DNA of 60,377 bases, filler included, from Sluysia triapertura (lineage: Eukaryota), in NCBI GenBank assembly GCA_046118255.1. It is 4 parts of 4 records of this genome, joined end to end, with 100 filler letters (N's around TTAATTAATTAA, not from the genome) between each part and the next. Parts side by side here need not be neighbours in the genome. Positions count along the whole stretch, not along the records: positions 46,342 to 60,377 come from JBJNIA010008656.1; 3 more parts are not named here. One strand, written 5' to 3'. The translations under genes and the position numbers were made by a program. Of the stretch, positions 1 through 60,377 are shown one piece after another; positions within the stretch are counted from its first letter, which is position 1, and every line of letters starts with the position of its first letter. The notes under the pieces were generated by a model. That model did not search any database, had not been told where the DNA came from, and was given only the letters and a program-made list of their open reading frames with translations.

Positions 1-1708
1 AAAAATAAAAAAATGACTAAACATTGCATAATAAATTATGCTTTTATTTTATTGAATCTAAATTCAGAAATAATTCTTACACATGAGTTATATTTTTGTA
101 GAATTAAACTTTTAAAATATAAACTTAATAATTTTAAGCATTTAAAATATAGTAATAAAATAAGGCGTTACAACTATTATTATGACAAATAAGTTTGTTT
201 AGAAATTTCAAATTGTATCATTTTTATTCTTGAAACTAATATATAAGTGAGTGTTCTGTTATACTTATTCATTTAGTATTCAAATCTAAAATTCATATTT
301 TGGGTCATTCTAAAAGCAAAAAATCATTCGTGACAAGGTCGTCTCCTTTTTCGAGCAAAAAATACCACTTTTGTAACAAATGAAGTATTTATAAATTCCG
401 AAATATTACCAAGTTTTACTCTTGTTCCATAAACATATCCACTTTTGACTTTTAACAATGTCGTTAATATCCGGTTTTTAAAACTTCCATCTAGTCGCAA
501 AAATCGACTGAAATTGGTAGGTCTACCACAACAGGACCACACAATTCATAGATGAACCACATTTAAACGAAAAACATCTACGATGAAATCGTAATCTATA
601 CTGACATAAAAATCATATTATAACTGTTGTATTTCCCCGAGAATGATTGCTACTTGGTACTCTTGCTGACGTATATTCGTCTAGGTAAAGACATTTATAG
701 TATTATAGTATGGAATGAAAATACTTACAAAAGTGCTGTGGTTTTTCTTAACTAATTGTGAGGATTATCATTGTGATAGAAATTATGATAACAATAAACA
801 CAACCAATGATAATTATAAACAATGGCTATGTTTATGTATTGAATGAATCGAGTAATTTGTTTAGCGTTTTTGTATGTAAGAAATGTTCATTTGTGATGA
901 AATGTATTGTGATATTGATATGAAAATGTGGAGTTATAACTTTATTAATCTTATGAATCGTTTTGTCTTGATTAGTGTGATGTCACTTTCATCATTCGAA
1001 AATACTTGATTAGTTACAATGAGGAAATAGTGGCTATTTTCATAATATTTTGTGCCTCCATAATACAGAATCTATTTATTTTTATATAAAGCAATGTGTG
1101 TGTTTCGTGGATGTGGGACATTAAGTTGTTTTATTTTTTCTAACAAATGATGCCGAATTGAAATTATACATGTTGCAAATGATAAATGCATAACTAAAAT
1201 TTTGTTTATAATTTACAATAATTGCGTGATTTATCCAAAATGATGATAATTTGACACATATCAATTTAAATGATTAAAACAAATGCAGGATTAATGATAA
1301 GATTAATTGTTAATTTGAAAGAAGTTGAGATATTCGGAATATGAATAATGTTCAACTAATTCCAGTTCGTATTAAAGTTAATAATCTTTTAAATAAAACT
1401 TTGAGGTTTTTTATTATAAATGTATATTTCATAAACGAACAAAAACATAATATCTGAAACCAAATTCATACAAATATTCTACGATGAATTAATTTTTTCA
1501 AAAGGTTCATTAAGCAATTTCGACAAAACAAATTCATAATAGAGTTCACAAAGAGTTTGTTAAACTTTTACTTTTTAGTAATTATTCTCATGTAGCTTCG
1601 ACTGCAGATAAATAATATTAAAAATGTTTTTAATTAATATGTTATAAATTCAGATTCGGAGAGAATGTTAATTAGTTTCTGAACACTTATCAAATGTTGT
1701 ATTAATAG

Positions 1709-1765
1709 TGTTAGACTTCATAAAATTGACTGACCGGGAATCGAACCTGGGCCCTCTAGCTGCTC
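1709..1765 (-). mobile_element. Partial copy (3' half) of the 98-bp tRNA-containing TGTTAGAC-bounded element
   Basis: Reads tgttagacttcataaaattgactgaccgggaatcgaacctgggccctc, the reverse complement of the T-arm/B-box, acceptor strand, T-run and terminus of the copies at 18476 and 57344. Confidence 0.75.
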
Positions 1766-2230
1766 ATTTTCGTTAAACATCACACAAACAATATATTTAT
1801 TTTATGCACTTGTATTCATTATTAGTGACCAGCACAGAAATCAACCATTTTTGAATCGTTACATAGACACATATGTGATAATAGAAAATACACTGGAGTA
1901 AGTTGTAAAAATAAAATAATAATTGAGCAATAATAAAACAAAGATAGTACTATAAAAAAACGATAATGATATAACAATGGAGTAATAATATAACACTGAT
2001 AATACGAATAAGATAACAACAATAATACGAGCAGCTGAGAAGAATAAAATGACAATAAAAGATGATAAAACAATAAAAAATGAGCTGGTCATAATAATAA
2101 TAACGTTATACTGTACTGTTCGAGATTTGAATTGATATGTGTGAGTATATAAAAATGTAGAAGGTAAAATAGTAGATAGTCGTAAATAAATTAATTGCTT
2201 TATATGTTGTTATTTAAGTTTAAATGATTG

Positions 2231-2515
2231 TGTTAGGTTGCCAACACAACCCTACAAAATAATTCTAAGGTGTTATAATGGCACATTAAAATTATTTAGA
2301 ACTTTTTAAAATCATGAAAAATTATTTAAAATCATAAAAAAATATTCCAAAATCATTTAAATTTAATTAAAAAACAATTATTTTCCAAAAAAGAAAGTTA
2401 TTTTTTCTAAAAAAGAATATTAGCTTCTATAAATAGTACAGAAGCATCGATTTTTATTGGATGATGACTAATATATAAATTAGCATCAATACAATGAAAA
2501 TCGCCATTTGCAATA
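2231..2515 (+). mobile_element. LTR-like dispersed repeat (solo LTR or fragment)
   Basis: Starts TGTTAGGTTGCCAACACAACCCTAC and contains atcgatttt...gatgacta-TATATAAA-ttagcat...aatcgccatttg. It is colinear with 57875-58090 and similar to 5410-5570 and 22000-22172 (-). The 3' end is not defined. Confidence 0.55.
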
Positions 2516-3031
2516 ATATCAGTTTTATATCAATATCAAGTGAAGAGAATTTTATCACATTCATAACAAAGCAGTTAACTGTTAACGCCATCCAAATCTA
2601 AACTAGTTAAAGGATATTGAAAAGATTCTTCATTTAGATTTTTGATCGACTACAATCCATGAAAAAGTAATTTGTTTTTGTTAGGATTGGTATTAGTTTT
2701 GCGTAAGGAAACTAATGTCGTAAACTACACGTAAAATCATATTCTGATAATCTTAGGGTTCCCCGATATATTGAGGGGTAAAATCCACTGTAAATTTATA
2801 ACCACTTTTTATTAAAGACTCAAAAGAGTTTTAACATTAAAATTCAGAATAAATTTTTAATTCTTAATTCTGTCATAACTTATCTATAATTTAATTGTTG
2901 TACATTTATTATTTAATTGTTTTCTGAAATAAAAACCCTGTTAGTTATTTGTGAATTTAATTAAATTAAATAGACCCTCCAATTATAAGATTATAAGTTT
3001 AAGTTACTGTATTTAGTTTAACTTATTTTGT

Positions 3032-3142
3032 TACAAAGGTGCCTTCTTTACGACATGATTTGCTTACTGTAACCGGATCCTGCTGAATTTTCTATTTTGC
3101 CGTAGGTTTATATTTAAATATCAATAAAAACCACAGCAATTG
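3032..3142 (+). repeat. Dispersed TIR-like repeat (family also at ~730-755, 6020-6100, 20057-20156, 21480-21560, 58221-58305)
   Basis: Shared motif ...actgtaaccgga.cctgct.aa...attttgccgtaggtt...aaaaaccacagca; several copies begin TA-CA(G/A). Confidence 0.55.
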
Positions 3143-3874
3143 CAAATAATTGTAATATGGTATTCTTGGTTCTGTTATTAGTCAAGGTTGCCCATTCTGA
3201 TCTAAAAATTGACTTACGTCCTTAGATTTTTAATTTATTTAATTGTTATTCACTAACTGATAATTGTGAAGTTTTCAAAAAACGTTTAATAGGAAAGGTG
3301 TAAATAAAATACCATAGAAATTGAGGGTCTGTGCATTTATGACCTATGTTAATAAAACTAAATCAGATCAATATAAATAAATTAATTAAATAACGTAATA
3401 ATATTTTATAGATTTCAATACAAACAAATTATTATTTTATTTACAACAATTATTCACATTTTTATGATATATTAAGTACTTATTACATCTTGTATATAAA
3501 ACGTTATATTATAAATGAAAACAACAATAAATTATAATTTATAATTTACATAAATAATAATTTATATTTCAAATTAATCTGTTTATTAATTCATTTTATA
3601 AGTTATTCTTACTTATTCTTTTATTCTTACTTTTTAAACATTATTTTAATAATTTATTAAATTTAATATTAATTAAATGTCCGCGATAAATCACTTTCAA
3701 CTCTTCCTGCCACATACCTGGTTTAGTCGTGCGCGCTTAACATTGAATAAGTTTAGATCCTTCTGATAGGTGAATAATTTATTGTTCAGAGTGAGTATCA
3801 CATTAAATTTGGATTTGGTTATGAAAGAGATCGTTCTGATCGTTTCAGTGTTTTATAGCGAATATTATATTAAA

Positions 3875-3876
<2 letters not shown>

Positions 3877-3910
<34 letters not shown>
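3877..3910. repeat. (TA)n microsatellite
   Basis: Seen directly. Confidence 0.95.
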
Positions 3911-3912
<2 letters not shown>

Positions 3913-5409
3913 ATCTAACATGTATCAGCATTGTGTGCATTAGTCATTTTTTGTCTTTCTTAATATCAGTAATTCTCACACTAATACTGTAATATTGTCG
4001 GAGATAAAATATTTCGCATCATTCTTGTGACATATTCAGAACATTAGTTCTAGAATTATATTTCGTATGTTGAATTTGTTTAGTATTTCATTTTGTAATA
4101 CTACATCTTCTTTTCTTATTTCTAATAAATAATACGAAATTGAGTTGACTGGACTTTTACAGGTGATTTGAATTTGTAAATTATATCTTTTTGTAAAAGT
4201 ACATTTCATATTAGTTAAAAATTCTATGTTTCTTGTATACTGGTGTTTCATCTTCCATAAATGAATTCATTAGATTAAATTGGCTAAAGAAATTGAAATG
4301 AATTCCTCCTATTTTCTATTACTCGGCAATTAGGTTGAAATAACCCTCATCCATGATTGTAAACTATTCTTTTTATAGAATATATTTACACATGAGTTAT
4401 TGTGATAATGAAAGAATAAATAGTAACAAACATAACTTAGAATTAAGCTTTAATAAGTCTCCTATCATTGAAATTCAATTAAGAATTTACTATAATAAAA
4501 TCGCTGAAAGTAAATACATTTTCAATTAATTATAAGCAAAAAACATTTCTGATGATATCGCCATTCTTATCATCACCAGATTCAAAAAATTGGAAAGTTA
4601 TGTAAAAATACCTAATAAAAACCAATAGTAGTACCAATATATAGTTATAATTATGTTCATTGTATTCTTTAACATTAACTAAGCCATTATTTTCATATTA
4701 TTATATTTTATAAGACATTGAAATCATTAGTAAATGAAGATGATAAGTCATCAATGATTTCAACCAATTAGTTATGGAATTAATGATATTTCATGTTTTT
4801 AATCATTATTATAAATTATTAAGAATGAAAGTTTTATACCAATGTTAATAAATACTATCATAAACACAAAATAATATAATTATTCATAATTAATACCAAA
4901 TAAAAATGTGTAACTTATATAATAATCCATTGTTTTAAAAACCATCGTAGTGATTGTATTGTTGATATCCAAACATTTAATTTAATTATCATTGTATACA
5001 CTGACAATTAAATCAATTAAATAATTGCATTCATAAAGTTATAATTATAATGACAAAATAATTAATTATTGTTTAAATTATTACATAAAATTTATTAGGA
5101 GTTGGTTTAAGGATTCACCTTATTGCTGAAATTATTGTAAACGTATAAATCTAAAATTAATTTAGTTTATTATATTAGTACAACATTTACAGTTAAAACT
5201 ATTCAGAATAATTTAACAATACAAAATAAGCAAAGGGATATTATTTTATTTTAGTAGAAGTAGTTTTGAAATTTATTTTACAATTAAATTTAGTATCTTA
5301 TATGAATTTAATAAACATTAATTCATTTTTGTCAGCCCTTTGGTGACTAAACATTTATCTTAAAAAATGTTGTTTTTGTTAGTTTGTTATTGCAATTCTC
5401 TAAAATGTT

Positions 5410-5570
5410 TTAAAAATCTTTCAAAACCTTTAGGAAATATTTATTTTCCAAAAAGGAAATTAGCTCCTAAAAATAGAAGATACGCTTTTAGAATGTTCTA
5501 GAACTTCCATCAATTCCTAATGACTAGTCTATATAAACTAGGATCAGTTTAGCTAATCGCCATTTGTAAA
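5410..5570 (+). mobile_element. Fragment of the LTR-like repeat family
   Basis: ttttccaaaaaggaaattagctcc...atgactagtcTATATAAActaggatc...aatcgccatttgtaaa matches 2231-2515 and 57875-58090. Confidence 0.5.
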
Positions 5571-6019
5571 TCTCAATTTTGAATTTGGTACAAATTTTAC
5601 ATCAAATTTGCAGCGTCATCTATTTGATTTTTTTAGAGTAAATGTGAATTTTTGGTAATCCTTTCACAATTAACAATCTCTTCAACACTTTGGCAATATT
5701 CACCGTACTACATTTATTCGCTTTCATTTACAATTCCATGCATTGGTAAATTATACATTGATGAATTTGTATTATCGAAGTTGAAATTATAAAATTAACT
5801 TAAATTTTCAGTTATTTTAATTATTAAGTCTAATATAATTATTAAAAATAATATAATTATTAGATTAAACACTCTTTATAATATCTTTTGCTTTGTTATT
5901 GCTATAAAACGTTTATATTTTGTTTAATAATGTTAATATTTGTTTTTACTTTAACTACAAAGCATTTATATTCAGATAAAAGTATTAACCTATAAAGTCA
6001 CATGAACGCCAACTATACG

Positions 6020-6100
6020 TTGTAAGTCGTTTGCTCAAACTGAACCATGCTCAAAAATATTTTGCCATAGCTTAAGAGTTAGAAAAACCACAGCACTTTA
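6020..6100 (+). repeat. Copy of the dispersed TIR-like repeat
   Basis: accatgctcaaaaatattttgccatagcttaagagttagaaaaaccacagcac. Confidence 0.5.
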
Positions 6101-9100
6101 AATCAATTTTCGTCCTATATTTCTCAATAAAATATATTTTATATCTGCATTTTCCATCAGAGCTTAAATCTAGAAGAAAATGTTTTGATGAAAGCTTCGT
6201 GAATAGAATAGCAAAAATAAGAAAAGATAATGAATGTTTAAAGAAAGAATTCAATATTTGATTGTTTGTATCACACTTTTTAACACTTAAAATAACTTAA
6301 ATTAACTATTTTATTGAAAAATTTTTCTTTAAAGAAAGCTCGTCACCAAACTAAGCAATAGTGTATTGAATTCTTTTATTAAGTTTTATTTCAATATTCT
6401 AGTAACTGACACAGAGTTTATAATATGAAATGATTGCAAATCAACTGCAAATTATTGTGCGAAAAACTTTTGTTTACATTTATGATATTTGTTTACTGTT
6501 ATTGCATAATTTGTTTAAAAATATTCATGAATTCTATTTTGAATTCATTATATAATATACCACTAGATTTCGCATTATTTCTAGGTAGCTTAAGTATGAA
6601 TTGATAATTTTATAGATTAAAATAATTAACTTTGAGAATTTGATAACTTTCTCCAAAACTTTTGAGTCCTTATTAAAATTGTGTTTATTAATATTACGTA
6701 AATTTAATAATATTGTAAATATTTCTGAAATTTGAAAAAATCTTTAACCGAAAAGCAAAATTTGAATGAAGTTATTTATTTAAATTGTTTTGCTTATCTA
6801 ATTCCAAATGAAATTTATTTAAATAGAATAAAATATTTTTGTATTATTCTCTTTGGTTTACGTTTTTAAGTCATAAGCAATTTTTATTGTGATAATTGGG
6901 AAAATAAAACCTTATTAATGAATGTACTCTTAAGATTTAACGTATTTTTGTCTTTATAAGTTTGAAGATTTACAATATTCAGAAAAGTTTCGCGAATTGT
7001 TGATATCATTATTGAATACCTTCTGATAATCAAAATACGCACAATCGTTTCGTATTTTTGTAATAGTTTGTATCGTTAATTAAGCTTTATTCTATACTTT
7101 TATCACTTTATTTTTGTCTTCGTTGATTTTAGATGAATTTTTCTGTTATTTCTTTCTTAATTTTAAATTTTGAAATTTTACATTTTTAAAATTTTTAATT
7201 TAAAATTTTTAATTTAAAATTTTTAATTTAAAATTTGTCGTAAACTTTCGCGAATAAAATAAACTTTTAGGTTGTTTATTTTAGTTTAAAGAATTAAATT
7301 ATTTCAATATTATTATTTAAAGCCTTTTGATATTTATTTATTTTCTTAAAAATATTTCTAGCAGTAATTATAAAATAACAGTAATATAGAATTTAATTTT
7401 AAAATAAAATTATCGATTATGAAATAAATTTAATCAAAATAAACGAAAAAAAGATCTAAATCCATACACAAGAATCATGCTTAGTTAGCAAGTTAGAACG
7501 ACTAAGAACCAGTGACATGAATAAAGAAAATTAAATAATAAATAGACGACATTGAATTTGAAAACAAATGTAATTTGTTAATATATTTACTTATTAGTGA
7601 TAAGTAAAAGGCTTCTGTGTCGGATTATGCAATAGAATAAAGAAAATAGAGAAAGTAATACTAAAACTTAATTAGAAATGCGTAAACGCCCGTTTAATAT
7701 AACAATAAACAAAAATAGTAATAATGAGCAAAATAAACAAAAAAATTAACACAATATAAAGCAAAACATTAAATCATTAATTATATAATTAAAGTCAAAA
7801 TTTATGATTAAATTTCATTTCTTTATTAAAATGTTCATTAAATTAATATTAATAGTAATAATTTTTTTGTTTTATAATGTTTTGTTTTATTAAAATAAGA
7901 TAATATTATTATTAAAATTAAAAAATAATTTAAACAAACAATTTCGAAAATAATTTGGTCATAAAAATAGATTATTTGTTGGATATCTTTTGGCAAAATA
8001 TTTCACTATAAAATTATTATTATGAGAAACGCCATAAATATCAATTAAAATGTCATATATTTGGGAATTTTCTTTTCTTTTTTTATAGCGATAGCCTCAA
8101 TAAAATTATTTATTTTAGATTTATATTTTATAATTCAAACAATGTCATTATAAAAAATCAAAATTTATAAAATAAACATAAAATATGTTGAATTTCTTTT
8201 AAATTTAATTTGTCAATGTAGCATGAGTAATTGATTTATTGTTTATGCATTTTTCATAAATTTTAAAATACTCATTAAATTTATTTTTGTTTAGAACATT
8301 CATTTTATTATTAATTGTATATAATACAAAGAATGAAATTGACGAGGCAGCTTCATTTTCAGTTTGGAAATCTTTTATAATAACAAGAAAATATTTAAAA
8401 TGAAATAAAATGTTTATGTTACAATAGTGATCTTTATTGTTTACTAAACAATGCTTTTATAAATATTAATTATTTTTATCGTTTTTTAAATATTATTAAA
8501 AAATATTTATGTAAAATAGGTAGGATATGAAAGTTTTAATATGAAACATAATCAATTATATTAGGTTGATTAATTAATTAATTAATAATTAATTAATTAA
8601 TTAATTATATAATTTATTTGTATTAATTTGTAAATATTAATAATTATTTAAGTATAATTAGAAATTTTGTTGGTTTTCATTATACTACTTAATGTTTAGT
8701 AGCACATTGTCGTATAAAAATAATTATTAAATTCTATAATTACTTTTGTGAGTTTATTAGAAGTATTAATTATATTCAGTGTTAATACAATGTTGTATTA
8801 TCTGCTTATCTTCAGAATAATATTTCATTTGTAATTTCTTTTACCTAAACAAATACAATTGTTAATACAAATTTTAGACCAAACTTGTATTTTTCACAAA
8901 CCCTTATTAAATTATACATAATTTATCTACGAAAAATAATAATCAACATTCTGTAATACAGTGGTCTTCACAGTCCAAATTGTTTCGCGAACCCTAAGGA
9001 CTAAAATAAAAATAATAAAGTAAATGTTTTTAAACATTAAAAAAATTAAAAGATATTTAATAATAACATATTAGAACATATTCATAAGAATATTTTCTTA

Positions 9101-10724
9101 CGAATTTATCGTCTACTTAATTTGGTGCTAGCGTAATTTACAAATCGCACGTTATATTTATGTTTAATTTAATCTAAAAATATCTTATTAATAAATTATT
9201 ATAATTCATATTACTTATTATTAAAACCTTTCTTCGGTCTCGCTTTGGATAAGAAATTAATAATAAACTTAAAACATTTATTTCAGCTACATATATGGAA
9301 AAACCAAAAAATTACGAATTTATAAATGAATAAATTTATACGATACCAAAAAAATTAATCACCATACATTTTTTTTCCATTAAAATTAAAACAAAATTAT
9401 AATACTATTTTAAATAAAAAATATGCAAAAAAAATTAAAAATTTAATTATGTATATTTTACATTCATTTATTATTTTCTTCCGCTATTTACTTTACGCTT
9501 TATTAATACCTAGACAAAGAATTTTAATGACACTTTACGTCTCGAAATTCGTTCTACACGGAATAACTGATTTATTTATGGTAATTTATTGAAAAATGTA
9601 GTCAAAAATTGAATTTAAACGTTTACTAACAAATTATATTTATTATTTAAAATTTAATATTTCTTAAATTTAATCTTTTGAATATTTTAAAACCCTTTAA
9701 AAGCGAATAAGTTAAAAAAGTTTATATCTTTTATAGGCCCATAGAATTATAAAATTCAATTAATTCGAAAAATAAAGAATTTGATTATTAAAATATAAAA
9801 GAATTATATTTCCCTATTTAATATAAAAGGCCAGATAACTTTTGCATGGGAAACATTCTTAAAACAGTTGATATTTTTGTACACCAATAATATTAATAAA
9901 TTCGAAAAAGCAGAAATTTAAAATTAGAATCATAATAGAATTGATAATTATATTAAGAATGTCACAGGCAACGATAAATGATTTTGTTGTGTCAATTAAA
10001 TTTATAAAAATTTTAAAATAAAAGCATACTAAACTCTTATCTTATAAAACAGTAATGTAACATTCAATTTTAAAGGTAAATTTTAAAGAAATTTTAATTT
10101 GTATTTACAATGATCATTTTTGATTTAGTGACAATATAATTAACGTATTATTTTTAATATATACATATTTAATTAAATATTTAAACCATCAAAATTACAA
10201 CTTTTTAGTTTCCAAATTAATATTATATTAATTATTGTAATATATTAATTATTTATATATTATTTGTAATATATTATTTATCAATTACCAATTATTATTG
10301 ACTAATTTTATTTAGTTTAATAAAATTTATTTAAACTTATTTTCTTTTTAATACGACCTTGCGATTTAATAATGAAAAATAAAATATTTAATTGAATTTT
10401 AGGTAAGTAATAAATTTATCGTATTTTAGTAATTTTTATTATAATATAAATTAATTAAGTTAGTGATTGTAAACTTAAGACGTTAAAAAAGGTTTTTATT
10501 ATTAATTATATAATACTGTCACATTTTCCTATATATAGGTTGGAACGAAAGCCTTTAATTAACTAATAAAGACAATATGTAAATTGAAAATATAAACAAA
10601 ACATAAATAGTTTGTAAAACTGAAAAAATTTCAATGTTTTATGAAGAATTGTTTAGTTTAAATGCATTATTAAATCCTTTTTTAAATGATTAATTTCTAT
10701 CTTATAATTAAATAATTGTTTCAG

Positions 10725-10815
10725 ATAGCTATCATTTAAAAAATATTATTTTGTGGCATATGATGATGGAGTTGACGTATTTTTTGTGGAAAGATGGAAT
10801 AAATGGAATGAAAAG
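10725..10815 (+). CDS. Isolated exon with a Mab-21/cGAS-like (cGLR) C-terminal motif
   Basis: tttcAG acceptor and AG|GTAATT donor. The open frame xSYHLKNIILWHMMMELTYFLWKDGINGMK resembles the Mab-21 family SYHLKT.LLW...W helix. No partner exons were confidently found. Confidence 0.45.
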
Positions 10816-11007
10816 GTAATTTCATTGTTGATAATTTTGTCGTTGATGATGAAGAGAAAAGTGGGCCACCATTGGTTTCTTAATTTACATGTTTTCTTTA
10901 TTGGTTAAATAAATATTATTATATATTGGACAAAAGTTTCGTTCCAATCATATATGTCGCTTATGTGGGACATTTGATTTAACAAAATATTTAAAATTTC
11001 TTCACTG

Positions 11008-11128
11008 TTATTTTATATTTATTTTATATTTATTTTATATTTATTTTATATTTATTTTTTTATTTTATATTTATTTTATATTTATTTTTAATTTATATTT
11101 ATTCATTATTTTATTTTATATTTATTCA
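11008..11128. repeat. AT-only ~12-bp tandem repeat (ttattttatatt)n
   Basis: Seen directly. Confidence 0.85.
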
Positions 11129-11776
11129 TTTTTAGTATTTTTTCACAATTCTTTTATTCGAAAAATAAAGTTTAACTATAAATGTTTTAACTTTATTTTC
11201 TCGATTTTAAACAATACATCTTAACGATTTAGAATAAAAAAAGTAGAAACAATTTATAAATTACGATGAAGCAGATAAAATATTTAACTAATAATTTATT
11301 ATAATATTAAGTATGAATAAATCTTAATAGTCTATATCATAGAAATTTCTGTTCGACAAAGATAATTATAAAAAAGGTCCTTAGTTTATTTTGCACTATC
11401 GAATTTTGTTATTACTGTTTTTTGTTTGAATGTAAAAATCAAAGTATAAATAAATAAATAAGTAAAAATGTTTGATATAAATTGAAAAATCTTATAAAAA
11501 TATTTAATGCATTTTTAACGTAAAGCATTTACTGCTTTAAAATATCATACAACTAAATGAATGAAAATGCATATGCAGAGCTCGAAAAGTTAAAAACTAA
11601 GAACAAAATCCAAAAACTTCTGAAATGAATGAAATGTTTACCAGCTAGCTTGTCTGTAATGTTAATAATGTAAGTGAAGAATAAGTAAATTCTTAAAAAA
11701 TCAAATACAATTGTGATGTATGACTCTGAAATGATATACAACTTGTTTGATATTAAATTTATTAAAATAAACATAC

Positions 11777-12199
11777 TATGAACTTTAATATTGACAGACG
11801 TTTCCAAATATCGTTTAGCTGGATCTGAATTTCGTAAACTGGCTTTATTTGAAGCTTGACACGAAATTGTATTTCCATTTGTCAGTAAGGTCACCACAAC
11901 TTGTAATGAGCTAATAGACGTTGTTTTTTGAAATTTCTTTTTAAAGCTCATTTTTGGACTAATCTCAATCGAATTATCAGAAATAACAAATGATCCATCG
12001 AAATTATTCGAATGATTTGTTATTTCTATTGAATTAAGAAACCATTTCAATGTTGCTGGTGGATTACCGTGATGTGATTCGCAACGTAAATTTAGGTACT
12101 TTTGTATGTTTTCAACTGGTCGACTTGAAACTGGAATAATAATCGTTGAACTTGGTTTGGAATTTGTATCTTCATAGATTTGAGGTTGTTCTGGTTCAA
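11777..12199 (-). CDS. Immunoglobulin C2-set (CD80-like) domain exon of a nephrin/Sidestep-type cell-adhesion protein
   Basis: 423-nt phase 1-1 exon (ttttatttaAG acceptor, GTATGT donor): EPEQPQI...LNLRCESHHGNPPATLKWFLNS...SSLQVVV...NGNTISCQASNKA...SVNIKVH. It has the canonical Ig Cys-Trp-Cys and the G.P.A.L.W and C.A.N motifs. Confidence 0.85.
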
Positions 12200-12710
12200 C
12201 TTAAATAAAAATGAAGCATTTTATTGAAACAAACATTCGGAAAATTTTAATTTGAAGAAAACTCAGAAAAACCAAAAATAAATAATACATATTAAATTAA
12301 TATTTCTTATTTCATAAATGATTTTAACAATTTAAATAATATTTATATATATTTTTCTGTTTCTGAAGCAATATCAAAATGATATGTTTAAAAATCTTAT
12401 TAATGCAAATTTTAAAATTTACAGTTCCACTTTTACTCGAATTATTCATAAACATAATAATTAATAATTATAATCAATTATAATAATCAATTATTCATAA
12501 TTATAATCAATTTTATTAAAAAATGATAAAATAATATTTTAATATTTGAGTCTGTTATGGATCGAATATTTAATGTCAAGCTGAGATTTTAAAATTCTTA
12601 GAGTCGTAAAGAACTACGAAATTCAAACTCGAAACATAATCATTATAAATACATACATAAATACTCTTTAACTCAACCTCACACAATTGTTAAAAAGTCA
12701 AAAAATAATA

Positions 12711-13091
12711 CTGTAAAATCCCGAGCATAAGCTGCTCGCGTATTAGCTGCAGAGAACGTTTTTATGGAAGTGTATTTTTTAATCGTATAAGCTGCACCAT
12801 TTGCGTTGATGTTCTTGAAATTGAAGAAAATGAAATGAATGTGAACGAGTCTGATCTAAACATTGCAGTTTTTCATGACCTTGTAGAATTACTAGAAAAT
12901 TTCACTTTTACTGACAATGAAAAGTGTGATGGTTTTGAGGAGTGTGATGTTGAAAATTGAAATAAATAAATAATCTAATCTTCAATTTGAATTGTTTTTT
13001 AGTTGTATAAGCTGCACATCATATTAGCTGCAATTCAAAAATGTTGCCTTTATGTACGTATTAGCTGCAGATTATGCTCGGGATTTTAGAG
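12711..13091 (+). mobile_element. Non-autonomous Tc1/mariner superfamily element, Tc2/pogo type
   Basis: TA on both sides; TIRs ctgtaaaatcccgagcataa / ttatgctcgggattttagag; repeated subterminal tat(a/t)agctgc motifs; internal acidic frame at 12808-12960 resembling a transposase C-terminal tail. Confidence 0.85.
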
Positions 13092-14483
13092 TAATTAATT
13101 ATTATTAATATCACCTTAATAAAACTAAGTAAACAATTCATGGATTTGAGGAAATGGACCATATAAAAGGAATTCCAATCAAAAATTGTTAAACAATAAG
13201 TTTATCTGCTATTCCATGCAGAATTTATTAATGATGGAACTAAAATCGTCGGCCGAATGATGTGGCGTCTTGCTTTTACAAACACAAAATGGTGCTGTGT
13301 CAAAATTTAAAATTTGAAACAAAATGGCGAATTATAATTATTCTTGCTACCTGATTCAACATTGTCATTTAAGCCAAACCAGTCTTACTTAAGTTTTGTT
13401 ACTTAACTTACGTGCATAATAATTAATCAATGGGTCCGCTTCTAGAACTTATGAGAAAGAAATTGACGTACATATAGGAAAGAGAAAACTCACACCTTAT
13501 GGATTTTTCTAACGAAATTAAATTGAAAAATAAAGAACAGTAATATTTATTTTATACAAAACTAATATCACTAATTTGCTTGTTTCTACAATAAAATAGA
13601 AGGATTATGAATAAATAGTTTAAAGCTAAGATTAACTTAGCTTTATTTTAGGAATTAAAAAGATGAAGAAAGGTGAATAGAAAGAATGGTTACTTAATTC
13701 AAAATCGATATTAATATATTAAGTTTTCATCTGATACAAACGGTTTTTAATAAGTTTAATGCTAGCCTTAATCTAGCAGAAAAATTTATAATAATTTAAG
13801 TGGATTTTAATCTTTCCTTTCAAGAAGGATTAAAAAACTTAAACTAACTTGCTACTTATCACTGAAATTGAGAAAGAAAAGTCATGAGATATTCTTTAGG
13901 TGTTTGTCTCTGTTGCGACTTTAATATTACTAATAAGTCAGTAACAGGTCAATTTACATAATAGAATCTCCGTAAATTCAATAATCACAAAATTAAATAT
14001 AAATTATGTATTAATATGTATTAAAACCAAAATGTTGCGTTTTGCAATTTAAATTAATAACAATAACTGAATAATTTAATAATTGCAAAATCAAATATAA
14101 ATTGTTACCATCAGTTTTTACTTTGACAATAATACAAATTAATTAAATGAAAATGACTAAATCTCGAAATTAACAATAATATATCCAAAGAACCAGAGGT
14201 GAGACAATTAACAAAATCAAATTATTCTTAACACTTCCAAAAAACATTCTTTAATAAAATAACAAATTTCAATAATCTAGTTAGTCTTCAATCTCAATAT
14301 ATCTTCTAATATAATAGAAAACAAAAATTTCAATTCACTAATTAAGTTATTAACTACTAATCGACTTTTCTCATTGATTAGTCAAAGAACAATATGTAAA
14401 TAATTGAAGAGAAGCCTCCCCAAAAAACTAATTTACTTAAAATCAAAATAATGAATAAAAAATAGAATAAATTCACTATTTTA

Positions 14484-14556
14484 CCCGGTACATGAATCTT
14501 CACATCAGCAACATTAGAGTCTCGGTACTTGATGTATTTTAATTTTTCAAATATTC
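14484..14556 (-). CDS. Possible upstream exon of the Ig-domain gene
   Basis: IFEKLKYIKYRDSNVADVKIHVP+G|GTAAAA. The phase-1 donor would join the exon starting at 12199 to give ...VKIHVP-V-EPEQP, like an Ig G-strand and linker. The acceptor is uncertain. Confidence 0.3.
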
Positions 14557-14610
14557 TATTTTATTGTCAAGACATACACAATTTAGTTCTGGTTCTAATA
14601 AAAATTCGGA

Positions 14611-14671
14611 TAATAAATAATAATAATAATAATAATAGTAATAGTAATAATAATAATAGTAATAATTATAA
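14611..14671. repeat. (AAT/AGT)n microsatellite
   Basis: Seen directly; explains the spurious poly-Tyr ORF. Confidence 0.9.
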
Positions 14672-15220
14672 TCAGAATAGTAATGCTGAATTTTTTTAAT
14701 TAAAGAGCTTAACTCACATGTAAAGGTATACATAATTTTATATTTTACATTTTATATTTTTATGATTTTTTAAATTACAAAATATTATAAATAATTTTTA
14801 AAATTTATATTATTAAAGTAATTATAACAAAATTAAAATTATTATTACAATTTAAAAAATTCATAAAAAGAAACTTCTAGAAAGAAGTTTATTTAACTAA
14901 AATAAAAACTTTAAAATGTCTTTATGAATATATAAAGACAAACAAAGAAAACAAAGTCACAATTGCAATTTCAAATCGTCATAATTAAAAAACAAGAAAG
15001 TCATCAGACAATATTCCGCCATCTTATTCAATCGGAAATCAATAATCCAACATCTTGGTATCAAATCATTCGTTTCGAGGAGTGCAACAAATCTTCAAAT
15101 TCAATCAAATTATTTATATCGTGTCCCTCGTCTACGATTAGGGGGAACGATTTTTCACTGTCCGTAGCACAATCCATTTGAAAGAAGGACAAAACCATTC
15201 ACGTTTTTCATTGATTAATC

Positions 15221-16723
15221 GTAAGTTTGATTTACATAAGTTGTTAACTTCAAGTAGAGTTATAAAATATACGTAAAATACCATTTTTCACGATTGGTCA
15301 TTAAGGCCAATAATAAAATCACACTAAAATATAAAATCTTAGACCTTTAGTTGGCCCTTAAGGTCAATTATAAAATAGTTATTGCAGGCTAGACTCTTAT
15401 TATATTTCAATTATCATCAGTTTTAGTATTTTTCTATTATTGATATTCATTCTTAGTATATTTTTGTAAATTTATATTAATTTTATTTTCGTTACATTTT
15501 TGGTTTAATAAAAATATTAGAAAGTTTTTAAACTTTGTTTTCTTTTTACTATAATTGTGTTAATAATAACTTTAAGACTTAAATTTGAATATATTTTTCA
15601 TCCTAAGGACGTAAAACCAATATCGTTTATAAAATAAAGAGAAATTAAAAAGGTTCTGACAGTATTTAAAAAAATATAAAAGATACGTTTCTATACCATT
15701 ATTATCTACCTGATTTTATACTAATTAGAATATCTATTAAGCTAGCGTTGGTCTTAATTAGTTTTTAAGTTATTTGTTGTAATTGATATAAATAACGATT
15801 TTGCCCATTATTGTTAAGTTAAGGCAAAGAATACTTTTTTGAACGAATTAATTTTGATAATTGCTTTCACGTAATTTTACAGGTACACCATTGGTAAGTC
15901 GTATACTGCAAAGGGACTCATAATAATTAATTATTTTGTTGTAAGTTAGGCTTTTAGATTAAGAAAAACACCCAGCACACAGAAAAATAAATTATTATTA
16001 TTCAGAGTCCGTTTACAGTATACGACTTACTAATAGCGTACGTGTAAAAATTAGGAGAAAGCAATTCTAAAAAATTAACTGTATAAAAATACTCTTTGTC
16101 TTAACTTAAACAATAATGGACAAAAGCATCTGATACTAAATGACTTAAAAAATAATCACGACTAATGTACAATATTTAAGATAATGTAAGATTAAGGTCG
16201 ACAATATTTATATAAAAACATATTAATCTTTTATTTCTTAAACTTAACTTCAATTATAACGTTAAAGAGTTTACTCTGTAATTCACTTGCTTCCACTAAT
16301 AAAAACCTATCTAATTTCAAATTTCCTCCAATATAAAAAAATGTAATTTCGACTTATATCACGAATTTAACACAAAATTCTCATAAATATAAAACTTCAA
16401 ATTATCCATTATGCGATTAGTTGAATAAATTTAATAAATTAAAATAATACAATGGTGAATTTATAAAGCTAAAAAGAAAAAGTACTAATAATCAAAAATT
16501 TTTAAAATAATAAAAGTACAATGATAATATAAAATGATTTATAATAAAGGTCTAGCCTTAATTATAAGTATTTTATAATTAACCTTAAGGGCCAACTAAA
16601 AAGCGTTGAATTTAGAGTTTAAAGTGATTTTATGATTGATCTTAATGACCAACCGAAAATTTGATATTTTACGAAAATATTTTAAATCAAATCGAGTGTT
16701 CAAATTATATAAAACAAACTTAC
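15221..16723. mobile_element. ~1.5-kb imperfect palindrome (foldback-type element)
   Basis: Mirror pairs share a centre near 15965: gtaagtttg(15221)/caaacttac(16723); ttggcccttaaggt(15351)/accttaagggccaa(16596); ttttgcccattattgttaagttaaggcaaag(15799)/ctttgtcttaacttaaacaataatggacaaaa(16125); gtaagtcgtatactg/cagtatacgacttac. Confidence 0.8.
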
Positions 16724-18475
16724 AAATTTAATTAACAAAAAATGTTCCTGTAAATATATAATTAATGTATTTTATGTAAGTAATAGTAATTCTATTTTAT
16801 AAATCTAGGATTTCTAACTTTAACTTAATAATTTTTTTATTAAAGAAATATGTTTTAATAAAGATATTCTGCGATTAACGAAAAATAATTATAATTATCT
16901 CTACATGAACAACTAATTAATTCAAAGAATAAAAAATAATTAATCACTTAATCATTTGATTGACATTCGGCAAAATATATATAAACACCAAATAATCTTT
17001 AAAACTCTCACAACATAAATCTTGAAGATAACTCTTGTAATAAAAATCTTTGTAACATAAATTTGTGGAAAATCCATTTGGATAAAAACGATTCTTGGAA
17101 AAAATTTATCAATCCTCTTTGGAATATGAATTTGGCAAGCTGTTCGGAACATACATTCGATTTATTTTCATTAGGAATTATCCATATTAATGTCACAGAA
17201 TAAGTAAGCTTATTTCTGATAAGATCAGCAGTAATAGTTTTGCATTAAAATATAGTCAAAATCATATTAAATTAAAAAATTCGCTTGGATAAAAATCATT
17301 AATAAAATCATCATTTTTATTCGAAGGAGCAATCCTTGATATATTTATATATTATAATCAATGTCAGACTTACTCACTTAAGGGCTAACACGTAAGTGGC
17401 ATATAAAATGTAGTTAATCTTAGAACAATTAGAATCCTCTAAATAAATTTTTTAACTACTTTTCTTATTTCGACAATGTTATAATGTTCAATCCATCAAT
17501 TTGTACTAGTTCTCTCTTCACCTTATATCTCTCTATGTTTCTCCCTCATTTCCTGATACACAATTGGACTCCCAACAAATTAACAAATTCATTTTAATAT
17601 TTTAACAAATAAAAACTTATAAAGATTATTCCTTCACACTTCTCGTTTTTAATCTTAATTCAAGTATCTTCTAAGCTTAAATTATTATTACTATTCATCG
17701 TAATATATTATTTCAATTCTTCAAATAATGTTTATTTTATTCTGTTAGCCTGGGTCTTGACCCGTATATCCCAACAGTAATATATTATATATAGCGAACA
17801 CTTAAAATTATACGCAACTAATGTTTAATTACAAGTTATTATTTATGAAATCTTTCGGTTTATATAATAGCTATTTGTTTTGTATCGATTCAATTTACCG
17901 CAGCTGTATGACTGGAGGTTGCCAACATTTGATAATTTTTTGAGCGAAATTATTATGATTTAAACCACAATGAGCTTGAAAATTATGTGAATTCAAATTG
18001 CATTCAAGTAGTTCAATTAAAATAAAATAGTCTTGATTGAGCTTTGTCGAGCTTTTTTATGATATTTTCATTTGAATACACATGTACTCTTTTATTGGCT
18101 ACTTAATCAAAAATTTTAAAAATTGAGTGCGTTTGTACTATTTTCACTGGCTCATAATTCATTAACTGTGTACTGTCTATTTTTAACTCAGCTGATCGTC
18201 ATCATTGCACACGTACTTTTTATGTCAAGAAAAATGTTTATTACTTAATATAGGCTATGAAGCCTGAGTAAAGTCACTATTATTATATGCTGTTATTTTA
18301 TTATTGTTTTTATTAGATTATTAAAATTAATAATATATTTGCAATTTATTATTATTATTATTATTATTATCATTATTATTATTAAATCATTATTATAATT
18401 TATAATAATTATTTAATCATTATAATATTCATTATTTTAATTATTATTATGTTAATTTTTAGACCTTTATCATAT

Positions 18476-18573
18476 TGTTAGACGTCATAAAATGGACTGA
18501 CCGGTGATCGAACCCGGGACCTCTCACTGCGCAGTTTGATGCGCTACCACTGAGCTATCAGCCCCATCTAACA
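18476..18573 (-). mobile_element. Full-length 98-bp tRNA-containing element with TGTTAGA...TCTAACA termini
   Basis: Reverse complement: TGTTAGAT-GGGGCTGATAGCTCAGTGGTAGCGC...GAGGTCCCGGGTTCGATCACCGGTCAGTCCA-TTTT-ATGAC-GTCTAACA. It has an A box, a B box, a 7-bp acceptor stem GGGCTGA/TCAGTCC and a T4 terminator. Confidence 0.85.
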
Positions 18574-20056
18574 ATTTTTAGATCATTATAGTCCATTATA
18601 CTACATGGCACTTTAAGCCCGTATCCCATCAATGTTATAATAGAAAATTAGTGCCATTATACTATTTAATTTTATTATTATTATTGTTATTTTTTTATTG
18701 TTAAAATAATAGTCATTGTTGTTATTTTAATACTATCATTTCCTGGAAGTTAGTTTAGGATCATTATATTACAAATAAATCACCTGAAACTGAACATGCT
18801 CACATTCATTTAATAAAGCTACATGTAAAATTAATTTTTGAACTGTTACGTTTTCTTTCTGTATAAAAACTAACAATTATGATTTTTGCAAAGAACGGGT
18901 TCGTCTGTAATTTGTGCTTTATATCTGAGCGAAGACGCAATTACAGATGTCAATTAAAATCAGAGAATAGCGAGGGTCAATATCTTAAAAACAAGCAGTT
19001 CCTTTGAGTAATCTTCTATTTCCTTTAAAGAATCTTAAAATTTATCAACGATTTATTGTGATTTTTGTGATTTTAATATTAAACTCTTTGTATATTTACT
19101 TACTTATAAATGAACAAAATTATGAAAAACTCAAGTTTTATTCTATAAAAAACAAAATATTAAAAATGGCATAAGAAAATAATTTAACATCTATACATAA
19201 TACAATCGATGTTTGATGTTTTTATTCATCTGAAACTTTTTATTTCATGGAAATTAAATATATAAGTGATACTAAGTTCACAGTTTTGTTAAGTAATATG
19301 TCACATAATATTTTCAAAGCAATTAATTAAACCAAATACAACTACCGGAGTTATTAGGTACAAAATAACATTTATTTTTATTATTCTCGCTAATTACGCC
19401 CACAAAATCGACATATTCGATTGTATTACGAATGCAAAATGAAAGTGTTAGTTTAACATTTGTTATTTTGCATTTAATGAATTTTTTGTTGTTGATTTAT
19501 TTCTATATTGTTGAATCAATGGATATTTTAAATTTGTACAATTTAGTTTAAAAGCCCTAAGCCGGCTTTTAAATTTAAAACAAAATCTAAAATAAAATTA
19601 GAAAAACCAAAACTGAGATTAAAAATAAATAAGAATGTTTTAGTATGCGAAAATGAATGATAATAAATCAAAATTTATAGGACTAAAGAAAATTCGGAGC
19701 AAACAAGTGAATATATATATAGATAGAAAACTAAAAATAAGATACAGTTTTAGGACAGAAATATTCTTATTTTCTGATATTATCTGTTTTAAAAAAAGCT
19801 AATCTCTGTTTTATAGTAAACGTTACAGTTTCTTATGCTTATTTAATAATCTCGATAAATTTATGTAAGAGTTATTCACAAGGATAAAATTAGATTAGAT
19901 TGTTCTATATTGCAGGATTTAAATTTTAGCATAAGACCCTCCATTATCACGAAATTAAAAGTAATTATTAAAGTAAAATAAATAAAGTTCTGCAAATTAC
20001 ACAAAGAATAACCTCAAATTGAATCGAATTTTTGCAATAAAAACGATTATTTTAGT

Positions 20057-20156
20057 TACAGAAACATCCATGTACGTCATAAGTAGTTGACTATAACCGG
20101 ACCTTGCTCAATTTTATTTTGCGCTAGTTTAATAGTTAAGAAAACCACAGAATTAT
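20057..20156 (+). repeat. TIR-like repeat on the left of the GPCR
   Basis: Member of the 3032/6020/58221 family; inverted relative to 21480-21560. Confidence 0.55.
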
Positions 20157-20281
20157 AATATCAAAACAATTTAAATTTTTTGTACATTATTTTACGATTA
20201 ATTATTGTAATTACATACAAGAATGAAATATTTATGGTTCTACATAAATAACAAAATTAATTACTTTTATTAAAAATCAAA

Positions 20282-21247
20282 CTATATGCATATATTGCAT
20301 AAACATTGTCGATATTTTCTAAACAAAATCAAATAAACAATTGGATTAACAACAGATAATGATCCAAACATGTAGGCTTTAAAGTATAACTTCGATACAT
20401 AATTAGTTTTGAAATAACCCAGTAATTCATAAATATATGCCGCGTATAGCAATAGAGTTATCAAAGTATATAAAACAATAGAAATTAAACTAGCTAAAGT
20501 AAAACGTATAATTATTTTTTTTCTGTTCATCATTTCCAAATTTCGTAATACGTTTTTCTTAATGCTTTGTTTCAAGGTAACTAAGGTTACTGTAAAACAT
20601 ATAATCATAATGATTACTGGCAGTAATGTTAATATTATATTGTAAATATAAATAAATATAACATTACCTTCATAAACACAAACGCCATGTTTTAATTTCA
20701 CTAGATAGTATTCCACAAAAAATATTGTACCCGAAATGAAACATCCAATTAATATAGACGAAATATAATAACGTAATGTCAATCGTTTGTACAATAAACA
20801 AAATTTAATACAAATTAATCGATCAATACTTAATAATACCATCATGTAGAGACTTGTATTAGATATAAGCCAAAATAAATTTTCAAATAATAAGCAAATT
20901 AATCTTGCCAGTGGTTCAGATAAATCAACTATTGAACTTGCTTTTTCAAAATTAAACATTATTAAACTGAAATGTGATAATACATCTAAAATAGTTTGAA
21001 CTTTCATTAATAATAATGATTTTTGAGGCGCTAACTTTGTTCGATGTATGAAAATAAAAAACGTAATATTAAATACAACAAAAATTAAAAAGAAAGTGAT
21101 TTTTATGATAAAAGTTGTTAGGGTTTCATGATATTCTGTAATAAAATGGAATTTCATGCCGTATAAAATTAATATCGTTATTTGAGAAATATTTGAATAT
21201 ATAAATGGATAAATAAAATCGCAAATAATCCATAGGAAATGTTTCAT
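20282..21247 (-). CDS. Intronless rhodopsin-family (class A) 7TM GPCR, orphan/chemoreceptor-like, 321 aa
   Basis: About seven hydrophobic segments; TM3 Cys and LSIDRLICI (DRY-like); ECL2 Cys; TM5 LLPVII; TM7 NPIVY followed by helix-8 FRKYRQCL. Confidence 0.9.
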   Translation of the reverse strand: MKHFLWIICDFIYPFIYSNISQITILILYGMKFHFITEYHETLTTFIIKITFFLIFVVFNITFFIFIHRTKLAPQKSLLLMKVQTILDVLSHFSLIMFNFEKASSIVDLSEPLARLICLLFENLFWLISNTSLYMMVLLSIDRLICIKFCLLYKRLTLRYYISSILIGCFISGTIFFVEYYLVKLKHGVCVYEGNVIFIYIYNIILTLLPVIIMIICFTVTLVTLKQSIKKNVLRNLEMMNRKKIIIRFTLASLISIVLYTLITLLLYAAYIYELLGYFKTNYVSKLYFKAYMFGSLSVVNPIVYLILFRKYRQCLCNICI

Positions 21248-21479
21248 ATTACTAATTGTATGTATAATATGAAAATAATTACTGTGTGTAAGTAAAGTTT
21301 TAAATGAGATTATATAGCAAAAAATGAAATAAAATAAATATTAAAAATATTCATCTTATCTATTTTTAATTTCTATGTGAAAGAATAAATCAAATTTTAC
21401 AAAATATTATCGTTAATATTTTTGTACCTATTCATATTCGGAAGTTCATATAGGTTTTCAGGTAGTCTTGAATTCGCGC

Positions 21480-21560
21480 ATAGTGCGGTGGTTTTTTAAC
21501 TCTTAACGTATGGCAAAAATAAATTTTATTAGGGTCTGGTCACAATGTACCACTTGTGAC
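21480..21560 (-). repeat. TIR-like repeat on the right of the GPCR
   Basis: Reverse complement gtcacaagtggtacattgtgaccagaccct...tttttgccatacgttaagagttaaaaaaccaccgcacta aligns with 20076-20156 and 6040-6100. Confidence 0.55.
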
Positions 21561-21999
21561 AATATTAGATACAAAAACTTCTCTTAATTTGTTAAGCTTC
21601 TATAGCTTTTTTCAACACTAAATTATTATGAACGTCTAATATTAATCTTCAACAATTAATCAAAATCAAACAATTATTATAAAAAGGTATTAAGAAAAAT
21701 CAATATCGTTACATAGGTGAGACTTATTAGATAATTACAAAAGAAATAAAAATTTTGCAAAATTAAAAATAAATTTAGAAAGCCCTCATTAAATGGGACA
21801 TTAAAGGAATCACTAAAGATGAATTTAAATGTATTTTAAAGATTTTACTCTCAGGAGTAAAATCGTATTAGTATTAAATCAAACTTACTAATTTGTATGA
21901 ACAAAAAATCTATAATTATCCGAATTGATACAACCAATTTGATATAACCAAAATCCTTAGCTGAAAATATATTTTTGCTTTGTGTTATTGTACTGAGAA

Positions 22000-22172
22000 A
22001 ATATACCAGTCGGTAGCCAATCAGAATCGATGAAAATTCTCAAACATTCCAGAGTATTCTAGAATATTCGAAAAATGTAATTTTCTTTTTTCGAAAACTT
22101 ACTTTCTTTTTTGGAAAATTAATTCTATTTTTGTGTTCACTAAAATTTTAAAAGGTTGTAATGGCAACATCA
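22000..22172 (-). mobile_element. Diverged fragment of the LTR-like repeat family
   Basis: Reverse complement begins gtgatgttgccattacaacc (cf. tgttaggttgccaacacaacc) and includes ttccaaaaaagaaag and catcgatt blocks. Confidence 0.4.
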
Positions 22173-22212
22173 CTTCCCTATTAAAAAATTTAAAGAGAAA
22201 ATAGAATATTAG

Positions 22213-22312
22213 NNNNNNNNNNNNNNNNNNNNNNNNNNNNNNNNNNNNNNNNNNNNTTAATTAATTAANNNNNNNNNNNNNNNNNNNNNNNNNNNNNNNN
22301 NNNNNNNNNNNN
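22213..22312. other. Assembly gap with six-frame stop linker
   Basis: N44-TTAATTAATTAA-N44, the same 100-bp structure at three sites. Confidence 0.98.
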
Positions 22313-22337
22313 AATAATAATAATAATAATAATAATA

Positions 22338-22386
<49 letters not shown>
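22313..22386. repeat. (AAT)n microsatellite at gap edge
   Basis: Seen directly. Confidence 0.95.
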
Positions 22387-22388
<2 letters not shown>

Positions 22389-22707
22389 TTTTAATGTTTC
22401 ATAAATTAATTAGTAAAAAATGTAATAATTAATAGTCATATTGCTATTACACAGTACATTACACAATACCAAATTAAAAATATTATCATTTTTAATAATA
22501 AAAATATTATTATTATTTTATTATTATTTTATTAGTAAAATAAAAATGGATGCCAAGAAATCATAGACAGACAACTAAAAAGTAAATTAAAAATTGGTAC
22601 AAAAAATTAAAAAGGAAATTTAATAAAAACTGTAAACTTGGAACACTTTAAATGTAAAAAATACGAAATGACTATGATAAATTCGTTACAAAATTTGGAG
22701 TTCGCTC

Positions 22708-23192
22708 TTACTGTAAATGATGAGCTTTTTCGTTACCATATTGAAACGATGGATTGAAAATGTTCATTATTTCAATTATATTCGACATAATTCTGGGGCA
22801 ATTTTGAAAATGGCTGTTCATTCTAGAAATGATCAATTTCCCGAAGTTTATGTGACAACTGTACTTGAGAATTACGTGAAGATATTGAATTATAAAACAG
22901 GTAAATTCAACACTTTTGGAGACAGCTGATCGATCAAGACCCTTAATTGTATCTAGATGTAATTCTAATGTGTTAACCCATTGGTAGTAGTCCATGTGAA
23001 GCATTTTTGTCCAAACAGGTTTATAATTCTTGTTAAAAATAAAATGGACGAGCAGAGAGGAAAAAGCAAGGTCAAATTTACTCAAGATTTAGTAGAAACA
23101 GATGATGCCAAATTGGTTGCTAAAAAATGAAGACATGGAATAATTTCGATATTTATAGTGATGGCTACATTGAAGATAATGATTCGGATGAC
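22708..23192 (-). pseudogene. Unidentified coding-like terminal exon with an apparent frameshift
   Basis: 125-codon open frame with protein-like composition. The upstream tattAG acceptor near 23193 only links through a frame change near 23090. No family recognised. Confidence 0.3.
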
Positions 23193-26100
23193 CTAATACA
23201 CGAAAGTAAAATTTGTATATGTTTAAATTTTTATGGTTAAATGTGTTAACCATTTATTTATTTATTTTAACCAATATCACGTTAGAATAAAGATTAAAGT
23301 CATGCGACACAGAAATGAAATTAAAAAAGTTAACAACTAATTAACCGGCATTCAAGTTGAAACAAACCTGAGCCGAAACTTAGTATTAAATATTGCTTCA
23401 AATAAAATTATAGTTAGAAAGTCAAAAGGTTGGATGGAAAAGGATATTAATATCTTAGTGAAATATTTAATAGGAAACTTAATAAAATATAATTAAATAC
23501 ATTCCAAAGCAAGACAATCTTAATAAGGTCTACGTTTAAACTACGGTTAAACTCACTAACTTTAGTAATATAATTAATCTAGAACAAAACCATCCTAATT
23601 CTAAGATACTTTCACAATTACTCGTGACATACTAGATTCTAGCTCAATATATAAGATACCTATAGCACGCACTCACATAAATTCAATAATTAGCACTCGG
23701 CTAAAGGATGTTTTATTAATGAAAAATAAGATAAATATAAAAATAATATTCTTATTATTGGATCATAATAAGAATAATTTTTCATGTTTAATTTAAAAAC
23801 TTCATGGTTTTAATCTTATTTGGAAATTAAAAAATTGTATAAGTTTCGTTGAAAATGAAAATTGCCAAAATGCAAGCAATTACAAATTAATAAAAAATTT
23901 ACTTAAATAGTTAAGGTTTCCATAACTTGACAGTGTAAAATTTACTTATAATACTTATAAAGAATATTAAAACAGAAATAATTTAAAAGTAAAATTGAAA
24001 TGTAGATAAAAAGAGGAAAAAAGGAACAGAATTAATTCTGATAAGTTGAAATACATACATAAATCATTGTAGTGTTTATATTCCAAAATAATAATGCAAT
24101 AAAATTAACTTAATTATTAATAACTTTAATTTAAATACTATGACTCTTCGAACTACATTTTAATGTATGAATGTATTGGATTACACAAGTTATTTATTTT
24201 CGATTATTATAAAATTATAACTTTATGAAGGTTGTAATATTTTGTCTTTGTAATATTTTGTAATATTATTTGAGTTGTAATGACCTTTAATGATGGTATC
24301 TCTTACAAGTTTGCAGAACTCCTTTTTTTCTATGGCAATGTCATCACAACCATCAGACAGCATAAATTAATACGACTACCACTCATTCTAGTTGGTATCT
24401 ACATAACAGCATATATCCGTCACAACTCACCATAAACATCAAGATGTTTTGTTCTTGTTCTTAAGACGCTGTAATCATTTTGTCAGGTTTTCTTTGTTGA
24501 TGTGCAAGTATTGTTGTCGAGACCGCTCTCATCGTACGTCGAAACATCTTTATGTAAGTTTAAATACAAATCTGCGCAATACAAAAAGTGCTGTCAAGGG
24601 TTTATCTTGCCGTGCAAAATGTACATAATCTTTATCATTACTTAATAAATTATGTCAAAATTGCACTAACATCTCTAAAATGTGAATGTTAGTTCTAACT
24701 TGTTTTTGATGGAAGTGCTAGTTATAATAGTTGAAATAAGTTAAATATTTAAGTATTTAACTCACTAAAATACATTTAATAAAATGACTAAATATAAATG
24801 TAGACAATGTAACCAAAAGTTACCACAAGTTATTATAATTTTATTTCACTGTTTTATTAATTTAGTTATAGTACTTATTTTAAAAATCTATTTAAATAAT
24901 GTAAGTATTATCTGATCAAAATTATACAATATAAATTCAATTTTATAATTATTATTGTAATTATTCAAACTAAATAGTTTCGTTTTATCTTTTTATCCTT
25001 GTCATGTATGGTAAGAAACACTTATATACTGATATTGTACTATGGTTAATAAATTTTTCAATTCCACTTTATAATACTTTCTCACTTTATAAATTCTAAT
25101 TAGTTTTCTCTATAATATTGATTTAGCCATATTAAAATTCATTAATACAATTTTATAAATTTACTTTTTAGTTATGCATTTATTTGTATTAGTTTTTCTT
25201 GTTAGTTTCTTTCATTTACATTTTAACAAAATCATGGTTTTTCGTTCATCCGGTATTACTGACTGAATAGTAACCTCGGCGAACAAATTAAATGCTTCTT
25301 GAATTCCATTTTTATTTTCTTCCGTTTAATCTTTTGAATACAAGATATTTCAATTTCATAACTTTAAAAGAAACATTTCAAAATTCTTTTCATTCGTAAA
25401 GTATTCCACCATACTTAATTAACAAGTACAGAAAATTATGGATCAGATAGTAAAACATAATCTTATTAAAATAGAAACGAAAAACTAAGACTAACAAATA
25501 CAAACTAATGTAAACCAACATATAACTACTAAATGGTTGCAAATTAATGTACATATAATTTGTGCTGTGGCAATATTTTCAGGATAAGCATATGTTAACA
25601 TCATTTATATGATTTTGTCATACAATAAAATGTAAGAGAGGAACAAAGTATAACAAATTATTATAGATTGGAATTGACGAATTTATTGACCATAGAATAA
25701 TCTTAAAGAAAGTTAATATATAAAGTGAAGTTTCCTACATACATTTTCATAATTTTGGGAATAATATAGAGAATTTTGAATTGGCATTACTATTATCGAA
25801 ACATTGAATTAATGAATAATATTTTAGTAAGAAAGATAGCTAAACTAAATTTAATTCAATTAAATTGAAATATTTAAATCTTGAAATAAAATTCTAGCAA
25901 TATCATGAGATCCATTTGTTTATATTATATTTGTATCAAAATTTATTTTCATTTTATCAAATAAACCTTGCGTGTGTTAACATAGTTTTGATTATAGAAA
26001 TTTAAATATTTTGATTTAAAATAAACATTAAAATTTAGCACTTGGATCACTACCATAAACGACAAATTCAGAATTTACTTCTACCATATAATGACTAATT

Positions 26101-26486
26101 ATAAAGCGATTTTATTGACTTAATTTAAACAAAGTAAAAGTTACATAGCACAGAGGTCGAATCCAGGTAGCGCGGGGCCCGATAAATACCTGCACATATA
26201 AAAAAAGACAACACTTTTGCATTTCTTATATTTACTATAAAATTTGAATTCAAAACAATATTAACATAGCTAATATAACACAGCTCCAATCCGACCCTAA
26301 TAAAATATTCCAAAGTAAACGAATTAAGATAATTTATCAAGATAAACGTAAACTATACTCCGAATAATTTTAATATATAAAGTAATTAATGCGAATAATT
26401 AAATTTATTTCATTTTTTAAAAGTATTAAGACAATTTTTTATATTTTATAATCTAAATCTCGCAGTAAAAATAAGAATAAGAATAA

Positions 26487-26487
<1 letters not shown>

Positions 26488-26559
<72 letters not shown>
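26488..26559. repeat. (AAT)n immediately followed by (ATT)n: inverted microsatellite
   Basis: Seen directly. Confidence 0.9.
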
Positions 26560-26637
26560 CATATATATTAGAATTTATAACCTTATTAAATGTTTATTTA
26601 TTAAAGCTAAAAAAATCATGATCAAAATTAAACTTAC

Positions 26638-26781
26638 ATTGCGCTTTTCATTTGGAGATAAAATGTATCCTGACGGACTCACTTCTAATTCACCTGCGTC
26701 GGTAAGTCCAGCTTCCATACCTTCGCCTTGCTGACGTTCCGATTCTGTGGGTAAAACTGGAGTAGGCCATGATAAAATCTT
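26638..26781 (-). CDS. GCC2: GCC2/GCC185-like golgin, exon 2
   Basis: 144-nt phase 0-0 exon (tttcaacAG, GTAAGT): KILSWPTPVLPTESERQQGEGMEAGL... The R..GEGME motif is one I recall from GCC185 upstream of its GRIP domain. Confidence 0.75.
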
Positions 26782-27859
26782 CTGTTGAAAAGTTAATGTA
26801 AATAAATAAGACATTTATTTTTATTTTCACTTTACTTTTGCATTATATTATGTTTAATTTACGTTAGTGTTACCAAATCAATGAAAGTGAAAAATGAAAC
26901 GTATTTTGTTTGAATAATAATAATAAAGTAAATATTATTTTTAAACTCAAAATTACTATTTCATCCTCCATTCTGATACAAGAACTTATGAGTTTAATCT
27001 TAAATAATAAACACACTAAATTTATTGATAAAGAAAAATCAAAGTTCCAAAAACCTTAAAATTTAGAAAGCATTTGCTTTAGTTGCGTATTGTCTAATAC
27101 TAAATTTTGTATTACTTACACGTGACTTTATTTATATAATTTTGTTTTATGTAATTTCACATTTTTTGTCTTTTATTAAACAGATTTCGATATTTTGCCT
27201 CAAGATTTCTATTTTCGTAAAAATCAATAAATATCATTTTTTTGGAAGTGACTGCTTGAAAATTTCTGACATTCATGAATTCCCTTACCGTTCATCTTAA
27301 AACTTTAGTTCTCTTCAATGAAAACGCGCAATTTGATTATTTCTGAAAATTAGATAACTAACAAGTTTTGCAAACGTTTCATTTCCTCAGGTGCAAAGTT
27401 TATTTGCTACATCAGTTATTACTTTTATCCATTCGAGCGATTTTTTCTATTTTTGCATTACTGGATTAAAAATAGAACCACTTAAAACTAAAAACATCAT
27501 CTAAAATAATTCTCACCAAACTAAATTCAAGTTTCTGGATTTAGAAATGTGAATGTGAAATAGTAATTTTAAGTTAGAAAGGAAATTTAGAATATAATTT
27601 AGAGTATAATTTAGAATATAAAATTATGCAATGTTTTATATTTAAATTAATTATTCTGATCAAAAATTTTAATTTATTTGCTTAAAAATATATTTTAACA
27701 TTAAGCAAATCATTTACAATAAAATGAAAACTGAAAGTCAAGTTAATGTATTAGATTTTTTAAAATAAATTCATTACTGAGAACTATAAAAATGATTATT
27801 TTTGATTTTATATTTTATTTTACTGAGAAAATTTTCAAAACATTAAAATTAAATAAAAC

Positions 27860-30517
27860 CAGATTATAATTTGTGGATGGTGTAACGTTATGAGGTGGAT
27901 AGCTTTGCTGTACCGATAACTTAACTTCCAATAACTGTAACTGTTCTTGAAGGTCTCTCTTTTCCAGTTCGAGTTGCAAACTATGATTCTGGATTTCTTG
28001 AATGCGAGATTCCAATCGGCGTATTTTACCTTCAAATTCAAATCTGTCGTTTTCTATTTGTGTTTGGTAGTATTTGTCCAGTTTTTGTTTTTCAATATTT
28101 AACTGTTCTGCTAAATCTGTGAACTTGTTAACATGGTATTCTAGTTCTAGTAATTGTTCTTGACAACTTTTTAATTGGTTACATATTTCTGCTTTCTCAT
28201 TTGTTAATGTTCTATGTTTATTAATCCAGACTTCGTTATCGCTACGACACCATTCTAAATCTTCAGTTAATCTCGATATACAATCTTCATAGGATTGAAT
28301 TTCTAGTTTCAATTCATCAACATCACCTTTTAAACTTTGGATTTCTAACTGATATCGTTGTATAAGTAATTGGTTATTATTAGAATCTGATTCAGTGGAT
28401 AAAGTAGATTTGTCCAAAAAATCTGAACCGAAATTCGATGTCTTAGATGTAGATGAAGCAGTATTAAGAAAATTACTGAATGTTGTATTTGATTTGTAGT
28501 GCACAGAATTCAACACTGTTTGTGCTTTAATTTTATATGATTCAAATTCATTTTGAAGCAATTCCAAACTTTTTATTTTATTATTGAGTTTTTCATACAA
28601 TGATGCAATTTTAGACTCTTTACCTTTCAATAAATTATCGTACTTGGTTTTTTGATTTTGTACTTTATTTAATGCGTCCTCTCTTTCTTTAACGTAATTA
28701 CAAAATTGATATTCTAATTCCCCTATGTTTTTAGTCAATATTTCTACATTTTGAAGTCGTTCTTGTTCGATTAATTTCAATGCATCAAATTCCGTATTCA
28801 ATTCGGAAAATTCTTTTTTAGTTTTTACCAGTAATTGCTTTAATTTTTCATTCCGTGTCTCTAATTCGATTTTAGCTTGTTCTGTTTCCTTTAATTGACT
28901 TCGATTGGTTTGTAATATTTGTTCCAATTGCAAAATTGTTTTAGTTTTATCTTTTAATTGAGTATTTAAGTTACGCAAGGTTTTATCAATTTCAACCATT
29001 TCCAAATCTAATAAATCGGTTTTAGTAGCACTTTGTTGAGCTTGCACAATTTGTTCATCTAAAAGCTTTTGCTGCTTCAATAGTTTAGCATGTTCTTCTT
29101 GAGAAATTTGTTTTAAATTATCAATTTCTGCTTGAAGATTTTTAATTTCTGTTTTATGATTCGCGCAATTACCAAATTCCACATCACTAATTCTTATCAA
29201 AAGATTGTCTATTTTTGCTTGAAAAAATTTACAATTATTATCAAACAATGAATACTTTTCTTTTAGTTGTAAGAAATTATTGAACAATTGTTGTATTATT
29301 TCAGCATCACTTCCATTTTCACTTAATTCTTCTTTAATTAATGATATCAAAGCTTCAAATTTAACATCTGGTTTCGGTACATAACTGCAATATTTATCAC
29401 GAAGTTTATTTAACAACATTTCATCATCATTTATATCATAAAAGTCTTTTAGTTTATCTAAAATATATTTACTTTGTTGTTTTTTATCACAATCACTTAA
29501 TAAATTATCGATATTAATAGTAATCTCTTGCAAATTATCCTTTAGATTTGAAGAATTTACAGAAAACATAGTTTTTATACTTTCTACAAATTCATTTAAA
29601 ATTTGATAGTTTTCATAAAAATCGTTGATAGTTTCAAAATTATTATTGTCTCCTTTACTTACTTGATTTTTCAAATCATTCAATTCTTTAACAATATTTT
29701 GTATTTTCTTTACTACATTAACCATCGACAATTCCCTATCAGTTAAATTCAGTTCATTTTTTATCGTTTGCAAGATGTTTGATTCATCGTAAATTATTTT
29801 TGAATTTTCAACAGAAGCATTACTGCCATTAAAAAGCTGCAAATTATCTGATTTATTTATTTTTAGATTTTCGTATTCTCGACGGATTTCTTCTTTTTCT
29901 TCTGAACGTTGTCTAAAATCAACTAGTTCGTTTTGTAATTGATCTCGTTCTACCTCTAATTGACGTGAAATATTACGACTTTCTTCAATCATTTCTTCTA
30001 ATTGACGTATTTGAGTATTACGAGATTGTAGTTTTTCTTCTAAATCACATACTTTATTTGTTACAATAGACATTCCATCTTTTAATATTGAATTTGATTC
30101 ATAATGTTTATTGACTTCATTTAAAAAAATTAATATAATATTCCATTTTTTATAACTATCACTAATTTCTGCATTATCTAATAAGATTGGGATTTCATAA
30201 TTTTTATTTTTAATTAAACTTTCAATTATACCAAAGCACTCGTTGGTTACAGCATTAATAGATGTTTTAAAATCTTCATGCATAACTTTGTAATTAGAAT
30301 TATCATTTTCAATATTAATATTGGTCGAAAGGCGAGTAATTTGTTCAATTAATAGTTTATTTTCTGATTCCTTTTTTTGAACTAAATCCTTCAATTCTAA
30401 AATAATTTTATTATTTTCTTTAGTCAATTTCTTTTCTTTTAATAATATGGTTTTTAGCTTTTTAATTGTTTCTGCATCAGAAAGATCATGTTTCGGAGCA
30501 GAACTTGAATAATCCAT
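27860..30517 (-). CDS. GCC2: GRIP and coiled-coil domain protein 2 (GCC185)-like golgin, large exon 1
   Basis: Long coiled-coil ORF with GCC185-type motifs KLKQLLVKTKKE and EFESYKIKAQTVL. Probable phase-0 donor CTG|GTTTTA at 27860/27859 (the ORF runs to 27815 if unspliced). GRIP exons were not found. Confidence 0.8.
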
Positions 30518-31026
30518 ATTTAATATTATAATTTAAAATACATTTGAATGTAATTTTAAAAAGTAATTTACATGTAATAATAATGAAACCGTAGTTATAT
30601 AAACTAATTTAATTAAATATTATTTTATATGTTGTATTTAATGTGATTTATTATATTTCAATTTTATATAGTAAAAAATACACATTAAAGGTACACATTC
30701 AAAAAGGTTTATGTGGAATAACTCGATTTGATTGATTGAAACAATTTTATAGTGAAATAATTAATTTTTTTAATATTTTAAAATATTACAAATTAATAAT
30801 ACTATTATTAAAAAATATAATTTTATTTATTACAGGATTATCATATAATTTTTATAACAGGACTATCAAATATTTACTTTTTTAAAACTATTTTTAAAAA
30901 ATATGTTAATAAATTTTTATAAGTATTATTAATTTAATAAATAATATTTTATGAAATTATCTTTTATAAAATTAAAAGCATCATTTTATATTCATTTTCA
31001 CAATGATCTATATTTTATAAATAATT
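30518..31026. promoter_or_regulatory. Putative bidirectional promoter GCC2/ANKRD40
   Basis: Divergent start codons 509 bp apart. Confidence 0.55.
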
Positions 31027-31653
31027 ATGAATTTTGAAGATATTAATGAAGAATTACGAAAAGCGTGTTGTGAAGGTGATATGGAATTATTCAATAAGAT
31101 GGTAAGTAAAGGTGCAGAAATAAATAGTCAGAACATTGTTAATGGTATGACAGCTTTACATTGGGCTTGTTTAAGAGGTCATAGTTCGATTATTAATAAA
31201 TTAATACTTTTGAATGCAGATTGCAGTATTCCTCGTGAAGATGGAAAGCTGCCTGGAGATTTACTAAAATCAAATTTAAATTATAATTTTCCTGTTTCAG
31301 ATAGTAATAAAAATGATAAATATGAATCTTTTATACCCAGTTACTTAAAGTTTCCAGATTTTCCTTACTTAAAAATGAATGATCGTAAAAATACAAATTC
31401 AGAAACAATTCAAAACAATTTGAATGATTTTATTACTATCAGAGCTAAATTAGAAAGTGATTCTGATTACGTCGAAATAGATATTTCAAAAGACATTCCA
31501 TTTGATTCGTTCAAAGCACTGATTAAATCAGAGTTGTCATTGAAAAATGATATAAAATTAATTCGTAAGCGACCAAATATATTAGTAAGAAAAGAAACTG
31601 ATATTAAACGTCTTGTAAATAATACTGAATTAGAAATTGAAATTGTGGAATGA
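31027..31653 (+). CDS. ANKRD40: Ankyrin repeat domain-containing protein 40 (single exon)
   Basis: N-terminal ankyrin repeats (EELRKACCEGD...INSQNIVNGMTALHWACLRGH), FIPSYLKFPDFPY, and C-terminal DYVEID...IRKRPNILVRKETDIKRL...ELEI, matching the ANKRD40 architecture. Confidence 0.92.
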   Translation: MNFEDINEELRKACCEGDMELFNKMVSKGAEINSQNIVNGMTALHWACLRGHSSIINKLILLNADCSIPREDGKLPGDLLKSNLNYNFPVSDSNKNDKYESFIPSYLKFPDFPYLKMNDRKNTNSETIQNNLNDFITIRAKLESDSDYVEIDISKDIPFDSFKALIKSELSLKNDIKLIRKRPNILVRKETDIKRLVNNTELEIEIVE

Positions 31654-33842
31654 TTTTATATATTAATACATATTCAGTTACTGTTTTTTAAATATATTTA
31701 TTTATTTACCTCAATTTTGATTATCTGCGTGTCAATGTAATAAAGTAACTGTTTTATTTTATCCTCTTAATTTTTTTCTGTACATTAAAGTTATGGTTTT
31801 GTCTATGAAAACGATTAAAGGTGTCATTTAAACTGTTCTTGGAATAAACATTTTAAAACTAATACACATGTTTTAAAGTTTTGATGTAACGCTGAATGTG
31901 AATTACCCAATTCGACATAGAAAGACAAAAATAAGTAGTTAGTATGTTGGATATTCCAAAAAGGTAAAAATACATAGTTTCCTTAGGGATATGTAATGCC
32001 TCAACGAAGATTTGTAGTATATTATATAAAATTAAAGTAACAAAATCTGTTATATTCTTATATACTTCAATAAATTTGAGGAATTTGGGTATAATTATTG
32101 ATTATTTAATTCTGATATAGGTTTATTATTTAACCATTAATTTAAATCTATTTAAAATAAAATTATTTGCAAATAAAATTAAAATAATTATTATTAAGAT
32201 TGTAATGCTTTGTATCAATTTAAAATGAGATTTAATAGAGTTAATGTAAATTCAAAATTTAATAAAAAATAGTAACTAATTTTAAGTAGAAATTAAATAA
32301 ATAACCATCTTAAATGAAAAATCCATAAAGAGAATCTAATATCAAAAGTTAAAAGCATAAAATCAAAGAGAATCTTCTAATTCAATTTTCTATTTAAGTT
32401 CTTGATTACAAACTATTACTAAGTTTTGATAATGTTAAGATTTGGTAGGTTACCTTTAAAAGAAATGTAACAAAATTAATTTTAGTGAAAATTTTTTACT
32501 TTTTCATTAAAAAGATTGCAAGTGTTTGTACTAAAAGTTTAAACTTATATTTACAAAATGACTTATGAAAGAGAGTTCGCCTAATATATGTGACTTATAT
32601 CTGGTCGAAGGCCGTCTATTAGGATTTTACAAAAATGTAGCGAAATTGCTCTAATCATCTTAACATACTTATTAAATCAAATATTATTTACTAATTTAAT
32701 TTTTAATAATCATCTATTATTTCGAAATTTTTATAATTTAAATTTAATATTATTGTTGGTGATGTCGGAAAATAAAATGACTGAAAGAAAATTGCAGCTT
32801 CAAGGTAAAGGGATCAATATTTTATAAAATATTCCAAACAATTTATAAGTATATTAATTAATTAACTTAATTAGAATTGTTTGAAAATCATTTTAATCAA
32901 TAACTTTTCTTATGATGTATGCATGGAGATGGGTATCACAGATGATAAAATACAATCATTAAATGTATCAATGTTATAAACACCAAGATAGTGTGAAACA
33001 CGTCAACGTGGATAGGGTAAAATCATTATTTTTAATTATCTTTATTATAAAGTTAAATTTTTACGTATTATAATGAGCATACATAATAAAAGTATATATC
33101 AAATTAATGTTCATGAAGATATTGACGTGAGACGTATCAGTAACGTGTTTCGTATTATATCATAAGTTATTATTGAAAATTAGTTTTATAACTGATTAAA
33201 TTTTTATTAAAGTTAAGTTAATCTATTGTTGTATTGATAAGTATTATTATAACTGTAATCTTAAATTTTAATTTTATTATGTCCAAAAGATAAGAGTTTG
33301 TTTGCCACAAAACTCATTATCTTTGGATAAATGCTACATAATATTAAGACGGAAATTTATATTCAAATTTGATTAATTAAATTGGTCGGCATTCACAATA
33401 ATTAAGTCGAATTTCCGACTTTCCAGCAATTATCCAAACCATATATCCATATATAATTATCGAAATTATATAAATGACCACATTTTTATATCATTAGACA
33501 CAAAACAGAATAAGACTTTTGCTGTAAGAGGCTGATTCAAAATAGTAGTGGCAAACGCTGATTGAATTTTAAAATTCTTTAGAAATCAGACTAAATTTTA
33601 TTAAAACAACCAATTTATTTGTGGTTAGGTGAGTCTGAGATTTTGTTATTTGTTTATTGTATTTTGGGTACTAACATTTATTTGTGTTGTAACCCTTGAG
33701 ATTGAGTATTGTAATTGAATTTAATTTTATTAATTGTCGTAAAAGACTGTCTTATATTGACTTAATCATTATTTGATTTTTATTGAGATATATTGTAATA
33801 TAATTGTAATATATTGAGATTGAAACTCATTCAATTATCTTT

Positions 33843-33843
<1 letters not shown>

Positions 33844-33913
<70 letters not shown>
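33844..33913. repeat. (AAT)n microsatellite at gap edge
   Basis: Seen directly. Confidence 0.95.
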
Positions 33914-34013
33914 NNNNNNNNNNNNNNNNNNNNNNNNNNNNNNNNNNNNNNNNNNNNTTAATTAATTAANNNNNNNNNNNNNNNNNNNNNNNNNNNNNNN
34001 NNNNNNNNNNNNN
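33914..34013. other. Assembly gap with six-frame stop linker
   Basis: N44-TTAATTAATTAA-N44. Confidence 0.98.
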
Positions 34014-34043
34014 ACAATATAATTTAATTCAAAGGACAAATAT

Positions 34044-34046
<3 letters not shown>

Positions 34047-34087
<41 letters not shown>
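34047..34087. repeat. (AT)n microsatellite
   Basis: Seen directly. Confidence 0.95.
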
Positions 34088-34091
<4 letters not shown>

Positions 34092-37000
34092 TAATTTTTG
34101 CTTGCGCAACTGCTTATAAAACATGGTTTAAGTAGGCAGCTTTGAGTTTAAAAAATCGGTTTCCAGAACAATTTGCGGTTCGCATACCAAAGATTAATTA
34201 ATTAATAACACTGATAATTTCTTTACTCAATGAACTTTCATTAGATAAGGTCATTTTATTTCTTTAGTAATTTAGTAATAAATAAATTTTTTTATTTAAT
34301 CTTAAAATTTTATTAAAAATTAAATATTTTGAATTTACATTACCATACATAATTTAAATTACCATACACACATATTTCCATACATAATACCATACATACT
34401 TATTAATACATAATTAATACTTATTTTACGAATGATGTAACTAAGACACGATAATTGTTCTTTTTTTATAACTGCTTTATTTATTTCATTAGCAGTATCA
34501 AAACATAACATTCTTTTATTAACATCTCTTTGTAACTGTAAGATGAGATGAAATTTATAATTTAATAAAGGAAAATATTAAAAGAATTTAAAAATTATAC
34601 AAAAACAATCAATAAATATTATATTTTCATTCTTAAGAGACTAAACACAATTATTATTGCAGATTATAAGTTGTAAATTCAATATCAACATATTCTAAAT
34701 TTCGTGTAAGAATTTCATTTCTCTGCTTATACTACTTAAAATTTCTCTATCGTAAAGATATTCCTTGGTCAATAAATGAAAAATAAAGAAATTTACCTAT
34801 TTGTTATGATTAATAAAATTAAAAGTGTATTAGTAAAACGTGTATAAATATAATATAAGATATTAATGTTAATAACCCTTATTTTCCTTCTGACTGTTTA
34901 AAAAGCACTTATATTTGGATATAAATTTCATATCAAGTAAGATTTTACCAATCTTTTAATGTAACACAAAATGTATTTGGTATATTTCGAAAACCACTAA
35001 AAACCATAGTGAAAATAATTTACAAATAAAAATTGTTGAATTAATAATTTTATTAAAAATTTAACAAATAAAATCATCACAGAGTAAAAAACAATTTAGA
35101 TAAGTCGAAATAATTTATAAAATGTTATTATCTGTTATAAATCAGCAGCGTGAATCGATCTTTTTTTTCAAATCAAAAAATATCTTGCGGATAACTGTTT
35201 TGCACAACAAAATATTTAAATAATGTTAAATAGATTTGATTTTATAATTACTGAATACATTTAATAATTTGTTTTGTACTTAAATAAAATATAAATACAT
35301 TTTATTTTTTATATTAAATAAATTATTTTTAATAAAAAATTTTGATAATTATTTATTTTAAATTATGCAATAATTATTTACAATAATTTATGATTATATA
35401 TTTTATACAATTACGTGTTTCATAAATAATATTTAAATATTTATTTAAAAATTATCCAAATTAGAAACAATCATAATATGATTTTAAAAAAATTTTTATT
35501 TTGATTAGTTATACAAAATAAATACAATTTATTTATTATTGTAAATATTTTCTCACATAAATACTGTCTTTTAATTTATTTTAATTGCATCTAAATTTAG
35601 ATTTAATATTACATTTTTCAGTTATTCCTGAATTAAATTTATAAAAAGGATATAATAGAATTAATATAATAGGGATTAATTGTATCGTCAAAAAATATAA
35701 ATAAAAATTGAAAAGACTATCAAATATTTGAAAAGTTATTAATATAAATATTACAATTAATGATATGGATTTTAATAATTGTCTATAGAAGTGTAAAAGT
35801 TACTATTAATAAAGAATAAATCAACAAAAATATTTTTTCAATTAAAAAGATATCATATAATGTCGTATCTAAAAAATTTTGTCGGTTGTCAATAATAAAT
35901 GAGTAATTCAGAGATGTTTACTTTATGGAAATACTGAATATATATTGGAAATTATAAAAAACACGGAAACCATAATGATTGTGCCTTCGATATGTAACAA
36001 TTTATGCAGAATACAGAATGATAGATATTTTTTCAAAAATCTAATGAAAACGTATCAAATTATTGAAAGCTTATGATGACAAAGTTCTTTCCATTTCAAA
36101 GATATTACGTTGAATGACGCATTCTAAGGGTTTCTGAGTATTCCTTTCATAATAAATAATGGTGCTATTTTAATTAATAATAATTATTAAATTAAATAAA
36201 TTATATAAAATTATAAAGTTAAAAAGAATAAAAATATTAAAATTTTATGAAGTAAATAAATAAATCAGGTAATAGAAGAAATAATATTTTATAAAAATAA
36301 TTAGGTTAAAAGATTTTAAATATAAATTAATTAACTCTGTGCATATTAATATCGATAAATTAGAATGTTATATATTTATGATAAATATTAAGCAAAGCAG
36401 AACAACAGACTCAGGAAAAAAAAATAATTAATTAATATGTTAATTATTTTATTTGTTTACATTAACCTTCACTGTTTAATAATATTTATTTTTTGCATAA
36501 ATTAGACAATGAAAATAATAACAGGTTTATATCTGTACATCAGTGAACTTGTTAGAGGATGATGTGTAAATAAAGTTTCACTAATTTGTAAAATAATGAA
36601 AAGTGAGAATAAAATGGACAATAATTAAAAAGTAAAATAAACATTATGATAAATTAGAATATTAGTATGTCTGATAATTGAGTGAGATGTTTAAATAAAA
36701 ATGAAAAAAAACCTTCATTAAAGTTTTAACTTTGAAAATAATCAAAATGTACATTTAATCGTTTAAAAATCATTTTAACATAATAGCTTTGTTTATAGCA
36801 CGAGAATTTGAGAAAGCTCTTATGAATATAGAAATAATAAAGTTAAATTTATGTGTTATAATTATCATACTTAATACAACTTCGATGATCCCATTAAAAT
36901 AAACAATCTTTTGTTGAACTTTATTTACATCCGGTGTAACACCGCTTTTCTTCGTTAAATTTTTTCAGTCAATTTAATAATTTCGGTCAGATATATATAA

Positions 37001-37719
37001 AGAACTCCTCATGCTAATGTGAAGACTATGAAGGTATGAAATATTATTATATTATATAATTTATTTTAAGGATAGTTTTATATTAACGTTTATTGAACAT
37101 TGATTAATAAATTTGTTTAGCTCAGCTTTATAAAATATACAAAATGAAAAAAAATCGAAACTAATCGAATAAACTTCATTTAAAAATAGAAATGGTTGCA
37201 TGATTTCTTTCTCTGGTTTATATCATCATTTAATGTTGGATCTTAAATAAACATGTCAGTCATAAGATTTATACAATGTAAAATTATCAAAAAATATGTG
37301 TGAATACATTAAACATTTTAACAGTAACCATGAAACATCGAAATTTGATAAATCAATTAAAATGATTGATATTTTACATATATTTAATAAAAAAAATTAA
37401 ATTTTCAGCTAATAAATCCATTTTTTAAGCAAAAATAAATCAAAATTTTTCAGAAATAAAGTATACAAGAATTTTAACTGTAGTTAAGGCTTATAATATT
37501 GATTTACCTTTAAAACCAGGTCGATTAAATAAACAAAAATAAATGTACTTTAATAACTAAAAATGAATTTACAAACGGTACTGATGATGATCGAATTGTA
37601 GAGTCTCTTATAACAAACTATTAGGTAGTTATTGTTTTGGATAAGAGCGAAAATTCAAGTAACTTAAATTAAAGTATTAAAATATTCGGTACAAACAAGA
37701 ACAAAATAATCATATTTAA

Positions 37720-37775
37720 CACGTTCGCTGCCAAATATGATTTATCTTAAGTAGAGGTTTGTGTTTCTGAACGTG
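37720..37775. mobile_element. Tiny piggyBac-like MITE remnant
   Basis: TTAA-CACGTTC ... GAACGTG-TTAT; only a 7-bp TIR and an imperfect TSD. Confidence 0.35.
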
Positions 37776-38850
37776 TTATAAAAGAATTTCTAGTTATTTA
37801 TTTTTGAAATTATTTTATTTTAAAAATAACGATAAAGAGCATAATTAAAGCAAAAATTGTTTAAGTTATTCAGATATTTTTAAAATAAAAATATATACCA
37901 ATATATCATCAGTGAAATAACAATACATATTAAATAGAAAGAACATTATGGTTAAATAATTTTCTAAAATTTGTGTAGATTTCATTGAAAGTTGAGCTTT
38001 GATATTTGGAAGCTTGTATATTTGTGATCTACAAAAAGTATAAGTTGGAAACAATGAAAACAGTTAAAACTAAATGACAACGTAAAGGTTTTCAATACAA
38101 ACTTTCAACATCAAAGATTTTTTTACTTAAACGTTATAAAAATTAACGAAATTTGCTCATAATTTCTAATTTTCATTAAAACATATTGGTTTTTGAAAAG
38201 TAATACACCTTTGTCTATAAAACTCCTTTTTAATAACGATACAGTTAATTCGAATTCTGTTATCGACAAATTTAGTTTATATTGATTTGCACTTATTGAT
38301 GCATTATTGATTACAATTAAAAATAATTAATACTTACGGCTTATTCTGTACATGTAGATATATTATACTTTTTATACTTTAGAATCTATTGTTATGTCTT
38401 ATTTTAATTCAAATGTTATTAAAATCTATTCGTTAAAGAAATTTAATAAGTATAAGGAAAAAATCAATAAAATAATGATAATTCTTTCTTTTGTTACATT
38501 AATTATTAATTAATATTTATTAAGTGATTTTACTATTGATTTTATCAGTAATAATTTAAATTACTGGAAAAAGTGTTAATTTATTTAAATATAATTTTAG
38601 GCTTAAACAAACCTTAATTAATTTTAATGAGTAATTTCTCAAATATCTCCTTTATTTATAATAAGATAAAGTTCTTCCATTGTAAATATGTAGCTGACAA
38701 TAATTTAGTGTTCCTGATACTACATTATGATGTTCTAATTGTTACAGCTGACTTTTGTGTCAGATTGTAATGAATTAAATTGAAATTTCAGTATAAATAG
38801 CAAGTTTTGTAACGAGTTTTATGATAATATTAATAAAGCACTGGACTTAA

Positions 38851-38853
<3 letters not shown>

Positions 38854-38890
<37 letters not shown>

Positions 38891-38912
38891 TATTATTATT
38901 ATTATTATTATT
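38854..38912. repeat. (AAT)n/(ATT)n inverted microsatellite
   Basis: Seen directly. Confidence 0.9.
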
Positions 38913-38919
38913 AAGTTTA

Positions 38920-39052
38920 GAGTTGTGATGCACTCTAACACATCAAAGTTTTACGTTTCTAAATTCTTTAATCAGAAGTTTGATTTGAGTTGTGATGCAC
39001 TCTAACACATCAAAGTTTTACGTTTCTAAATTCTTTAATCAGAAGTTTGATT
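38920..39052. repeat. Exact tandem duplication, period 67 bp
   Basis: gagttgtgatgcactctaacacatc...cagaagtttgatt occurs twice. Confidence 0.9.
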
Positions 39053-39500
39053 GGATTGGATTTTACTCTAAATTACTCAATAGGCTGTCCCACTGGATAC
39101 TTTGTGCTGTTTCTCTTAACAAATTAACAAATAACCAGACGTCATATTTATCGAGTAACGTGATGAAACTTGTCAAATACATTGTCAATATGGTACAGCA
39201 TAAGGATCAAGATATTCTAAGCTGTGGGATTACAACATTTTATGGACTTTTCTACTGATTCAAAGCATATTTCTAAATGTAGTAGCAGATTAATGTTCAG
39301 ATCAGACTAATCGAGGTACATTTCGGTGAGCTCGAACTTAGCACAGATGAAGTAAACTATTAAGTAATTTTCGATAAAGTAAAAAAGAAAATCCCATATT
39401 TCTTTTCTTCCCCATATTTCAGTGAAGCACTGCTAATTTCATTGCTTCTGGGCCCATTGCTTATTCTATCGTGAACAGAGCATCTAAAGAAATGTGATAT
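39050..39500 (+). mobile_element. Possible decayed LTR-retrotransposon pol (RNase H-like) remnant
   Basis: Higher GC; broken frames including FSTDSKH...SSRLMFR, loosely like gypsy F..TDHK...RL.RW. Confidence 0.25.
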
Positions 39501-42500
39501 TAATATTTAAATTGAAAAAACGCACTAAGAACGAAAGGCACCGCTTGGACCATTACATCTATTATAAAAAAATTCAAAATTTTGAATAATTTGTAACATT
39601 ATTTTTCATCAAAATATAGTTGAAATATTTATCGGTTGAGTACTTATTGGTTTTCGTGGAATTTTTCCGGTCTCAGATTCCTTGTTTCTTGATTTTTTTG
39701 CAATACGTCAATTATTAAGAATGTCATATCCTTCAAACTTCTTTTACATTTACAATCGCTAGAAATAATTTCAAAATTCGATGTATTATTCTTGGATAAG
39801 TCTCTGAAATAGTAAGGTCCGTTTCAATAGTGTATTAAGTAAGTGTATTAACTTTGTTTTTTCTAAAATTATATAATTAAATTATATAATTAATTTACAA
39901 TTATAAATAATCTAAATAAATTGTAATACGACTTAAATTTTCCATATATGTATTTAATTAAATATTGAAATAAATATAGTTTTTCATATAATTTAATCCT
40001 CTTGTCAAATCAATTAAACATTTGTCGTATAATTTAATCTTTTTTAGAATATTGTAATCATAATGCTTTTATATTATTCAATAAAATTGTATCTTTTTTT
40101 ATTTTTAGTCTAATTTCATTTGCTATTCGTAAATTCGACATATTTTTTGATTAAGAAGCATTCAATAAATTTATTAATTGTTTTAATATAAATCTTAAAT
40201 TAAGGATTAAATTATATGAAAAACCATGTAAACAGTAACTAAACTATTAAGTATGGTTTTGTAAAATTCATATTACAAAAATATGCCATCAAATTTTAAT
40301 ATTGCATAATTTTTATATTTGTGTAATATATACGTAAACATAAATGTTTATCCATTATAAACTTTGTTGTATAATAAATATAGCATCACATATGTGTACG
40401 TATGCTAAAATCAAAGTAATTTATGAAACATCTATTATGAATTTTACAAATTTTCTTTGAATCATCTAAATATTCCATTATTAAAGTGTCTGCGCTCTGT
40501 ACTGCTGCATTTATTACATATTGAACTTGTTATGCACCTACGATTTTCCTTCTTGTCATAATTGAGTCACGAATATTCTTTGAGTGTTTTCCGTTATATT
40601 GAAGTCAGGAAATGAAAGCCAATCAAATGTAAAAGCACCTTTACTAAAAAGGCAATTTATAGTTGTTTTTGAAATATAAATTTCTGAAATATCACTTTAG
40701 AAAATTTTATTTTATTTGAAAATTTGCAAAAGAGCATTAAACTTTATTTCCCTTGACATCGTCACTATTTTTGATCCTACATTCTTATAACATTAATGAT
40801 TTTTCTCCATATTTTATTTTGAGGTATACCTTTTATAACAATAACGTTAATCTAAATTCCACTTTTTGAGCGAAAATCATTTCCTAACAAAGTTTTGCAA
40901 TCTTTGGTCGCAGGTTTTTGAATATTTTGTTTTACATTTTTAATATTTTATGAACCGATGTATGCAAACTTTTATTAATAGCATTTTAAAATTTTTTGAA
41001 TTTTCTAATTGCATTTGTGTTACATATCTAAAGTTTGACTTATTTATCTGCTGGTACTCTTTATTAGTTATTATTCTTTTCCTAAGCTAGTGTTTAAACC
41101 CATTAAAATTCTAAATATTTAATTATTTAATTCAATTAAAATGTACCGTCTTAAATATTCATTTTAAAAATAATTCATTGTTGCTATAATTATTTGACAT
41201 AATATTATATTATTATTATTATTATTTAAATTATTATTAGTGAGTAAATATTATTTGATAAAATACATTACAAATTTACGTAATGATGATATTTAAATAC
41301 ACAATGCATTTCCTAATACAAGTAGTGTTACATAAAAATAAATTAATTAATTTTGCAGTATTGCAAAATCATTTTTCATAATTGTAGATATTAAACAGTC
41401 AGATTAAAATTTTTTATGTACAAAAGTATACAAAACTTCATCATAAATAACAATAATGCATATAATTTAATATAATTTTATTCAATGTTCACTCAATGAT
41501 AATGTACAAATAATGATATCGTATCACAGAAACTTCTGCTTCATTAAAAATACTTGTCTCTGAAATGTAAATTGAAATATTTATGCTAAACTAAATTCTG
41601 TAGATGAAATATGCTATTTTAAGATTCATTAAAGTACAAAATGCAAGATCAATTTAAATATTTTAATTTAATCATTTATTTTATGTGCAAATGTGGGCTG
41701 AATTTGAAATCAATAGTATAGAAAATAACAGAAGACCTAATTATTGAATTAATAAAATGGTTTGAGAATAACTATTTCAGAATCAATTAATAAAAGACAG
41801 ATTTTATAATTTCAAATGCAAAATTGATGAATCAGAATTTTTTGCAGATGGTAAGATGCATACTAGGTGTAAAACTAAAAGTAAGAAATGTAAGATGTTA
41901 TATCAAATAAAAATAAAAGAATTATTAATTCTATCGTTAAAAAGTGTAAATACCAAATGAAGAGAATATTAAATAGTAGTAAAGATACGACTAAATTAAT
42001 TGTCAATCCAATGATAGCTAATATTATTGTTAGTAAAATCTTTCTCTTTTACAACAATTATGAAAATTTATTATTGTTCGTCTGTATATTGTGATTTATA
42101 TCTTAAAGAGGACGCAATTACAAAAATTACCACTAAATTCTTTCTTTAAAATAAGTAAAGCTTCCTTACCTAATGATGTGAAGACTTTTGTTAAAGAAGA
42201 TTCTTTATTCAATTTAATATCGTAATCTGTTTGGTAATTAATGATGTTTAAATTTTTTGACTTATACTTTTAATACTATTTTGAACTTCTCAATTTCTCT
42301 TCATTCTTTACCTTTTTCTTAGAATTACTGGTTAAATCTGAGAGTCTAAATTTATCGTCTGAACTCTTAAACTATATGAAAATTATAACTTTATTATACT
42401 ATCCAAGAAATATAACACAAATAGTTATAAAAGTTTATAATTCACAATTATAATATGAATAATTAAAAAGAGAGATCACTGTCAATTTTCTTTATTCGAA

Positions 42501-43997
42501 CCAGGTATAATACTTGGTTTTCAAAGAATTTCAGTATTTTAAGAATTTAATGCTAAATTTGTTAAAGCAAAAAACCTAACAATTATCAATAATCCAAAAT
42601 GATAATTAAATTTGTAAAAATAGTATCCTCGAATGAGATATGATTAAACGAATCTTATGTGTAAAGAAACGATTTGATGAAAGAATTTGTATTTGAAACT
42701 GAATCGAAATAATCCGTTGATATTTTACTCCAAAAAACTTTAAAGACTTGCGTGCTAGATTTTTTATTTATATATGTTTTTATTTAGTGAGATTTTTTCT
42801 GTTATAACTATAAAACTATCAAATAATTATTATTTAATTTAGATTATTAATAAAATACACAATATTTGAAACTCATTTGAACTTTATATTAACAATAATA
42901 TGCTAAATATTGAAATAGTAAAAACTTTTATTGAAAATAATAAATCAAAAACTTTTAAAATAAATTAAAATTTTTATTAAAATAAAGAATTATATACATT
43001 TATTATTAATGCCACTAATATATTACAATTTATTTACAAAAATTAAAAATTATAATTATTTATAAAATTAATTACAAAATTTATTTTACTTTATAAATTT
43101 CTCTTTACAATATAAATTTTGATAATGATATATTCTATTCAATGCCATACCGAAAAGTGCAAATACTGAAGTTACTTTTGAATCAATCAGCAAGACTAAT
43201 TTTTTAAATAAGATATCATGTAATACCTGTTATCAATAAAATGAAGATAGTAATCAAAATTGCATTAGTAATTAATAAATTAATATTAATTAGTAGTAGA
43301 CCCATATTAATTAATATTAATTAGACCTCTAAGAATATTATAAAAAATTATTAATCTAAACTTATTTAAACTTATTTAAACTCATTGTTTCAGGAGATAA
43401 TTTATTACCTGAATCTAAAGCCTTTAACTAAATTACAAGATTTCAAAATGAACTTATGGCACTTAAAATTTTATTTTATAGCAAACTGAAATGAATCGAA
43501 TATTAAAATTACTACACTAAGCTTTTACAACTTTTAAAATTCAATGGTGCATTGGCACATTCTGATAGGGTCTTCGATATGCTAATAAAAATACGACTTT
43601 AAAAGAACAAGTTTATAAAACATGATTGTACAATTAGCAATAGAAGGATACATGAATTGTTTTTCAGTCACTGTCTAGTACATCAATTAAGTGTAATCAT
43701 CTTACTTCCCATAGTATTTCATTTGTACGTGAAACTTGATTATCCCTCGTACTAAATTATACGTGTTTTTATTATTAATATTTAATTCTGATGTAAATGC
43801 GTAAATAGTTTTAGTGTTATTTAGTTTTAAAAAGTATCTAAATTGTGTCTATATCTAATTCAAGAATGTACTTAACTATATATTTAGCAATATTTAAATT
43901 TAAAGTGTAAATATCTTAAACTTCATCTTTTATGCTGTTTGATTCAAAATATAGATATCTCTACATTTAGTATTATTTAATTCAAAAGTAAACATAC

Positions 43998-44391
43998 CTT
44001 TAACATTTTTAACCTATTTAACTTTATGACTTAAATCAGTGACATCATCGTAACTTAGATCTAAATTAACATCAGTATTTGGCATAAAATCTACTGGGTT
44101 AAAAGCATTAGTACCATTTAAGTAACAATGGCTTTTATCGCCATCACATAGATTTTTTTTGAAATTTGTTTAATATCTTCGTACTTTCTGAATTTCTAGT
44201 AGAGACAGTGATGATATCCAAATTATCAAAATTTTTAACATGTATGCAATTTAAAGTTTCATATGGGATTGTAACATCTTTTGATAAAACTGACTTTATA
44301 GTTTCATGAAAAATTGCAGAGTTGTCTGGCAACCGAGAAGAGAGTAGCTTGCCAGAAATATCTCGCTTCTTATATGTTAACCGTCTATCAC
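43998..44391 (-). pseudogene. Disrupted exon of an unidentified gene
   Basis: gttgtAG acceptor and AAG|GTATGT donor. The long frame is broken by a shift in an A-run (~44155) and one TAG. A similarly disrupted exon-like block lies at ~42168-42372. Confidence 0.35.
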
Positions 44392-45442
44392 CTACAACTT
44401 GATATTATCTAGTAAATTTAATTTGCAATAAAATAAATCAAGTACAACTTAAAAACATTGCAAATTTCTTAAAACTTATTCAATATGTAACTTTTTAAGA
44501 GCTCAGATATGACATTTAATATTCTTATCTAGTATGTTTTATTTGAAAAATTTTTTGAAAATATTGAAAGGAAATTAATGCCCTAAAATTAATAAATATT
44601 ATAAAAATATGTAATTTGTTATAAAATTAAATTTTAATAATTTGATTGAGCTTTGAGATTATTGAAAGTGCGAAAAGGTATGAGTATGAAAATGAAAAGA
44701 TGAAAGCGAAGTAATGTATAATTAAATTAGAATTAATAGTTTTTTGTGTAAATGTTTAAAATTATAATATAATAATTATTTAAATGCTTAAATTTCTAAA
44801 TTGATTAAGTTATTTTCAACATTTACTTTTATTATATTAAGATACTATTATATGCAATGTTTTTAAGGATTTTGGATTATATTTGTATTTAATAAACAGT
44901 ATATTTCAGAAAATAAGTAGTATGTAAAAATCTTATATTTTAATAAATTTTAAAATACTTAATTTATTTAATAAGTTTAATAATATTAAAAACAAAAAAA
45001 TCAATATTTAATTAGGAAATAGATATTTAAGAATAAATATTTAAAAATCACACTGTAGAATTAATATTTTCAGTAACAAAAACATTAAAGATTTTAAACA
45101 AATAAATCACAAGTAAAGGCTAATAATAAAAACCTTTAAATTCAAGTAAAGTTTATATATACATTAATTAAATTGTCAGAAAAGTAAAAAAAATATTTAC
45201 TAAATTAAATGTTGGATAATAAGAAAATTTATTTTGTTATTATTATTAGATAAAAATAATGAGAATAAAAATGGAGATGCTAAAATAAGAAATAATATTG
45301 AATCACTTAACAAAATGAATTTTCAATGAAGAAAATAAAAAATTTATTAAAGAATGTATGAAAAAATTACATTTTATAAAAATGGATAGAAAAATTGAAA
45401 TATCTCATGAAAGGAATTTATACAAAGCACGCAACATGATAA

Positions 45443-45495
45443 TGTTAGACTTTATAAAATGAATTGACCGAAATCTGAACTCGGTATCTCTTGCT
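45443..45495 (-). mobile_element. Degenerate partial copy of the 98-bp tRNA-containing element
   Basis: tgttagactttataaaatgaattgaccgaaatctgaactcgg. Confidence 0.55.
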
Positions 45496-46241
45496 AAGCT
45501 TTGATTATTGAGTCACCATTCCAGTGAGATAATTTATTTTTATTATTTTAACTTTTTAATTTACATGTTTAGACTTTTACCTCAATATAGGCCATTACTG
45601 TTAATATTAACGTTCGAAAGACAATGTATACACAGAAAATTTCTGTACAGCTCCAATGTAACAAAATATATTTTAAATATTCATTTTAATTATTAAATTA
45701 ATTATTAATTTAGATTTAAATTTTGATACTTATTTTATGACAGACATTAATTAATTTTCGAGTTTAGAGTTAATTTCGAATCCATAAGACTGATAATAAT
45801 TGAAAAGCGATTTCAGAAATATAGAGCAGGATATTAATGCTCTGAAAGTATTCGTAAATCTAATTCAGTACTTTAAATTAAAGAATTAACCAAGATTCTT
45901 AAAGGAATTTATCAAACCGTTTAAAATTATTTAAAATTACATGGAAAAAACTAAAATCCGGCGTTTACGTTTCACATAATTTGCAGAAGAGTAGATTAAT
46001 CTCAGCAGTACTTTCTTTATTATCAAGACTGAATATTGATCATTTTTAGACTGAATTGTTTCAAGATATATGTAGGGAACTACACATCTTCACATCAAAA
46101 TTACAAACACACTTCTAGGGAACTCGTCATACGGTATCCATCATAATTCATCACACAATATTCGCTATAACTCATCTCATAAAGTTCATCACAATCCATC
46201 GCTTAAAAACAATACACACATACACAAACTATTAAACGAAC

Positions 46242-46341
46242 NNNNNNNNNNNNNNNNNNNNNNNNNNNNNNNNNNNNNNNNNNNNTTAATTAATTAANNN
46301 NNNNNNNNNNNNNNNNNNNNNNNNNNNNNNNNNNNNNNNNN
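46242..46341. other. Assembly gap with six-frame stop linker
   Basis: N44-TTAATTAATTAA-N44. Confidence 0.98.
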
Positions 46342-46417
46342 AGTGGTAGAGCAGTCGAACTGCGCAGCGATGGTCCCGGGTTCGATCCCCGGTCAGTCCA
46401 TTTTACGAAGTCTAACA
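46342..46417 (+). mobile_element. Copy of the 98-bp tRNA-containing element, 5' end lost in the gap
   Basis: Nearly identical to 57366-57441 (cagtcca vs tagtcca); ends GTCTAACA. Confidence 0.85.
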
Positions 46418-46499
46418 GATATATAGTTATGATTTATGAGTTAATTAACAGAAACATTTTTCTACTGAGATGCTATTCCTTTATCATTAATTCTGGCAC

Positions 46500-47400
46500 T
46501 ATTGTTATTTAAAGATTTGAATCATCTGGTAAATTTAAATCAATATCTGTGGATAAAATATGTATATCATACTTCAAAAAGTGTGGTGCATCGATTATCA
46601 TCTTGTGTAGAGGTTATATATAAATTTATTGATTCATTGACAACATGAACTTGGTCAAAAGTAACATCATTGGTTAACTGACATGGCAGTGAGTTACTAG
46701 TTAAGCGAACTATTTCTTTTTGGGCATTTTGTAATGTCACTGATAAATTACCATTTTCTTCCTGGAACATTTGAAGTGATTCTTCCTAACCAGAACTAGT
46801 AACGCAAGTTCTTTTGATAAGTTATTTTCGATGATTATGATTTTTTGACCATTCTTAACCGAATTATCATTGTTATTTTCATAACTTGAATTTTGAGTTG
46901 AAGTAGCTCCAGAATATTTCTGATTTAAAGAACAATTATTGCTGATATTACAGTTATAGTTATTGTTTTATTCATCTTTTTTAATTGGCTCAAAGTTTTT
47001 ATTTCATCACGATCTTGGTTCCGCTCTTGGCGAATTCTGAACCATCTTTCTCGCCATTTTGGTGTAGTATCACTCCACCGTTTTTTTATTTGATTTATGC
47101 GAAATTTAAGCTTTTCAAATTCTGATTTTCGTATAAATCGTAAATCGTTTATCGGTGGGATTTATATGGATTATTCTTATCTTCCGGATTATTTTGATTA
47201 TACGGTACTTTTAATGTTTTATTTGGATAGTATTGATCCTGATTAATAGGACAATTATGAAATTCGTGATTTTTATTCAGAAATAATTTCACAGGGATTG
47301 TTTTGTATCTGGTATATAATTGGAAAAAAAATAAATTCTTAATGATTACATAAATACGCAATATAAGCATATAATATTTCATGTATTGTTGAATTTATGC
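46500..47400 (-). pseudogene. Decayed ORF, possibly retroelement gag/ORF1-like
   Basis: A series of broken coding-like frames including NHEFHNCP (possible half zinc knuckle). Confidence 0.25.
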
Positions 47401-47843
47401 AAAGCACTATTATTCTAATTGTATTAATTGTATTAATTGTATTAGATCCCAGTATTTGCATCAAATTCAAATAATTGTAATACATATTTCGATAAATTCT
47501 TGTTACAATAAATTTTTTTTCTATGTAGAAAACATTTTTTATACAGTGTATTTACTACTATGTTACAATGACAAATGAATTTCTTTGGCCTGAAATCACA
47601 ATAATTATTTTTCTATCTGCATAAACATGGTAATGTATGTATGTGTATGTATTAAGTTGTCTTTGTTAGTATTCTTTTTCCATTAGTATTTTACTAAAAT
47701 CATATTTTCTTATTCTTTTGATGTCACCCTCTGACCTTTGATAAATAAGTGTAGCGAATTACATTCTATGTTTAATTTTTGGTTTAGAAATATTTAAGAT
47801 ATTGAGATTTTCACACAAAATTGATAACAGTATTTCATTTTAA

Positions 47844-47915
47844 CACATTATGAGCGGGTATTCTTAAGTGACAGTACATAAAACGGGTACTAATACCCGC
47901 CCCGCTCATAATGTG
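47844..47915. mobile_element. 72-bp piggyBac-type MITE
   Basis: TTAA-cacattatgagcggg ... cccgctcataatgtg-TTAA: perfect 15-bp TIR and TTAA duplication. Confidence 0.85.
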
Positions 47916-48042
47916 TTAATGTAAGCCAAATGATACATTTCAAGAAAAAAATATTAACTTTAATGATTTGAACATATGTCACAATAATTGGTACGTTTGT
48001 AATTTTCTCTTGAAAGCGTTTTAATTATACATTATTCTTTAA

Positions 48043-48399
48043 TCCTTTCAATACTGTAGGGACATATTGTCCCAGAGAATTTCTAATAATTACTAAAATA
48101 ATTTAAATGCTTACAAAAGCATTGGGATCTGGGATTTTAGTACTGTACGGTCATAGGGTCGTAAACAAGTCCAAACCTGTCTGTTTTGTTGCAGTTTGCT
48201 TTTTTTCTTTTCTATAAAATTGTCAATCTAGATGTTGCTAGCAAACAGCAGACACGTGTCACGCTTATTACTGTGTTTTTATATGTGCTGTGTTCGGAAT
48301 TGCCAAGTAAGCTATTTATAATTTTATTTTACTTACTTATTTAAATATTTTGTGCTATATTACATGAATTATTAAAATAAAAAAATCGTATTGAAAGGG
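48043..48399. mobile_element. piggyBac-type non-autonomous element
   Basis: TTAA-tcctttcaatac ... gtattgaaaggg-TTAA (CCC/GGG-type ends). Confidence 0.8.
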
Positions 48400-48606
48400 T
48401 TAATAAACATGTTTTGAATTTAATGCATTTCGAACATCAAAAACATTATTTTAAATCTTTACAAATAAGGCAATTCATTCATTCTGTATAGAAATTCTGA
48501 AATTAGCAATAGTTAAATTAAATTTGTTATATTCATATTTACGGTAACTGTTTTTGGAATTAAACGCTTAAAAATTAAGAAAAAGCATTAAATAGTTATT
48601 ACTTAC

Positions 48607-51600
48607 TTATACGCAGTAACCCAACCATCTTCAATTTCTTGCTTATTTTTATCCAATCTGCACAAATTATCTCTAAAAACTCTGGCACGTTCTGAAAAAT
48701 TAGGACAGTGAAGCCACGGTAACAAAAATAAATGACCCACGCTATCCCACATTAACTGCTTCACTTCCATTTGTTTACTGAAACTCATAACAAGTCCTGT
48801 ACAACCCAAGCGAGATAACATATACACTAATTGCAACCCTATAAAATGATTGGCTGGCGAATTGGCGAATGATTGTTGTGCAAATTGTAAAGCATTAATC
48901 AAATGCTTCCAATTTGATGGTTTTGTTGTATCCTTACACCAATAAGAATACCATATTGATATGGCAAGTCGCGCTAAATTGTCATAAAAATGAATTTCTG
49001 TTACTGATTCATTAGTATTATGTTCCGATTGATTAGAAACAACTAATCGATTATAAATTGCTTTTATATCTGATGGTGCAGTTAAACAATACCCATCAAT
49101 GGCACGATTTAACACTTCACGTAAATAAAATAATTCTACCGAATTTACATCAATGATTTCATCATGATTAATAGAATAATTAGAAAGAAATGTTTGTAAA
49201 AATTCTTTGCGTTCGGCTGGAGTAAAATAATCCATTTGAATAAATTTATACACGTCATAAATCAGACTCGATTTACCAATAAATTTTTTGATATATAACA
49301 AAAGTAAATCGCTTTTCGAAAGATTTTTGAGTACAGATGATGTCGAAGATTGATGTTGGATTTGTAACTTTAAATGTAATTGTAATAATTCAACATTAAG
49401 ATTATTTTTCGTAATTTCGGAATTTATTGAAGCTAATCTGAAAATTTAAATTTATATCTGGTCATTTAATTTCAAAATGTTAAAATTTTTCTTCCTTTAT
49501 TATTATTATTACTGTATTTTATTAAATTACATTCCTTCACCATAAAATAAACGCACTCTAAAATGAATTTATTTCTTAGATGTATAGTATAATCCGACTA
49601 TTCCAAATTCAGTAATTCTCAAAATTCTTTTAATACAAAAGAATCTTTTTAAACATATAGATTTCGGTTAATCCACAAATTTTTGTATCTATCCACTTGA
49701 AATTAACCAGTTTCTATTTTATATGGATTTTTGAAACGCTTTAAGTAGATTTTTTGTAGGGATTATATATATGCCTACAGAAAAAATCGCTGATTTTACT
49801 ATTAGTAGTTTTCACAAAATATAATTTTTAAATGTCAAAAAACATTGGAAAAAAAATTTTATGCAAAAATAAAAAACAAAAATTTAACATTAAGTAAAAA
49901 TCACCTTTACTTAAAACACGAAACAGTCTATTATTCATAGACCTGGGACAATCTCTAATGATTTCTTTATCCAAATGTTTTCACTCTTAACATTACTTTT
50001 TGTACATTAATTTTCGTCTTAGAATTGTTGGATAAAATTTTTTTCAATGTAATTTAGGTAATATCATCTATCAGATAATTAATAAAGTGGATATTATTAG
50101 TATTATCAGAAATTTGAGCATCTTGTTTTGTACAAAATTGATCATTTTTTATTACTTTTAGCACCAGTCCAAACCATGATTGAGCCAACTTCGGAACACA
50201 TACGATCATTTCGGATATACGTATGATTCATCCAGACAACATTGATTCTCATACATAAAACAATAAATAGATCAATTAGCACTTACGTTTATATACAAAA
50301 ATCTAAGCTGTCATTCATACAATATTTTGATAATGTCGTTAATTTTCTGTTTTACTTTTATATTTTAAGCCATTGAATCACTAGCTGGATACCTTAACCA
50401 AACTGCTTGATGTTCTTATTTTGATTAGCCCTAGTTACTCAGATACAATGATTAGCTCAAGTTCACATATTTTAAATAATCGAAATATGAAAAAATAGAC
50501 AGGCGAGGCATTAGGCGTACGTCTTAGTGTTTCACTTAAAAAATATACAAAATTGAAAGCAACAATCCTGCCATGAGTAACTAAATGAAGAAAAAGCATA
50601 TAAAATAGAATACTTATGTGCTTTTGAAAGGATATCAAAGTTTTGTTTTAATTTTTTAATTATTTGTCCGAGTCAATGAATTACATTTAGTATAAATTTA
50701 TCTGTAATTAATTTATTTCAAAATAACAAAGATAAGCATGTATAAGCATAATATATTTGACAGTTGTCATGAAAAAACGATGGCATCACCTTTATACCAA
50801 AAGTAAAACATCAATAAATCATGAGTTGGGTGATGCATTTATTACACTTTGGTCCCTTTAGGGTTAAAACTGTATTTTATGAAAAACAGAGTAAACTCAA
50901 CAATTTTTTTATTATGTATATAAATCTCTACTACCGTGATGCTCAACCTTTTTCTTGTCGCGGTATAATTTTAATTAAAAAAATTGGGCGGCACATTACC
51001 ATAAGAGTAAGATAAAATTAAAAGGAATACATAAGTTACGTACACACTTTAATCAACTACAAGACTAAGCAGAATACAGTATAAGCCGGCAGCTAAAACT
51101 GTAATAGTCATGTGCCTATGTATGAGTAATTGTGAAACGGCATAGTTATTGAGAATCTCTGCTCCAATCATAAAAACGTTTTCAAAATTAGTAATAGTAA
51201 ATTTCAGTTTGAATTTATCAATTATTTTTATTTCAATTTATCGAAATTTACATAATTTAAAAATTAAAAACTAACGAATGAAAATGAGAATCTTTATTTA
51301 ATAACGCAGCCAAATTAATATACTCTTTCCAAGTTCCTATATCATTAGGTCTGAATTAAATTTAATATTAAGCACTTCTTAAAAATATTTAGAGAAAGTT
51401 TATAATATAAATTATTTCATTTACGTGGCTTAACAATAAAATTATTACCGGATTAACAAATAATCATAATAAAGTTGTAAACATTCATCATTGCGTCCAA
51501 GACTCTTCAGTAAACCTAATTTTAAGTTAATTGCAGTTAATTTATTTTGGTCATTTTCTACTACATCTAAAAGTATGTAAATTAAAATATAAATTTACCT

Positions 51601-52328
51601 TTTAAAATATCGCTATTTAGCCACTCCAACGCTTCTTCGGTTTTATTCATTTTATTTAAAGTATATATTAAAAATTTAATTCTTTCCATCGATAATATCG
51701 AATTGTTGCTTTTAAACAGTTTTATAAGCATAGCTTCACCTAGTTTAATCAACCGTTCATCTTTGGATTCTATTCCATACAAGACATTGCTAACAATAGA
51801 CCACATAGAGTATTCTAGATGATTCGGGTTTAATTTTTTTAATAATGGAGCAATTTTTTGCTGGGAAATGAAATTTAAATTTTTAACATGACAGTAAAAT
51901 AAACTGGCACATAAATCTTCGCGATTTGGAAACTTTTTGTAAGCCTCTTCATACACTGTAGCTATCTTATCTCCTAACATAAAAAAATAAATTAAGAAAT
52001 TAATTAACTTTGATCAGTTTCGCGATAAAAATAAGATAATGCATTTAAAGTTGATTCATCTGTAGGACTTTCATTAAGTACGCTCTCAATTAAAACACAA
52101 CCTTCTTGATATTTATTCAATTTATATAATGAAAGTCCTTTTAATACTTTGGCAGGTAACAGGTTTGGATTTTTCTTTAAGACTTTATCGGCTTCTGCTG
52201 CAGCCTTCTTATAATTGGCAGCTTCAATTTGATCTAAAAAATAACTAATAAGTATATTTTTTACCAAATATTCCTTTTAATCGTCTTTCATTAACTTCAA
52301 TTTGACTTAATGCTGCTTTTGAACTCAT
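48607..52328 (-). CDS. NAA25: N-alpha-acetyltransferase 25, NatB auxiliary subunit (MDM20); 5' six exons
   Basis: Exons 52328-52265, 52233-52009, 51973-51599, 51566-51449, 51350-51276 and 49437-48607 are all GT-AG and phase-consistent (about 562 codons). Motifs: NERRLKGIFDQIEAANYKKAAAEADKVLKKNP...AKVLKGL, PTDESTLNAL, SPANHFIGLQL...EVKQLMWDSVGHL. The C-terminal exons were not found. Confidence 0.92.
49900..50260 (-). mobile_element. Tc1-like transposase remnant in a NAA25 intron
   Basis: Broken frames GSIMVWTG (cf. Tc1 GSVMVWG) and SMNNRLFRVLSKG (cf. Tc1 C-terminal SMP.R...VI..KG). Confidence 0.5.
50934..51161. mobile_element. hAT-type MITE (degenerate)
   Basis: c(c)gtgatgctcaaccttttt ... 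ttgagaatctctg resembles hAT CAGTG.T.CTCAA ends; the 8-bp TSD is poorly preserved. Confidence 0.45.
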
Positions 52329-52921
52329 GAAATAATATATTTTTTCAAAAAAATATAAAGGAAATTTTTAATTACTTAAAATAATTATATTTTGTATTTA
52401 TGGAATATAAAATAGTGTGATTGATTTATTGTAAAACTATATAATTTGATACAAATTCAATATAGTTTATTATTATATTATAATTATTATTCACTAACAC
52501 TGATATGATTATATATAAAATTAAATTTTGATTTATTTTTATTAAATTTTATTAAGCAAAAACAATTTTTATAATTAATTTTAGAAAAACACATGTCATT
52601 ATTTAAATCATGTATTTCTGAATAAAGAAACAAATATTGTTCTTTAATATGAATCATTTAACGTAATAATTTAACGTAATAAAATATTAAAGTATCTAAT
52701 ATGATAATTTCATTGCTAATATATTAATTTTTTACTTTTTTATTATTTGGTATTACAATTACTGTATTGCAAATATTTTCAGAATTATATTGAATTACCT
52801 CATAATTCATTTAGTCATAAATTTTAAGAATGTATCTTAAGTGGAATTAAATATTTATCTTTCAAAGAATTTAATGCTAACTAACTTAAGCAAATAGTAA
52901 CAATAATAAATGTCATTTTAA
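52329..52921. promoter_or_regulatory. Putative bidirectional promoter NAA25/DUF1330-like gene
   Basis: Divergent start codons 593 bp apart. Confidence 0.5.
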
Positions 52922-53357
52922 ATGGCAGAACGACATATTGATTGCGATGGTGAATGCTATCTTATTTGTCACTTTAAAGAAGGAGATGCATATACATACA
53001 GAAACAGCTTAATTCGACAAATGACTGTGCTGGAAAGAAACTTTTGTGGTCGTGAAGCAATATTTTGTCCTAAAATGCAACCAATTGAATCTAATTCGGC
53101 TAGTAATTTCGGAATTGGAATAATACATTTTCCAGACTTTGCTACTGCTAAGGTACAATGTTATTATTTTAATTATTTTACAAAAGTTATGGTATGAGTC
53201 AGCTCATGAAATAAGGCAGCCAGATTGGTTAAACAGTGCTACATTATTATTAGTTCCAAGTAGAAATGATGTTGAATTACACATGCCAATTGTCGAATTT
53301 GCAGAATGGAATTACTTTCGAGATGTTTATAGATTTCAAAATGAATATTTATCAACG
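52922..53357 (+). CDS. DUF1330-like (dimeric alpha-beta barrel) protein, first two exons
   Basis: Exons 52922-53152 and 53187-53357 (34-nt intron) join to GIIHFPDFATAK-LWYES, like the DUF1330 FP....A..WY.S motif. Donor ACG|GTAAGA; downstream exons not found. Confidence 0.7.
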
Positions 53358-53406
53358 GTAAGATTATTTTTATAAATAAAATTTAAGAAAAGTTTGTCTA
53401 GCAGAT

Positions 53407-53445
53407 CAGTGGTTCTCAAAGCATATAAATTAGTGGACCACTCTA
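53407..53445 (+). mobile_element. hAT-family terminal sequence
   Basis: CAGTGGTTCTCAAA...gtggaccac; the opposite end was not located. Confidence 0.45.
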
Positions 53446-55659
53446 TTAATATAAGCGAAACAGTATATCATCTACACAAAAAGAAATAACTTATCGATTA
53501 AGTTATCTTAATTTTTAAATATTTTTAAAAATTTTAAATATTTAAAAATATAAATTTAAATATATTTTAATAGAAAATAGACATCATAAAGCAATAATGT
53601 CGAACCTTAAAAAATATTTGTAGTTTAACAAAAATGCTTTCAATACACTTCAATAAATGTAGCTTTTAAATCTTGAAAACTGAATACAAACTATCTATTT
53701 TCTAACTGCGGATCCCAATATGAACAGAATATATACGTTAAAATATTTTTGAGAAGAGTCTGACTACAATATACGACTTATGACGAGAAGTGGACGTATA
53801 TGTAACTAAAATTGACAATAATCAATATAAAATCACTTAATTTCTTAAACTTCTACAATTTCTCTGTGTATGTTGATTAGATGGTCCGTTTTTTTAAATT
53901 TTAATCACCTTACTTTGTCAAATTGTTAAAAAACGTTTTATGCTAAGACTGGCAGTGTTATGCCTTCCATGGGAACAATTGATAGAAGTTCCTCTGAAAT
54001 TTGAAAATCTTCCGTAATAGTCCTAATGAAAATTAACGACTAAGCTGTATCTTTTAAATCACAACTTTCGTCCAGAGTTGTGATTTTAAATTATCAAACG
54101 TAATTCAAACTTAAAATTATAATATAATCAAAATAGAACTTATCATTCATGTTTCAAAATTAATTAACATTAAAACTTTAGATGAAAATGTAACTTAAAC
54201 TTTGGGGAGTGTCTACTCAAAACTTTGTGAAAAATAATAACTTAATGAAAATACAATAAACTTATAAATTTTCTTATATCAAAATGGTACGTGTCTGATC
54301 ATGTAATCTACTAAATATTACGTTATCTACATTATACACTGGAATTAACCTAATATAGTTCAATCGAGTAACTGTTGACTGTATGTGTGTTAATGACAGA
54401 TAAAATATGTGTGAGGAGCCTGCTGATTGGGTACTCAATCAAAGTGTAACATCATAACTGAATTTGATTGAGTGCCCAATCACAAGAGTAATACTAGTAT
54501 GCTGGTTCACAATGCATACTTGTCACCATTAAGCTTATAAACTAACAAAGATGGTAATTAAAAATTGTGACAGGTAGATATAATTTAGTTAAATAAATAG
54601 TTACCATGTCATATGGTTAATTGTTGGTATTGATAGTTATAATAGCAAAAATAATTAAGATTAAATAAGACCAAAATAAAATAATGATAATAATAAATTA
54701 ACTGAAACTTAAATTCCTTTCTTTATGCTCAAAACATGATCTTTCTATTTATTTTATATTTCTTTCTTTAAATATATTTGAAATCCTTGAAATTATATTT
54801 ATAAAAAATTTTGATTCAAATGTTAGGAACTGATTGATACTAAAATATTTAAGAGATGTTACTTTGATTATGTCAAAAAATGGTTTCGAAGTGTTAATTT
54901 AATGTTTTCAATAATATTAATGATTGAATGGTGAGGATTATGAATTTGAGATATTTTAAATAAACTTTGAATTTTAAATTGATGGTTTTAAATGTAATTG
55001 TACTTCTGACGTTCTGAATTATGGGTTGAAATGTTTTAAATAAAATTTAATGTACGTTAATGATCTGAAAGTGAATGTAATTTTAATGTTATAAAGTATG
55101 AAATAAAAATGTTTGAGAAATTTGTAATAAGGTTTTTTAGAAGTAAAGGAGATTTAGATGTAAGAGTATTTAAAATGATATTAGATTTTATGTTTGACGA
55201 TATTAAGCGTTGTGAAGAATGATTTCGTTATGTCAAGAAAAAAATAAAATTGTTAAAGTAATAGGTTGGACACCACATGCATAACATTAGCACAATTTAA
55301 TGTAAGTTTTTTATTCTCAAATTTCTTTAAACAAGAATTAATTTAACATGAAATTTAATTGTTTCCATTTCATATCACCATAAATTACTTATCTGACTAA
55401 GTACAATTTTCAAGTTATTAGTAATCGGTCATTGAAATTGGAATTTAAAATTGCGAAATTATTTATAAAGTATTATTTAGTTTAACGTGTGATTTTAACT
55501 CAGAAGTTACTTTTGAGTTTTCTACTAAAATATTGTTATGAATTTAAGTCAGATTTTAAGACCGTGCAAAACAAGGTCGAAAACTTAACAGTAAAAGCTT
55601 ACTTAATATACTAAAATCGCTGATCGAAAATAGTCTGCCGATTTCCAAAATCACTTGTT

Positions 55660-55800
55660 CCAAACCAAATAAAGTCGAAACCAAATAAAATCGAACCGAA
55701 TAAAACCGAACCGAATAAAACCAAATAATTGAAAACCAAATAATCGAAAACCGAATAATTGAAAACCAGATAGTTGAAAACCAAATAATTGAAAACCAAC
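55660..55800. repeat. 14-15-bp minisatellite (aaaacc(g/a)aataat(t/c)g)n
   Basis: About 9 degenerate units seen directly. Confidence 0.9.
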
Positions 55801-55950
55801 TATACTTCTAAAATTATTCTCTTGTCGTCTTTTATAACTTTCAGATTTGGCTTATTACTCTGTCTCTATATAAATTGTCGCAAATTAACTTTTTACTCTG
55901 TCTTTAATTGTTACGCTAGGTCTTTTTATACCTTTTTTCTTTTGTAGATC

Positions 55951-56126
55951 AATTATTTACAATCAATATTAATATTGTTTATAATCCGTTTTCCGTTTTA
56001 AATATTATAAATTATTATTTACAATTAATATTGTTTATAATCCGTTTTCCGTTTTAAATATTATAAATTATTATTTACAATCAATATTAATATTGTTTAT
56101 AATCCGTTTTCCGTTTTAAATATTAA
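55951..56126. repeat. Three tandem copies of a ~60-bp unit
   Basis: aatattgtttataatccgttttccgttttaaatatta occurs three times. Confidence 0.9.
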
Positions 56127-57343
56127 TTTATTCGTTACGATAGATAAATATAATACTTTGTTTTATTCCAATATCCTTTTGTAATTATTTGTTTATAAAA
56201 TTTGAAAAAATGAATAATTTTTATAAACTAATTTTAATTGTGTACTAATTAAATTTGAAACTAAGCTAAATTTTATTAATTTTTTAAAATTAAAATTTTC
56301 TTTTTTATAAAACTAATATTATTTTTATACAAATATTATTGAAATTATTTACAAATTTACTAACACATATTGACACATATTTACATAATAATAGTAGTCA
56401 ATATTTTCACCTGAGTAATTATTTTGGAGTAAGAATGGGCCTTAAGCTCATTTTATAATGTCGCTTTTGATGACACTATTCTAAGAAATAGAACGGTTCT
56501 TAAGCCCATATTTTATATTACTATTTTTGAAGACGTAATTTAAAAAAGTAGAATAATTATGCAATTTAAACGTCTAAAGTTATTTAGGCCATCACAAAGA
56601 ACTCAGAATCGTTAGAAAAAAAATAAAAGAATAGATCTTAAGTAACAATCAATTTAAAAAATTTGTAATACAGTAATAACATAGAAGTTTCGTAAAAACA
56701 TTAACAGATAATTTATCAATTTAATAATTTTCTAAATATCACAAAGATACGTCGTGGTTCCACCAGCTTAAATGGTAAACCGTAGGTGAATTCTATGTTC
56801 ATTTTGTAAGTTTAAGTAAAAGATATTAAAAAAACTTGCAGTAGCATTAGCTATTTTGACAATATTTTTCTCGACATACTGGCGTGAGTCTGTATTTACA
56901 ATAAATTTTATTAAATCGACTCAGAAGAAAATATTTCTGTAGTGAGTCATAACTCTAAAGGATACATTTGCAAACAATAACGCGCTTTAAACATAAACAT
57001 TAAATTATTACATTTTTCCACCCGTATACACTCATATTACAATAATCTCTTACTGAATTTGCATACATCATATTTCAATAAAAGAAAACTAATTTCTGCA
57101 AAACTTATTGATATTCTCGTACCATTATAATTCTATTCTAAAATATTCATACCCAATCTTATTATAACTTCTTCTCTGCTGACGAATTAAGTGGGACCAC
57201 AAACTTTGTATGTTAACAATTTATCAAACGGCTTCAAGTAACTTAGTAAAATTTAATGAAAGTTTTGTAATAATAATAATAATGTTGGGGTAAAAGGCCT
57301 AAAAAGTGCCAAGTAGTAAAATTGAATATATTGAAAATGAAAT

Positions 57344-57441
57344 TGTTAGACGGGTCTGATAGCTCAGTGGTAGAGCAGTCGAACTGCGCAGCGATGGTCC
57401 CGGGTTCGATCCCCGGTTAGTCCATTTTACGAAGTCTAACA
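57344..57441 (+). mobile_element. Full-length 98-bp tRNA-containing element with perfect 8-bp terminal inverted repeats
   Basis: TGTTAGAC-GGGTCTGATAGCTCAGTGGTAGAGC-AGTCGAACTGCGCAGCGATGGTC-CCGGGTTCGATCCCCGG-TTAGTCCA-TTTT-ACGAA-GTCTAACA. D and T arms resemble tRNA-Ala; the anticodon arm is non-canonical. Confidence 0.88.
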
Positions 57442-57471
57442 ATATTAATACATGTTTTTTAATCACTGAAA

Positions 57472-57512
57472 TGTGCAGTGAGAGGTCCCGAGTTCAATCC
57501 TCGGTCAGTCAA
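57472..57512 (+). mobile_element. Partial second copy of the tRNA-like core
   Basis: tgtgcagtgagaggtcccgagttcaatcctcggtcagtc. Confidence 0.65.
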
Positions 57513-57874
57513 TATACACTCATAATTTTAATCAAAGTAAAAGTTTAATCAAATAAAACAAACATCGTTATAACTATGAAGTCGAATCTGTTAAAATATT
57601 TTTATTTATGATAAGCAAAATTTAGTAATATTTGAACATTTTTCTATAACTTGCACTGTACTATTCGAATACTAACCAAACGCTTTAATACGGTTTTCAT
57701 ATAAATCATGATGATAAACAATTGGTTGACTGTTCCAATCGATTACTATCAAATATAATCGTCAAGATATCAAGGTTACACAAACTTCAGAATGATAAAG
57801 CTTACCAAAATGAAACTTCGGCACTTACACCTTCTTCAATAATGCAATAGACTCGATAATCGCCATTTTTAGTA

Positions 57875-58090
57875 TGTTAGGTTGTCATCACAACCCTATA
57901 AAATAATTTAAAATATCATAACACTTTAAAATTATTTAAAATCGTTAAAAATTCAATTAAAATCATTTAAAAATCTTATTTTCGAAAAAAGAAAATTCGT
58001 TTCTAAACATAGAACATTCCATCGATTTTCAATGGTTGATGATTAGTACATAAACTAGCATGAATTTAATGAGAATCGCCATTTTGTAAA
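57875..58090 (+). mobile_element. LTR-like dispersed repeat
   Basis: TGTTAGGTTGTCATCACAACCCTAT... colinear with 2231-2515. Confidence 0.55.
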
Positions 58091-58220
58091 CCCACTGTGG
58101 GAGGGCTTTTTATTTTTTATAATTAGTAAATTAAAAGTTATATGATAAGTTATCAAAATTTTATCATTTGAGCATTTATTTAAAACATTTAAATTCAGAT
58201 AAAATATTAGTTTATATAGT

Positions 58221-58305
58221 TACAGAAACGCCCTTTTCACGACACAAGGCGTGTACTGTAACCAACCCTGCTCAAAAAAACATTTTGCCGTAGGTTAAGT
58301 GTTGG
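58221..58305 (+). repeat. Copy of the dispersed TIR-like repeat
   Basis: TA-CAGAAACGCCC...actgtaaccaaccctgctcaaaaaaacattttgccgtaggtta. Confidence 0.55.
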
Positions 58306-58984
58306 AAAGTAACAAGTATAAGCCAATCTAGTTGTACAATTCAAACTTGACCTAATCATAATGAACTGGTTCCACCATCCACAAAATTTAATTGAAGCCT
58401 TGAAGACAATATAAATCTTATGCAAGTTTAAGTAAATTCTTCAGTTTCTTAAAGGCCAGTTTCTAACCGAGCTGTATAAAACAAATTTATCATTGTTATG
58501 ATTCCTAGAATCATTAACTTGTTTCATCAAATAATATTCGCATCGATGCACATGGTATTGGATGTATTGATTTTGATTCATTGGTTGCGTTAGTATTATT
58601 AATTCTTATTCTGTTTACAACATTCCGTAATTTTCTATTGATTAATAAACAAGATTCAATGCTTGTATAGATTATATCTTAAAATAAAATTTTCTTTTAA
58701 TAAAGATTAAGCACAATATTGGCTTAAAATTGAAACAAAAAGCTTTTGATTATAAAAAAAATAACAAAAAAGATAATGAAAATAATAAACAATTGTATTA
58801 AAGTAATAAAAATAATAATAAAAATTAATAATAATCAAAATTTTAAATTCAGACTGGGTTAGTATCTTGAGGTGGTAGATGTTATGAAGATTGTGTAAGG
58901 ATGTGAAAATGTAATAATTAATGATTTGATGTATATTGTTGATGTTATGAGTTTGTTTGCGAACGTATTATTGTTTATGAATTC

Positions 58985-59280
58985 ATGTTTTAGGGTTTTG
59001 ACTCAACAAAAACTTTGAGTTTGGAAAAGGACTGACAATGAACAAATTTATTGTTTTGAATAATTTTGTTTTATTTTTACGAGTGTTATATAAGAAAGTT
59101 TTTCCAATATATATGGATATTTTTGCTGCACATAAGTACAGGTTTGGTCTTATGTGCTGATGATGTAGAAGTGCGATTAAGTAACGCACAACGTTTACAG
59201 TAGTGCCTTATACAACTTATGAAACCAAAGAAGCATATCTTAAGTGAATCAAAATAAATGATCGAATGCGAAATAGACAT
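58985..59280 (-). mobile_element. Possible decayed gypsy/Ginger integrase remnant
   Basis: Overlapping broken frames IRHYCKRCAL (cf. integrase Zn-finger V..Y.K.C..C) followed by ISIYIG...RKNK...INLF...PFPN (cf. start of the catalytic core). Confidence 0.3.
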
Positions 59281-59717
59281 TGAGTGAAATCTTAACTACT
59301 TTTACGAAAGAATTTTTATCGTGTTTAACAGAATGATGTTGCTCCATCAGATAACCTTGCGGCACCTTTAAGTGCATAAAGAAATAAAGTAGTAGTATCT
59401 CCGGTACTAAGGTACAATTAATATAAAAATGTCTGCCTTTTGCGACGTAACCGTAATTAGTAGCATAATATTAAAAACTTATTAATAAAGGAATTTTTAA
59501 TACAATATAACACTAAGTGACTAATAAGTACGTAAGAAAGTTACATAGATTCGTAGTCTTGATTTTGTACTACAATTACTATTAATATTGACAGTTAAAA
59601 CTCTCTCTCATTCTACAATATATTCTTTATACGACTTTCAAATTGGATCCTTTAATTTATATCAATTCACTGAAAAGTTGTAAAGAAGATAATAAGAATA
59701 GTAATAACCTAATAATA

Positions 59718-59719
59718 AC

Positions 59720-59766
<47 letters not shown>
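59718..59766. repeat. (AAT)n microsatellite
   Basis: Seen directly. Confidence 0.95.
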
Positions 59767-59768
<2 letters not shown>

Positions 59769-60029
59769 TCGTATGAAACTTTTGTGGTGTTGTGATAGTT
59801 TTTAAATTTTTATACTTATATTATTTATACTTTAAGTTATATTCTTGTATTTCAAATTGTATTTTAGGTAAGCTATCATAATAATTCATGAAATAGTTAT
59901 TTTTATATATAAAAAGCTTTTGACTTTATAAAATTTATTATAAATTTTATTGATATGGTGTAAAATATAATGATAGAATATTTTCAGTATACCTTTTAAT
60001 CTTATATAATTTTTATAATTAAACTTCAG

Positions 60030-60207
60030 TTACGTGAAATTAGGAAAATGTAACACCGAATTACCGTCAATAAGCAATGTGCATCCATTTAATATATATG
60101 ATTTATCAGGAATTTTCATTTTGATTTCAATCGGTGTGGTTTTGTCATTCCCAATTGCACTTATCGAATTTGGAATTAAAAGAGCTAAACTTTCTCATCA
60201 AAAGACT
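60030..60207 (+). CDS. Ionotropic glutamate receptor family exon (end of S2 plus M4 helix)
   Basis: cttcAG acceptor, ACT|GTATGT donor; GKC...PFNIYDLSGIFILISIGVVLSFPIALIEF matches the iGluR C...L....GvF..L..G..l...iAliEF signature. Confidence 0.8.
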
Positions 60208-60377
60208 GTATGTATATATTTAGTATTTAATATATTGTAAATACGTATTTGAAATTAAAAATATAGCTCAAATTAATTGTACAATTTGTAATTTATTTAA
60301 ATTTAATTATACAAAATAAAAATAACCAATTGTTAATCAATCTAAGAAACTAAAATTTAAAGGTTTATATATATATA

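What the first reader, a model, noticed from the sequence alone, without database searches (positions are those of the whole stretch)
57344..57441. 98-bp mobile unit: a tRNA-like Pol III cassette sealed between TGTTAGAC/GTCTAACA termini
Seen: two complete copies (57344-57441 +, 18476-18573 -) are both exactly 98 bp, and four partial copies exist (1709, 45443, 46342, 57472). The full copies have A and B boxes, a pairing acceptor stem and T arm, a TTTT terminator and a non-canonical anticodon arm. The inverted termini lie outside the predicted Pol III transcript, there is no poly(A) or simple-repeat tail, and the 4-bp flanks match 3 of 4 (aaat/atat; atat/attt). Known: SINEs begin at the tRNA 5' end and have tails, whereas TG...CA ends with short TSDs mark LTRs and Ginger transposons; plant Cassandra TRIMs carry a 5S Pol III unit in their LTRs. 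Inference: this could be a tRNA analogue of Cassandra (mini solo-LTR) or a tRNA-carrying Ginger MITE, i.e. an integrase-mobilised Pol III/TFIIIC module at high copy.
Basis: partly seen in the sequence, partly recalled or inferred. Interest (0 to 1): 0.8.

Follow-up and report, generated by a model that had tools for sequence, protein, structure and literature searches.

The report
tRNA-carrying LTR-like repeat, hugely abundant
The 98-bp unit is real, but it is the core of a 159-bp non-coding repeat present perhaps 100,000 times in this AT-rich animal genome; its layout matches the LTRs of 'Helenus' mini-retrotransposons described in 2024, so it is probably an unusually abundant member of a known kind.

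Summary
TGTTAGAC (57344-57351) and GTCTAACA (57434-57441) bracket a tRNA-like gene (57353-57424) with A and B boxes, a 6-nt anticodon loop and a TTTT run. A second copy (46342-46417) is cut by the piece's edge.

The unit size is wrong for most copies. Contigs of the one public run that holds this genome show summed depth of 1.2-2.1 million over 57283-57441, against about 15-18 in the flanks. The right edge at 57441 is sharp. The commonest unit is therefore 159 bp, starting TGTTGGGG and ending TCTAACA.

This layout is a short upstream part, a tRNA-derived Pol III module, a T-run, about 13 nt and a final ACA. It is the layout of published Helenus LTRs (Kojima 2024, TRIMp3, the tRNA twin of Cassandra; 4-bp target duplications in animals). 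One contig shows two units 34 nt apart, and the spacer begins GTTGG and ends purine-rich.

My best reading is a Helenus-like LTR, present here as solo LTRs (0.5). The main rival is a Ginger2-type MITE (0.27), because the left end matches a published Ginger2 MITE terminus at 12 of 16 bases. An ordinary SINE is unlikely. Target duplications, paired copies and expression could not be tested.

The parts
57283..57441 (+). Commonest form of the repeat unit (159 bp), TGTTGGGG...GTCTAACA. Read as an LTR of a Helenus-like TRIM, here a solo copy.
   Evidence: Summed contig depth is 0.9-2.1 million across this span against 15-18 outside. It drops about 1000-fold after 57441. The bin 57270-57283 holds about 1/14 of the next bins. 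The joint 57441->57283 names both ends.
57283..57298 (+). Outer left terminus TGTTGGGGTAAAAGGC (TGTNR type): the integrase or transposase end.
   Evidence: It is 12/16 identical to the published Ginger2_NA MITE terminus. Only 2 of 28,041 16-mers in the piece reach 12/16, and this one sits exactly on the family boundary. Structural variants (skips 57303/57304->57356) keep the first ~20 nt.
57299..57343 (+). AT-rich upstream part (U3-like). A TATA-like hexamer lies at 57317-57322 in most copies, and the 3' end is purine-rich.
   Evidence: Nearly all other copies read T at 57319, giving TATAAT about 31-36 nt before the tRNA start (table 3). This is the most variable part of the unit: 57301 deletion, 57319, 57331, 57333, 57343. 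9 of 13 bases in 57331-57343 are purines. The promoter role is inference.
57344..57351 (+). Inner 8-mer TGTTAGAC, the perfect inverted partner of 57434-57441.
   Evidence: No variant at 5% or more in 57345-57351. Two contigs join a right end directly to 57343/57344.
57353..57424 (+). tRNA-derived (Ala|Arg-like) pseudo-tRNA with A box 57360-57370 and B box 57403-57413. Predicted Pol III/TFIIIC module.
   Evidence: Rfam RF00005 at 45.8 bits. ARAGORN gives a 6-nt anticodon loop. Most copies read G at 57355 and C at 57418, which gives a fully paired acceptor stem with G3.U70. The D arm/A box and T arm/B box show no variant at 5% or more, while the anticodon arm does (57378, 57382, 57391, 57395).
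57425..57441 (+). T4 run plus a 13-nt tail ending GTCTAACA (U5-like, the right terminus).
   Evidence: Same right boundary in both copies of the piece. 148 contigs run on into unrelated AT-rich DNA after 57441. Published Helenus LTRs have a T-run followed by 11-24 nt ending ...TACA.
57279..57282 (.). Left 4-bp flank ATAA, candidate target-site duplication with 57442-57445 ATAT.
   Evidence: 3 of 4 match. Not significant in 75% A+T DNA. (TAA)n lies next to it.
57442..57445 (.). Right 4-bp flank ATAT.
   Evidence: The consensus of right flanks in 148 contigs begins TATATATT.
57467..57518 (+). Diverged 3'-half copy (anticodon arm to acceptor 3' strand), about 25 nt downstream of the full unit.
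   Evidence: 85% identity of 57484-57510 to 57396-57422. Depth of 600-3,600 over 57452-57521, and 'goes back' joints in other contigs, show that the arrangement 'unit + spacer + half unit' is itself repeated, roughly 10^2 times.
46342..46417 (+). Second copy, with its left 22 nt or more cut off by the piece's edge. Same right end. No TGG primer site after it.
   Evidence: 76 nt at 99% identity to 57366-57441. Flank GATATATAG.... No TGG within 12 nt.

Best explanation
The stretch is one copy of a very abundant non-coding interspersed repeat. There are at least several thousand diverged copies, and roughly 10^5 copy-equivalents by depth. The usual unit is 159 bp (57283-57441). I read it as a long terminal repeat of a Helenus-type terminal-repeat retrotransposon in miniature (TRIMp3), present here as solo LTRs.

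The parts read as follows. U3 is about 57283-57344 and carries a TATA-like hexamer. R is the tRNA-derived module, whose A and B boxes recruit TFIIIC and Pol III; transcription would start a few nt before 57353 and stop at T4 (57425-57428). U5 is the last 13 nt. A read-through Pol III RNA (R-U5-primer site-purine tract-U3-R, under 300 nt) would be copied by the reverse transcriptase of an autonomous Gypsy-type element. Its integrase, which needs TGT...ACA ends, would insert the copy with a 4-bp duplication in AT-rich (TATA-like) targets. LTR-LTR recombination would then leave solo LTRs.

Shown: the ends, the abundance, the tRNA module and the layout. Inferred: transcription, the U3/R/U5 borders, the retro-copying step and the partner element.
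For: (1) Family boundaries are at 57283 and 57441, with TGTTG... and ...TAACA ends and no tail on either side.
(2) The layout is the same as the published Helenus LTR consensus sequences: TGT.., then 10-60 nt, then a tRNA-like part with A and B boxes, then T4-6, then 11-24 nt ending ...TACA. Examples are the 104-bp Helenus-2_TeGr, Helenus-1_LAn and Helenus-1_LiLo. LTRs there are 104-323 bp, internal parts go down to 43 bp, and animal families give 4-bp duplications.
(3) One contig has two units in the same direction 34 nt apart. The spacer begins GTTGG (Helenus internals begin (T)TGG) and its last 20 nt are 17 purines. Only 0.14% of 20-mers in the piece reach that count. 159+34+159 = 352 bp lies inside the Helenus size range of 311-1263 bp.
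(4) The two ends share only TGTT plus one more base, as LTR ends typically do and MITE ends usually do not.
(5) The A-box and B-box regions are the least variable parts across about 10^4 contigs. Kojima reports the same conservation for Helenus.
(6) The pseudo-tRNA cannot decode, as in most Helenus families.
Against: No LTR-internal-LTR copy is in the piece. Neither copy is followed by a TGG primer site or preceded by a clear purine tract. Among the joints that were shown, only one contig pairs two units, its 'primer site' TGGATAATCG matches no tRNA 3' end that I know, and no paired form appears at high depth. Both copies here are young (0-2% from the majority letters) yet single, and a copy number near 10^5 is about 20 times the largest published Helenus family (5,575 LTRs). 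The left terminus also matches a Ginger2 MITE terminus. The 4-bp flanks match only 3 of 4.
Confidence: 0.5

Rival explanations
1. It is a Ginger2-type MITE. On this reading the 159-bp unit (and a 98-bp short form that uses the inner TGTTAGAC as an alternative left end) is a non-autonomous cut-and-paste DNA transposon. An integrase-like Ginger2 transposase moves it in trans into RTATAY targets with 4-bp duplications, and the tRNA-like gene is captured cargo.
For: The left terminus TGTTGGGGTAAAAGGC is 12/16 identical to the Ginger2_NA MITE terminus TGTTACGGTAAAAGTA of Bombyx, Rhodnius and Mengenilla, and it sits exactly at the boundary found independently from depth. The GTAAAA motif is mirrored near the right end. 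Both ends follow TGTNR, and Ginger2 gives 4-bp duplications at RTATAY. The consensus of right flanks begins TATAT. The copies seen are single units, near-identical and extremely numerous, as expected of a MITE burst. The short form has a perfect 8-bp inverted repeat.
Against: Gypsy-type Helenus LTRs start with much the same motif (TGTAACGG.., TGTGACGGGTAGG), so the terminal match does not separate the two models. Bao et al. say Ginger termini resemble those of Gypsy LTRs. The inverted repeat of the long form is only 4-5 contiguous bases. A MITE model gives no reason for the order 'tRNA module, T-run, short tail'. The purine-rich 34-nt spacer between two units fits a TRIM better. No transposase was found, but only 14 kb could be searched.
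Confidence: 0.27
2. It is an ordinary tRNA-derived SINE, copied from a Pol III transcript by a LINE reverse transcriptase.
For: It is tRNA-derived with intact A and B boxes and a very high copy number.
Against: Family sequence extends about 70 bp upstream of the tRNA start, beyond any internal-promoter transcript. A T4 run follows the tRNA at once. The right end is a fixed ...GTCTAACA with no A-rich or simple-repeat tail. The (TAA)n at the left is not shared by the family: depth falls to about 10^3 and then about 10^2 within 30 nt.
Confidence: 0.04
3. It is another kind of repeat, or a mixed one. Examples are a dispersed satellite-like unit, a member of another TGT...ACA transposon superfamily, or a solo-LTR-like unit spread mainly by segmental or tandem duplication.
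For: Tandem and partial arrangements exist: joints with 1-34 nt between units, and a 'unit + spacer + half unit' form at roughly 10^2 copies. Contigs cannot show whether the high-depth fraction is dispersed or arrayed.
Against: 148 or more contigs leave the right end into unrelated AT-rich DNA, and no joint has high depth. Both copies in the piece lie in unique DNA beside genes.
Confidence: 0.12

Closest known systems
Helenus (TRIMp3), TRIMs with a tRNA-derived sequence in their LTRs (Kojima 2024, PMC10886601)
   Same: TGT...ACA ends. The LTR layout is a short U3, then a tRNA-like part with conserved A and B boxes, then a T-run, then a short tail. The pseudo-tRNA cannot decode. The unit length of 159 bp falls within the published 104-323 bp. 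Targets are AT-rich with 4-bp-type flanks, as in animal families. Tandem and partial arrays occur.
   Different: No paired LTRs with a primer site and purine tract were seen in the piece. The possible internal part (34 nt) would be shorter than any published one (43 nt). Copy number is about 20 times the largest published family. The ends start TGTTG/TGTTA rather than TGTAG/TGTAAC. The anticodon arm is unrelated to those of the published families I compared.
Ginger2 non-autonomous elements (Ginger2_NA MITEs; Zhang et al. 2013, PMC3845634; Bao et al. 2010, PMC2836005)
   Same: TGTNR termini. 12/16 identity of the left terminus, including GGTAAAAG. AT-rich TATA-like flanks and the expected 4-bp duplication. 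Small and non-coding.
   Different: Published MITEs are 531-651 bp with 16-bp inverted repeats, 40 to just over 120 copies (Table 1 of Zhang et al.) and no tRNA-like part. Here the long form has only a 4-5-bp terminal inverted repeat.
Cassandra (plant TRIM with a 5S rRNA-derived Pol III promoter in its LTRs)
   Same: A Pol III gene-derived promoter and terminator sit inside an LTR. It also forms tandem arrays (titles and abstracts; discussion).
   Different: Cassandra carries a 5S module, not a tRNA module. It is found in plants, is 565-860 bp long and always has a primer site and purine tract.
tRNA-derived SINEs (SINE2)
   Same: A tRNA-derived head with A and B boxes, and high copy number. 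Kojima proposes that Helenus arose when a SINE2 inserted into a TRIM LTR.
   Different: SINEs start at the Pol III start site and end in a tail. This unit has about 70 bp upstream, an immediate T-run, fixed TGT...ACA ends and no tail.

Membership tests
Helenus / TRIMp3 | tRNA-derived sequence with conserved A and B boxes inside the repeat unit (LTR) | tested here: met
   Rfam tRNA at 45.8 bits. A box 57360-57370 and B box 57403-57413. Both are invariant at the 5% level across the laid contigs.
Helenus / TRIMp3 | LTR termini 5'-TG...CA-3' with a short terminal inverted repeat | tested here: met
   TGTTG...TAACA for the 159-bp form. TGTTAGAC/GTCTAACA for the 98-bp core.
Helenus / TRIMp3 | Two LTRs flanking a short internal part that begins with a tRNA primer-binding site and ends with a polypurine tract | tested here: inconclusive
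   Not present in the piece: both copies are single, with no TGG after them. One contig of run X1 has two units 34 nt apart, with a spacer that begins GTTGG and ends with 17/20 purines.
Helenus / TRIMp3 | 4-bp target-site duplication (animal families) | tested here: inconclusive
   ATAA against ATAT, 3 of 4, in 75% A+T DNA. Only one copy has both flanks.
Helenus / TRIMp3 | An autonomous Gypsy partner sharing the primer site or ends | not testable with these tools
   Only 14 kb of this genome is available. Collection scans found nothing.
Ginger2 non-autonomous transposon (MITE) | Terminal inverted repeats starting TGTNR | tested here: inconclusive
   TGTTG and TGTTA are at the ends. The long form's repeat is only 4-5 contiguous bases plus a shifted GTAAAA motif. 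The short form has 8 bases. The left end is 12/16 identical to Ginger2_NA.
Ginger2 non-autonomous transposon (MITE) | 4-bp duplication at RTATAY targets | tested here: inconclusive
   The right-flank consensus begins TATAT, but agreement is only 0.43. The copy's own flanks are ATAA/ATAT.
Ginger2 non-autonomous transposon (MITE) | An autonomous element with an integrase-like DDE transposase and the same ends | not testable with these tools
   No such reading frame appears among the open stretches of the piece. The rest of the genome is not available.
tRNA-derived SINE | The element starts at the Pol III start site next to the tRNA 5' end | tested here: not met
   Family depth continues 70 bp upstream of 57353, to 57283.
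tRNA-derived SINE | 3' tail (A-rich or simple repeat) copied by a LINE partner | tested here: not met
   Fixed end ...GTCTAACA in both copies, then unrelated DNA.

The most novel reading that the evidence does not exclude
A unit built like a Helenus LTR moves on its own as DNA. It would be a solo-LTR-like MITE cut and pasted by a Ginger2-type (integrase-like) transposase, which would explain single, near-identical copies in the order of 10^5. That would link TRIM LTRs and Ginger MITEs directly. It would also mean that a DNA transposon has seeded the genome with about 10^5 complete Pol III/TFIIIC modules (TATA-like hexamer, A and B boxes, terminator) whose RNA keeps the alanine identity pair G3.U70.
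Probability: 0.2. Interest if true: 0.7.

Novelty: new member of a known kind. Interest (0 to 1): 0.42.

Why it matters
If the Helenus reading holds, this is by far the most abundant family of that recently defined group, with possibly the smallest internal part. It sits in a fast-evolving AT-rich animal lineage whose proteins are barely represented in public data: the nearest relative of its NAA25 exon is 35% identical.

Practically, tRNA finders will call tens of thousands of false tRNA genes in this genome, and the repeat may break assemblies, since the piece starts inside a copy.

Biologically, tens of thousands of intact A/B-box modules are potential TFIIIC/Pol III binding sites. Such sites can act as boundaries or perturb neighbouring genes. 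The family would also be a good case for asking whether Pol III-driven TRIMs or integrase-type MITEs can reach SINE-like copy numbers.

Tried and rejected
(1) I tried to collect more copies from public collections with exact-pattern scans of three conserved stretches. Metagenome contigs (twice), viral contigs (twice) and prokaryote genome contigs (twice) gave no match. This was expected for a eukaryotic repeat.

(2) I looked for spurious reading frames through the repeat in the protein collection, to fetch more loci. No candidate was found.

(3) I tried to identify the organism.
- The NAA25 exon found no homologue in the length-limited search.
- The exhaustive search gave 7 weak hits. The best was 35% identical, from an unrelated 49% G+C contig. 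The best named hits were Limulus and Biomphalaria at 23-26% identity.
- The organism is therefore an animal, but the lineage is unresolved. Run and organism names were coded.

(4) There was no RNA run, so expression could not be tested.

(6) Literature searches for the element's own sequence strings found nothing relevant.

(7) Folding the 98 nt as RNA and the 159 nt as DNA gave nothing beyond the terminal 8-bp stem, with z-scores of -1.0 and -2.0.

(8) I considered that the 61-nt left arm might be the internal part of a TRIM with 98-bp LTRs. I rejected this for most copies. Left-arm depth is 0.8-1.0 of the core depth, not 0.5, and no direct 57441->57283 joint is reported. Contigs could miss such a joint.

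(9) I considered that the two same-direction copies 11 kb apart might be the LTRs of one element. I rejected this because a host gene (NAA25) lies between them.

(10) The 34-nt spacer is not significantly similar to the left arm (p about 0.09).

Full report
**What is in the sequence.** The piece (46342-60377) is about 25% G+C eukaryotic DNA.
- At 57344-57441 the + strand reads TGTTAGAC, a 72-nt tRNA-like gene (57353-57424), TTTTACGAA and GTCTAACA.
- The two 8-mers are exact reverse complements. The chance of this for a random pair is about 8e-5 at this base composition.
- Rfam's tRNA model scores 45.8 bits against a gathering score of 29.
- ARAGORN draws a cloverleaf with good D and T arms but a 6-nt anticodon loop, and labels it tRNA-?(Ala|Arg).
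- The A box (57360-57370) and B box (57403-57413) fit their consensus sequences. Four T follow the discriminator base.
- A second copy at 46342-46417 is 99% identical over 76 nt and ends at the same ...GTCTAACA. Its left part is cut off by the edge of the piece.
- A diverged 3'-half copy lies at about 57467-57518.

**How large and how frequent the unit really is.** Only one public run (X1, kept as Logan contigs, organism coded) holds this genome. I laid its contigs on 57200-57600 and 9,920 were placed.
- Summed depth is 14.8 on the left and about 18 on the right. It is 0.9-2.1 million across 57284-57441.
- Taken at face value this is of the order of 10^5 copy-equivalents. The tool warns that summed contig depth is not a copy number, so I claim only 'thousands of diverged copies plus a much larger near-identical fraction'.
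- The right edge is sharp. Depth falls about 1000-fold after 57441, and 148 contigs continue into unrelated AT-rich DNA (agreement 0.43).
- The left edge is not at 57344. High depth runs to 57283, and the bin 57270-57283 holds about one fourteenth of the next bins, as expected if only its last base belongs to the family.
- One contig joins 57441 back to 57283.
- The two most frequent left 'loose ends' (57334 and 57340) have upstream consensus letters that are recognisably diverged versions of 57311-57339. They are long-form copies that the aligner clipped.
- Evidence for a free 98-bp form inside my data is thin: two single-copy contigs.
- There is no tail on either side. The (TAA)n left of 57283 is not shared by the family.

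**Variation within the family (table 3).**
- Nearly all other copies read T at 57319, G at 57355 and C at 57418.
- With G at 57355 and C at 57418 the acceptor stem is fully paired and has the G3.U70 wobble pair. This copy has lost it.
- No variant reaches 5% in the D arm/A box, the T arm/B box, the inner 8-mer or the last 23 nt.
- The upstream arm and the anticodon arm do vary.
- Rarer structural variants join the first ~20 nt directly to the tRNA part (skips 57303/57304->57356). The outer left terminus and the tRNA module are therefore the conserved pieces.

**What it is not.** It is not an ordinary SINE. About 70 bp of family sequence lies upstream of any possible internal-promoter start site, the T-run follows the tRNA at once, and the end is fixed and tail-less. 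It is not a working tRNA gene, because of the 6-nt anticodon loop. The two copies 11 kb apart are not the LTRs of one element, because a host gene lies between them: NAA25/NatB auxiliary subunit, Pfam PF09797, E = 4.6e-20.

**Comparison with known kinds: Ginger.** Both ends follow the TGTNR rule that Bao et al. give for Ginger1, Ginger2 and Gypsy LTRs. Ginger2 makes 4-bp duplications at RTATAY. The outer left terminus TGTTGGGGTAAAAGGC is 12/16 identical to the terminus TGTTACGGTAAAAGTA of the Ginger2_NA MITEs of Bombyx, Rhodnius and Mengenilla. Only 2 of 28,041 16-mers in the piece reach that score, and this one sits exactly on the boundary found from depth. That first made me favour a Ginger2 MITE.

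**Comparison with known kinds: Helenus.** A later search found Kojima 2024 (PMC10886601), which describes Helenus. These are TRIMs whose LTRs carry a tRNA-like sequence, named as the twin of Cassandra and grouped with it as TRIMp3.
- Animal Helenus families make 4-bp duplications and are thought to be moved by Gypsy elements.
- Their LTRs are 104-323 bp, and their internal parts go down to 43 bp.
- The deposited consensus LTRs all have one layout: TGT.., then 10-60 nt, then the tRNA-like part, then a run of 4-6 T, then 11-24 nt ending ...TACA.
- The 159-bp unit here is that same layout with a longer upstream part.
- Several Helenus LTRs start TGTAACGG or TGTGACGGGTAGG. The match to the Ginger2 terminus therefore does not separate the two models, because integrase-type enzymes use similar ends.
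- Helenus internal parts begin (T)TGG (primer site) and end purine-rich.
- The one contig with two units in tandem has a 34-nt spacer that begins GTTGG and whose last 20 nt hold 17 purines. Only 0.14% of 20-mers in the piece reach this.
- 159+34+159 = 352 bp lies inside the Helenus size range.

**Weighing the two models.**
- For the LTR reading: the layout, the weak terminal inverted repeat of the long form, the spacer contig, and the conserved promoter boxes.
- Against it: both copies in the piece are single, young and lack a primer site or purine tract. No paired form appears at high depth (though contigs may miss it). The copy number is about 20 times the largest published Helenus family.
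- Those same points favour a MITE.
- I put the Helenus-like LTR at 0.5, a Ginger2-type MITE at 0.27, other or mixed at 0.12 and SINE at 0.04.
The concept, however, is already published.

**Likely mechanism (inferred).** TFIIIC binds the A and B boxes. Pol III starts a few nt before 57353, close to the inner TGTTAGAC. Most transcripts stop at T4, giving a tRNA-like RNA of about 80 nt that cannot decode. Rare read-through RNAs running from one LTR into the next would be the template for a Gypsy reverse transcriptase. The integrase would insert the DNA at AT-rich sites. The right-flank consensus begins TATAT, and this copy's flanks are ATAA/ATAT. The 8-bp complementarity between the start of R and the end of U5 would close a stem around the tRNA-like part just before the primer site. 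Folding gives that stem but no significant extra stability.

**Limits.**
- The genome outside this 14-kb piece, RNA data and repeat libraries (Dfam, Repbase) were not available.
- All scans of public collections were empty.
- The organism is an animal with fast-evolving proteins. Its NAA25 exon is at best 35% identical to anything among 1.8 billion representatives, and the best named hits are Limulus and Biomphalaria. The lineage is unresolved.
- I applied the three majority letters to this copy only to test the tRNA fold, before the LTR reading arose. I give no family consensus.

Noticed in passing
window 48606-52276 (- strand): Exons of an NAA25/NatB auxiliary-subunit gene (Pfam NatB_MDM20, E = 4.6e-20). 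It is unusually divergent: E = 0.02 to human NAA25, and the best match among 1.8 billion representatives is 35% identical. Introns are short.
   Followed up: partly
window 57442-57521: The DNA right of the unit (a ~25-nt spacer plus a diverged 3'-half copy) is itself repeated, with depth 600-3,600 against 18. Other contigs show the same 'unit + spacer + half unit' order, so a longer composite subfamily of roughly 10^2 copies exists.
   Followed up: partly
window 46342: The piece begins inside a copy of the repeat, at the position equivalent to 57366. This fits an assembly that breaks in this family.
   Followed up: no
window 55663-55799: A tandem array with a 15-bp period (AAAACCAAATAATTG-like, about 9 units).
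   Followed up: no
window 55952-56125: A 56-bp tandem repeat in 2.9 copies. It contains its own 28-nt inverted repeat, TTACAATCAATATTAATATTGTTTATAA.
   Followed up: no
window 57263-57282 and 59689-59766: (TAA)n/(ATA)n microsatellites. The first abuts the left end of the repeat unit and may have erased its target duplication.
   Followed up: no
window 57378 and 57395: In other copies 57378 is often T (56%) and 57395 sometimes A (20%). These two places face each other at the base of the anticodon stem, so G.T here may be replaced by T-A elsewhere. Linkage between the two variants could not be checked.
   Followed up: no
window 52922-53375 (+ strand): Two open stretches (91 and 83 aa) diverge from the NAA25 start. 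They have no Pfam match and are possibly a lineage-specific gene.
   Followed up: partly
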